Assembly: GCA_035299525.1 (NCBI GenBank)
Contig: DATGWK010000081.1
Span: 1 to 33,007, forward strand
Reading direction: 5' to 3'
Length of the DNA stretch: 33,007 nucleotides
Source: Candidatus Nanoarchaeia archaeon
GTDB taxonomy: Bacteria > Patescibacteriota > Minisyncoccia > Phycocordibacterales > DATGWK01
The translations under genes were made by a program, and so were the position numbers. This document shows, piece after piece, positions 1 to 33,007 of the stretch. The stretch's first letter is position 1. Every line of letters begins with the position of its first letter. Below the pieces are notes generated by a model, which was given only the letters and a program-made list of their open reading frames with translations, was not told the DNA's origin and searched no databases.

Positions 1-1
1 G

Positions 2-202
2 TTATCGTGCTACGAACGGAAGGAGACCCATGAATCGAGCTCGCTTGATTGCAAGAGCAAGATCTCGCTGAGACTTTGAACACACACCTGTGCGCTTTCG
101 AGACATCACACGACCGTGTGGGTTAATAAACCTCTTCAAAATATCGACGTCTTTATAGTCGATGTGTTTAATATTGTTTTGGGTAAAAAAGCACTGCTTC
201 AT
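2..202 (-). CDS. rpsR: 30S ribosomal protein S18
   Basis: The 66-aa ORF has the S18 signature (IDYKDVDILKRFINPHGRVMSRKRTGVCSKSQRDLALAIKRARFMGLLPF). It is last in the classic rpsF-ssb-rpsR order. Confidence 0.9.
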   Translation of the reverse strand: MKQCFFTQNNIKHIDYKDVDILKRFINPHGRVMSRKRTGVCSKSQRDLALAIKRARFMGLLPFVAR

Positions 203-222
203 ATGTATTTTGTATATTGTGT

Positions 223-681
223 TTAAAACGGTATATCCTCCGGATTGATATCTTCTGAGGGGTACTCAATGGTATCAATTGACTCGACATTGTCAACCTT
301 TCCAGATTTACCCCCCTTTGCTGCAGCGGCACCAGCAGAAGAACCTTCACCACCGCCTCGTGAACCAAACTGTACTCGATCAGCAATGATTTCAGTTCGG
401 TACTTCTTTTGTCCATCTGTACCATCCCATGATCGTGTCTGCATTCGGCCTTCTACAAGCACAGAACTTCCCTTTTTAAGATACTTGGCTACGTTTTCTG
501 CCTGCTTACCAAACACGACAATATTGTGATAATCGGCACTTTCTTGTTTCTGCTTATTCTTATCGTACCAAACCCGGTTAGTTGCAACGCTAAAGCTTGT
601 AACCTGGATACCGGATGGAAGGGCTTTCGCTTCTGGATCTCTTGTTAAATTCCCGATAACAAATGCCTTGTTTAGATACAT
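223..681 (-). CDS. ssb: single-stranded DNA-binding protein
   Basis: N-terminal OB fold (NKAFVIGNLTRDPE...YHNIVVFGKQAENVAKYLKKGSSVLVEGR), a Gly-rich linker and an acidic C-terminal tip ending DIPF. Confidence 0.9.
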   Translation of the reverse strand: MYLNKAFVIGNLTRDPEAKALPSGIQVTSFSVATNRVWYDKNKQKQESADYHNIVVFGKQAENVAKYLKKGSSVLVEGRMQTRSWDGTDGQKKYRTEIIADRVQFGSRGGGEGSSAGAAAAKGGKSGKVDNVESIDTIEYPSEDINPEDIPF

Positions 682-693
682 ATTGTATTGAAC

Positions 694-1146
694 TTAGTTG
701 ACTAATGTCTCTTCTACCTTTGGAGCCTTTTCTTCAGTAGATTCTTCACCTTCTGCCTTTCGAGCTTCTGCAGCCAACTTGCTGCCATAGAGAGTATTTT
801 CTCGGACTGTCTTGATAACCAAGTGTCGAAGAATCGTAGGTCGAGTATCAAGCGCTTGAGTGATTGGTTTGATTGCAGCAACTGGAAGTTCAAACTTTAC
901 CCAACCGAAGTACGCCTCATTGATCTTCTGGTGTTTTGATTCGAGTACCTTTTCCATTGTGTAGACCAAAGATCGAAGCTTTGGGAATTCTTCTGAAATG
1001 ATTTCTCCCTTATGTGAAGTGATCATATCGTTGAGCCAAGAAACCTCTTGAGTAAGGTTATCCTCTGCTACGGTTGGCATAATCAAATAGCCCACTTCGT
1101 AGACATGCATTTTCTCGCCTGTTGTTTTGTTTTCAGTTGCTTTCAT
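694..1146 (-). CDS. rpsF: 30S ribosomal protein S6
   Basis: S6-like core (MHVYEVGYLIMP...) located upstream of ssb and rpsR. The start is ambiguous: ATG at 1146, ATG at 1110, or TTG at 1155. Confidence 0.8.
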   Translation of the reverse strand: MKATENKTTGEKMHVYEVGYLIMPTVAEDNLTQEVSWLNDMITSHKGEIISEEFPKLRSLVYTMEKVLESKHQKINEAYFGWVKFELPVAAIKPITQALDTRPTILRHLVIKTVRENTLYGSKLAAEARKAEGEESTEEKAPKVEETLVN

Positions 1147-1270
1147 TCGTATCAATCACCCTTAATTAGTATAAAGGCTCCACTTCAAGAATCTCTTAAG
1201 AAATCCTATAGAGAACCGTTAGGGTTGTCCTAGATTATCATAAGCGGGTTTGGGGCGCAATATCGAGGTT

Positions 1271-2053
1271 TTAGGCCAATTTAAAGGCCTTTATCGCATT
1301 GTCTACCATGGCCTTCTGGACTATTCCAGCCTCCAGCCCCTTGATTTCAGCTAGCTTAGCTACTATTTCTTTCACATATCCCGGTTCATTACGCTTTCCA
1401 CGGTATGGAACTGGAGCGGCAAAGGGTGCATCTGTCTCAGCCATAAGCATTTCCAGAGGGGCTTGCTTGATTACTTCATCGTAATCCCGAGCAAATGTGA
1501 TTGGACCATCAAAAGAGATCGTGAAACCAAGAGCAAAAAACTTTTGCGCTACTTCCCAATTCCCGGCAAAGAAATGGATGTTGCCTCGAAGCCGTTCCCC
1601 TAGCTTGTGATCAGTTTTGTAAGCAGAAAGAACTTGAAGACATTCTTCGTACGCATTTCGACAATGAATCATGAGTGGTTTGTCGTGTTTGAGAGCAATT
1701 TCGATCTGTTTAGCAAAAAGAATTCCCTGCTTTCTTTTTGACTCCTCGTCAGCACCTGATCGAAAGAAATCTAAACCACATTCACCTATTGCGACAACTC
1801 TTTTGTGAGATGCGAGTACATCGAGCTCTGGAATATCAGCATCAGTCCATTCATGGGTCGGATGAATACCAACTGTAGCAAACAAATGATCATGTTTCTC
1901 AGCTAATGCAATAGCAGATTTTGAATCCTTCACATCTGTTCCAACTGTAATTGTCCAAATCCTATCTTCTTTGAGCTTCGCAATAACAGCATCTCGGTCT
2001 GAATCGAAGTTCTCGAAGTTCAAATGAGAATGAATGTCGATATAGTTGGGCAT
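1271..2053 (-). CDS. tatD: TatD-family metal-dependent hydrolase/DNase
   Basis: IDIHSHLNF N-terminal metal motif and TIM-barrel TatD pattern (GECGLDF, MIHCR, ETDAPF). Its start overlaps the metG stop. Confidence 0.85.
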   Translation of the reverse strand: MPNYIDIHSHLNFENFDSDRDAVIAKLKEDRIWTITVGTDVKDSKSAIALAEKHDHLFATVGIHPTHEWTDADIPELDVLASHKRVVAIGECGLDFFRSGADEESKRKQGILFAKQIEIALKHDKPLMIHCRNAYEECLQVLSAYKTDHKLGERLRGNIHFFAGNWEVAQKFFALGFTISFDGPITFARDYDEVIKQAPLEMLMAETDAPFAAPVPYRGKRNEPGYVKEIVAKLAEIKGLEAGIVQKAMVDNAIKAFKLA

Positions 2054-3528
2054 CAGCGTCTGAGAAAAATTGGAGCAGAAGGAGTCTTGTTCCCCCTTAC
2101 CAACTCCCTAATAGTGTCTGATGTCTCTGGCATGATGGGCGCAAGCATTTTACCGATTGCGTATAACTCGATTACAAGTTCCTTAATGATTGAGATCGCT
2201 TTTTGTTCATCTGTTTTAATCAATTTGAATGGTTCGGTTGTTTGGATTCTCGCATCAAGTTTACCAACTCGCTCCCAGATAATGTCGGCAGCCTTTTTAA
2301 TATCAAATTCTTCTAAGGCTTTTTTAAAATCATTCGGTAGATCTGACTTTGGTAACGAAACTGGCCCAGGAAGGTTTTTCTCAGCCATTTTCATTATTCG
2401 ACTCACAAGGTTTCCAAGACCGTTCGCCAAGTGAGAATTATATGCGTCTTTAAACTTATCCATCGTAAAATCACTGTCTTCAAACGGATGGAGTTCTCGT
2501 GCAACAAAGTAACGGAATGATTCGACTCCGAATTCTTCTACAACAGCAACTGGATTAATAACATTTCCTTCGCTCTTAGACATCTTCTTACCACCGCTTG
2601 TGATAAAACCATCGATTACGATCGTCTGTGATGGAGTAAGGCCCGCTGACATGAGCATCGCCTGCCACATTGCTGATTGCTGACGGAGATTGTCTTTACC
2701 ACAATACTGAACCACACCGCCGGACTCAACCCACCATTTCTGAAATTTCGCCATATCAGTCGGCCAGCCCACCGCAGAAATATAGTTTACAAGCGCATCA
2801 AACCAGACATACATAACTTGCTTTTCATCACCGGGAACAGGAATACCCCATGGCATCTTTGAAGCCAAGCGAGAAATACTAAAATCTTCCAAACCTCGTT
2901 CCACAAATGCCCTAATTTCCCCCATCCTTCCTTGTGGTATGACAAGCTTTGAGTTTTTCTTATACAGATCTAAAAGTGGTTTCTGATACTTAGAAAATCT
3001 GAAAAAATAGTTTTCTTCTTCGATAATTTCTAATTCGGTGTTCGGATGAATTGGACAACGACCATCAACAAGCTCTGATTCTGTTTTCTCAAGCTCGCAA
3101 CCAACACAGTACTTAACCTTGTAGTTCTTTTTATAGATATCTCCATTTTTGTCGCAGATTTTCCAGAACTCCTGTGCGGCACGCATGTGGTGATCGTCCG
3201 TAGTGCGAATGAAGTTAACATCATTACTGATATTAAGTACCGGCATCAGTTTCTTAAACTTTTCTGCATACTCGTCGACATATTCCTGCGGAGATTTTCC
3301 ATTCTCCTGCGCCTTGCGATAGATCTTAATACCATGCTCGTCGGTTCCTGTATTAAAAAATACTTCGCGCCCAACAAGTTTCTGATATCGGGCAATAATG
3401 TCGGCACGAACAATTTCCATGCCAAAACCCACATGAGGATCAGAATTCACGTATGGCAAAGTCGTCGTAATGTAAAACGGCTGCTTACCATGCACATTTA
3501 ATAGGGCTTTTTTAAAAAAATTAAACAT
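2053..3528 (-). CDS. metG: methionyl-tRNA synthetase (short form, no C-terminal tRNA-binding domain)
   Basis: Class I motifs: PYVNSDPHVGF (HIGH-type) and KMSKS, plus a CxxC...C Zn knuckle (YCVGCE...GRCP). Confidence 0.95.
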   Translation of the reverse strand: MFNFFKKALLNVHGKQPFYITTTLPYVNSDPHVGFGMEIVRADIIARYQKLVGREVFFNTGTDEHGIKIYRKAQENGKSPQEYVDEYAEKFKKLMPVLNISNDVNFIRTTDDHHMRAAQEFWKICDKNGDIYKKNYKVKYCVGCELEKTESELVDGRCPIHPNTELEIIEEENYFFRFSKYQKPLLDLYKKNSKLVIPQGRMGEIRAFVERGLEDFSISRLASKMPWGIPVPGDEKQVMYVWFDALVNYISAVGWPTDMAKFQKWWVESGGVVQYCGKDNLRQQSAMWQAMLMSAGLTPSQTIVIDGFITSGGKKMSKSEGNVINPVAVVEEFGVESFRYFVARELHPFEDSDFTMDKFKDAYNSHLANGLGNLVSRIMKMAEKNLPGPVSLPKSDLPNDFKKALEEFDIKKAADIIWERVGKLDARIQTTEPFKLIKTDEQKAISIIKELVIELYAIGKMLAPIMPETSDTIRELVRGNKTPSAPIFLRR

Positions 3529-3539
3529 ATTGTGAGAGA

Positions 3540-4610
3540 TTATTTTGTTTTTTCTTCTTCTGCGCGATTGCGTTCAAGATCATGGAAGAGTTCCATAATA
3601 ATTGTTGCAATCGGAACTGCAATGAGAATACCGAGAAATCCTGCAAGCTTGGCACCAATGACCAATGCAAGAATGGAAATAATAGGCGGAACACCAATAA
3701 CCTTCTTTACAACAAGTGGGTAGATAAGCTGACTTTCAAACTGTTGAATAATCACATAAAACCCCGTAACAACTAGCGCCATAGTTACTCCACCAGTTGA
3801 ATAGCCGAAGAAGATTGCAGGTATTGCTGCCATAATCGGACCAAATAATGGAATAAGCTCAAAAATACCGGCAAGGAATGCAAGGAGAATTGCATGCTTA
3901 ACTCCAAGCAGTGTAAGGATAAGGTACACAAGTACCGCAACTATCACACCAAGCAACAACTGCCCCTGAAGCCACAGACCAATCTTTTGTTCTGCTCGAT
4001 TCCAAAGACCAATAACATATCGACGATGAGTCGAAGGAATAATGATTCGGAGAAAATTTGTAATTCCACCGGCCTGAACTGACAAATAGAACGAAAGAAC
4101 AACGATAAGAATAAAGTTCAAGAGACCACCAAGTACCAAGCTCGCTGTTGTGAATGCGTTTTGTGACAACGCGATCATCAAATTGTTTGCCTTCACTAAA
4201 ATTTCGGATACTGGAAGGTTATCGATAATACCAGAGAATGACGGGTCAAGACCTGGAATACTTCCCCCCAACCCAGTCTGAGGTATGCCGGATGCAGCCA
4301 GTGTTGTAGTTAGTTCTTGTATTTCACTAAGAAGTGGCAAAAGGAGGAAGTAGAAGGTTCCTACGAATACAATTGCAACGCCGGCATAGATAAGAAGCAC
4401 TGCGATAATTCGAGGAATTCTACGCTCAATAAACCACTTAACCATTGGCTCTATTGAAGAGGCGATGATTACCGAAGAGACAATAACAAGTACGATATCA
4501 AACAGATAAAACACGAGCCAGTAGAAAAGAAGACCGAGAAAAGCGATTTTGAGGATTGTAGTAGCGCTAACCGTTATCCTGGAAGTAGGAAGAGTTGGAT
4601 ATTCCATCAC
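3540..4610 (-). CDS. AI-2E family (PerM-like) membrane transporter
   Basis: 356-aa polytopic membrane protein with AI-2E-like helix spacing and conserved C-terminal segments (ELIPLFGP..., PPIISILALVIG). Confidence 0.75.
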   Translation of the reverse strand: MMEYPTLPTSRITVSATTILKIAFLGLLFYWLVFYLFDIVLVIVSSVIIASSIEPMVKWFIERRIPRIIAVLLIYAGVAIVFVGTFYFLLLPLLSEIQELTTTLAASGIPQTGLGGSIPGLDPSFSGIIDNLPVSEILVKANNLMIALSQNAFTTASLVLGGLLNFILIVVLSFYLSVQAGGITNFLRIIIPSTHRRYVIGLWNRAEQKIGLWLQGQLLLGVIVAVLVYLILTLLGVKHAILLAFLAGIFELIPLFGPIMAAIPAIFFGYSTGGVTMALVVTGFYVIIQQFESQLIYPLVVKKVIGVPPIISILALVIGAKLAGFLGILIAVPIATIIMELFHDLERNRAEEEKTK

Positions 4611-4643
4611 ACAATCATAGCACTACGTCTTGGAAGCACAATA

Positions 4644-5927
4644 TTAATTCTTTTTGAAGGTAAGAACCTGTTTTAGTTTTTGCTTATCAGCTTCTTTTAC
4701 ATCACCAATAACGGCAAAATTAAGTCGAGAATCGACAAATAACTCCTGTGCAATTTTCTGCACTTCCCTTGGAGTTACTTTTTCAATCTTTGTCACAACC
4801 TCTGAGGGCTTCTTTACTTCCCTTCGAAGCACTTCCTGCATACCCACATATTCTGCATTGGCATCTGAAGATTCCAGACCGAGGAACAAATTTCCGGTGA
4901 TGTAGTCCTTCGTTTTTCGAAGTTCAACAGCGCCAAGAGGCTCATCAATAAACTTTCGACATTCTTCAATGATGGCTTGCACTGATTCAATAAGACGATT
5001 CTTATCAACGCCGGCAGAAATAGTAAACATTCCGTGATCTGTAAACTCATCTGTGCCTGCTCGAACGTAATAACACACCCCCATCTGATCTCGCATTCTG
5101 TAGAAAAGTCTTGAACTCATACCTCCACCAAGAGCCGTTGCAAGAACTCGTAGCGCAGGAAGCCGTTTATCATTAACATCGAAAGAACGGACACCGAGCA
5201 CGAGGTGCATTTGATCTGTCTTCTTATCCTTGATCACGAGTGCGGGTTCAGTTTGACTTTCTTTTACTCTTTCTTTGTCATGTTTTTTGGCAGTGCTAAT
5301 AGAAGAGAAGGCGTCGGTTACCAACTTCCTAACTTTCTCTTCATCAATCTTTCCAGCAACAATAACGATTGTTCCTCTTGCAACGTAGTGTTTATCTCGA
5401 TACTGAACAAAGTGATCACGAGTCATCGCCCGAACATTCTCTCGTGAACCCGCGATTTCCCAACCAGCGGGCTGGTCCCCATAGAGCAACTCGGAAAAAA
5501 CATCATGAATATGTCGTTGGGGCATATCTTCGTACATATTGATCTCTTCTACGATAACCCCCTTCTCTTTTTCGATTTCCTTTTCATCAAATATCGGATT
5601 CACGTACATGTCCGCAATAATATTGATGAGCTGTGGCAGTTTTTTTGCCTGCGCTTTTGCGTAGTAGCCCGTGAACTCTTGAGAAGTGAATGCGTTGTAC
5701 TGCGCACCGAGAGAATCAAGTTCATGACTAATGTCTGATGCCCTTGGTCGGTTTACAGTTCCCTTGAAACACATGTGTTCAAGAAAGTGTGAGAGGCCGT
5801 TAATATCTTTTGTTTCGTATTTAGAACCTGCCTCCACAAGAACAAGCACTGTTGCCGTCGGTGTGTCTTTCATCGGGACAGTAATAATTCGAAGGCCGTT
5901 TTTAAGAGTTTGTTTTTTGAAATTCAT
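4644..5927 (-). CDS. M16-family zinc peptidase (insulinase/pitrilysin-like)
   Basis: Inverted zinc motif HFLEH followed by MCFKGT. The 427-aa length fits a two-domain M16 protein. Confidence 0.85.
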   Translation of the reverse strand: MNFKKQTLKNGLRIITVPMKDTPTATVLVLVEAGSKYETKDINGLSHFLEHMCFKGTVNRPRASDISHELDSLGAQYNAFTSQEFTGYYAKAQAKKLPQLINIIADMYVNPIFDEKEIEKEKGVIVEEINMYEDMPQRHIHDVFSELLYGDQPAGWEIAGSRENVRAMTRDHFVQYRDKHYVARGTIVIVAGKIDEEKVRKLVTDAFSSISTAKKHDKERVKESQTEPALVIKDKKTDQMHLVLGVRSFDVNDKRLPALRVLATALGGGMSSRLFYRMRDQMGVCYYVRAGTDEFTDHGMFTISAGVDKNRLIESVQAIIEECRKFIDEPLGAVELRKTKDYITGNLFLGLESSDANAEYVGMQEVLRREVKKPSEVVTKIEKVTPREVQKIAQELFVDSRLNFAVIGDVKEADKQKLKQVLTFKKN

Positions 5928-5933
5928 GAACGG

Positions 5934-5942
5934 AGTTTACCA
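5934..5942 (-). promoter_or_regulatory. extended -10 promoter element (TGgTAAACT) 6 nt upstream of the M16 peptidase ATG
   Basis: The minus strand reads TGGTAAACT-ccgttc-ATG, with no SD motif. This implies a leaderless transcript. Confidence 0.4.
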
Positions 5943-5956
5943 CAGATTTTTTGTAT

Positions 5957-5990
5957 AAAAAAAGAGGCCCCTCGCATACACAAAGGGGCC
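5957..5990 (-). terminator. intrinsic terminator of the GC-rich 197-aa ORF
   Basis: The minus strand reads GGCCCCT-11 nt loop-AGGGGCC followed by TC and T7. It lies 15 nt after the ORF stop. Confidence 0.6.
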
Positions 5991-6004
5991 CCTGAACACA
6001 ATGA

Positions 6005-6598
6005 TCATGATGAGGTTGCTTCAGTGTCGACCGAGTCACACACCTGTCCAACACAGAGCTGGGCTGCTTTGGCAGTGGCTGGCAAGATGAGCTTGCTGCC
6101 CGGCCGAAGCACGAAACAACTTTTGGTACTGAACAGTTCGATCAGCCACCCTCCCGGAGTGGTGGTCCGCCAGTGGGCACTTAGGACTGACAGTTCATCC
6201 TGAATCGACACAAATCCCTGCACGAGCCTTCCATCGACCGGCAACACCCCTCGTTGTCCCCTCGCCTGCTTGTGCAGATAGGAACAAAAGATGTTGAAAG
6301 TGATGAGAGCATGCCCAACCTCACGAAAAACTTCAACAGGCATGAATTCGGCAGCCATGGTACGAAGCACCGTCTTGCACTCACAGCTCGGAGGCTCAAT
6401 ATGCCCCCGAGAAGTCGGCGTCGGGAAACACATACCCTGTAGGCGTGGACCGATCTCTGAGATGATGTCGGGGTTGATTCCAATCTCTTGCCTGACGTTA
6501 AACGGAGTTTTCCGTTCGGGCACGAGGCACGAGAGCCCATCGTCCCTGAACATATGAACAGCCTTCATCCTTGATTTTGGCATCATCACGCTCGACAT
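6005..6598 (-). CDS. hypothetical protein, GC-rich orphan (His/Cys-rich centre)
   Basis: 197-codon ORF in a segment clearly more GC-rich than its flanks, with G/C-ending codons predominating. GAGGA lies upstream of the ATG. The ORF has its own promoter and terminator. I recognised no family. Confidence 0.55.
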   Translation of the reverse strand: MSSVMMPKSRMKAVHMFRDDGLSCLVPERKTPFNVRQEIGINPDIISEIGPRLQGMCFPTPTSRGHIEPPSCECKTVLRTMAAEFMPVEVFREVGHALITFNIFCSYLHKQARGQRGVLPVDGRLVQGFVSIQDELSVLSAHWRTTTPGGWLIELFSTKSCFVLRPGSKLILPATAKAAQLCVGQVCDSVDTEATSS

Positions 6599-6652
6599 AA
6601 ATGGATTCGTCCTCTTCTGAAAAGTTTGATCATTGAGCGATAAACCACATCG

Positions 6653-6749
6653 GTTTCGCTATAATCTACAAGGGTTTACCCCAAGACCCAAAAGAGTCAA
6701 AAAATCCCCGCATTCGGGGTTAAGCAACCGCTGTAGGTTATAGCGAAAC
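6653..6749 (-). promoter_or_regulatory. structured 5' leader of the 197-aa ORF (18-bp closing stem, internal terminator-like hairpin)
   Basis: 6653-6670 pairs with 6732-6749 (18 bp with one G-U). Inside, the minus strand reads CCCCGAATGCGGGG followed by A and T6 (6699-6719). Confidence 0.4.
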
Positions 6750-6774
6750 GTCATCTAAAGAACGTACCTATAAT

Positions 6775-6803
6775 ATTGTAATATAACTAGCATATTTGGT
6801 CAA
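6775..6803 (-). promoter_or_regulatory. sigma70-like promoter TTGACC-17-TACAAT
   Basis: On the minus strand the -35 TTGACC is at 6798-6803 and the -10 TACAAT at 6775-6780, with a 17-nt spacer. It sits between the glyQS terminator and the structured leader. Confidence 0.5.
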
Positions 6804-6810
6804 GGTTACA

Positions 6811-6832
6811 AAAATGGCCCAAAATAAGGCCA
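6811..6832 (-). terminator. intrinsic terminator after glyQS
   Basis: The minus strand reads TGGCC-loop-GGCCA followed by TTTT. It lies about 30 nt after the glyQS stop. Confidence 0.5.
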
Positions 6833-6860
6833 CAATTGATATTTTCTAGATTTATTTGGA

Positions 6861-8171
6861 TTACGAGAGCTTTTGGAGCAGGTCCGGGATCTTCACTCGT
6901 TCTTGCTTACCAGTATCTCGATCTCGAAGGGTTACCGCATCGTCCTTCTCTACTGTATCGAAATCGATTGTTACGCAGTAAGGGGTACCGATTTCATCCT
7001 GACGTCGGTATCGCTTACCAATGTTGCCATTATCGTCAAATACCGTGTTTGGAATTTCTTTTTTGATCATTGCAAATACAGACTTTGCTTTTTCAATAAG
7101 CTGAGGCTTATTTTTGAGCAAAGGAAACACTGCAACTCGAACGGGAGCAATATGTGCGGGGATCTTAAGGAACACTCGTGTTTCCTCTCCCATTGTGTCT
7201 TCGCTATATGCTTCGCTCAATACTGCGAGCACCGTTCGATCGAGGCCAAATGTCGGTTCGATAACATGAGGAATAAATCGCACTTTGGTTTCTTCGTCGA
7301 AGTATGAAAGATCAACACCACTCGCTTCTGAATGATTCTTCAAATCGAAATCGGTTCGATATGCAATACCGTAGAGTTCTTTTTTTCCAAAAGGAAATTC
7401 GTATTCGAAATCAATCGTTTTGTCAGAGTAATGAGCTCGTTCACCATCTGGAACGTCGAGTTCATGAACTTTTTTAGGATCCAAACCAATATCATTCATC
7501 CATTGGATCATTTCTTTTCTCCAATATTCAAAGTGTTCCTTCCAATCCTTTTTAGGAACAAAATATTCGATTTCCATTTGTTCGAACTCTCGTGCTCGGA
7601 AAATAAAGTCCCTAGGGGCAATTTCATTTCGAAATGCCTTACCAATTTGTGCGAGACCGAATGGAAGCTTTGGATGGAATGAATCAATCACATTTTTGAA
7701 ATTCACGAACATACCCTGAGCAGTTTCGGGTCGAAGATACGAAACAGAGGTTTCATCTTCCATTGCACCAACATGGGTCTTGAACATCATGTTGAACTGG
7801 CGCGGCTCACCGAGCTTACCGCCACATTCTGGACACTTGGTCTTATCTCCTTCTATGTGATCAGCTCGGAAACGTCGTTTACATTTTGAACATTCAACTA
7901 GTGGATCTGAGAAACCTGAAACGTGACCGCTTGCCTGCCAGACTTTCTGATTCATGAGGAGGGCAGCATCAATACCGTACATATCGTCTCGACTTTCTAC
8001 GAATCGTGACCACCACAATTTCTTAATATTATTTTTGAGAGCTACACCCAAAGGACCCCAGTCCCATGTACCAGAAAGACCTCCGTAAATTTCTGAACCC
8101 TGAAAAATAAAACCGCGTCGCTTAGCGAGCGAAATGATATTTTCCATTCTGCTGTCTTTGTTTTCTGCCAT
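6861..8171 (-). CDS. glyQS: glycyl-tRNA synthetase (dimeric class II, GlyQS type)
   Basis: Typical N-terminus (RRGFIFQGSEIYGGLSGTWDWGPLG), class II motifs (FRNEISPR-like FRNEIAPRDFIFRAREFEQMEIEYF) and a C-terminal anticodon-binding domain. Confidence 0.95.
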   Translation of the reverse strand: MAENKDSRMENIISLAKRRGFIFQGSEIYGGLSGTWDWGPLGVALKNNIKKLWWSRFVESRDDMYGIDAALLMNQKVWQASGHVSGFSDPLVECSKCKRRFRADHIEGDKTKCPECGGKLGEPRQFNMMFKTHVGAMEDETSVSYLRPETAQGMFVNFKNVIDSFHPKLPFGLAQIGKAFRNEIAPRDFIFRAREFEQMEIEYFVPKKDWKEHFEYWRKEMIQWMNDIGLDPKKVHELDVPDGERAHYSDKTIDFEYEFPFGKKELYGIAYRTDFDLKNHSEASGVDLSYFDEETKVRFIPHVIEPTFGLDRTVLAVLSEAYSEDTMGEETRVFLKIPAHIAPVRVAVFPLLKNKPQLIEKAKSVFAMIKKEIPNTVFDDNGNIGKRYRRQDEIGTPYCVTIDFDTVEKDDAVTLRDRDTGKQERVKIPDLLQKLS

Positions 8172-8173
8172 AT

Positions 8174-10108
8174 CTAGTCTCTTACTCGTTCATCTCCTGT
8201 TCGATACTCAGAATCCTGATTGAAGCGAGTACTGAGGGGTGAAACGCCAGCCCTAACCTCACTTGCGGTAAACCGGTCGCTTCCAACAACAGTTGCTGAA
8301 CCAATAAGATCTGGTGAGGTATTAGCTTGGCTTATTGTTGGCAAAAATGCAATCTGGAACGCAACATGCTTTGCCGCGGAGGTATATCCTACTCCCGCAC
8401 GGAGATCTGGAATCGTCCAAGTAACCACTCGGCTCGAACTGTCATATGTAAGCTGTTCACTGCCTGGAGTAAAGTTTCCTGTCCAACGTACATATGGAGG
8501 TAATTCGGCTTTCATGGTTGCATTTGCAACGTCATTGAATGAGTTGGCGAGATACCAGTTAACGGTGTATGTTGTTTCGCTATCAACCGTTGGTGGAATC
8601 GGACCACGATCAGTGATGGCGCCTTCAGAACGCAAAATCTTTGCTTCGGGCACAAGGTTGGTTTCAACTTTTGCGAGACCGTTTGCAGATGAGCTAATTT
8701 GCTGTGGTACACCTCCCTGTACTCGAGTACCCCGAACAGTTGCCTGCATAGAAATATCCATGTTTCGCCCGGTTCTAAGAAGTTGGTCAGTGCTTGGTAC
8801 AACTCCGACAGTGAAACTAACTGAACCGGTGTCACCGGGTTTCAAACTCTCAAGTTCTGACAATGCACCCTTGTCCCACACAATAGTATTGTCTGACGAA
8901 CGGAAGAAACCACCTCCCCCAGCAGAAACTTGATTGCGGTCCAACCCCTTTCCAACAAGTCTTACTTCAATTTCGGCATCATTAACCTCAATTGGTAGAT
9001 TGTTTGTCCAGTTAAGTGTGCCCGTGAATCGGTCACCTGTGTTTACTGGCTGTGGACCGGTTTTTCCATCAACTTGGAATGAGAGGCCGATAAACGGTTT
9101 CTTGATTGCGAGCGTTTGCTGACTTGTAATATATCCAATCGCAATCTTTCTTTCGTCGGCAGGATTAATGGTTCCGGCGATAAATCGGAATGTTCTTTCT
9201 TCTTCATTTTGACCGTCCATACGTCCTTTGATTTGAATCGTTCGCTTTTCGTTAGCATTAAGATCACCGATCTTCCACACATTCTTCTCAACCGATGCAG
9301 CGGGCGTTGCACTCAAAAAAGTAAAACCGAATGGATACTCTGCCTGGACAGCAAGATCACGAATAAGAGCGGTTGCATTTGATGCAACATCGATGGAAAT
9401 TGTGATTTCTTGGCCAGAGTTCACCTCTTGTGGCAGATTAACGGCCATAAGAAGTGGTGCGGATTTGATAGTGATGTCAAACGTCTTTTCCTTTGAGAAA
9501 AAGGCGTCCGAACCAAACGGCTTATAATCGACTCGGGTCTTAATTTCCTTTACGCTGTCTTTTTCACCAAAGAAAACAGCTTTAATCGTTTGGGTTGCTG
9601 AGCCGCCAGACTTGATCTGGCCAAGGTCTATTTGCTGTCTCGATATGTCTTTTGTTAAATCATTTGCATCACGGGTTCCTTCAGGATATTCAATATAAAG
9701 AGTTGCCGCATCGAGATTTGAACTATTGCTGTTCTTAACAACAACATCGAGTGACAGTTCTTCTCCTGCGGCTACCGCAACAAGACCCTGAACTGTAATG
9801 TCGACATTCTTTGTTGAAATAATATTAAAGCCACCAAGAATTACATATGCAGCAATAGCTGTTGCCGCCAAAAAGAAAATAACAGCAGCAATAAAGAAAT
9901 TATTTACAAAAGAATTCTTTCGAGTCATTTGTTCTGGCGTTTCCACAAACGGTGTAAGCTCATCTGTCCAACCATAGCTATTTCCCTTCTCGTGCGGCGT
10001 AAGTTCAGGTCGCTTTTTTTCGGTAATTGGGGGTGCGTCGCGAGAGTAGAGATCGCGTTCTAGGTTATCAATTCGCTCATTCTTTTCCCCACCATTGGGA
10101 CTGTTCAT
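8174..10108 (-). CDS. hypothetical membrane-anchored extracellular protein (beta-rich repeated domains)
   Basis: A charged N-terminal tail, one TM helix (FFIAAVIFFLAATAIAAYVILGG), then about 550 aa of T/S/G/V-rich beta-type sequence resembling CARDB/DUF11-like domains. Confidence 0.65.
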   Translation of the reverse strand: MNSPNGGEKNERIDNLERDLYSRDAPPITEKKRPELTPHEKGNSYGWTDELTPFVETPEQMTRKNSFVNNFFIAAVIFFLAATAIAAYVILGGFNIISTKNVDITVQGLVAVAAGEELSLDVVVKNSNSSNLDAATLYIEYPEGTRDANDLTKDISRQQIDLGQIKSGGSATQTIKAVFFGEKDSVKEIKTRVDYKPFGSDAFFSKEKTFDITIKSAPLLMAVNLPQEVNSGQEITISIDVASNATALIRDLAVQAEYPFGFTFLSATPAASVEKNVWKIGDLNANEKRTIQIKGRMDGQNEEERTFRFIAGTINPADERKIAIGYITSQQTLAIKKPFIGLSFQVDGKTGPQPVNTGDRFTGTLNWTNNLPIEVNDAEIEVRLVGKGLDRNQVSAGGGGFFRSSDNTIVWDKGALSELESLKPGDTGSVSFTVGVVPSTDQLLRTGRNMDISMQATVRGTRVQGGVPQQISSSANGLAKVETNLVPEAKILRSEGAITDRGPIPPTVDSETTYTVNWYLANSFNDVANATMKAELPPYVRWTGNFTPGSEQLTYDSSSRVVTWTIPDLRAGVGYTSAAKHVAFQIAFLPTISQANTSPDLIGSATVVGSDRFTASEVRAGVSPLSTRFNQDSEYRTGDERVRD

Positions 10109-10115
10109 TTAAAAA

Positions 10116-10124
10116 AGTATACCA
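10116..10124 (-). promoter_or_regulatory. extended -10 promoter element (TGgTATACT) 7 nt upstream of the 644-aa gene ATG
   Basis: The minus strand reads TGGTATACT-tttttaa-ATG, with no SD motif. Confidence 0.4.
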
Positions 10125-10135
10125 TGCGAGAAATA

Positions 10136-10163
10136 TTGATAAAAACCATTTTTAATTTATAAT
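10136..10163 (+). promoter_or_regulatory. near-consensus sigma70 promoter TTGATA-16-TATAAT (plus strand)
   Basis: TTGATA at 10136-10141 and TATAAT at 10158-10163, with a 16-nt spacer. It points away from the neighbouring minus-strand genes. Confidence 0.45.
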
Positions 10164-10169
10164 ATACGC

Positions 10170-10225
10170 ATTGACGAGGATAGACGCCAAGAAAGCAACC
10201 CAGGTTGGGTTGCTTTCTTTATACA
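10170..10225 (+). ncRNA. candidate short sRNA: 17-nt single-stranded 5' seed plus 12-bp hairpin with U-rich tail
   Basis: The predicted start is about 7 nt after the -10. The seed TGACGAGGATAGACGCC is at 10172-10188. The hairpin GAAAGCAACCCA/TGGGTTGCTTTC (10191-10217) is followed by TTTATACATTCTTT. Confidence 0.35.
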
Positions 10226-10294
10226 TTCTTTAGAAATTTTTGAGTCGATCTCTTATATTCTCTTAACGTGACAGGATTTGACCAATCTTGTCGT

Positions 10295-10364
10295 GGGTCC
10301 ACTAGTGGCCTAGGTGTCTATCCTCGTCAGCTAGGCAACACGGGTTCGATTCCCGTTGGATCCA
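10295..10364 (+). ncRNA. tRNA-like element, non-canonical cloverleaf (G3-U70 acceptor, canonical T-arm, degenerate D/anticodon arms)
   Basis: The acceptor stem GGGTCCA/TGGATCC has a G-U at position 3:70. The T-arm is ACGGG-TTCGATT-CCCGT. The D-arm is reduced to CTAG-TGGC-CTAG. A 7-bp anticodon-like stem with one mismatch closes the loop CTCGTCA. The variable loop is 3 nt and no CCA is encoded. Confidence 0.45.
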
Positions 10365-10367
10365 GTA

Positions 10368-10967
10368 CTAAAGCCCAGTGGCCTGAAGTGAATCATTTAT
10401 GACCCGTACTGCCTCCTTACGAACTGGAGCAAGGCTCATAACTAGCTCCACATCCCAATCGATACTCATATAGAACGGCTTTAATGTCTCCGTTTCTGGA
10501 ATATACCCAAGAATATGTAAAATTCTAAGAATTAAAATCGCTTCGAAGTTTCTGATTTGATCTGGAATATCAGTTGAAATACCAGTATCAAGAAAATCTA
10601 AACCATCATTTACAATCTGAAACAATTCCTGATTTGGATCTTCGCCAGCAAGAAGCTTTTTGATGAGATACAGCGTTTGCGCACAGAGTTTCTGCTTCTC
10701 GGGATCATTTCGGAATGTTGCGAAGTAGCTTTTTTCTGGAACAGCGCTAATGAGTCGCCACTTATTCTTTCCTCGAACAAGAGAGACCGTCGACCGGGCT
10801 GGTGCATCGATTGCATATCTAATTTTCGACTTCATACTTCGAGTACCCTGGGCATGCGCCCCGACAAGCCCAAGATCTCGGGTGAATACATAGACAAAAT
10901 CACTCGTCTCACCCGCAGCAATCTTGTCGAGGATGAGACCTGTTGTGTTGTAGACGTGATGAGACAT
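10368..10967 (-). CDS. recO: DNA repair protein RecO (short form)
   Basis: N-terminal OB-fold pattern typical of RecO (GLILDKIAAGETSDFVYVFTRDLGLVGAHAQGTRSMKSK...LVRGKNKWRL). Confidence 0.75.
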   Translation of the reverse strand: MSHHVYNTTGLILDKIAAGETSDFVYVFTRDLGLVGAHAQGTRSMKSKIRYAIDAPARSTVSLVRGKNKWRLISAVPEKSYFATFRNDPEKQKLCAQTLYLIKKLLAGEDPNQELFQIVNDGLDFLDTGISTDIPDQIRNFEAILILRILHILGYIPETETLKPFYMSIDWDVELVMSLAPVRKEAVRVINDSLQATGL

Positions 10968-11572
10968 TACAAGTTAAGAATCTTCAGAACTCTTTCTCCA
11001 TCATTTTCTGACTTTGTAACCTCAACAGTTTGGAATCCAAATTTCTTTGCTTCAGATTCTAACCACGAGTTAAACAGTGCGGCCCATTTAACCTCTTTTT
11101 CTTTTACATCATCTGAATAGGTATGCGCATCATCCCAGAGCCCTCGAGAAAAAATCACCTTTCTTATTCGGTCTACGTCGTGATCCACAAGAAAGATAGG
11201 GCGAACATATTCAACAGCAGGAAAATCTCGAGCAACCAAATGAGGTAAAACGGCCACGCCCTCAACAACAATAGATTCGCCCCCTTCTTCAGACCGATCT
11301 ACTATCTTTTTTATTTCAGTCCACACAACCTCCCCTTCCTCTCTTTCAATGTCTACAATCTCCTGTGGTGAAAATTTATTAAGAAATTCTTCTGCAGAAT
11401 ACTGAACCGCCTTGAATAATGCAGGATTTTTTTCTGAATCTGTTTTCTCTCTCATTTGCTCTCGAACATCATCAGTTGAGATGCACGGCACGCCCAACTT
11501 CTTAGAAAGAAGTTTTGCTATCGTTGATTTTCCAGTTGTTGGAGCGCCGCCAATAAGAATGACCCTCTTCAT
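10967..11572 (-). CDS. P-loop kinase, 2-phosphoglycerate-kinase-like
   Basis: ILIGGAPTTGKSTIAKLLSKKLGVPCISTDDVREQMR matches the 2PGK-type Walker A plus the STD..RE motif. It is translationally coupled to ileS and recO through overlapping stop/start codons. Confidence 0.65.
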   Translation of the reverse strand: MKRVILIGGAPTTGKSTIAKLLSKKLGVPCISTDDVREQMREKTDSEKNPALFKAVQYSAEEFLNKFSPQEIVDIEREEGEVVWTEIKKIVDRSEEGGESIVVEGVAVLPHLVARDFPAVEYVRPIFLVDHDVDRIRKVIFSRGLWDDAHTYSDDVKEKEVKWAALFNSWLESEAKKFGFQTVEVTKSENDGERVLKILNL

Positions 11573-14500
11573 TAGTTTAATGCAACCTTGAATGTAAGAC
11601 TCTCAACTTTTACTTCTTCCCAGTCCCGCAAAGCTTCGCCAGAAGCGGAGTGTGGACCTTCTGCCTCACCAAATGAAACACGTGAGATATGTGCGACTTT
11701 CTTGAGCTGGTCTTCATATTTCCTTACGAATGATTCGCCATCGCTATTGGTAGAAAGTGTAAGCGTTGCCAATTCACCAGGTTTAAGGGCGGTTTTCTTT
11801 CGCATGTCCTGAATAAATCGTGAAAGTTCTCGGAAGTTACCCTCTTCTCTAAGAGCGTCAGTAATATCGGTGTCGAGTACAACTTCCCCAACAATTTCTG
11901 AATCAAACAAAACCTCTTTTACGTTAACTTCATCGAGGATAAGTTCGATACATTCTTTTTTATTCTGTAGTGATGAAGATTTTACAAAAAGTTTAGAAAG
12001 TGGCTGACGAACCTTAATTCCCGCTTTTGCTCGGGCCTCAAGTGCGAGACTTACCACTCGTCGTGTTTCTACCATATCAGAGAGAAGCATCACATTATCA
12101 ACTGACGTTACAAGTGTTACCGGCCATTCATCGAGATGCACACTTTCCTTTTTACCACCAACGGTCTTGTATACCTCCTCTGCAACGAACGGTGTAAACG
12201 GTGCCATAAGTTTTGAAGTTTCAAGAAGAATCATTCGGAATGTTGAAAGCGCTTCCTTTCGTTCTGTTTCATCTTCACTCTTGAGTCGTTCTCGAGATCG
12301 TCGAAGATACCAAACAGAAACATCTTCAATAAACCCATCAATTGAGTTGAGAGCCTTGTTGAGTTCGTACGCCTCCATTGAAGTTGTTACTTCCGCAATC
12401 ACCACATTGAGCCGCTCAATGATCCATCGATCAAGAATATTTTTTGATTCGACTGTTGCTACTTCTCCCTCCTCTTTCTTGTAGGTTTCGTAGAAAGAAA
12501 CAACGTTCTTCAATCGCAAGATAATTTTCTTGTGAACTTCATCAACCCCCTTCTCTGAAAAATTAAGATCTTCTGATTTTAAAAGCGGTGAAGACATGAG
12601 GTAAAAACGAAGTGCATCGACTCCAAATTTATCGAAAATGAGTGCAGGGTCTGGGAAGTTACCCTTTGACTTTGACATCTTCGCCCCATCTTCAGCGAGC
12701 ACGGTACCTGTGGTTAAGACGTTCTTGAACGGTACCTTACCGAAGAGCATGACTGAAACCGCATGCATGTAGTAAAACCATGTTCGAGTCTGAGCGATAT
12801 ATTCAGAAACAAAATCTGCTGGATAATTCGCCTCGAATTTCTTCTTGTTCTCAAACGGGTAATGATTCTGTGCAAATGGCATTGCACCAGATTCAAACCA
12901 ACCGTCGATAACCTCACTTACACGCTTAACATGACCACCACATTTGCAAACATACGTAATTTCATCGATATATGGTCGATGAAAATCAAGCTCATAATCT
13001 TTGTCATGAGGAATTGGAGTGAATGCAAGGTCTCGCCACTCTCCAGTAGTCAGCTTCGTTTTTGAAATAAATTCCCTAATGAGATCCTTTCTATTGATAC
13101 CCCTTGAACCCGCTTCCAGGAAGAACGCAACGTCACCGTGAGTCACGATCAAGATTTTCTTTCCGTAATGCTTCCTTTCTAGGCCATACAGGAACTTCAT
13201 TGACCGTCGATGCACATCCATGAGCGTTTCCCCACCTTCTGACGCAGTATCAAAGCGCGACTCGGGTGAGTCAAAAGACGCGCGGTATTCTGTCCACGTT
13301 CTACCATTAAAAATTCCAGCGTTAAGTTCTGTGATTTCTGTTGATGTAAAAATGTTTTCTGACGAAACACCTATTTCCCTCGCCACGAGTTGTGCAGTTT
13401 CTTTTGCACGTTCAAGATCAGATGAATAAATAATGTCGATCTTCTCTTTCTTGAGTTTATGGGCGGATGCAAGAACCTGAGCCTTACCCACTTCAGTAAG
13501 TGTGTTCTTTGGATCTGGTTTGCAACTTACGGTGTCGTTAAGATTGTGCTGAGATTCACCATGTCGCATTACGACATACTTGTTGACTGCAGGAACTCGA
13601 TCTGTGATTTCTTTGAGTGAACCGAAACATTCCGTCTTCTCACATTTTTCACAGCGCCAAAATGGCAACGGTGATGCCCAGTATCGATTACGAGAAATGT
13701 TCCAGTCTGGCGCAGCTTCAACGCTGTTACCAAAACGACCATGTTTCAAATGCTCAGGAATCCAGTTGATGTCTTCGTTGAGTTTGAGAATTTCTTTCTT
13801 TACCGCCTGAATCTTGATAAACCACGATGGCAATGCGAAATACAAAAGCGGAGTTTCGCAGCGATGACAGTGCGGATATGAATGAACGATTTTTTCTTTA
13901 CCAAAAAGGAGTCCGCGGGCAGCAAGATTTTTTACGATCAGCACGTCAGACGATTGATGATCTTCTTTTGGCTTTGCCTTGAGACCAGCAAAATCAGTAA
14001 CATCAGCAATAAACTTTCCGTCTTGGCCAACGTGTCGAACAAACGGAATCTCATTCTTCTTTGCGAGATCCATGTCCTCTTCCCCATATGCCGGAGCGAG
14101 GTGCACGATACCCGAACCAGTATCTGCAGTTACATACGGAGCAGCGTAGACCTTCCAAGCATTTTCCCAGCCCCGCGAAGCTTCGTTAGAAACGAAGTGG
14201 GGCCCAGTTAAGTTTTTGTTCAAGAAATAATCAAACGGTGGTTTGTATTTCTTCCCTACCAAATCCTTACCTTTGATTTCCTCTACGATTTCAAATTCTT
14301 CTTTAAACAGAGATGTTTTATTTTTTCCAACAATAAAATACTCGTCTTTTACCTTTGCAATAACGTAATCGAGTTCTTCATTCACTGCAACGCCGGTGTT
14401 ACCAGGAAGCGTCCAAGGAGTTGTTGTCCAAACGATTAGGTAATGATTCGGCTCATTTTCGATAGCGAGTTTTACATACACAGAAATGTCAGAAATATCT

Positions 14501-15147
14501 TTGTATGAATTATCCATCGCGACTTCAGCATTTGAGATCGGAGTTTCGCAGCGCGGACAATACAAAAGAACCTTTGTTCCTTCGTAAATAAGTTTCTTAT
14601 CCCACATTTCCTTCATCGCCCACCATACGGACTCAATGAAGGTGTTATCCATGGTCATATACGCACCGTCATAATCTACCCAACGGCCAATTCGTTCGAT
14701 GGTGTGTTTCCACTCATGAGCATACTGCAGCACCTTGCTTCGTGCGTATTCGTTAAATGTATCGACACCAATTGCTTCGATCTCTTTCTTTCCGTTTACC
14801 TTGAGATCTTTTTCAACGATGTTTTCGATTGGTAAGCCGTGACAGTCCCAACCCCAACGTCGTTCAACATGATGTCCACGCATCGTTTGATAACGTGGTA
14901 CGGCATCTTTGATCGTACTGATTAAAATATGACCATAGTGCGGCAAGCCTGTCGCAAATGGTGGACCGTCGTAGAAAACGTAATTCCCAGCAGGAGACTC
15001 TTTCTTGAGACTTTTTTCAAATATATTATTGTCACGCCAGAATTTCAGTACTTTCTCTTCAGCCTGTGCGGTCGCGGACTTTCCCTGCCTCGCCGTAGCT
15101 TCAGCGGAGGTATGTTTGTTTTTATTTTCTTTATGGATATCAGCCAT
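11572..15147 (-). CDS. ileS: isoleucyl-tRNA synthetase (type 2) with an inserted histidine-phosphatase domain
   Basis: HYGH and KMSKS motifs, a CP1 editing domain (WTTTPWTLPGN), and the NISRNRYW and DFHRPYID...WFESG motifs. At 1191 aa it is unusually long because of an insertion of about 200 aa. Confidence 0.95.
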   Translation of the reverse strand: MADIHKENKNKHTSAEATARQGKSATAQAEEKVLKFWRDNNIFEKSLKKESPAGNYVFYDGPPFATGLPHYGHILISTIKDAVPRYQTMRGHHVERRWGWDCHGLPIENIVEKDLKVNGKKEIEAIGVDTFNEYARSKVLQYAHEWKHTIERIGRWVDYDGAYMTMDNTFIESVWWAMKEMWDKKLIYEGTKVLLYCPRCETPISNAEVAMDNSYKDISDISVYVKLAIENEPNHYLIVWTTTPWTLPGNTGVAVNEELDYVIAKVKDEYFIVGKNKTSLFKEEFEIVEEIKGKDLVGKKYKPPFDYFLNKNLTGPHFVSNEASRGWENAWKVYAAPYVTADTGSGIVHLAPAYGEEDMDLAKKNEIPFVRHVGQDGKFIADVTDFAGLKAKPKEDHQSSDVLIVKNLAARGLLFGKEKIVHSYPHCHRCETPLLYFALPSWFIKIQAVKKEILKLNEDINWIPEHLKHGRFGNSVEAAPDWNISRNRYWASPLPFWRCEKCEKTECFGSLKEITDRVPAVNKYVVMRHGESQHNLNDTVSCKPDPKNTLTEVGKAQVLASAHKLKKEKIDIIYSSDLERAKETAQLVAREIGVSSENIFTSTEITELNAGIFNGRTWTEYRASFDSPESRFDTASEGGETLMDVHRRSMKFLYGLERKHYGKKILIVTHGDVAFFLEAGSRGINRKDLIREFISKTKLTTGEWRDLAFTPIPHDKDYELDFHRPYIDEITYVCKCGGHVKRVSEVIDGWFESGAMPFAQNHYPFENKKKFEANYPADFVSEYIAQTRTWFYYMHAVSVMLFGKVPFKNVLTTGTVLAEDGAKMSKSKGNFPDPALIFDKFGVDALRFYLMSSPLLKSEDLNFSEKGVDEVHKKIILRLKNVVSFYETYKKEEGEVATVESKNILDRWIIERLNVVIAEVTTSMEAYELNKALNSIDGFIEDVSVWYLRRSRERLKSEDETERKEALSTFRMILLETSKLMAPFTPFVAEEVYKTVGGKKESVHLDEWPVTLVTSVDNVMLLSDMVETRRVVSLALEARAKAGIKVRQPLSKLFVKSSSLQNKKECIELILDEVNVKEVLFDSEIVGEVVLDTDITDALREEGNFRELSRFIQDMRKKTALKPGELATLTLSTNSDGESFVRKYEDQLKKVAHISRVSFGEAEGPHSASGEALRDWEEVKVESLTFKVALN

Positions 15148-15156
15148 ATTGGTGAA

Positions 15157-15185
15157 ATACTAGCCTTTTTTACTCTTTTGAGCAA
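15157..15185 (-). promoter_or_regulatory. possible ileS promoter TTGCTC-17-TAGTAT, 9 nt from the ATG
   Basis: The minus-strand hexamers lie directly after the terminator T-run. The resulting leader would be very short and has no SD. Confidence 0.3.
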
Positions 15186-15226
15186 AAGAAAAGGCCCCCG
15201 CTAGGCGCCATGGCATAGCGGGGGCC
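15181..15226 (-). terminator. strong intrinsic terminator (11-bp GC stem plus TTTTCTTTT) 34 nt upstream of ileS
   Basis: The minus strand reads GGCCCCCGCTA-12 nt-TAGCGGGGGCC followed by TTTTCTTTT. Confidence 0.7.
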
Positions 15227-15327
15227 GAAGGGTTGCAGATTGTGCCGCCGGTCAGTCGACACATCTGCGGTTAGTCATACGTGAATATAGATCACCCTCC
15301 TTTTTGTACCGGAAGGAACGTCACACT
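15186..15327 (-). ncRNA. GC-rich structured RNA (ileS leader/attenuator or independent sRNA)
   Basis: It is bounded by the TTGACT-16-TATAGT promoter and the terminator. It has at least four hairpins, including CCTTCC/GGAGGG and GCAGATGTG/CACAATCTGC. No ORF longer than 8 codons is present. Confidence 0.4.
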
Positions 15328-15330
15328 AAA

Positions 15331-15358
15331 ACTATACGCCGATAGTAATTGCAGTCAA
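15331..15358 (-). promoter_or_regulatory. sigma70-like promoter TTGACT-16-TATAGT
   Basis: On the minus strand the -35 is at 15353-15358 and the -10 at 15331-15336. It lies just after the NUDIX stop codon. Confidence 0.5.
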
Positions 15359-15365
15359 GATTCGT

Positions 15366-15842
15366 CTAAAATGACAAGGCATCATTTATGACATACGAGG
15401 TAACGGTGTTGCCATCAGATGTATAGACAAATTCTGCTTTAAATTTCTCTTGACTGATTATTTTTGGAAACAAATATTTAAAATCTGACCATGCAGGAAG
15501 CTCAAGTACCTCGTTAGGATCAAACCACTGTGGTTTCATTTCCTCCGTTTCGATCGGTTCACCACTCCAATTCCTTACAATGTAAATATGGACATACATA
15601 CCCCAGCTTGGATCTGGATTTCGATATGAGACCTCTCCAATTTTCACCAAATCTCTTGGATCAACACCAACACCGATCTCTTCTTTTACCTCACGAACCG
15701 CAGTAATCTCGGGAGTTTCTCCAGACTGAACCTTTCCACCAGAACCATTCCACTTACCGACGCCGAATCCTCGCTTCTTCATCGCCAGGAGTATGTGACC
15801 GTTTGAGTTGATGAGATAGCAGTTGGTGGCGATTTTTTGCAT
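15366..15842 (-). CDS. NUDIX hydrolase (MutT-like)
   Basis: Nudix box GGKVQSGETPEITAVREVKEEIGV. I chose the ATG at 15842 (MQKIATN...) to avoid overlap with the argS 3' end. Confidence 0.85.
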   Translation of the reverse strand: MQKIATNCYLINSNGHILLAMKKRGFGVGKWNGSGGKVQSGETPEITAVREVKEEIGVGVDPRDLVKIGEVSYRNPDPSWGMYVHIYIVRNWSGEPIETEEMKPQWFDPNEVLELPAWSDFKYLFPKIISQEKFKAEFVYTSDGNTVTSYVINDALSF

Positions 15843-15852
15843 ATTGTTTTTG

Positions 15853-17610
15853 TTACATCTCTTCGGGGGCTCGGATTCCGATAAGTGAGAGCCCAACAGC
15901 AAGTGTATTTTTTACCGCTTCAGCAAGAGCTAAGCGATACGAAGAACTTTTGTTAGCCTTATCGATAATGACATTGTTTGCATAGTATGCATTAAACGTT
16001 GATGCCAATGTAATGAGATACGTCACAATGAGCTGTGGTGCGAGTTCAAGCTGGGCTCGTTCAACCACCTCTGGGAAGCGAACAAGAATGTGTTCGAGTT
16101 CACCCGGGTTTTCTACATGCTCAAGACATGGTTTAATTCCCTGCTCTTTGGCCTTTCTTAAGACAGAATTAATACGCGCATGAGCGTATTGAATGTATGG
16201 ACCAGAATCTCCTTCGAATGAAAGTGATTTATTAAAATCAAAAATAATATCTTTTCCCGGAGACTGCTTGAGAATCGAATACTTAATCGCACCAACCGCA
16301 ACATCAGTCATGATTTCCCTTTTCTGAGCAGCGGCAAGGTCTCGATCTTTCATCTTTTCTTCAACGAGTTTTTCAACATCTGCAATCAGCGATTCACCAG
16401 TGATCACATTTCCCTTTCGAGATGACATCTTACCTTCTGCGAAACGCATCATGCCGTGACTAATATGTCGTGTCTTGTTTGCAACTGTTGGATTTGCGAA
16501 TTCAAGAACTTTCAAAAATACCTTGTAGAAATCTGTTTGCTCGCTCGCAGTAATAACAATCGATTTATCATAATCAACCTGATCAAACTTCATCTTCGCG
16601 AGTCCAAGTTCTTTTGTCTCGTATGTCGGAAGACCTTGAGAATTGATGAATACACGAGTATGGAGACCGTATTCTTCACCCTTAAATACAACAGCCCCGT
16701 CACTTTTCACCAAAATTCCTTTTTCTAAAAGTTCTTCTGCAACAAACATACCGAGTGGAGCTGATTCGCTTTCAAAAAAGTATTTATCAAAATTGGTTCC
16801 AAGCTTTGCGTAGATTTCTTCAAAGTGAGCAAGACTTACCTTTCTACCCCAATCATAGAGTGCGTTAATTTCTGGATCAGATTTCTGATAAATCTTTTTA
16901 TTAATTTCATCAATTTCTTGCCTCGAACCTTCTTCATAAGATGAAGACCCTAGCACATAAGCTTCACCAATTTTTAAAATAGCTTCTCTTTCTCTAAAAT
17001 GCTTCATTAACTTACCCTCTTCATAAACTTTTGCCCCAAACCAAGAAGCAAGACCAAAAAAATCCAAAATTCTTCTCTTGTTCCAATACTTTTCCGTAAC
17101 TTCTGGAAGGGTCATTCCCAATCTCATCATGCCCCAAATTGCTTTCGCAACATGCGGACCAACATCACCCTGATAGTTCGCTCGAGTTACTTCTGCACCA
17201 CTCCATGTCGCAATTCGAGAAATAGCCTCACCAATTGAATTGCTCATCAAATGACCGATATGAAACGGTTTAAACGGATTTGGGTCAGTGAATTCGATAA
17301 TCACCTTCTCGCCATCAAGAATTGTATTTTTACCAAAGCTGTTTGGATCTTCGTTAATTTCTTTAATTACGTCCTGGAAATACTTTGGTGAATAAAAGAA
17401 ATTAATAAATCGCCCAACAAGAACAGCTTTCTCAATATATGGATGACTTACTGTTTCGAGTTTGAGATTCGCAATATCAAACCCCTTATCTTTTACGAAG
17501 AAAGAAAGATCGCCATTTTTGATATCTTTTGGCGGATTCAAATCAGCCTTCGTTGCTTTGATCGAAAGTTTTTCTAGTTCACCTATTACAATGTCGCGAA
17601 TATCTACCAT
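15853..17610 (-). CDS. argS: arginyl-tRNA synthetase
   Basis: HIGH-type motif (PFHIGHL), a KMSK-like motif (MSSRKG), and an ArgRS C-terminal DALR anticodon-binding region. I chose the start MVDIRD, which abuts the dut stop. Confidence 0.9.
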   Translation of the reverse strand: MVDIRDIVIGELEKLSIKATKADLNPPKDIKNGDLSFFVKDKGFDIANLKLETVSHPYIEKAVLVGRFINFFYSPKYFQDVIKEINEDPNSFGKNTILDGEKVIIEFTDPNPFKPFHIGHLMSNSIGEAISRIATWSGAEVTRANYQGDVGPHVAKAIWGMMRLGMTLPEVTEKYWNKRRILDFFGLASWFGAKVYEEGKLMKHFREREAILKIGEAYVLGSSSYEEGSRQEIDEINKKIYQKSDPEINALYDWGRKVSLAHFEEIYAKLGTNFDKYFFESESAPLGMFVAEELLEKGILVKSDGAVVFKGEEYGLHTRVFINSQGLPTYETKELGLAKMKFDQVDYDKSIVITASEQTDFYKVFLKVLEFANPTVANKTRHISHGMMRFAEGKMSSRKGNVITGESLIADVEKLVEEKMKDRDLAAAQKREIMTDVAVGAIKYSILKQSPGKDIIFDFNKSLSFEGDSGPYIQYAHARINSVLRKAKEQGIKPCLEHVENPGELEHILVRFPEVVERAQLELAPQLIVTYLITLASTFNAYYANNVIIDKANKSSSYRLALAEAVKNTLAVGLSLIGIRAPEEM

Positions 17611-17611
17611 A

Positions 17612-18040
17612 TTATTTTCCTGTACTCCCAAAGCCTCCCTCACCTCGTGCTGTCTCTGACAATTCCTCTGCTTCTACAATTGTAACGTCTTCCTTTTTCT
17701 GAATACACATCTGTGCGACTTTATTTCCTCTCTCAAAAGTATACGGCGCATCTGAAAGATTAATCATTCCAACCATGACTTCACCTCGGTACGAAGAGTC
17801 AATTACCCCACCAAGGGTTTTGAGACCACCCTTGTGTGACAAACCACTCTTATCCCAAATGAAACCGACGTATCCCTCAGGGATTTCCATCTTGAGACCA
17901 GTTTTTACCTGCACACGCTCCCCAGGTTTGAATGTAACAGCCTCACTCGCTAGTAAATCAAATGCCGCATCGCCCTGAAGTGCGTATTTTGGTAGCGGCA
18001 AGCTCTTATCCATTCGGACGATTTTGAGAGTCAGTGACAT
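17612..18040 (-). CDS. dut: dUTP diphosphatase
   Basis: Trimeric dUTPase motifs: GDAAFDL, KSGLSHKGG, GVIDSSYRGE and RGEGGFGSTG. Confidence 0.9.
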   Translation of the reverse strand: MSLTLKIVRMDKSLPLPKYALQGDAAFDLLASEAVTFKPGERVQVKTGLKMEIPEGYVGFIWDKSGLSHKGGLKTLGGVIDSSYRGEVMVGMINLSDAPYTFERGNKVAQMCIQKKEDVTIVEAEELSETARGEGGFGSTGK

Positions 18041-18066
18041 GCCCTCATTGTACAGAAAATAGAAAT

Positions 18067-18765
18067 TTATCCCACCTTCAACTTACTCTTCACTGTTTTG
18101 TAGACCTCCTCATGAACCGCCTCAGGAAGCATGCAAACCATACCATCACAACAGTTAATTTTTGCCCAATTTTTGTAGTTTTTTGCCATGTAGAGCGCAC
18201 CATTTCGAGAGTGCTCGAGATGTGCCAAATTGTCTTCAGCCACATCTTTCCTGCCGTCTTTCAAATAGGTTTTCTTTCGTTGGGCAACCTTCTGTTTTAG
18301 CCAATCTTTGCTTACTTCAAAGGGGACATCGAGATATAAAACCAAATCCGGTCGCGGGATACCAAAGACTTTGTGCTCCATTACATCAAGCCAATCAAGA
18401 AATTCTTTTCGCTCCTTTGGATCTTCAATCTTACCTCCTTGATGGATTTGGTTTGCACTGACGTATCGGTCCGCGAGTACAACATAGCCTTCATCGAGCC
18501 ATTTCTTAATATGTTTACTTGATTCAAAACGGTCACCAGCATACAGCACTGAAGCGATCCGAGAATTAACACCGATGAAATCACCGTGCTTTCCACTCAA
18601 ACATTCACCAATCAGTTTACCGAAAAGGTTAGTATCGTACCGAGGAAAATCAATTGTCTTTATTTTTACACCCGCCTTCTTGAGTCGAGCAGCAAGCAGC
18701 TTTACTTGTGTCGCCTTTCCAGATCCATCGATACCGTCAATAACAATTAATTTCCCTTTTTTCAT
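18067..18765 (-). CDS. tmk: thymidylate kinase
   Basis: P-loop (IVIDGIDGSGKATQ), the DRY motif (ADRYVSAN) and a lid region. Confidence 0.9.
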   Translation of the reverse strand: MKKGKLIVIDGIDGSGKATQVKLLAARLKKAGVKIKTIDFPRYDTNLFGKLIGECLSGKHGDFIGVNSRIASVLYAGDRFESSKHIKKWLDEGYVVLADRYVSANQIHQGGKIEDPKERKEFLDWLDVMEHKVFGIPRPDLVLYLDVPFEVSKDWLKQKVAQRKKTYLKDGRKDVAEDNLAHLEHSRNGALYMAKNYKNWAKINCCDGMVCMLPEAVHEEVYKTVKSKLKVG

Positions 18766-18775
18766 AATTATATTT

Positions 18776-19951
18776 TTATTTTTTCCTTAACACCTCATCA
18801 ATCTTTCTCGCAATTTTCACCATATCCTTCTCTTTCTTTCCTCGAGTGGTTTCTGCCGCAGTACCAAGTCGGATTCCAGACGGATCCATTGGAGATCGGG
18901 TTTCATTTGGAATGGTATTTTTGTTTACGATAATTCCCGCTTTTTCGAGTTTATCGCTCGCATCTTTTCCAGACACACCCTTCCCCTTCATCCATGTATC
19001 TACGAGGATGAGATGTGTATCAGTTCCACCAGAAATAATTTTCCAACCAAGCTTCTTGAGTTCATCAGAAAGCGCTTTTGCATTCTTTACAATTTGAGCA
19101 CCGTACTTCTTGAACGCAGGAGTTGAAGCCTCTTTGAGAGCAATGGCAACAGCAGCAATTTGGTTCATATGCGGACCACCCTGTAATCCTGGGAAAATCG
19201 CTCGATCAATTTTCTTATCGAGTTCTCGTTCATCTTTCTTTGCAAAAATAATTCCGCTTCGAGGACCACGAAGGGTTTTGTGAACAGTTGTTGTTACGAT
19301 ATCAGCGTATGGAAATGGACTTGGGTATGCACCAGCCGCAACAAGCCCTGCCGTGTGAGCCATGTCCACCATAAGAAGTGCGCCACAGGCATCGGCGATT
19401 TCTCGAAACTTTTTGAAATCGATTGATCGTGGGTATGCAGTGAAACCAGCAATGATCATGTTTGGTTTATGCTCCATTGCAATCTTTTTAATTGCTTCGT
19501 AATCAAGCATCTCAGTGTTTGGATCAACACCAAACGGAATTTGATTCCAAAGTTTTCCTGTCGCAGAAACTTTGTGACCATGAGTTAAATGACCACCGTG
19601 ATCAAGACTCATACCCATCACCTTTCCGTGTGGAGACACGAGACCAACGTACACCGCCAAGTTTGCAGGTGAACCAGAAAGCGGCTGAACGTTTACATGC
19701 CAGTTCTTTGCATTGAGTTTAAATAGTTTAAGCGCACGATCAATTGCAATCTCTTCAATCGTGTCAGTATTGGTCTGACCACCGTAGTAACGCTTCCGTG
19801 GATAACCTTCTGAGTACTTATTAGTGAGTTCCGAACCAAGAGCCTTCAAAACATCGTCAGAAACATAGTTTTCAGAGGCGATAAGATTGATAACTCCCTT
19901 TTGTCGTTTCTTTTCGGCCTGAATTAGTTTCTCAATCTGTTTATCTTTCAT
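18776..19951 (-). CDS. glyA: serine hydroxymethyltransferase
   Basis: SHMT signatures: LIASENYVS, the PLP-lysine region TTTVHKTLRGPRSG, and YYGG. I chose the start MKDKQIEKL. The ORF-track GTG extension runs into the thyX start. Confidence 0.95.
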   Translation of the reverse strand: MKDKQIEKLIQAEKKRQKGVINLIASENYVSDDVLKALGSELTNKYSEGYPRKRYYGGQTNTDTIEEIAIDRALKLFKLNAKNWHVNVQPLSGSPANLAVYVGLVSPHGKVMGMSLDHGGHLTHGHKVSATGKLWNQIPFGVDPNTEMLDYEAIKKIAMEHKPNMIIAGFTAYPRSIDFKKFREIADACGALLMVDMAHTAGLVAAGAYPSPFPYADIVTTTVHKTLRGPRSGIIFAKKDERELDKKIDRAIFPGLQGGPHMNQIAAVAIALKEASTPAFKKYGAQIVKNAKALSDELKKLGWKIISGGTDTHLILVDTWMKGKGVSGKDASDKLEKAGIIVNKNTIPNETRSPMDPSGIRLGTAAETTRGKKEKDMVKIARKIDEVLRKK

Positions 19952-20026
19952 GGTGGGAAATTTTTCTTCTTGAATATAGTAAAATATCCGAGACCCATTT
20001 ACAAACAAAAATCCTAAAACCCACAC

Positions 20027-21400
20027 ATGAGTACACTCGAGTCAATCGTTCACACAGAGATTCCGCTACCAAAAGGAGGTTTTGTGCTCATTTTAAATAC
20101 TGGATCTGTCATCAGCGCTGAGTCAGAAGCGATGCTCCAGGCACTCCACTCACGTTCTATTGGGGGTATCAAGAGCCATTTGAAAGTCCTTGAAGCAAAA
20201 GGCTCAGACAACTTCATGGCAAACTTCTATGTTGGCTATGGTCACAAATCTATCGGTGACTGTGGAACCTGCACAATTTTTATTGAGGGGGTTTCTATGC
20301 TTGCTGCAAAAGCAGTTCAAGACTCACCTCTCTACTCTGGTCAAGAAGCATCAACTCGCTACATCGACTTCGCAAAACAAAATTTCATCGATCCAGTTGG
20401 TGACAAGGACAAAAAGAAATCAAAATTAACAAAAGACATTCTTGAGTCATGGCGCGCATTCTACTTGAAAGGTCTCGGCGTTCTTCAAGCCGATCTGCAA
20501 AAGCGCTTCCCTCGGGGTGAGAACGAGAACGAAAAGATTTATACAAAAGCAATTAATGCCCGGGCATTCGATATTATGCGAGGCTTCTTACCTTCTGGTG
20601 CTTCAACCAACTTCGCATGGCATACCAATTTCCGTCAGGCTGCTGACCATCTCATGAAACTCCGTCACCACCCGCTAGCCGAAGTTCGTGAACTTGCAGA
20701 CACAATCGAAACAGCATTGAAAAAAGCATACCCGAGCTCATTCGGTCATCCACGATTCGAAACAACCGAAACCTTCAACAAAAAATGGATGGAGAAAATG
20801 TATTACTACACCGCGAAATCACCGGTAGATTTTAAATTATCAAAAAACAATATTGATAGAAAAAGTCTCGCCGTCTTTAAGAAAAATCTTAGCGCTAGAA
20901 AACCAAAAACAGAAATCCCAAAGGAAATTGCTGAATGTGGCTCACTTCAGTTTGAGTTCTTACTCGACTTCGGTTCATTCCGCGATGTTCACCGACACCG
21001 AGCTGTAAATCAGCGAATGCCGCTTATCACTATGAAGCATGGCTTTGAAGAATGGTATTTGAACGAACTACCTGCAGATTTCCGAGCAGAAGCTAAGAAG
21101 TTTATTGCTGAGCAAAAGAAGAAAATCACTGCACTTAAGGCAAGCAAGGAAGAAGCTCAGTACTACATTCCAATGGGATACAAACTTCCAAACAAGATAA
21201 CCGGCCCCCTTAATGCCCTTGTATATCTTGCCGAACTTCGTGCTACACGATTCGTTCACTTCACACTACGCAAACGAGCTCAACAAATAGCCAATACTCT
21301 CGCAAAAGAATTTAAAAAAGAAGGACTCGTAATCCATCTCGATAGCGATCCCGATCGATTTGATATAAAACGTGGTGAGCACGACATTGTGCAGAAATAA
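20027..21400 (+). CDS. thyX: ThyX-like FAD-dependent thymidylate synthase, tandem-duplicated (457 aa)
   Basis: There are two Thy1-like halves. The N-half has GHKSIGD...IEGVS...SGQEASTRY but no RHR. The C-half has FRDVHRHRAV but no S-x-RY. Both halves keep the AR..LP / ELR-type C-terminal helices. Confidence 0.6.
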   Translation: MSTLESIVHTEIPLPKGGFVLILNTGSVISAESEAMLQALHSRSIGGIKSHLKVLEAKGSDNFMANFYVGYGHKSIGDCGTCTIFIEGVSMLAAKAVQDSPLYSGQEASTRYIDFAKQNFIDPVGDKDKKKSKLTKDILESWRAFYLKGLGVLQADLQKRFPRGENENEKIYTKAINARAFDIMRGFLPSGASTNFAWHTNFRQAADHLMKLRHHPLAEVRELADTIETALKKAYPSSFGHPRFETTETFNKKWMEKMYYYTAKSPVDFKLSKNNIDRKSLAVFKKNLSARKPKTEIPKEIAECGSLQFEFLLDFGSFRDVHRHRAVNQRMPLITMKHGFEEWYLNELPADFRAEAKKFIAEQKKKITALKASKEEAQYYIPMGYKLPNKITGPLNALVYLAELRATRFVHFTLRKRAQQIANTLAKEFKKEGLVIHLDSDPDRFDIKRGEHDIVQK

Positions 21401-21401
21401 T

Positions 21402-21429
21402 AAAAACAGCACCCGCGGGTGCCGTTTTT
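21402..21429. terminator. bidirectional terminator between convergent thyX and dcd
   Basis: AAAAAC-A-GCACC-CGCG-GGTGC-CG-TTTTTA. Both strands read a hairpin followed by a T-run. Confidence 0.6.
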
Positions 21430-22537
21430 ATTTAAAGTGCTTCGCTAACTTCGGACCAACTTGGACTGAATAGTTAGACTGCATTCCATCATACGTAGTC
21501 TCTGGAAGTTCACTCATTCGCTCAAACTTTATTTTGGCAATCGGCTGACCGTGGCGAACAATAAGATCTTCGAATGGTCGAACCTCGAGGGTTAGTGCTC
21601 GGCCCCTTCCTTCACCCTTCGCTCCCCATCCCCATCCCGGGTCAATGAAACCTGCGTAATGCGAACGGAATTCTCCGCTACGTTCATCCATAGAAACCAT
21701 TTCACAAGCGAGCTCTGGCGGCACACGAACCGCTTCATTTGTTGAAAGAATATAAAACGAACCCTTCTTGAGATATAGATAATCCCCTTTCATTTTCACA
21801 GGCTTAAAGAATTTTTTAGAATCGTAGTGTTTGATTTTCGAAAGGTCGAGTACTTCTTTTGAAAGAATTCCCTCATACCCCAAAACCTTTCCTTCAAGGT
21901 CGAGCGTGAGAATGATTGAACCATCACCGTCTTTGATCTTTAGTTCATCATATGTATGAGGCGTATTCCCCTTAATACTCCAGATGAGTTTGTGTTGCTT
22001 AAGCGCAATTTCGGTATCGAGTTCAGACAATCGAGTATCTGCGTTAAAGAATCGGAGCTGGTTAAGGCTAATTCCTTCGAAGAGCTTCAAAGAAAATGTC
22101 TTTGGAACAACAGAGATCCAAAGCTCACCCTTGTATCCAGGAGTTAGAGCGTCGTAACGAGCAACTCCATCTGCGATAAGTCGAACATGCATGTCGACAC
22201 GACCGCTTGTAGATTTTGGATTACAGAAAGCGTACACAGACTCAGGTAGCTCCAACTTTTCGGTGAGCCGTGCAATGTACATCTGTTCACAGACAAGGGG
22301 TTTATCGATTGAGTGCTTTTCTTTCTTAATTTTCTTCAAAACCTCACGAACACTTTCACCAACTCGTGGCTGGAAAATGCCTTCTACTTTATAAATTTCG
22401 TTTGAAACAGAGAGATCAAGTGATGATGGTTTTACATTTCCTTCTTTTGAACCAGTAATGAAACCGGCCTGAGTCATTCGGAGAATGGTTTGGTATGGCA
22501 GTGCTCCTCGGTGGTTCGGTGCGGAAGAAATTTTCAT
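21428..22537 (-). CDS. dcd: dCTP deaminase, long (about 370 aa) DCD-family form
   Basis: The 369-aa length and N-terminal pattern (LPYQTILRM..AGFITGS..NVKPSSLDLSVSNEIYKV) match the long 2'-deoxycytidine 5'-triphosphate deaminase family. It sits within the dTTP cluster. Confidence 0.65.
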   Translation of the reverse strand: MKISSAPNHRGALPYQTILRMTQAGFITGSKEGNVKPSSLDLSVSNEIYKVEGIFQPRVGESVREVLKKIKKEKHSIDKPLVCEQMYIARLTEKLELPESVYAFCNPKSTSGRVDMHVRLIADGVARYDALTPGYKGELWISVVPKTFSLKLFEGISLNQLRFFNADTRLSELDTEIALKQHKLIWSIKGNTPHTYDELKIKDGDGSIILTLDLEGKVLGYEGILSKEVLDLSKIKHYDSKKFFKPVKMKGDYLYLKKGSFYILSTNEAVRVPPELACEMVSMDERSGEFRSHYAGFIDPGWGWGAKGEGRGRALTLEVRPFEDLIVRHGQPIAKIKFERMSELPETTYDGMQSNYSVQVGPKLAKHFK

Positions 22538-22561
22538 CGGTGTATTGAGTACAAGAGTAAC

Positions 22562-22589
22562 AAAAAACTCGCCAGAGAGCGAGTTTTTT
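22562..22589. terminator. terminator after rplK (A6-hairpin-T6)
   Basis: AAAAAA-CTCGC-loop-GCGAG-TTTTTT, about 15 nt downstream of the rplK stop. Confidence 0.6.
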
Positions 22590-22604
22590 GTTTTGTGTAT
22601 TAGA

Positions 22605-23030
22605 TTATCCTTTTACTTCAACTCCCATTGATCGTGCAGTACCCTCAACAATCTTCATGGCACCTGCGACATCGTGAGCATTCAAGTCCACAAGTTTCTT
22701 TTCTGCAATTGCCTGAACTTGAGCCTTGGTGATCTTACCGATCTTCTTTGTATTAGGAGTACCTGAACCTTTTTCTTGCTTCAAGACCTTGAGGATCATT
22801 TGGCTTGCAGGTTCGGTCTTGTAGACCATTTTGTATGTTCGGTCTTCGTATACGTTAACAATTGTAGGGACCATTTCACCTACTCGGTCGCCTGTTTCAG
22901 CATTAAAGCGCTTTACGAATTCACCGATGTTAATACCAGCAGCACCAAGCGTTGGGCCGAGCTGTTGACCAGGAACGGCCTTACCGCCGGCGATGATCAT
23001 TTTGAGCTGTTTTGTAACCTTTTTTGCCAT
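22605..23030 (-). CDS. rplK: 50S ribosomal protein L11
   Basis: L11 signature (PGQQLGPTLGAAGINIGEFVKRFN...), 141 aa, downstream of nusG. Confidence 0.95.
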   Translation of the reverse strand: MAKKVTKQLKMIIAGGKAVPGQQLGPTLGAAGINIGEFVKRFNAETGDRVGEMVPTIVNVYEDRTYKMVYKTEPASQMILKVLKQEKGSGTPNTKKIGKITKAQVQAIAEKKLVDLNAHDVAGAMKIVEGTARSMGVEVKG

Positions 23031-23054
23031 AAATGTTTAGAGGGAAAATATAGC

Positions 23055-23600
23055 TTAAATTCGCTTTACTTGCAAGAAATCGAGCTCTACTGGGGTTTCG
23101 CGGCCGAACATAGCCACAAGTACCTTAATTTTGCCTCGTTCTGAGTCGACTTCGCTTACCTTACCCTCGAGATCCTTGAATGGACCATCGGCAATCTTAA
23201 CCGCATCTCCGAGAGAGAGGTCGATTGCGTGTTTTGCTCCATCAGTATTCATTCGAGCAAAAAGTGAATCAACTTCAGCTTTGCTAAGTGGTACTGGATA
23301 TACTCCAGATCCAACAAAGCCTGTTACACGAGGGGTGTTTCGAACCACGTACCAAGAATCATCTGTAACTGTCATATCTACAAGAATGTAACCGGGGTAG
23401 ATTTTCTCTTCTTCCATGACTCGCTTACCTGCTTTTACCTTGATCTTTTTTTCAGTAGGAACGATGACGTTAAAGATCTTGTCTTCCATGCCAAGAGATT
23501 CGATACGTTGTTTAAGATTACGCATCACTGCGTTTTCGTATCCTGCATATGTATGGATCGCATACCAATTACGACCCTCTTGAATTTTTTGTTTTGACAT
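23055..23600 (-). CDS. nusG: transcription termination/antitermination factor NusG
   Basis: NGN domain (WYAIHTYAGYENAV) and a KOW motif (GDAVKIADGPFKDLEGKVSEVD). Confidence 0.95.
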   Translation of the reverse strand: MSKQKIQEGRNWYAIHTYAGYENAVMRNLKQRIESLGMEDKIFNVIVPTEKKIKVKAGKRVMEEEKIYPGYILVDMTVTDDSWYVVRNTPRVTGFVGSGVYPVPLSKAEVDSLFARMNTDGAKHAIDLSLGDAVKIADGPFKDLEGKVSEVDSERGKIKVLVAMFGRETPVELDFLQVKRI

Positions 23601-23617
23601 AGGCCGAGCTAATTAAT

Positions 23618-23797
23618 TTAAATTAAAAACTTTGAAATCAATTGAGTGAAGATGTAATCAAACACACCCAAAAAGATCGCAACAAGAATGGAAATACCGA
23701 TCACAACCAAAGTAAAAGCAACCGCCTGGCTTCGGGTTGGCCAGCTTACATGTTTGAGTTCACCTCGGGTTTCCTTGAGATATTCGAAGAATTTCAT
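23618..23797 (-). CDS. secE: preprotein translocase subunit SecE
   Basis: This 59-aa ORF falls below the ORF-track length cutoff. It reads MKFFEYLKETRGELKHVSWPTRSQAVAFTLVVIGISILVAIFLG..., the typical SecE motif plus one TM helix, immediately upstream of nusG. Confidence 0.8.
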   Translation of the reverse strand: MKFFEYLKETRGELKHVSWPTRSQAVAFTLVVIGISILVAIFLGVFDYIFTQLISKFLI

Positions 23798-23956
23798 GAG
23801 TTTTTGGTTTTAATAAAAAGAGTACTTTTTGTTCAGACTTGGTCACGAATCATGCAAAAGCGAGCTTTGGCGCGATGCCGTTCTCTCGTCTTAACAAAAA
23901 CCGCCCCGTGGGCGATGACATAATACTACCTCCTTTCTACTTATTGTCAACACAAA

Positions 23957-23982
23957 ACAAAAACCCCATGTGGGGTTTTTGT
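23957..23982 (-). terminator. terminator after the SIMPL-domain gene
   Basis: AAAAACCCCA-TG-TGGGGTTTTT is a symmetric hairpin with flanking A and T runs, about 20 nt after the stop at 24003. Confidence 0.6.
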
Positions 23983-24002
23983 TGAGCACTTTTGAAAGTC
24001 GA

Positions 24003-24800
24003 TTACTTGATTGCGTACGTAATTGATACGTTAGAAACAATCTGGTTTTCGCCTGCTGGCAATGATGGTACCGATGCACCATCTTGAGCTGAAACACTGA
24101 GCTCCTTTGCATAACCGCCAGCGTATGGAAGTGGGTAATAATCAGAATTGTCATAATAATTTACAACACCACCGAGTCGAATACCGAGTTCTCCCGCAAG
24201 TCTTTCTGCTTTCTGTCTTGCATCAGCAATAGCTTTTTCTTTTGCTTCTGCTCGTACTGCTTCGTGATCATCAATCGTGAATGAAAGACCACTGATGTTA
24301 TTAAGCTGAACTGAACCCAGTTGACCCAAAATAGTTCCTGCCTTTGAGGTATCGCGAACTTTTACTTGAATCGTTTGAGTCACTTCGTATCCATCGATTG
24401 TTTCCTTTCCAGGTGTACAGTAACCTGCTGTACAAACTGACTGAGTGTACTGGTAGTGAGGATAGATGTTGTAACTAACTGTCTTGATGTCTTTTTCTTC
24501 AACACCTGCTGCTTTTACTAGTTCGATACCCTTGTTAACCTTGTCTGTAACAATCTTTTGAGCTGAACCAACATCCTTTGCCTTTTCTGTTGCACCAAAA
24601 GTAAAGGTTGCAATGTCTGGCTTTGCAAAAACTTCACCAAGACCGTTAACGGTAATTGTTCGCATTGCGGGCTGATTTTCACCTACGTTTGAGGTGAGTC
24701 GCAATGTGTAAAGTACCTGCACCGCCAAAAAGGCAATGAGTACAATAACCGCAATTACGCTGTACTTGATAAGTCTCTGACCATCTACTGTGTTAAACAT
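24003..24800 (-). CDS. SIMPL/DUF541-domain membrane-anchored protein
   Basis: An N-terminal TM helix followed by a pattern typical of SIMPL (26-kDa periplasmic immunogenic protein) family members (TITVNGLGEVFAKPDIATFTFG...). Confidence 0.7.
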   Translation of the reverse strand: MFNTVDGQRLIKYSVIAVIVLIAFLAVQVLYTLRLTSNVGENQPAMRTITVNGLGEVFAKPDIATFTFGATEKAKDVGSAQKIVTDKVNKGIELVKAAGVEEKDIKTVSYNIYPHYQYTQSVCTAGYCTPGKETIDGYEVTQTIQVKVRDTSKAGTILGQLGSVQLNNISGLSFTIDDHEAVRAEAKEKAIADARQKAERLAGELGIRLGGVVNYYDNSDYYPLPYAGGYAKELSVSAQDGASVPSLPAGENQIVSNVSITYAIK

Positions 24801-24886
24801 ATGTGTATTATTTGCTACTAAATATTTACTAAGTATACACGGTACAAGACGCGTACTTTTGATCTTTATTACAAAACCATTTTGCC

Positions 24887-25381
24887 CTACTGTCTAAGGT
24901 TAAATGTGAAATTGAGATTTGCCTTTCGAATTCCTTCGCTTGAATCGAGTACACACTGCCACTGAAATTCGGTTCCGAATGGAACAGAAACTGGCAACCA
25001 CCGATACTGAGTAAAATTATTTCTTGCCTCACTACTTGTGTCTGCTTTGAGATTCAAAAGTTCAATACTTTCAACCGCTGTATTGTAGTCCACCCCTGGA
25101 AGAAACGTTACGAGAAGCGATCCGCGTTCGTATTGTTTACCATTTGCTTCGCTCGCTTTAAGTTCAATACAATCATTGATTGCTGAGTGACTGTCGGTTT
25201 GAGTCTGGGTTGGAGTTGTTGTCGGCTTTGTGGAAGTAGCAGTGGGCTTTGGTTGTGTTGTTTGGGGCAGATTTCTATCTATTGGAGTTGGAGTAAATGT
25301 TTTGAAAAAGAACAAAACTATCGTTGCGATAAAGATCAACGCCACAAGCAACGTAAACAAAAGAATTTTCTCAATTTTCAT
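24887..25381 (-). CDS. hypothetical membrane-anchored protein with a Thr/Pro-rich linker
   Basis: A signal-anchor helix (ILLFTLLVALIFIATIVLFFF), a PTATSTKPTTTPTQTQT linker, and a C-terminal domain of about 100 aa. I chose the start MKIEK to avoid overlap with the upstream gene. Confidence 0.55.
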   Translation of the reverse strand: MKIEKILLFTLLVALIFIATIVLFFFKTFTPTPIDRNLPQTTQPKPTATSTKPTTTPTQTQTDSHSAINDCIELKASEANGKQYERGSLLVTFLPGVDYNTAVESIELLNLKADTSSEARNNFTQYRWLPVSVPFGTEFQWQCVLDSSEGIRKANLNFTFNLRQ

Positions 25382-25388
25382 AGTTTTA

Positions 25389-26264
25389 CTATAGCAAACG
25401 CGCTCGAGCATAAATACCCGCTGGTAACTGTCTTCCCCCCTCTGTCTCGAGAGCCAGTTCTCCGAATTCTATTTCGGCTGCCTTGTTACCAATAAGATCA
25501 AGGAGGTTATTTTTATATGCAATTGCGGAGTAACCCGCTGCGTATCCGTTGATCAAAACAAAGACCGGAGTATCCGAGAGAAGTTTCTGACACCCAGCAA
25601 GAAGTTCACGAAGACCCTCTTCGATCTTCCACACCTCACCTTGTGCACCATGACCGTATGACGGCGGATCCATAATGATCGCATCATACTTGTTTCCTCT
25701 GCGTACTTCTCTTTTTACAAACGAAAGGGCGTCATCAATAATCCAACGAATTGGTTTTTCACCGAGACCAGACGCTTTTGCATTATCACTAGCCTTTGCA
25801 ACTGAAACCTTTGAACCATCAACATGACACACGTCAGCGCCGGCTTTTGCGGCGGCAAGTGTTGCTCCGCCGGTATAACCAAAGAGATTGAGCACAGAAA
25901 CCTTCCTATCAGCTTTTTTGATTGTCTCTTGGATCCAATTCCAGTTTTCTGATTGTTCAGGAAAAATTCCAGTGTGTTTAAACGCAGAAAGTGAAATAAC
26001 AAACTTAGCACCAGCAATTTCTATTTCCCAAGATTCTGGGAGCTCCTTGTTCTTCTTCCAATTTCCCGTTCTACCAGAAGTGACAAATTGTGCGTCAGCT
26101 CCATCCCATCTTTCTACAGATAGACTTTTCTGCCAGAGCGCCTGCGGGTCGGGTCGGCGCAAAACAAAAGCACCGAATCGCTCAAGTTTTTCTCCATCTC
26201 CTGAATCGAGAAGTTCGTAGTCCTTAGTGGGCTTGGTCGCCAAGATCTGAGGGTTTGTATTCAT
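25389..26264 (-). CDS. class I SAM-dependent methyltransferase (rRNA methyltransferase-like)
   Basis: SAM-binding motif I (VLNLFGYTGGATLAAAKAGA) and motif IV (IIMDPPSYG). The N-terminus is YELLDSGDGEKLERFG. Confidence 0.8.
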   Translation of the reverse strand: MNTNPQILATKPTKDYELLDSGDGEKLERFGAFVLRRPDPQALWQKSLSVERWDGADAQFVTSGRTGNWKKNKELPESWEIEIAGAKFVISLSAFKHTGIFPEQSENWNWIQETIKKADRKVSVLNLFGYTGGATLAAAKAGADVCHVDGSKVSVAKASDNAKASGLGEKPIRWIIDDALSFVKREVRRGNKYDAIIMDPPSYGHGAQGEVWKIEEGLRELLAGCQKLLSDTPVFVLINGYAAGYSAIAYKNNLLDLIGNKAAEIEFGELALETEGGRQLPAGIYARARLL

Positions 26265-26291
26265 GTCAGAGCGACAGTAACAGAAATTTAG

Positions 26292-27224
26292 TTAGTCGCC
26301 AATAGCATCTACTGCATCGTCGGCAAGATCTTCAGCTTCGTTTGCAAGATCTTCTGCTTCATCATAATCTCGATCATCAAATGCATCTTCTGCGTCTTCG
26401 AGCTTATCCTCAGCATCTTCGAGAAGGTCTCGGGCTTCGTCTACATGCTCGCCGTCATCATCTGCATCATCGATTTCTTCTTCAGCATCTTTAATTGCCT
26501 TTCGAGCATCTTCAATTGCATCTTCAGCATCACTGTCATCGCCATTAAGATCATCACTAATGTCACCGAGCGTATCAATCACATCCTCAGCAGCATCGAT
26601 CGCTTCTGAGTAGTCCTTATCGAGGAAAGCGAGAAGTCCATCAAAAAGATCGTCTTCAGCATCCTCGAGATCATCACGATCGCCAGACACATCCTGCCCA
26701 TCATCTTCAGCGTCATCGATATCGTCTTCAGTATCCTGAATCAAATCGTGCGCTTGTTTGAGAAGCTTTCGAGCCTTCGTTTCTTCTGCATTACTCTGCG
26801 GAGCCGCAGGGGTTGTAACTACCGGAGCAGTAGTGTTTGAGCTAGATGAGAGAGATGCAACTTGAGAGCTAAGGAGTGCGGCATAAGCTTTCAAATATTG
26901 AGCTTGAGACAGAGGGCCAAATGTACCTGTTGAGGTAATACCATTTGATGCCTGCCAGCGCTTTACCGCTTCTTTGGTTAAATCGCCAAATAGATCGGTC
27001 TCATTTCCAGGTGAACCAACCCCAGAATCAGCAATCTTGAATCCGTTGCTGTTCAAAAACTTCTGGAGACAGCGGACAGATTCGCCCGTTGAACCGACTT
27101 CGAGATTAACATCAAACTGACATTTGCCTGGACCACTCTCTGCGTGAAGAACTGATGTAACACCAGTCATCAGAAACATAAAAACAAAAATCAAACTAAA
27201 AACGCTAATTTTTCTCAAGTTCAT
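26292..27224 (-). CDS. secreted peptidoglycan-binding-domain protein with a hyper-acidic repeat C-terminus
   Basis: A signal peptide, then a PG_binding_1-like segment (GESVRCLQKFLNSNGF...LTKEAVKRWQASNGITSTGTFGP), a Ser/Thr/Pro linker, and about 150 aa of D/E-rich sequence forming two related units. Confidence 0.75.
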   Translation of the reverse strand: MNLRKISVFSLIFVFMFLMTGVTSVLHAESGPGKCQFDVNLEVGSTGESVRCLQKFLNSNGFKIADSGVGSPGNETDLFGDLTKEAVKRWQASNGITSTGTFGPLSQAQYLKAYAALLSSQVASLSSSSNTTAPVVTTPAAPQSNAEETKARKLLKQAHDLIQDTEDDIDDAEDDGQDVSGDRDDLEDAEDDLFDGLLAFLDKDYSEAIDAAEDVIDTLGDISDDLNGDDSDAEDAIEDARKAIKDAEEEIDDADDDGEHVDEARDLLEDAEDKLEDAEDAFDDRDYDEAEDLANEAEDLADDAVDAIGD

Positions 27225-27255
27225 TTTTATAATATTAATTCCTAAATGTACTCGT

Positions 27256-27264
27256 ATTATATCA
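27256..27264 (-). promoter_or_regulatory. extended -10 promoter (TGaTATAAT) for the PG-binding/acidic protein gene
   Basis: The minus strand reads TGATATAAT, about 30 nt upstream of the ATG at 27224. Confidence 0.4.
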
Positions 27265-27374
27265 CTCCAAAGGGGCGATTTTACTAGGAAGTTTTGACCC
27301 CAAGCTACCTGTGGGATAGCCCCAATGACCCTTCACAGCCCTAGTGCACATGTAACAAGGTAATTGCACAAGAA

Positions 27375-27680
27375 TTATTTTCCATTCCATTTAGAAATGG
27401 CTAGATCCACCCGATCCCCCTTAAACACAACACCCTCTTCTAAAAGTTTTTCTTTTTTAGTCACAATTCCCTTTCCGAACGCATAACCAGTGAGTTTTCC
27501 ATCCGATGCCACAACACGATGACACGGAACCGTATTCATGTCTGGATTTGTTTTCATAGAAAGCCCGACCACTCGTGAGGCCTGAGGATTTCCTGCAATT
27601 GTTGCAAGCTGACCATACGTGGCCACTTTCCCTTTTGGAATCTTTGCTGCAATATTGTAAATTTTTTCTTTAAAAGTCAT
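27375..27680 (-). CDS. ogt: methylated-DNA-protein-cysteine methyltransferase, single-domain (MGMT/Ogt C-terminal domain)
   Basis: Active-site PCHRVV with the flanking helix-turn-helix (ATYGQLATIAGNPQASRVVG). At 101 aa it lacks the N-terminal domain. Confidence 0.85.
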   Translation of the reverse strand: MTFKEKIYNIAAKIPKGKVATYGQLATIAGNPQASRVVGLSMKTNPDMNTVPCHRVVASDGKLTGYAFGKGIVTKKEKLLEEGVVFKGDRVDLAISKWNGK

Positions 27681-27689
27681 AAATAGAAT

Positions 27690-27712
27690 GAGGCCCGTCT
27701 TTGACGGGCCTC
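27690..27712 (-). terminator. GC-rich hairpin terminator 9 nt upstream of the MGMT start
   Basis: The minus strand reads GAGGCCCGTC-AAA-GACGGGCCTC followed by ATTCTATTT. It lies 25 nt after the stop of the 58-aa acidic ORF. Confidence 0.55.
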
Positions 27713-27736
27713 AGGGGCGGGTGACGTGAGAAGTTT

Positions 27737-27913
27737 CTACTCCTCCTCATCGTCGTCATCGAGGCCTGACTCCAACGCAGCATCACGGTCGTCGTCTTCG
27801 TCGTCATCCTCCTCACTTGAAGGTTCAACACCGACAGGCACGGGCCACCTGTCGGTATCAGAAAGATCATCGACCCCACTAGGGTCTTCATCCCAACCAG
27901 GTCGTCGAGGCAT
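27737..27913 (-). CDS. small hyper-acidic protein (58 aa), GC-rich
   Basis: AAGGAGG lies 5 nt upstream of the ATG at 27913. The product MPRRPGWDEDPSGVDDL...EEDDDEDDDRDAALESGLDDDDEEE is dominated by Asp/Glu. The ORF has its own promoter and terminator. Confidence 0.5.
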   Translation of the reverse strand: MPRRPGWDEDPSGVDDLSDTDRWPVPVGVEPSSEEDDDEDDDRDAALESGLDDDDEEE

Positions 27914-27959
27914 GGACACCTCCTTGTCCGTGGATCACCACCACCCCAATTCCAAATAT

Positions 27960-27994
27960 ATTTTACGCCCGAAAAACCCGCTGTCAAAGCGGGT
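27960..27994 (-). promoter_or_regulatory. terminator hairpin overlapping a TTGACA-16-TAAAAT promoter
   Basis: The minus strand reads ACCCGCT-TTGAC-AGCGGGT-TTTT. The loop plus the first stem base forms TTGACA, and TAAAAT follows 16 nt downstream (27960-27965). Confidence 0.45.
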
Positions 27995-28021
27995 CACGGG
28001 TTTAGAACTAGCACCAACTAT

Positions 28022-28186
28022 TTATTCTTGGTCATCGGCCGCCGCTTCGGCTTCATCGGCGTCTTCCTCTGCCTCATCTGCCTCTTCTCGCTTTGCATCA
28101 GCTTCTTTTTCCTTGGCTTCTTGAGTTTCTGCTTCTGCTTCGTCAGCATTTTCACGGGCTTCATTCTTCTCTTCGTCCATTGCCAT
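28022..28186 (-). CDS. possible small acidic protein (54 aa, E/A/D/K-rich)
   Basis: My own translation gives MAMDEEKNEARENADEAEAETQEAKEKEADAKREEADEAEEDADEAEAAADDQE. It is below the ORF-track cutoff and has no SD, like the native genes. The terminator at 27976-27994 follows it. Confidence 0.35.
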   Translation of the reverse strand: MAMDEEKNEARENADEAEAETQEAKEKEADAKREEADEAEEDADEAEAAADDQE

Positions 28187-28279
28187 AGTTTTTTATTATT
28201 TATTCATAATAAATACACGTACAAAAAGTAAGACGTGACTCTGGAGAATATCTGACAATGTTTGCGATAGAATATATCC

Positions 28280-28816
28280 ATGAACGCATTGGATATATTT
28301 CTTTTTCATTCTATCTATGACCTTGGTGAGAAACTTAACCTTCCGCAATTTGTAATTCTTTTCTTTGCAGAAGATTTAGCGTACATCTTGCTTGGAATAT
28401 TACTAATCTACATTCTCTACTCCAGCAAAAAGCACAAGCAAAAAATTGGAATTATTGTCTCCCTTGCTGTTTCAATTATTATTTCTCGCTATGCTATCGT
28501 CGAAGGATTCCGAACATTTTGGCATCGTCCACGACCATTCGTCGAGCTTAATTTGTTTGAAATTGTTTCTGAATCATCACACTCCTTCCCCTCCGCACAC
28601 GCTTCAATTTTTTCTGCAATCTCTACTGTTATCTTTTTTCATAATAGAAAAATGGGTATCGCATTCTTTTGCACAACGGTTGTTATCGGCTTAGGAAGAA
28701 TTTTGGCCGGAGTACATTATCCTTCTGATATTGTTGCGGGGTTGATCGTCGGAGTTATTAGCGGAGCACTTGGATATTATTCTGTTGCACTATTACCAAA
28801 GAAAAAGGGATTTTAG
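28280..28816 (+). CDS. PAP2-family phosphatase (undecaprenyl-diphosphatase-like)
   Basis: PAP2 motifs (RPRPF, SFPSAH, GRILAGVHYPSDIVAG) and multiple TM helices. Confidence 0.85.
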   Translation: MNALDIFLFHSIYDLGEKLNLPQFVILFFAEDLAYILLGILLIYILYSSKKHKQKIGIIVSLAVSIIISRYAIVEGFRTFWHRPRPFVELNLFEIVSESSHSFPSAHASIFSAISTVIFFHNRKMGIAFFCTTVVIGLGRILAGVHYPSDIVAGLIVGVISGALGYYSVALLPKKKGF

Positions 28817-28885
28817 TGAAATCATTCATGCAAGTTTTCACCCACCATTTTATAGATACAAGTGGTGAGATAGCATATTCTCGAT

Positions 28886-30130
28886 TTAGATTTTTCTAGC
28901 AATTTCTAGCAAGCGATTGTATTTTGATACACGCTCTCCACGCGTAAGTGATCCGGCCTTAATGCAACCACAAGAGAAACCGACTGCAATATCAGCGATA
29001 CAAGTGTCTGTGGTTTCTCCAGAACGATGTGAGGCAAACGGAATCCAGCCCTGTTGAGTTGTTAGCATAACAGCATGCATTGTCTCGGTTAGGGTCCCGA
29101 TTTGGTTGGGCTTAATTAGCACAGAATTAATTGCTTCACCCTGAATCGCTTTTTCAATTCTTTCAGTATTAGTAACCGTGAGGTCATCGCCAACAATCTG
29201 CACACTACTACCTATTTCACGATTCATTTGTTTAAAACCAGACCAATCCTCTTCATAGAATCCATCTTCAATTGAAATAATTGGGTACTGATGAATAAGT
29301 TTTTTGTACCAATCCAAAAGCTCTGACGTTGTAACGCTCTTTCTAAGGCCGGAAATCTTTAATGTATATTCGTTGTGTTCAAAAAAACTCGTTGCTGCCA
29401 CATCAAGCGCAATCTTTATTTCATGTGTCGAATACCCCGCATCCTTGATCGCACGAACAATAAAATCAAGAGCTTCCTCATTTGAAGAAAGTCTTGGTGC
29501 AAATCCCCCTTCATCACCTACTGCTACAGAAAAACCACGGTTATGAAAAAGACCTCGTAATGCATAGATTACTTCAGCCGCCGCCTGAATTTTCTTTTCA
29601 AAAGACTCAATGCCGACCGGAGCAATCATAAACTCTTGTATATCAAGGCCACTGTCAGCGTGCTTACCGCCATTGATCACATTGAACATTGGCTCCGGTA
29701 ATTTAAATTTATTACTACCGATGAGGTTTCCAAGATGTTCATATAACTCAATATTGTTTTCTTGAGCGACAGCCCTTGCGAATGAGAGTGACACACCGAG
29801 AATTGAGTTGGCACCAAGTCGTGACTTGTTTGCTGTTCCGTCGATATCGACCAACAACTCATCGAGTGACTCTTGGGTAAGAGTTTTGGTTACAACTTTT
29901 TTTGCTATCTCACCAACTACATTTTTTACCGCACGTGTTACCCCAAGACCATTAAAACGGTTCGCGTCTTTGTCTCGCAACTCGTGCGCCTCAAACGACC
30001 CAGTGCTTGCCCCAGAAGGAACAGACGCCGTACCCAAAGATCCGCTCTCCAGTTCGCAGTTCACCTCAAGCGTCGGATTGCCTCGCGAATCAATGATTTC
30101 ATGTGCATGTAATGACTTTATTTTCGACAT
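28886..30130 (-). CDS. eno: enolase
   Basis: Enolase N- and C-terminal signatures: IDSRGNPTLEV, SGASTG..EA.ELRD, IKPNQIGTLTET and SHRSGETTD. Confidence 0.95.
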   Translation of the reverse strand: MSKIKSLHAHEIIDSRGNPTLEVNCELESGSLGTASVPSGASTGSFEAHELRDKDANRFNGLGVTRAVKNVVGEIAKKVVTKTLTQESLDELLVDIDGTANKSRLGANSILGVSLSFARAVAQENNIELYEHLGNLIGSNKFKLPEPMFNVINGGKHADSGLDIQEFMIAPVGIESFEKKIQAAAEVIYALRGLFHNRGFSVAVGDEGGFAPRLSSNEEALDFIVRAIKDAGYSTHEIKIALDVAATSFFEHNEYTLKISGLRKSVTTSELLDWYKKLIHQYPIISIEDGFYEEDWSGFKQMNREIGSSVQIVGDDLTVTNTERIEKAIQGEAINSVLIKPNQIGTLTETMHAVMLTTQQGWIPFASHRSGETTDTCIADIAVGFSCGCIKAGSLTRGERVSKYNRLLEIARKI

Positions 30131-30936
30131 TATAGTTTGTGAACATGGCGAGCCCTTCCAGACAAATGCTTTTCTGCTTCTACGATAATTTTTTCCATCA
30201 TAATCACCGCCTCAACAGGATGTTTGCCAATTGCTGTTTCTTCGGAAAGCATGACGGCATCTGACCCTTGAAGAATCGCATTTGCAACGTCAGTTACCTC
30301 TGCCCGGGTTGGGACGGGGTTATCAACCATTGAGAGAAGCATTTGCGTCGCAGTAATGACTGGCTTGCGAGCATTATTGCAACGAGTGATAATGTTTGCC
30401 TGCACAAATGGAATCTTCTCAAGTGGAATTTCACTACCCAAGTCTCCTCGAGCAATCATGATCGCATCAGCTGCAGAAATTATTGATTCGAGGGATTCTA
30501 GTGCCATTTTCCTCTCGATCTTGGCAATGATTTTTTGATTGCCTCCATTTTTTGAAATCGTTTCTCGACACGCCTCAATGTCCTCAGGGCCGGCCACAAA
30601 CGACACCGCGAAATAGTCGACACCCTGAGCAACACCAAAAGCAACGAGTTCCCTGTCGTGCTCGGTAAAACCTGCCTCAGCATGAGCGTCGTATGTATGA
30701 CCTTTTTCTTTTTGAATTCTGGGTCCTGGTAAATCTTCGATAATTGGAATTCTTCTTCCCAATTCCTCAGCAACCTCACGAACCATAGCAATCTGCTCTA
30801 CTCGCTCCGCAAGATCTGACCAAGAAAAATTAAGACGCACGACATCCACTTGGTGAGCCAAAAGCTCTTTTAGCTCATCCTTTCCTCCTCGAAGTGCGCC
30901 GATAGTCGCAACAATTTGGGCTTTTGATGTTGTCAT
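30130..30936 (-). CDS. pyk: pyruvate kinase-like protein, A-domain only (no B or C domain)
   Basis: PK barrel motifs are present: [39 protein letters not shown] and [11 protein letters not shown]. It is only 268 aa, compared with about 470 aa for canonical PK. Confidence 0.7.
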
Positions 30937-31562
30937 GCGTTTACTTGAGATTTTATTTCTCTTACTTCTTTTTTAATCATTCGCCCCTCTTGATCTAATT
31001 CGTAAATCACCACAGCACCAAACAGCATGTTGATTTTTGACACATCTTCATCCGAAACTCTTTCAATATACTTTGTAAGGGCTCTGATCGAGTTGCCGTG
31101 AGCAACCAACAGAATCGTTTTCCCCTGTCTCAATAGTGGCAATATCGTATCAAGAAAAAATGGCACTACTCGGTCGTACACCATTTTGAGCGTTTCACCA
31201 TTGGGCACAGGATAATCCCAACCACGCCTCAACTTCTCAAACTCCTCCTTGCCCAACTTTTCTTCCATCTCCCATTTATTTTTACCAGTGTAATTACCGT
31301 AATCGCGCTCATTGAGTGCAGAACTTCGCGTAATAGGAACGCTAATGCAAATACCGTCTTCCATACAAAGCAGGGTTTCAAGTGAACGCACCTGTTCTGA
31401 AGCAAATGCTTCATCAATGAGTTGATCCTTTATGAGACCACCCATTTTTTCGGACATTTCAAGTCCGTACTCTGTTAGACCAACGTCGACCTTCCCAGTC
31501 CATTTACCGAGCTTGTTCCATTCTGATTCATGGTGTCTGGCAACAATTAATTTTCCCATCAT
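30933..31562 (-). CDS. gpmA: 2,3-bisphosphoglycerate-dependent phosphoglycerate mutase
   Basis: dPGM pattern: [24 protein letters not shown] and [12 protein letters not shown]. Confidence 0.85.
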
Positions 31563-31563
31563 G

Positions 31564-32538
31564 CTATTTGTTTACTTGGTTCTGGACTACTCGCCCTTCA
31601 AAGAAATCAATAATATTGCGGGCTGTGATCTCTGCCATTTGATTTCGGGTTTCGATACTCGCAGAAGCAATATGTGGTGTGAGAATCACATTCTGCAATT
31701 TTCGAAGACCTCCGGAAACCTCGGGTTCAAACTCAAACACATCAAGACCAGCACCTGCAATCACATTGTTTTTGAGCGCTTTCTCCAAAGCAGCTTCATC
31801 AATCACAGCGCCACGAGATGTATTTACCAAAAAAGCCGTAGACTTCATGAGAGCAAGTCGTTCTGCATTAATCAGATGTCGAGTGGCATCCATGAGTGGT
31901 ACGTGAAGACTTACAATGTCTGCATTTTTTAATACATCTTCGTGTGTGGGATAGTATGCAGCAGCGCATTCTTTTTCTATCTTTTCATTTCGAGCAATAT
32001 CAGAATAGATCACATTCATTCCCAAACCCTTTGCATAGTACGCTACCCTTTCACCAATTCTACCGGCACCAATTAATCCGAGCGTCTTCCCGAGAATATC
32101 AACACCAACAAAATTCATTGGCGCCCAACCCTTGTATTTTTTCCTGCGAACAAACTCATCTGCCTCAACAATACGAGCAGCAAGTGCGAGCATTAGTGCA
32201 ATCGTGTGTTCTGCGACTGATTCAGCTGTCTGCGGCGCTGGAGCGTTTGTTACCACAACACCTCTCTTCTTTGCCTCTACGATATCAACATTATCAAAAC
32301 CCGTGGCATAATTCGCAACTATTTTTACTGACGGAGCAGCATCAAAAACCCGAGCATCAACCTTATCAGTTAATAATGAAAGCACTGCATCAAACTCACC
32401 CTTTCTCAAAATCTTAATGATTTCTCTTTGGGATGGGACTCTGTCTTTTGGATACACCGACACTTCGTATCCACGATCTCGAAGCATACTAATTCCAATA
32501 TCTGGAATCTTTCTTGTGACAAACACCTTTTTATTCAT
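31564..32538 (-). CDS. glyoxylate/hydroxypyruvate reductase (D-2-hydroxyacid dehydrogenase family)
   Basis: NAD motif (GLIGAGRIGERVA), catalytic region (NTSRGAVID...GLDVFEFEP...LTPHIAS), and overall GyaR-like layout. Confidence 0.85.
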   Translation of the reverse strand: MNKKVFVTRKIPDIGISMLRDRGYEVSVYPKDRVPSQREIIKILRKGEFDAVLSLLTDKVDARVFDAAPSVKIVANYATGFDNVDIVEAKKRGVVVTNAPAPQTAESVAEHTIALMLALAARIVEADEFVRRKKYKGWAPMNFVGVDILGKTLGLIGAGRIGERVAYYAKGLGMNVIYSDIARNEKIEKECAAAYYPTHEDVLKNADIVSLHVPLMDATRHLINAERLALMKSTAFLVNTSRGAVIDEAALEKALKNNVIAGAGLDVFEFEPEVSGGLRKLQNVILTPHIASASIETRNQMAEITARNIIDFFEGRVVQNQVNK

Positions 32539-32616
32539 ACTTTTATTTTACCAGGAGAATGCTCCTAACTCTGGAACAAATGAACAGTACACCTGACCGC
32601 CGATAGTAGACTTATT

Positions 32617-32645
32617 AAAAAGAAACCCGCACCTTACGGTGCGGG
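32617..32645 (-). terminator. intrinsic terminator after the GC-rich edge ORF
   Basis: The minus strand reads CCCGCACC-GTAA-GGTGCGGG followed by TTTCTTTTT. Confidence 0.65.
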
Positions 32646-32674
32646 AAGAGATCCTGACGCTTGAGTCAGGAACC

Positions 32675-33007
32675 TCAGCCAACCAGGCTGGGAACAGTCT
32701 CTCGAAGTGGTCCTCCCTCACCCTCAGTCAGAAAGACCGGGGTTGGCGGAGGACCGATGGGCTCACCTCTTTCGATGAGAGCGAGTACGTCCCTAACCAT
32801 GCCAGAAACCTCACGAAGACTTTGGTAGCACTTGAAGCGAACTTCTGGGCAACGTAGTCCCCTGGCCATGTCCGTAACCACAGCATACCGATGTGAGACA
32901 ACCAGAAGCGGCTTCCTCCTTCCAAACACCTGAACACCGATTTGCATACCCAGACCCGTTGACCGCTCGTCAACAACGGCAACCATAAGGTCACATGCCA
33001 TGACCTG
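32675..33007 (-). CDS. hypothetical protein, C-terminal fragment (ORF open at window edge), GC-rich
   Basis: The reading frame stays open to the last base of the window. It is markedly more GC-rich than the adjacent operon. The segment VAVVDERSTGLGMQIGVQVFGRRKPLLVV is weakly reminiscent of nucleoside 2-deoxyribosyltransferase-like folds. Confidence 0.45.
   Translation of the reverse strand, partial: QVMACDLMVAVVDERSTGLGMQIGVQVFGRRKPLLVVSHRYAVVTDMARGLRCPEVRFKCYQSLREVSGMVRDVLALIERGEPIGPPPTPVFLTEGEGGPLRETVPSLVG

What the first reader, a model, noticed from the sequence alone, without database searches (positions are those of the whole stretch)
10136..10364. Plus-strand mini-locus: a promoter-driven seed-plus-hairpin RNA complementary to the anticodon arm of a neighbouring non-canonical, G3-U70 tRNA-like element
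In a 259-nt gap between two minus-strand genes there is a near-consensus plus-strand promoter (TTGATA-16-TATAAT). It is followed by a 17-nt single-stranded segment, TGACGAGGATAGACGCC (10172-10188), then a 12-bp hairpin with a U-rich tail (10191-10225). About 125 nt downstream lies a 70-nt tRNA-like cloverleaf (10295-10364). It has a perfect T-arm (ACGGG-TTCGATT-CCCGT) and an acceptor stem whose third pair is G-U, the alanine identity element also used by tmRNA. Its D-arm is vestigial (4-bp stem, 4-nt loop, no G18G19). There are no residues 8-9 between the acceptor and the D stem. The anticodon stem is elongated, the variable loop is 3 nt, and position 37 of loop CTCGTCA is a pyrimidine. The 17-nt upstream segment is complementary to 10313-10329 (16 Watson-Crick pairs plus one G-U). 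That target is the 5' strand of the anticodon-like stem plus its whole loop. A match of this length in a 260-nt region is very unlikely by chance. Three readings are possible. First, a precursor whose 5' part masks the tRNA-like fold until it is processed. Second, a cis-encoded sRNA and its tRNA-like target. Third, an atypical or decaying tRNA flanked by an inverted repeat at the DNA level.
Basis: partly seen in the sequence, partly recalled or inferred. Interest (0 to 1): 0.62.

Follow-up and report, generated by a model that had tools for sequence, protein, structure and literature searches.

The report
Alanine tRNA mimic with antisense RNA
This gap between two genes of an ultra-small (CPR-type) bacterium holds a two-gene, RNA-only cassette, a shrunken alanine-type tRNA look-alike and a tiny RNA built to pair with its anticodon arm; the pair co-evolves in scattered relatives across the phylum, and I found no description of it in Rfam or the searchable literature.

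Summary
The 17-nt segment 10172-10188 pairs with 10313-10329. A near-consensus promoter precedes it, a 14-bp hairpin follows it, and a 70-nt cloverleaf with G3:U70 lies at 10295-10364. ARAGORN and Rfam at its curated (gathering) thresholds call nothing there. The best sub-threshold Rfam match is the tRNA-like domain of tmRNA.

It is not a decaying tRNA. Models built from the element found about 40 copies in related genomes across the phylum and 42 more on metagenome contigs. The cloverleaf covaries: 94.6% of cells pair and 14 of 24 pairs change on both sides. G1-G2-G3...U70-C71-C72-A73 is almost invariant.

In 55 of 82 copies a complementary partner covering the anticodon-like loop lies within 450 nt on the same strand. 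It is upstream in 26 and downstream in 29. Nearly all partners have their own promoter ending just before the seed and a terminator just after it. The partner is therefore an independent sRNA of about 50 nt, not a leader.

Cognate pairs are far more stable than non-cognate ones. The cassette is patchy (18 of 401 genomes of the order), sometimes multi-copy, and has no conserved protein neighbour.

My best reading is a dedicated antisense RNA that unfolds the anticodon arm of an alanine-accepting tRNA mimic, in the manner of hok/sok. It may be an RNA-only addiction or defence module. The function is not shown.

The parts
10136..10163 (+). Promoter of the sRNA (module B): TTGATA, 16 nt, TATAAT. 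The predicted start is near 10170.
   Evidence: It matches 11 of 12 consensus positions. The same kind of promoter, with its -10 ending 1-8 nt before the seed, is present in 49 of 55 cassettes.
10172..10188 (+). 5'-terminal seed of the sRNA, complementary to 10313-10329. That target is the last D-stem base, the junction, the 5' strand of the anticodon-like stem and the whole loop.
   Evidence: The pairing is 16 Watson-Crick pairs plus 1 G-U. RNAduplex gives -33.7 kcal/mol, against -8 to -20 for sRNAs of other genomes. No other site in the 578-kb assembly has fewer than 4 mismatches.
10189..10227 (+). Terminator hairpin of the sRNA: 14-bp stem 10189-10202 with 10206-10219, loop GGT, T-rich tail. 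The predicted sRNA is about 55 nt (about 10170-10227).
   Evidence: Folds. A hairpin with a T tail directly follows the seed in 52 of 55 cassettes.
10231..10259 (+). Candidate weak promoter of the tRNA-like gene: TAGAAA, 17 nt, TATATT.
   Evidence: It matches 9 of 12 consensus positions. An equivalent AAGAAA-17-TAnnnT sits at the same place in G004, G006, G008c and G001. This part is inferred and not tested.
10270..10292 (+). Leader hairpin GACAGGAT-TTGACCA-ATCTTGTC, ending 2 nt before G1. Loop TTGAC (10278-10282) is complementary to GTCAG of the anticodon-like loop.
   Evidence: The fold of the predicted precursor shows it. All 13 order members in A6 and most of the 12 further ones in A7 have such a hairpin. 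The complement of positions 35-38 sits at -16 or -17 in 19 of the 27 order members scored, and it covaries: TGGT/ACCA, TGAC/GTCA, TGAT/ATCA, TGGTGA/TCACCA.
10295..10364 (+). tRNA-like RNA (module A), 70 nt up to A73.
- Acceptor stem: 10295-10301 with 10357-10363 (G3:U70)
- D arm: 10302-10313
- Anticodon-like stem: 10315-10322 with 10330-10337
- Loop CTCGTCA: 10323-10329
- T arm: 10340-10356
- A73: 10364
- CCA is not encoded
   Evidence: Model R1 scores it 108.6 bits and R2 79.5 bits. Covariation across 11 members supports the fold. The sub-threshold tmRNA match is 23.8 bits, E 7e-8. ARAGORN calls nothing.

Best explanation
The gap holds an autonomous, RNA-only, two-gene cassette.

Gene A encodes a compact tRNA mimic. 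It has a normal acceptor stem, T arm and elbow. It carries the full alanine identity set (G1:C72, G2:C71, G3:U70, A73). Its lower half is remodelled: no 8-9 linker, a 4-nt D loop, an 8-bp anticodon-like stem, and a 7-nt U-turn loop N-U-Y-R-N-C-A.

Gene B encodes an sRNA of about 55 nt made from a strong promoter. Its first 14-20 nt are complementary to A's loop and the 5' strand of its anticodon-like stem. A terminator hairpin follows directly.

Inferred mechanism:
1. A matures like a tRNA, through RNase P and 3' trimming with CCA addition, and is charged by AlaRS.
2. B's single-stranded 5' tail nucleates on A's U-turn loop, as Sok does on hok mRNA.
3. B invades the stem and forms a 17-bp duplex. 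This unfolds the D and anticodon half of A and leaves only the acceptor/T minihelix.
4. B thereby neutralises whatever the anticodon arm does, and may mark A for a double-strand RNase.
5. In this order a leader hairpin in pre-A offers a second, weaker partner for the same loop bases.

The strong-promoter sRNA beside a weak-promoter, stable, tRNA-shaped RNA suggests a selfish addiction or abortive-infection-type module rather than a housekeeping RNA. So do the patchy, multi-copy, context-free distribution and the copy-specific pairing.

Shown here: the structures, the covariation, the gene boundaries and the distribution. Inferred: processing, charging, duplex formation in vivo and the biological role.
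For: **Structure**
- On 11 members, 94.6% of cells pair, against 78.6% in shuffles (0 of 500) and 36-50% when the partners are slid.
- 14 of 24 pairs change on both sides, and G3:U70 is present in 11 of 11.
- ARAGORN calls none of the copies, and Rfam has no family for them.

**Family size**
- Model searches found copies in 18 of 401 genomes of the order and in other classes of the phylum.
- 44 metagenome contigs match an exact pattern.

**The sRNA is a separate gene**
- 55 of 82 copies have a same-strand partner covering the loop.
- The partner is upstream in 26 (gap 95-147 nt) and downstream in 29 (gap 33-82 nt).
- 49 of 55 have a sigma-70-like promoter ending 1-8 nt before the seed, and 52 of 55 have a hairpin with a T tail after it.
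- A reversed-target control scores 9.4 on average, against 14.2 observed.

**Co-evolution and specificity**
- Cognate duplexes average -28.4 kcal/mol and non-cognate ones -16.1.
- In G000 the sRNA has no other good site in the assembly.
- Its best duplex with an ordinary tRNA is -17.7 kcal/mol, against -33.7 with A.
- The B-A dimer is favoured by -17.4 kcal/mol over the two monomers.

**The loop behaves as a recognition loop**
- There are 10 distinct 34-36 triplets. All have Y34 and R35, none has G34, and none is an alanine anticodon.
- C37-A38 is present in 38 of 40 copies (after correcting by eye two loops the script mis-registered).
- This fits the YUNR U-turn motif and the 5'-tail-to-loop pairing described for antisense systems (PMC4485353).

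**tRNA-like maturation**
- CCA is encoded in 10 of 13 copies in classes whose members carry it.
- It is absent here, where 28 of 35 ordinary tRNAs also lack it.

**Alanine identity**
- The acceptor stem resembles the genome's own tRNA-Ala (GGGCC.../...GGUCC-A).
- AlaRS reads G3:U70 and ignores the anticodon (PMC10543346).

**Accessory nature**
- The cassette is present in 4 of 8 genomes of the genus, at different sites.
- The recO gap is empty in four of those genomes.
- No protein family recurs in the flanks.
Against: - There are no expression data.
- About a third of the copies show no partner at my threshold. Some of these sit at contig ends, but G008a, G008b and G015 look like true orphans. 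That is awkward if free A is strongly toxic.
- The terminator scan did not call the G000 hairpin.
- C37, frequent mismatches at the loop-closing pair, and a stem 3 bp longer than normal make efficient decoding doubtful, so the supposed activity of free A is unclear.
- The leader hairpin is too short to reach the anticodon loop of an L-shaped tRNA in cis, so its role is not explained.
- G004 pairs only weakly (10 bp with 2 G-U, -15.9 kcal/mol).
- The family model also scores ordinary tRNAs at 40-50 bits, so membership calls below about 55 bits are uncertain.
Confidence: 0.6

Rival explanations
1. A is a genuine, if odd, decoding tRNA. It would be an alanine-accepting mis-sense or recoding tRNA reading the codon matched by positions 34-36 (ACG here, GUA in most relatives). 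B would be a physiological regulator that titrates it.
For: - U33 and a 7-nt loop whose middle three bases vary while the flanks stay constant.
- A normal T arm, the GG in the D loop, and CCA handling like that of the host's tRNAs.
- AlaRS ignores the anticodon, and tRNA-Ala anticodon variants mistranslate in yeast (PMC10543346).
Against: - C37 is nearly invariant, whereas decoding tRNAs carry a purine there (my knowledge).
- Y34-R35 holds in all 10 distinct triplets, and G34 never occurs.
- The stem is 8 bp with internal mismatches.
- Only about 5% of genomes of the order carry the cassette.
- The genome already has normal tRNA-Thr(CGU) and tRNA-Val(UAC).
Confidence: 0.15
2. A single precursor RNA, as in the first reader's reading 1. 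Transcription from 10136-10163 would read through the hairpin, and the 5' segment would mask the tRNA-like fold in cis until processing. B would then be a leader or attenuator, not a separate sRNA.
For: - In G000 and its genus B lies upstream on the same strand.
- The 200-nt transcript folds with the 17-bp long-range helix (-82.8 kcal/mol, z -7.6).
- The candidate promoter of A is weak.
Against: - In 29 of 55 cassettes B lies downstream of A with its own promoter.
- A strong hairpin with a T tail follows the seed in 52 of 55.
- A promoter-like site is conserved in position between B's terminator and A in this genus.
Confidence: 0.1
3. A is an inert tRNA-shaped decoy or sponge, and B is the active molecule. 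Alternatively, A sequesters a protein such as AlaRS, EF-Tu, RNase P, the CCA-adding enzyme or an anticodon nuclease, and B tunes the free pool. In this reading no toxicity or selfishness is involved.
For: - tRNA-derived spacers that sponge sRNAs are known in enterobacteria (my knowledge).
- A has every feature needed to bind tRNA-handling proteins.
- Orphan A copies exist.
Against: - B seeds differ in every genome and track A's stem, so B has no room for conserved mRNA targets.
- In G000 B has no other site in the assembly.
- A patchy distribution is unusual for a housekeeping regulator.
Confidence: 0.12
4. A decaying tRNA or tmRNA fragment that happens to be flanked by a DNA-level inverted repeat (a MITE-like or att-like scar), with no RNA function.
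For: - The 204-nt block 10164-10367 is absent from the orthologous recO gap of G004 and G005.
- Possible scars remain there.
Against: - Compensatory changes occur in all four helices and in the intermolecular duplex.
- G-U pairs are retained, which only makes sense on the plus-strand RNA.
- Oriented promoters and terminators are present.
- The element is conserved across classes of the phylum.
Confidence: 0.02

Closest known systems
tRNA-like domain of tmRNA (SsrA), Rfam RF00023
   Same: - G3:U70 with A73.
- A canonical T arm.
- A reduced D region.
- No decoding-type anticodon.
- It is the best Rfam match (23.8 bits, E 7e-8).
   Different: - There is no mRNA-like domain, no pseudoknots and no tag reading frame.
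- The score is far below the gathering score of 47 bits.
- The genome has a normal tmRNA elsewhere (C107:501-882, 99 bits, with a tag peptide).
- tmRNA has no anticodon-like hairpin and no dedicated antisense RNA.
Canonical bacterial tRNA-Ala
   Same: - The acceptor identity set G1:C72, G2:C71, G3:U70 and A73.
- The T loop TTCGATT.
- The GG in the D loop.
- The same CCA-encoding habit as the host's tRNAs.
   Different: - No residues 8-9.
- A 4-nt D loop.
- An 8-bp anticodon stem with a mismatch.
- A 2-nt variable region.
- C37, and non-alanine triplets.
- It is not called by ARAGORN.
- Its tRNA-model score is below the tmRNA score.
hok/sok-type (type I) toxin-antitoxin antisense control, and plasmid antisense systems that use YUNR U-turn loops
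   Same: - A short sRNA from a strong promoter whose single-stranded 5' tail pairs with a U-turn hairpin loop of the target.
- Pairing specific to each copy.
- A patchy, multi-copy distribution.
- The motif and the pairing scheme are described in PMC4485353.
   Different: - The target is not an mRNA. There is no conserved ORF, and the only frame over A (10268-10402) is not hydrophobic and is not conserved.
- The two genes do not overlap on opposite strands. They are trans-encoded neighbours on the same strand.
Type VIII toxin-antitoxin systems (RNA toxin with RNA antitoxin, such as SdsR/RyeA and CreTA), from my knowledge
   Same: Both partners would be RNAs, and the antitoxin would act through base pairing.
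   Different: - No tRNA-shaped toxin is known in that class.
- CreA needs Cascade.
- Toxicity of A is not shown.
Compact or non-canonical tRNAs: tRNA-Pyl, D-arm-reduced mitochondrial tRNAs and allo-tRNAs (Mukai et al. 2017, PMC5389517, cited from earlier notes and not read here)
   Same: - A short or absent 8-9 linker.
- A small D loop.
- A lengthened anticodon stem.
- A short variable region.
   Different: - Those tRNAs decode and have a purine at position 37.
- None has a cognate antisense sRNA in the literature I could search.

Membership tests
Canonical tRNA (Rfam RF00005 / ARAGORN) | Detected by tRNA gene finders or covariance models at their thresholds | tested here: not met
   ARAGORN finds 0 genes in the window and none at the homologues. 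No Rfam match reaches a gathering score. The tRNA clan match is no better than 23.8 bits.
Canonical tRNA (Rfam RF00005 / ARAGORN) | Standard core: residues 8-9, D loop of 7-11 nt, 5-bp anticodon stem, purine at position 37 | tested here: not met
   There is no 8-9 linker, the D loop is 4-5 nt, the stem is 8 bp, and C37 is present in 38 of 40 copies.
tRNA-Ala identity (AlaRS substrate) | G3:U70 with A73 in a 7-bp acceptor helix stacked on a T arm | tested here: met
   G3:U70 is present in 39 of 40 model-derived copies. G1:C72, G2:C71 and A73 are invariant in A4. Actual charging cannot be tested with these tools.
tmRNA (RF00023) | An mRNA-like domain with a resume codon, tag ORF and pseudoknots between the two halves of the tRNA-like domain | tested here: not met
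   The model aligns only the acceptor and T arm, and 286 model positions are replaced by 23 nt. The score is 23.8 bits against a gathering score of 47. A true tmRNA lies elsewhere in the genome.
Type I toxin-antitoxin (hok/sok-like) | The target RNA encodes a small toxic, usually hydrophobic, peptide | tested here: not met
   The only frame over A is 10268-10402, 44 aa from a GTG start. By my own translation it is not hydrophobic, and homologues carry in-frame stops such as CTAACGGTTTAG.
Type I toxin-antitoxin (hok/sok-like) | A short antisense RNA with a single-stranded 5' tail that pairs with a YUNR loop of the target, plus strong antitoxin and weak toxin promoters | tested here: met
   The seed starts at the predicted +1 to +3 position. 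B's promoter matches 11 of 12 positions and A's candidate promoter 9 of 12. The loop is Y/N-U-Y-R. In vivo stability of the RNAs is not testable here.
T-box riboswitch | A leader of an aminoacyl-tRNA-related gene with Stem I, a specifier codon, the T-box sequence and a terminator/antiterminator switch | tested here: not met
   No Rfam T-box match appears even at E up to 10. No protein-coding gene lies downstream on the plus strand. The only resemblance is a loop complementary to an anticodon-like loop.
Mobile element (MITE or insertion with terminal inverted repeats) | Terminal inverted repeats at both ends, a target-site duplication, and near-identical copies in the genome | tested here: not met
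   The inverted repeat is internal, since its right arm lies inside A. There is no second copy in the 578-kb assembly. No duplication is seen at the 10164 and 10367 junctions.

The most novel reading that the evidence does not exclude
The cassette would be a new class of RNA-only toxin-antitoxin or abortive-infection module in candidate-phyla-radiation bacteria.

The toxin would be an alanine-charged tRNA mimic. When unmasked, it would enter ribosomes and either insert alanine at codons matching its loop triplet or jam the A site. The antitoxin would be a labile antisense sRNA, specific to its own copy, that unfolds the mimic's anticodon arm.

Loss of the cassette, or transcription shut-off by a phage, would free the stable mimic and poison translation.
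Probability: 0.3. Interest if true: 0.92.

Novelty: categorically new. Interest (0 to 1): 0.8.

Why it matters
If real in vivo, this is a widespread and apparently undescribed type of bacterial gene pair made only of RNA. One partner is a tRNA-shaped molecule built on the one aminoacylation identity that ignores the anticodon. The other is a private antisense RNA that co-evolves with it.

- It would add a new class to the catalogue of structured RNAs, since Rfam has no model for either partner.
- It offers a natural example of control of a tRNA mimic by strand invasion of the anticodon arm.
- It opens testable questions about mistranslation, ribosome targeting and addiction or defence in the poorly understood ultra-small bacteria.
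- It shows that standard tRNA finders miss a conserved tRNA-like family.
- Its modular, orthogonal RNA-RNA pairs could be useful as synthetic regulators.

Tried and rejected
1. **Normal tRNA or tmRNA.** ARAGORN and Rfam at gathering thresholds found nothing. Only a sub-threshold match to the tRNA-like domain of tmRNA appeared.

2. **DNA homology.** A search of 60 relatives with the 259-nt gap found only generic T-arm hits.

3. **Synteny.** The recO-downstream gap in 8 same-genus or same-family genomes has no element. The recO link is therefore incidental.

4. **Exact-pattern scans.**
   - The acceptor-plus-T-arm pattern of G000 gave 0 hits in genome contigs and viral contigs.
   - My second genome contigs pattern had a wrong gap length (N{4,5} where 3 nt were needed), so that scan was wasted.
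   - The corrected pattern gave 0 hits in viral contigs and 44 in metagenome contigs.

5. **Partners for orphan copies.** Searches for sRNA partners of G008a, G008b and G015 found matches only at the control rate.

6. **Extended -10 promoter.** I considered that the conserved TGGTA before G1 is an extended -10 promoter with transcription starting at G1. I rejected this because the flanking stems covary and the motif changes together with the loop in G000, G101, G041 and G303b/c.

7. **Two-piece tmRNA.** B has no conserved reading frame after the seed.

8. **Conserved protein partner.** None was found in the flanks.

10. **Literature.** Six searches found no description of such a pair.
Full report
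**1. What is in the window**

The 259-nt gap 10109-10367 lies between two minus-strand genes. One is a DUF11-domain protein (8174-10108). The other is a short RecO (10368-10967), which follows a kinase-like gene and IleRS.

On the plus strand, in order, the gap holds:
- a near-consensus promoter, TTGATA-16-TATAAT, at 10136-10163 (11 of 12 positions);
- the 17-nt segment TGACGAGGATAGACGCC at 10172-10188;
- a 14-bp hairpin at 10189-10219 with a T-rich tail;
- a second, weaker promoter-like site, TAGAAA-17-TATATT, at 10231-10259;
- a hairpin at 10270-10292;
- a 70-nt cloverleaf at 10295-10364.

The 17-mer is complementary to 10313-10329 with 16 Watson-Crick pairs and one G-U. The longest distant antiparallel run in the gap is 18, against a maximum of 16 in 300 shuffles. 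An independent Logan assembly of run SRR5823597 has the identical sequence.

**2. It is not a normal tRNA or tmRNA**

ARAGORN finds nothing in the window, and Rfam finds nothing at gathering thresholds. At relaxed thresholds the best match is tmRNA (23.8 bits, gathering score 47). That match aligns only the acceptor stem and T arm, with the whole mRNA-like core deleted.

The genome is a 578-kb, 74%-complete draft of CPR type. It has a proper tmRNA with a tag peptide on another contig. It also has 36 ARAGORN tRNA calls, including tRNA-Ala(UGC), tRNA-Thr(CGU) and tRNA-Val(UAC).

**3. It is a member of a conserved family**

A single-sequence covariance model (R1) found 73-nt relatives in the same genus, family and order. 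They scored 35-61 bits, while the genome's own tRNAs did not reach E 1e-3. ARAGORN calls none of these relatives.

- 94.6% of cells pair, against 78.6% in shuffles (0 of 500) and 36-50% for slid controls.
- 14 of 24 pairs change on both sides.
- G1:C72, G2:C71 and G3:U70 never vary.
- The GG of the 4-5-nt D loop is also conserved, so an elbow contact with the T loop is plausible.

A family model (R2) gave these results:
- It found copies in 18 of 401 genomes of the order, spread over 14 of 223 genera.
- Within the genus, 4 of 8 genomes carry it, at different sites.
- It found clear members in other classes of the phylum, where several genomes hold multiple strong hits of 70-73 nt.
- An exact pattern for the commonest loop type matched 44 metagenome contigs, many from groundwater ultra-small-cell fractions. 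It matched no IMG/VR viral contig.

**4. The partner is an independent sRNA gene that co-evolves with the tRNA-like gene**

Reading the homologous loci showed the same architecture with entirely different sequences. For example:
- G153: seed UGGUAAGGUUUGAGAUC against GAUCUCAAACCUUACCA.
- G006: seed GUUGGUAAGACUGA against UCAGUCUUACCAAC.

In G303, G078 and G175 the promoter-seed-terminator unit lies downstream of the tRNA-like gene.

I then scored all 82 collected copies:
- 55 have a same-strand partner covering the loop within 450 nt.
- The partner is upstream in 26 (gap 95-147 nt) and downstream in 29 (gap 33-82 nt).
- 49 of 55 have a sigma-70-like promoter, commonly matching 10-11 of 12 positions, whose -10 ends 1-8 nt before the seed.
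- 52 of 55 have a hairpin with a T tail directly after the seed.
- A reversed-target control averages 9.4, against 14.2 observed.

Cognate duplexes average -28.4 kcal/mol and non-cognate ones -16.1. In G000 the seed has no other site with fewer than 4 mismatches in the assembly. Its best duplex with an ordinary tRNA is -17.7 kcal/mol, against -33.7 with the tRNA-like RNA. Cofolding favours the dimer by -17.4 kcal/mol. In the dimer the D and anticodon half is unfolded.

**5. The loop looks like an antisense recognition loop**

Among the 40 model-derived copies the loop follows N32-U33-Y34-R35-N36-C37-A38 (with two mis-registered loops corrected by eye):
- There are ten distinct 34-36 triplets: UAC, CAC, CAU, CGU, UGU, CGA, UGA, UAG, UAU and UAA.
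- All have a pyrimidine at 34 and a purine at 35.
- None has G34, and none is an alanine anticodon.
- C37-A38 is almost invariant.

This matches the YUNR U-turn motif. Recognition loops of antisense systems share that motif, and in some of those systems a single-stranded 5' tail pairs with a target loop (PMC4485353). It does not match what free choice of anticodons would give.

C37 also lets the sRNA's constant UG pair with the loop. The purine at position 37 of real tRNAs would not allow that.

**6. A second, cis partner in this order**

All 13 order members in A6, and most of the 12 further ones in A7, have a hairpin ending 3-4 nt before G1. Its stem covaries. Its loop carries the complement of positions 35-38 at -16 or -17 in 19 of the 27 members scored:
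- TGGT with ACCA in most members;
- TGAC with GUCA in G000;
- TGAU with AUCA in G303b and G303c;
- UGGUGA with UCACCA in G101;
- UGAUA with UGUCA in G041.

This rules out my alternative that TGGTA is merely an extended -10 box. The hairpin is absent in the other classes. It seems too short to reach the anticodon loop of an L-shaped molecule in cis. Its role is unexplained.

**7. Maturation and identity**

Most ordinary tRNAs of this genome (28 of 35) do not encode CCA, and neither does the element. In other classes, 10 of 13 copies encode CCA.

The acceptor stem resembles the genome's tRNA-Ala. AlaRS recognises G3:U70 and not the anticodon (PMC10543346). Charging with alanine is therefore a reasonable but untested inference.

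**8. Genomic behaviour**

- The cassette is patchy and sometimes tandem or multi-copy (G009, G008, G303).
- It has no recurring protein neighbour: at most 5 of 74 loci share a flanking protein family, and all of those are syntenic relatives.
- At the recO site, G004 and G005 lack the 204-nt block 10164-10367. G004 keeps a homologous TTGACT-16-TATAAT abutting the recO stop codon, and G005 keeps a seed-like remnant. This suggests loss there rather than a recent insertion here. I cannot decide between the two.

**9. Interpretation**

The gap holds an autonomous RNA-only cassette: an alanine-type tRNA mimic and a dedicated antisense sRNA.

The most likely mechanism is nucleation of the sRNA's 5' tail on the U-turn loop, followed by strand invasion that unfolds the anticodon arm. 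The following features resemble type I (hok/sok) logic, but the target encodes no peptide:
- asymmetric promoter strength;
- copy-specific pairing;
- a sporadic distribution.

What the free mimic does is open. The options are mis-decoding, ribosome or enzyme sequestration, or alanine donation. I put the RNA-only addiction or defence reading at about 0.3.

Earlier notes from this scan describe the same module in other CPR genomes, and a serine-type variant. I treated them as leads only. My own searches reproduced the family-level claims independently.

**10. Limits**

- One genome-contig scan was wasted on a mis-specified gap, so I have no organism names.
- About a third of the copies lack a detected partner.
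- R2 also scores ordinary tRNAs, so weak hits are ambiguous.

Noticed in passing
window 11572-15147 (-): The 1191-aa IleRS carries a histidine-phosphatase domain (PF00300, residues 525-704). It is inserted between the two parts of the class I catalytic core. This is an unusual domain insertion for a tRNA synthetase.
   Followed up: no
G000:C103:2878-2954 (same genome, another contig): ARAGORN calls a 77-nt 'tRNA-Phe' with anticodon AAA and an odd 5' end (TGGGGCTGT). It may be another non-canonical tRNA or a false call.
   Followed up: no
L028 about 1463-1490 (G004) and L027 about 1455-1485 (G005), the orthologous recO-DUF11 gaps: G004 keeps a perfect TTGACT-16-TATAAT abutting the recO stop codon. 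It matches the G000 sRNA promoter at 19 of 28 positions, but nothing lies behind it. G005 has TGACG-TAGACCC, which resembles the G000 seed. These may be scars of a lost cassette.
   Followed up: partly
L048 1501-1573 and 2962-3034 (G008:C1:211081-212614): Two nearly identical tRNA-like copies, with their leader hairpins, lie 1.46 kb apart. No complementary sRNA is found within 3 kb or clearly anywhere else in that genome.
   Followed up: partly
L101 509-591 (G001:C3:18458-18540): A family member with a 10-nt insertion in the T loop (GGGTTCCCCGTCTTCGCGGGCCC). Its sRNA partner is still present upstream.
   Followed up: no
window 10109-10135 (-): GTATACCATGCGAGAAATATTGA is conserved with G005 (90% over 31 nt). 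On the minus strand it reads as an extended -10 promoter (TGGTATACT) for the DUF11 gene. It lies back-to-back with, and partly overlaps, the sRNA's -35 box.
   Followed up: partly
L110 and L117 (G009:C3:28070-28414): Two complete cassettes in tandem, 272 nt apart, with different anticodon-like arms (loops CUUACCA and CCCACCA). Each has its own matching sRNA seed.
   Followed up: partly

Follow-up and report, generated by a model that had tools for sequence, protein, structure and literature searches.

The isoleucyl-tRNA synthetase (IleRS) of a member of the Patescibacteria, of Parcubacteria/Paceibacteria type, carries a complete histidine phosphatase domain in the CP3 element of its catalytic core, and this architecture is ancient and widespread. 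Few enzymes have been studied as thoroughly as the aminoacyl-tRNA synthetases (aaRS), in whose Rossmann-fold core new catalytic domains are rare. The gene, ileS, lies at 11572..15147 (-) of the window, the 33,007-nucleotide stretch of contig DATGWK010000081.1 analysed here, where it forms a single unbroken ORF for a 1191-aa type-2 IleRS bearing the inserted domain. A literature search found no published account of an IleRS or other aaRS with a histidine phosphatase domain, and we regard the protein as a real, conserved and apparently undescribed IleRS variant. The novelty suggested in a preliminary description of this DNA holds for the literature, but the architecture is common in Patescibacteria metagenome data and so is not unique to this genome. 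We give roughly even credence to the view that this housekeeping IleRS, with a competent phosphatase at the CP3 tip, is a conserved two-gene module in fused form, with a role tied to IleRS.

The host protein is a type-2 IleRS

The 1191-aa protein was identified as IleRS by profile search (TIGR00392 ileS, 854.2 bits against a cut-off of 621.4). We defined type-2 enzymes as those nearer to IleRS2, T. thermophilus and eukaryotic IleRS than to the type-1 enzymes of S. aureus and E. coli, with a DUF5915-type C-terminus in place of the zinc-binding C-terminal domain. The top PDB matches were P. megaterium IleRS2 (8c8u, 5.7e-220) and T. thermophilus IleRS (1ILE, 2e-208), against 3.6e-78 for 1ffy, and DUF5915 was found, which bears out the type originally assigned. 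These type-2 bacterial enzymes are eukaryote-like and have their full domain set in common with the window protein (HIGH, CP core, CP1 editing, CP2, CP3, KMSKS, anticodon-binding and DUF5915-type C-terminus). The window IleRS differs from them in having ~200 extra residues, which make up a whole enzyme domain at the CP3 tip.

In the translation, the first half of the Rossmann fold holds the HIGH-type signature HYGH (aa 70-73, 14929..14940 (-)). The CP1 editing domain extends over about aa 201-426 (13870..14547 (-)), with approximate boundaries taken from the flanking CxxC pairs, CPRC (aa 197-200) and CHRC (aa 427-430), that form the first Cys4 knuckle on the same (-) strand. It contains the editing motifs WTTTPWT (aa 240-246) and GSGIVHLAP (aa 344-352), and a weak Pfam match to the LeuRS editing domain falls at aa 330-374. 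The CP3 zinc knuckle opens with CEKC (aa 499-502, 13642..13653 (-)), immediately ahead of the insert and in a region that aligns to the zinc-binding CP3 of T. thermophilus IleRS, and closes with CKCG (aa 734-737, 12937..12948 (-)), past the insert and the FHRPYID motif (aa 722-728). The second half of the Rossmann fold carries the KMSKS signature (aa 823-827, 12667..12681 (-)) and is followed by the Anticodon_1 anticodon-binding domain (aa 906-1052, 11992..12432 (-), Pfam E 3.2e-31) and the DUF5915 C-terminal IleRS domain (aa 1076-1162, 11662..11922 (-), E 1.7e-09, 38 bits against a cut-off of 27).

Scores for the mupirocin-resistance IleRS MupA and MupB (NF000257 and NF000258) were 697 and 745 bits against a cut-off of 1900. 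The family NF040702, 'isoleucine--tRNA ligase, N-acetyltransferase domain-containing', is a precedent for an IleRS hosting an extra enzyme domain, although its guest is a GNAT domain whereas that of the window protein is a phosphatase; the NF040702 score was 315 bits against 1999, and no acetyltransferase Pfam match was obtained. Judged from argS-ileS-recO synteny, ileS at 11572-15147 is the housekeeping copy and no accessory paralogue, and because it occupies this position the IleRS part would be expected to charge tRNA-Ile normally.

A complete phosphatase domain at the tip of CP3

Pfam, alignment, AF2 and Foldseek together delimit the inserted branch-1 histidine phosphatase and its linkers to aa 516-723 (12979..13602 (-)). 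The profile check recommended in the preliminary description assigns aa 525-704 (nt 13036-13575) to PF00300 His_Phos_1 with E 2.8e-32 and 112.4 bits, against a gathering threshold of 21.7, covering profile positions 2-181 of 194 and cutting the tRNA-synt_1 match into two stretches; the 200 aa from nt 12990-13590 searched alone gave E 7.6e-34. Alignment to solved IleRS shows that these ~200 aa stand in for residues 481-487 of the T. thermophilus enzyme and 476-479 of P. megaterium IleRS2, so that a loop of 4-7 residues at the tip of the zinc knuckle is replaced, much as had been proposed for a short linker. The AF2 model of the domain has a pLDDT of 95.6 and a pTM of 0.92, and Foldseek matched it to PspA, GpgP, CobC, PhoE and short PGM with probability 1.00 and TM 0.7-0.77. 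The domain envelope, aa 519-718 (nt 12994-13593), fits the extent of 12990-13590 first given for it; the lower bound of 13099 given for the core overshoots the end of ILIVTHGDV (13129) by a trivial ~10 residues.

The branch-1 catalytic core is complete in the insert (R528, H529, R580, E607 and H670), within the motifs MRHGES (aa 527-532), SSDLERAKET (aa 575-584), ELNAG (aa 607-611) and IVTHGD (aa 667-672). All of the motifs quoted at the outset were recovered (RHG, S-x-L-x-RA, ELNAG and THG, together with HYGH, CP1 and KMSKS). Residue counts rest on 139 near-complete IleRS-embedded domains, mostly representatives of 50%-identity clusters. Arg528 and His529 of the RHG motif (13561..13566 (-)), the latter being the predicted phospho-acceptor nucleophile, are each present in 132/132, and the phosphate-pocket Arg580 within SSDLERAKET (13408..13410 (-)) is kept in 139/139. 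Glu607, the predicted proton donor in E-x3-G-x-F-x-G (13327..13329 (-)), is E or D in 138/139, while Glu640 of a conserved G-E motif (13228..13230 (-)) and the distal catalytic His670 of THG (13138..13140 (-)) are each kept in 138/139. On this residue pattern the insert domain is apparently active as a phosphatase.

Relationship to characterised histidine phosphatases

As judged from its motifs, the insert is phosphatase-type (PhoE/CobC/PspA-like) and the mutase type is excluded, which qualifies its earlier designation as a 'PGM-superfamily' domain. It fell short of every dPGM cut-off, its score against TIGR01258 pgm_1 being 35.2 bits against 81.7, and ELNAGIFNG replaces ERxYG. The separate ORF at 30933-31562, previously recognised as gpmA, reaches 156.8 bits with the same profile, contains NERDYG and is the dPGM of this organism. 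On these grounds the insert was rejected as the organism's phosphoglycerate mutase. It does have superfamily and fold in common with dPGM/GpmA, and S. pombe short PGM (1fzt) was its top sequence and structure match.

In the NCBIfam/TIGR profile search, no characterised equivalog scored above cut-off for the insert domain. It obtained 65-70 bits for CobC alpha-ribazole phosphatase (TIGR03162, cut-off 162.9) and 60-65 bits for PspA phosphoserine phosphatase (NF045917, cut-off 350), and its best NCBIfam match, NF005567, gave 77.7 bits, far under the cut-off of 326. NF005567 represents the Rv2228c-type bifunctional RNase H/acid phosphatase, in which a CobC-like histidine phosphatase is joined to a nucleic-acid enzyme; that fusion is end-to-end and with another partner enzyme, whereas the phosphatase described here is an internal insertion in IleRS. 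The small branch-1 phosphatases PhoE (1h2e/1ebb), PspA (4ij5), CobC (6e4b) and glucosyl-3-phosphoglycerate phosphatase Rv2419c (4pz9) share with the insert the fold (TM 0.7-0.77), the Arg-His/Arg/Glu/His catalytic set and the phosphatase-type E-x3-G-x-[FW]-x-G motif. Identity to them is only 21-24%, under every equivalog cut-off, and unlike them this phosphatase is inside, or encoded beside, an aminoacyl-tRNA synthetase.

Distribution, selection and other insertion sites

A survey of IleRS from Patescibacteria and metagenomes, a step already advised, found the embedded phosphatase, always at one common site, in over 100 divergent clusters of proteins and in the representatives of 20 GTDB species, every one of them from Patescibacteria; clusters at 90% identity that carry it number at least 35. 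Related loci have unbroken ORFs of 1148-1366 aa wherever no contig end intervenes. Because the reading frame is unbroken there and in the window, the insertion is genuine and no fusion artefact, as first claimed, and mis-assembly or frameshift was ruled out. Matches shorter than 600 aa are fragments; the two examined on long contigs sit in frameshifted assemblies in which neighbouring genes are likewise broken, and are therefore no true split genes. The insert has a GC content of 0.440 against 0.426 in the remainder of ileS. Recent horizontal acquisition was rejected since the composition of the insert matches the host and the insertion site is common across deep divergence. With pN 0.18 against pS 0.73, the insert has a dN/dS of ~0.07, comparable to the IleRS C-terminal domains, and the phosphatase and IleRS halves are both intact and under purifying selection.

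Some IleRS variants hold two to four active-looking phosphatase copies at other loops, the extra copies retaining the catalytic residues, and one ValRS has four copies. One relative (P0196) is an IleRS with both His_Phos and GNAT domains, and an IS200-like Y1 domain also occurs inside Patescibacteria IleRS. CP3 and its zinc motif have been described in IleRS, where CP3 topology is structurally plastic and varies between enzymes (PMC7191050). Known CP insertions of class Ia synthetases, such as the leucine-specific domain of LeuRS and the variable CP3 of IleRS, are likewise located in a Rossmann-fold surface element; they are small and non-enzymatic, whereas the phosphatase insert is an enzyme in its own right, with a counterpart encoded by a separate gene. 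The earlier placement of the phosphatase beside the aminoacylation site is tentative. The insert is at the distal CP3 tip, and relatives use other loops or a separate gene, which argues against a strict geometric requirement. Direct channelling is unlikely, as several insertion loops and a stand-alone form imply no fixed geometry to the active site.

Free-standing relatives and gene neighbourhood

We define an ileS-linked phosphatase subfamily of Patescibacteria as P0148-like domains, free-standing or embedded, with a profile score far above that of the same genome's other His_Phos proteins and a location within ileS or directly upstream. The window insert belongs to this subfamily, with 176.5 bits for the free-standing-subfamily profile against 60.4 for the same genome's dPGM, the shared N-x-Y-x-x-[LM]-R-H-G start and the conserved N522. 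In 7/7 loci examined, the nearest free-standing relatives (~190 aa) are encoded directly upstream of an ileS that lacks the insert, at gaps of 1-129 nt and across three divergent IleRS subtypes. They retain the catalytic residues, and their loci keep the argS-ileS-recO synteny seen in insert-bearing loci. A separate phosphatase copy was present in the flanks of 0/17 insert-bearing loci, and the embedded and adjacent-gene forms are mutually exclusive. In the searches made, no member of the subfamily was seen outside an ileS or valS context.

Adjacent-gene forms comprise two clades nested within insert-bearing hosts in a weakly resolved NJ tree, and the free-standing and embedded forms interleave in NJ trees whose poor resolution prevents counting insertion events. 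Simple N-terminal phosphatase-IleRS fusions numbered 0 among 43 full-length proteins, though gene order would favour such a fusion. Phosphatase and IleRS have thus been kept together, in one form or the other, over a long evolutionary span.

The neighbourhood comparison found no conserved kinase or toxin partner near ileS. The P-loop protein at 10967-11572, whose start overlaps the ileS stop and which is 2-phosphoglycerate-kinase-like at a score below cut-off, was rejected as such a partner since it is missing even in the closest relative (L001). A link to defence systems or phage was likewise set aside: there was no PADLOC match, and the sole PHROG match was to a family of unknown function. 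No T-box or other RNA element was found in the ileS leader, and a simple terminator scan detected no terminator. Upstream of ileS, a GC-rich hairpin leading into a T-run is nonetheless visible.

Discussion

We propose that a PhoE/CobC/PspA-like histidine phosphatase was inserted into the CP3 zinc-knuckle tip loop of a housekeeping type-2 IleRS, and that the protein is a fused version of a conserved two-gene module. In related lineages the same subfamily is encoded by a separate gene of ~190 aa that adjoins an insert-less ileS at its 5' end. The enzyme would hydrolyse a phosphomonoester via a phospho-His529 intermediate; Arg528, Arg580 and His670 would make up its putative phosphate pocket, and Glu607 would serve as the acid. 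Its link to IleRS, and to ValRS in at least one case, would be by tethering or co-expression and not by precise placement at the synthetic site. The likeliest substrate may be a phosphomonoester connected with translation; candidates include a nucleotide that arises as a by-product or acts as an inhibitor, a tRNA end blocked by a phosphate, and a synthetase that has been phosphorylated. 3-Phosphoglycerate is probably not the substrate. Sequence comparisons suggest a functional coupling of the phosphatase to IleRS. Against coupling, the adjacency could be a historical by-product of fusion or fission (e.g. tandem duplication) in a strongly syntenic block, no kinase or toxin partner is conserved nearby, no defence system was matched and both NJ trees are weakly resolved.

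The main competing explanation, to which we assign a substantial though minor share of probability, is that the domain is an ordinary small-molecule or nucleotide phosphatase of reduced genomes, mechanistically unconnected to aminoacylation. Its place beside or inside ileS would then derive from inherited synteny and insertion-tolerant CP3 and surface loops, with fusion merely ensuring co-expression with an essential gene. Small molecules are the substrates of most characterised ~200-aa branch-1 members, among them the nearest structures PspA, GpgP, CobC and PhoE, and the variable copy number and insertion sites imply that no fixed geometry is needed. The plasticity of CP3 (PMC7191050) and the unrelated GNAT and IS200-like Y1 guests suggest a generally permissive host, and the argS-ileS-recO block is strongly syntenic in any case. 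Such an explanation accounts poorly, however, for the adjacency in every free-standing case at very short gaps across divergent IleRS subtypes, for the recurrence of internal insertion while simple end-to-end fusions are absent, for the presence of the domain in a second class Ia synthetase, ValRS, and for the restriction of the subfamily to an ileS or valS context in the searches made.

A bolder reading, which we think unlikely, would make the phosphatase a dedicated repair or quality control enzyme of class Ia synthetases that frees the tRNA acceptor end or the synthetase from a blocking phosphate. The lesion might be a phosphate or pyrophosphate on the tRNA end, or an inhibitory phosphate on the synthetase, installed for example by a toxin kinase or toxSAS-type enzyme that could belong to the host, a competitor or a phage. 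Because the active site is conserved, the IleRS/ValRS link obligate and the copies multiplied, this is compatible with the data, none of which supports it specifically.

Also improbable, in our estimate slightly more so, is self-protection, in which the phosphatase (and GNAT in some relatives) would inactivate an IleRS-directed inhibitor or undo toxin-installed phosphorylation of the synthetase or tRNA, so that the IleRS would be a resistance-type enzyme or one that repairs itself. Known activities of relevance are the detoxification of aminoacyl-adenylate mimics by GNAT enzymes, the phosphorylation of aaRS by kinases of the HipA type and the pyrophosphorylation of tRNA CCA ends by toxSAS toxins. 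The host is of the type-2 class linked with mupirocin insensitivity, with IleRS2 as its best PDB match, one relative pairs His_Phos with GNAT, and NCBI curates the GNAT-containing family NF040702. Nonetheless, synteny marks a housekeeping copy and no accessory paralogue, the MupA and MupB scores are far under cut-off, and neither a PADLOC match nor a conserved toxin or kinase partner was found. Histidine phosphatases, moreover, act on phosphomonoesters, whereas the nucleotides known to inhibit aaRS are diesters of the phosphoramidate or sulfamoyl kind.

We see little prospect for a non-catalytic module, in which a pseudo-enzyme would give CP3 a structural or regulatory appendage or one that binds tRNA. 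Binding of tRNA is a frequent role of the idiosyncratic CP insertions in class Ia synthetases, and the phosphate pocket could in principle hold a terminal RNA phosphate, but at least 138 of the 139 divergent copies, extra copies included, retain the catalytic residues, as does the free-standing form, and the pI of the domain is near neutral (7.1 +/- 1.7) and not markedly basic. An artefact in which mis-assembly, chimerism or frameshift fused a phosphatase gene with ileS is effectively refuted already: the sequence is metagenome-derived and ileS is in pieces in some public assemblies (L035, L036), but the insertion is in frame at the identical residue in 20 independent species-level genomes and dozens more clusters, its base composition fits the host gene, purifying selection acts on it, and the broken cases come from assemblies with fragmented neighbouring genes too.

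A complete, selectively maintained phosphatase thus recurs in a housekeeping IleRS across well over 100 divergent lineages of Patescibacteria, a very large, uncultivated portion of the bacterial tree. The fused and split proteins provide a directly testable pair, and the ability of CP3 and other class Ia loops to host whole enzymes may be of use in protein engineering. If the repair reading were true, the IleRS (and ValRS) of these episymbionts would be 'self-repairing', with an aaRS-embedded catalytic activity of a kind not previously described. More generally, action of the phosphatase on tRNA or on the synthetase would represent a new type of translational quality control; otherwise, the pairing would plainly exemplify the capture of a metabolic enzyme by an essential gene. 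The pattern as a whole (fused, split, multi-copy, multi-site and in ValRS) points to an unrecognised need of translation or of minimal-genome life.

Results

Host gene and insertion site

The minus-strand ORF at 11572-15147 encodes, without interruption, a protein of 1191 aa identified as an isoleucine--tRNA ligase (NCBIfam TIGR00392, 854 bits against a cut-off of 621). Pfam analysis, which the preliminary description had recommended, found tRNA-synt_1 in two stretches, Anticodon_1 and DUF5915, with His_Phos_1 between both tRNA-synt_1 stretches (aa 525-704, E 2.8e-32, 112 bits against 21.7); the 200 residues to which that description had assigned the inserted domain, searched alone, matched His_Phos_1 at E 7.6e-34. 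These matches and the single open frame confirm the proposed domain insertion. Each motif that had been read from the sequence is present in the translation, including MRHGES, SSDLERAKET, ELNAG and IVTHGD in the insert, and the synthetase motifs on either side are intact, as claimed: the HYGH (aa 70-73) and KMSKS (aa 823-827) signatures and the editing motifs WTTTPWT and GSGIVHLAP. The host is a housekeeping IleRS with all functional motifs. It is of type 2, its closest solved structures being Priestia megaterium IleRS2 (8c8u, 5.7e-220) and Thermus thermophilus IleRS (1ILE, 2e-208), with eukaryotic cytoplasmic IleRS also among the best relatives and the type-1 Staphylococcus aureus enzyme far more distant.

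In a residue-level alignment, approximately 200 aa stand in place of T. thermophilus residues 481-487 or P. megaterium residues 476-479, a short loop flanked on one side by a CxxC pair (CEKC, aa 499-502) and on the other by a CxC pair (CKC, aa 734-736). The equivalent point in Candida albicans IleRS, at about residues 497-502, lies within the CP3 subdomain (residues 473-534). CP3 topology differs among all solved IleRS, and its zinc motif is present in T. thermophilus only (PMC7191050); the guest domain therefore occupies the tip of a surface element of the Rossmann-fold insertion region that varies naturally. The insertion point is identical across all GTDB-representative loci found. Some insert-bearing IleRS (L008, L019) have lost the four CP3 zinc-knuckle cysteines, so zinc binding at this site is not needed to host the domain.

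Identity of the inserted domain

An AlphaFold2 model of the insert, built on a 33-sequence alignment, reached pLDDT 95.6 and pTM 0.92. In Foldseek the model resembled small histidine phosphatases of branch 1 as well as short mutases (TM 0.7-0.77), namely PspA (4ij5/4ij6), GpgP Rv2419c (4pz9/4qih), CobC (6e4b), PhoE (1h2e/1ebb) and Schizosaccharomyces pombe PGM (1fzt), and sequence searches agreed with this set. The insert scored below every curated equivalog cut-off tested, including CobC (65-70 against 162.9 bits), PspA (60-65 against 350) and cofactor-dependent phosphoglycerate mutase (dPGM, TIGR01258, 35 against 81.7). Its acid motif is E-x3-G-x-F-x-G, which we take to be phosphatase-type, and not the ERxYG of mutases. 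The separate gpmA noted earlier at 30933-31562 was upheld: this 209-aa protein carries NERDYG, passes the dPGM cut-off (156.8 against 81.7 bits) and is 29% identical to the insert. A role of the insert as the cell's phosphoglycerate mutase is ruled out by its low dPGM score, its phosphatase-type motif and the existence of this separate enzyme.

The dPGM gene adjoins, in a minus-strand block at 30130-32538, a 2-hydroxyacid dehydrogenase gene on one side and a 268-aa pyruvate kinase ORF on the other; the latter appears truncated, the barrel domain alone being matched (best stretch, profile positions 173-328 of 328). The insert of L019, one of the related loci, is missing about 40 cap-region residues in the stretch from the acid motif to the G-E motif and keeps its catalytic residues; it is a natural cap-less variant whose active site is presumably more open.

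Distribution and selection

The preliminary description had called for a survey of Patescibacteria and metagenomes. A junction-region search yielded at least 35 clusters (90% identity) combining PF00133 and PF00300, and those with a source name were all Patescibacteria (Nomurabacteria, Paceibacterota, Sungbacteria, Parcubacteria). Scanning of GTDB species representatives gave 20 insert-bearing loci, again all Patescibacteria; wherever the contig does not end within the locus, an open frame of 1148-1366 aa runs through the insert, in keeping with the genuine, continuous insertion first described. When the insert alone was searched exhaustively against 1.84 billion cluster representatives, the best 150 matches included dozens of 1147-1275-aa proteins with the His_Phos domain at about residue 500. 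GC content is equal in insert (0.440) and host gene (0.426). The public long contigs L035 and L036 have ileS and neighbors such as BipA broken into several ORFs, probably through indel errors of long-read assembly; the short "fragments" examined on long contigs lie in such frameshifted assemblies, with adjacent genes broken as well, and these breaks raise the database count of "partial" IleRS-phosphatase proteins.

Residue counts were based on 139 near-complete IleRS-embedded domains pooled from these sequences. Arg528 and His529 are conserved in 132/132, Arg580 in 139/139, and Glu640 and His670 each in 138/139, while position 607 (Glu607 in the window) is E or D in 138/139. In comparison with L001, the closest relative (overall identity 81%), pN is 0.18 and pS 0.73 in the insert, for a dN/dS of ~0.07, approximate because dS is saturated and the same as for the IleRS C-terminal tRNA-binding domains. 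We infer that the domain is maintained as an enzyme and is not decaying cargo; the model and these comparisons together show a structurally complete, selectively maintained histidine phosphatase domain.

Free-standing relatives and additional copies

The closest free-standing relatives, ~190 aa long, make up a large family in Patescibacteria: 305 clusters had E < 1e-10, and those with a name come from Nealsonbacteria and Parcubacteria. One of these proteins is labelled 'isoleucyl-tRNA synthetase' by JGI. With the profile of this family, the window's insert reaches 176.5 bits and the genome's own dPGM 60.4. In all seven contigs examined, the free-standing gene immediately precedes ileS in the same orientation (gaps of 1-129 nt), and the downstream ileS has no insert in 6/6 complete genes (931-966 aa), the seventh being truncated where its contig stops. 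Loci with both flanks in view have the order argS - phosphatase - ileS - recO - DUF11/CLIPPER protein; the same block, without a separate phosphatase gene, is found in the window and in the insert-bearing loci. The flanks of the 17 insert-bearing loci whose ileS ORF is complete contain no separate His_Phos ORF; across these and the free-standing loci with a complete ileS the two forms are mutually exclusive. When the insert was masked, a weakly resolved, neighbor-joining-only tree of host IleRS sequences placed adjacent-gene forms in two separate clades nested among insert-bearing forms (L029/L032, for example, being sister to insert-bearing L006/L013), which implies at least two fusion or fission transitions. 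The pattern is of the Rosetta-stone kind, one module in two genetic formats. In a Nealsonbacteria genome (L024-L026, ~4600-5960), a reverse transcriptase (RVT_1) and a bAvd accessory gene, a diversity-generating-retroelement-like pair, lie directly upstream of the free-standing phosphatase-ileS pair.

Some IleRS carry two copies, either in tandem within CP3 or with the additional one following the DxWFESG strand or separating the stem-contact fold from the anticodon-binding domain. Four metagenome IleRS (P0171, P0213 and P0229, of 1419-1468 aa, and P0185, of 1087 aa and probably incomplete) have two phosphatase domains each, distributed over as many as three sites: the two halves of CP3, the position following DxWFESG, and the stem-contact fold/anticodon-binding domain junction. 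Complete extra copies keep all catalytic residues except for Glu640-to-Gln in P0185.1. Hosting extends to a second class Ia synthetase, as an incomplete 1161-aa metagenome ValRS (P0121; valS profile match 1e-122 over the first 225 aa) has four histidine phosphatase domains, three of them complete with intact catalytic residues. Another metagenome IleRS (P0196, 1066 aa) includes in one frame an IS200-like Y1 transposase domain inside the CP1 region (aa 340-461), which may be a domesticated insert or an oddity of the assembly, the CP3 phosphatase (aa 680-854) and a GNAT acetyltransferase after the WFESG strand (aa 935-1063). Read-through from an upstream phosphatase gene would be the easiest fusion route, yet no simple N-terminal phosphatase-IleRS fusion occurs among 43 full-length proteins.

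Neighboring genes

At 10967-11572 on the minus strand lies a gene for a P-loop kinase of 201 aa; its ATG and the ileS stop codon overlap (TAATGA), so that a small-molecule kinase is translationally coupled to the phosphatase-bearing IleRS. The family matched best is 2-phosphoglycerate kinase (NF003259, 79 bits, cut-off 343), while AAA_18, AAA_33 and Zeta-toxin match weakly. This kinase was rejected as a conserved partner since L001 lacks it and has a membrane protein and an SGNH-like ORF in its place; no conserved kinase, toxin or other partner was found near ileS among the compared loci.

Between argS and ileS, in the window as in L001, lies a NUDIX hydrolase gene (15366-15902, minus strand) matching the PADLOC candidate family PDC-S07 (E 1.5e-15). 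From the listed TTG the gene would overlap the argS end by 50 nt, and it probably starts further downstream. Upstream of the ileS start, a GC-rich hairpin at ~15165-15215 on the minus strand (GGCCCCCGCTA...TAGCGGGGGCC) followed by TTTTCTTTT looks like the terminator of the NUDIX gene, in which case ileS would have its own promoter; a simple terminator scan did not call it, probably owing to the long loop. No defence-system match was obtained, and no T-box or other Rfam element was found.

Discussion

By established superfamily chemistry, His529 would attack a phosphomonoester to form a phospho-enzyme, with Arg528, Arg580 and His670 holding the phosphate and Glu607 protonating the leaving group. 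Because insertion sites and copy numbers vary, tethering to, or co-expression with, the synthetase may matter more than exact position. The most likely reading, in which our confidence is evenly balanced, is that the phosphatase is functionally coupled to IleRS; its substrate would then be a translation-linked phosphomonoester, such as a nucleotide that is a by-product or an inhibitor, a tRNA end blocked by phosphate or a phosphorylated synthetase. In the main rival reading, possible but less probable, an essential gene that tolerates insertions and lies in a conserved syntenic block has captured an independent metabolic phosphatase; adjacency to ileS could then be a mere by-product of the fusion/fission route. 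More speculative is a role in countering an inhibitor or toxin, a narrower version of functional coupling. Conservation of the catalytic residues speaks against a non-catalytic role, which we disfavor. Mis-assembly or frameshift is excluded by open frames across independent loci, the same site and matching GC.

The preliminary description had allowed that this might be an already well-described IleRS variant; full-text literature searches turned up no paper on an aaRS that carries a histidine phosphatase domain, and public sequences bear generic names only ('class I tRNA ligase family protein', 'histidine phosphatase family protein, partial'). The NCBI-curated IleRS-with-GNAT family is a precedent for an enzyme domain within IleRS, although the guest there is a GNAT and here a histidine phosphatase. 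The protein is a genuine IleRS with an apparently undescribed, conserved catalytic guest domain and a split-gene counterpart. The phosphatase subfamily has an evolutionary link with ileS, and with valS, that lasts in fused and separate form.
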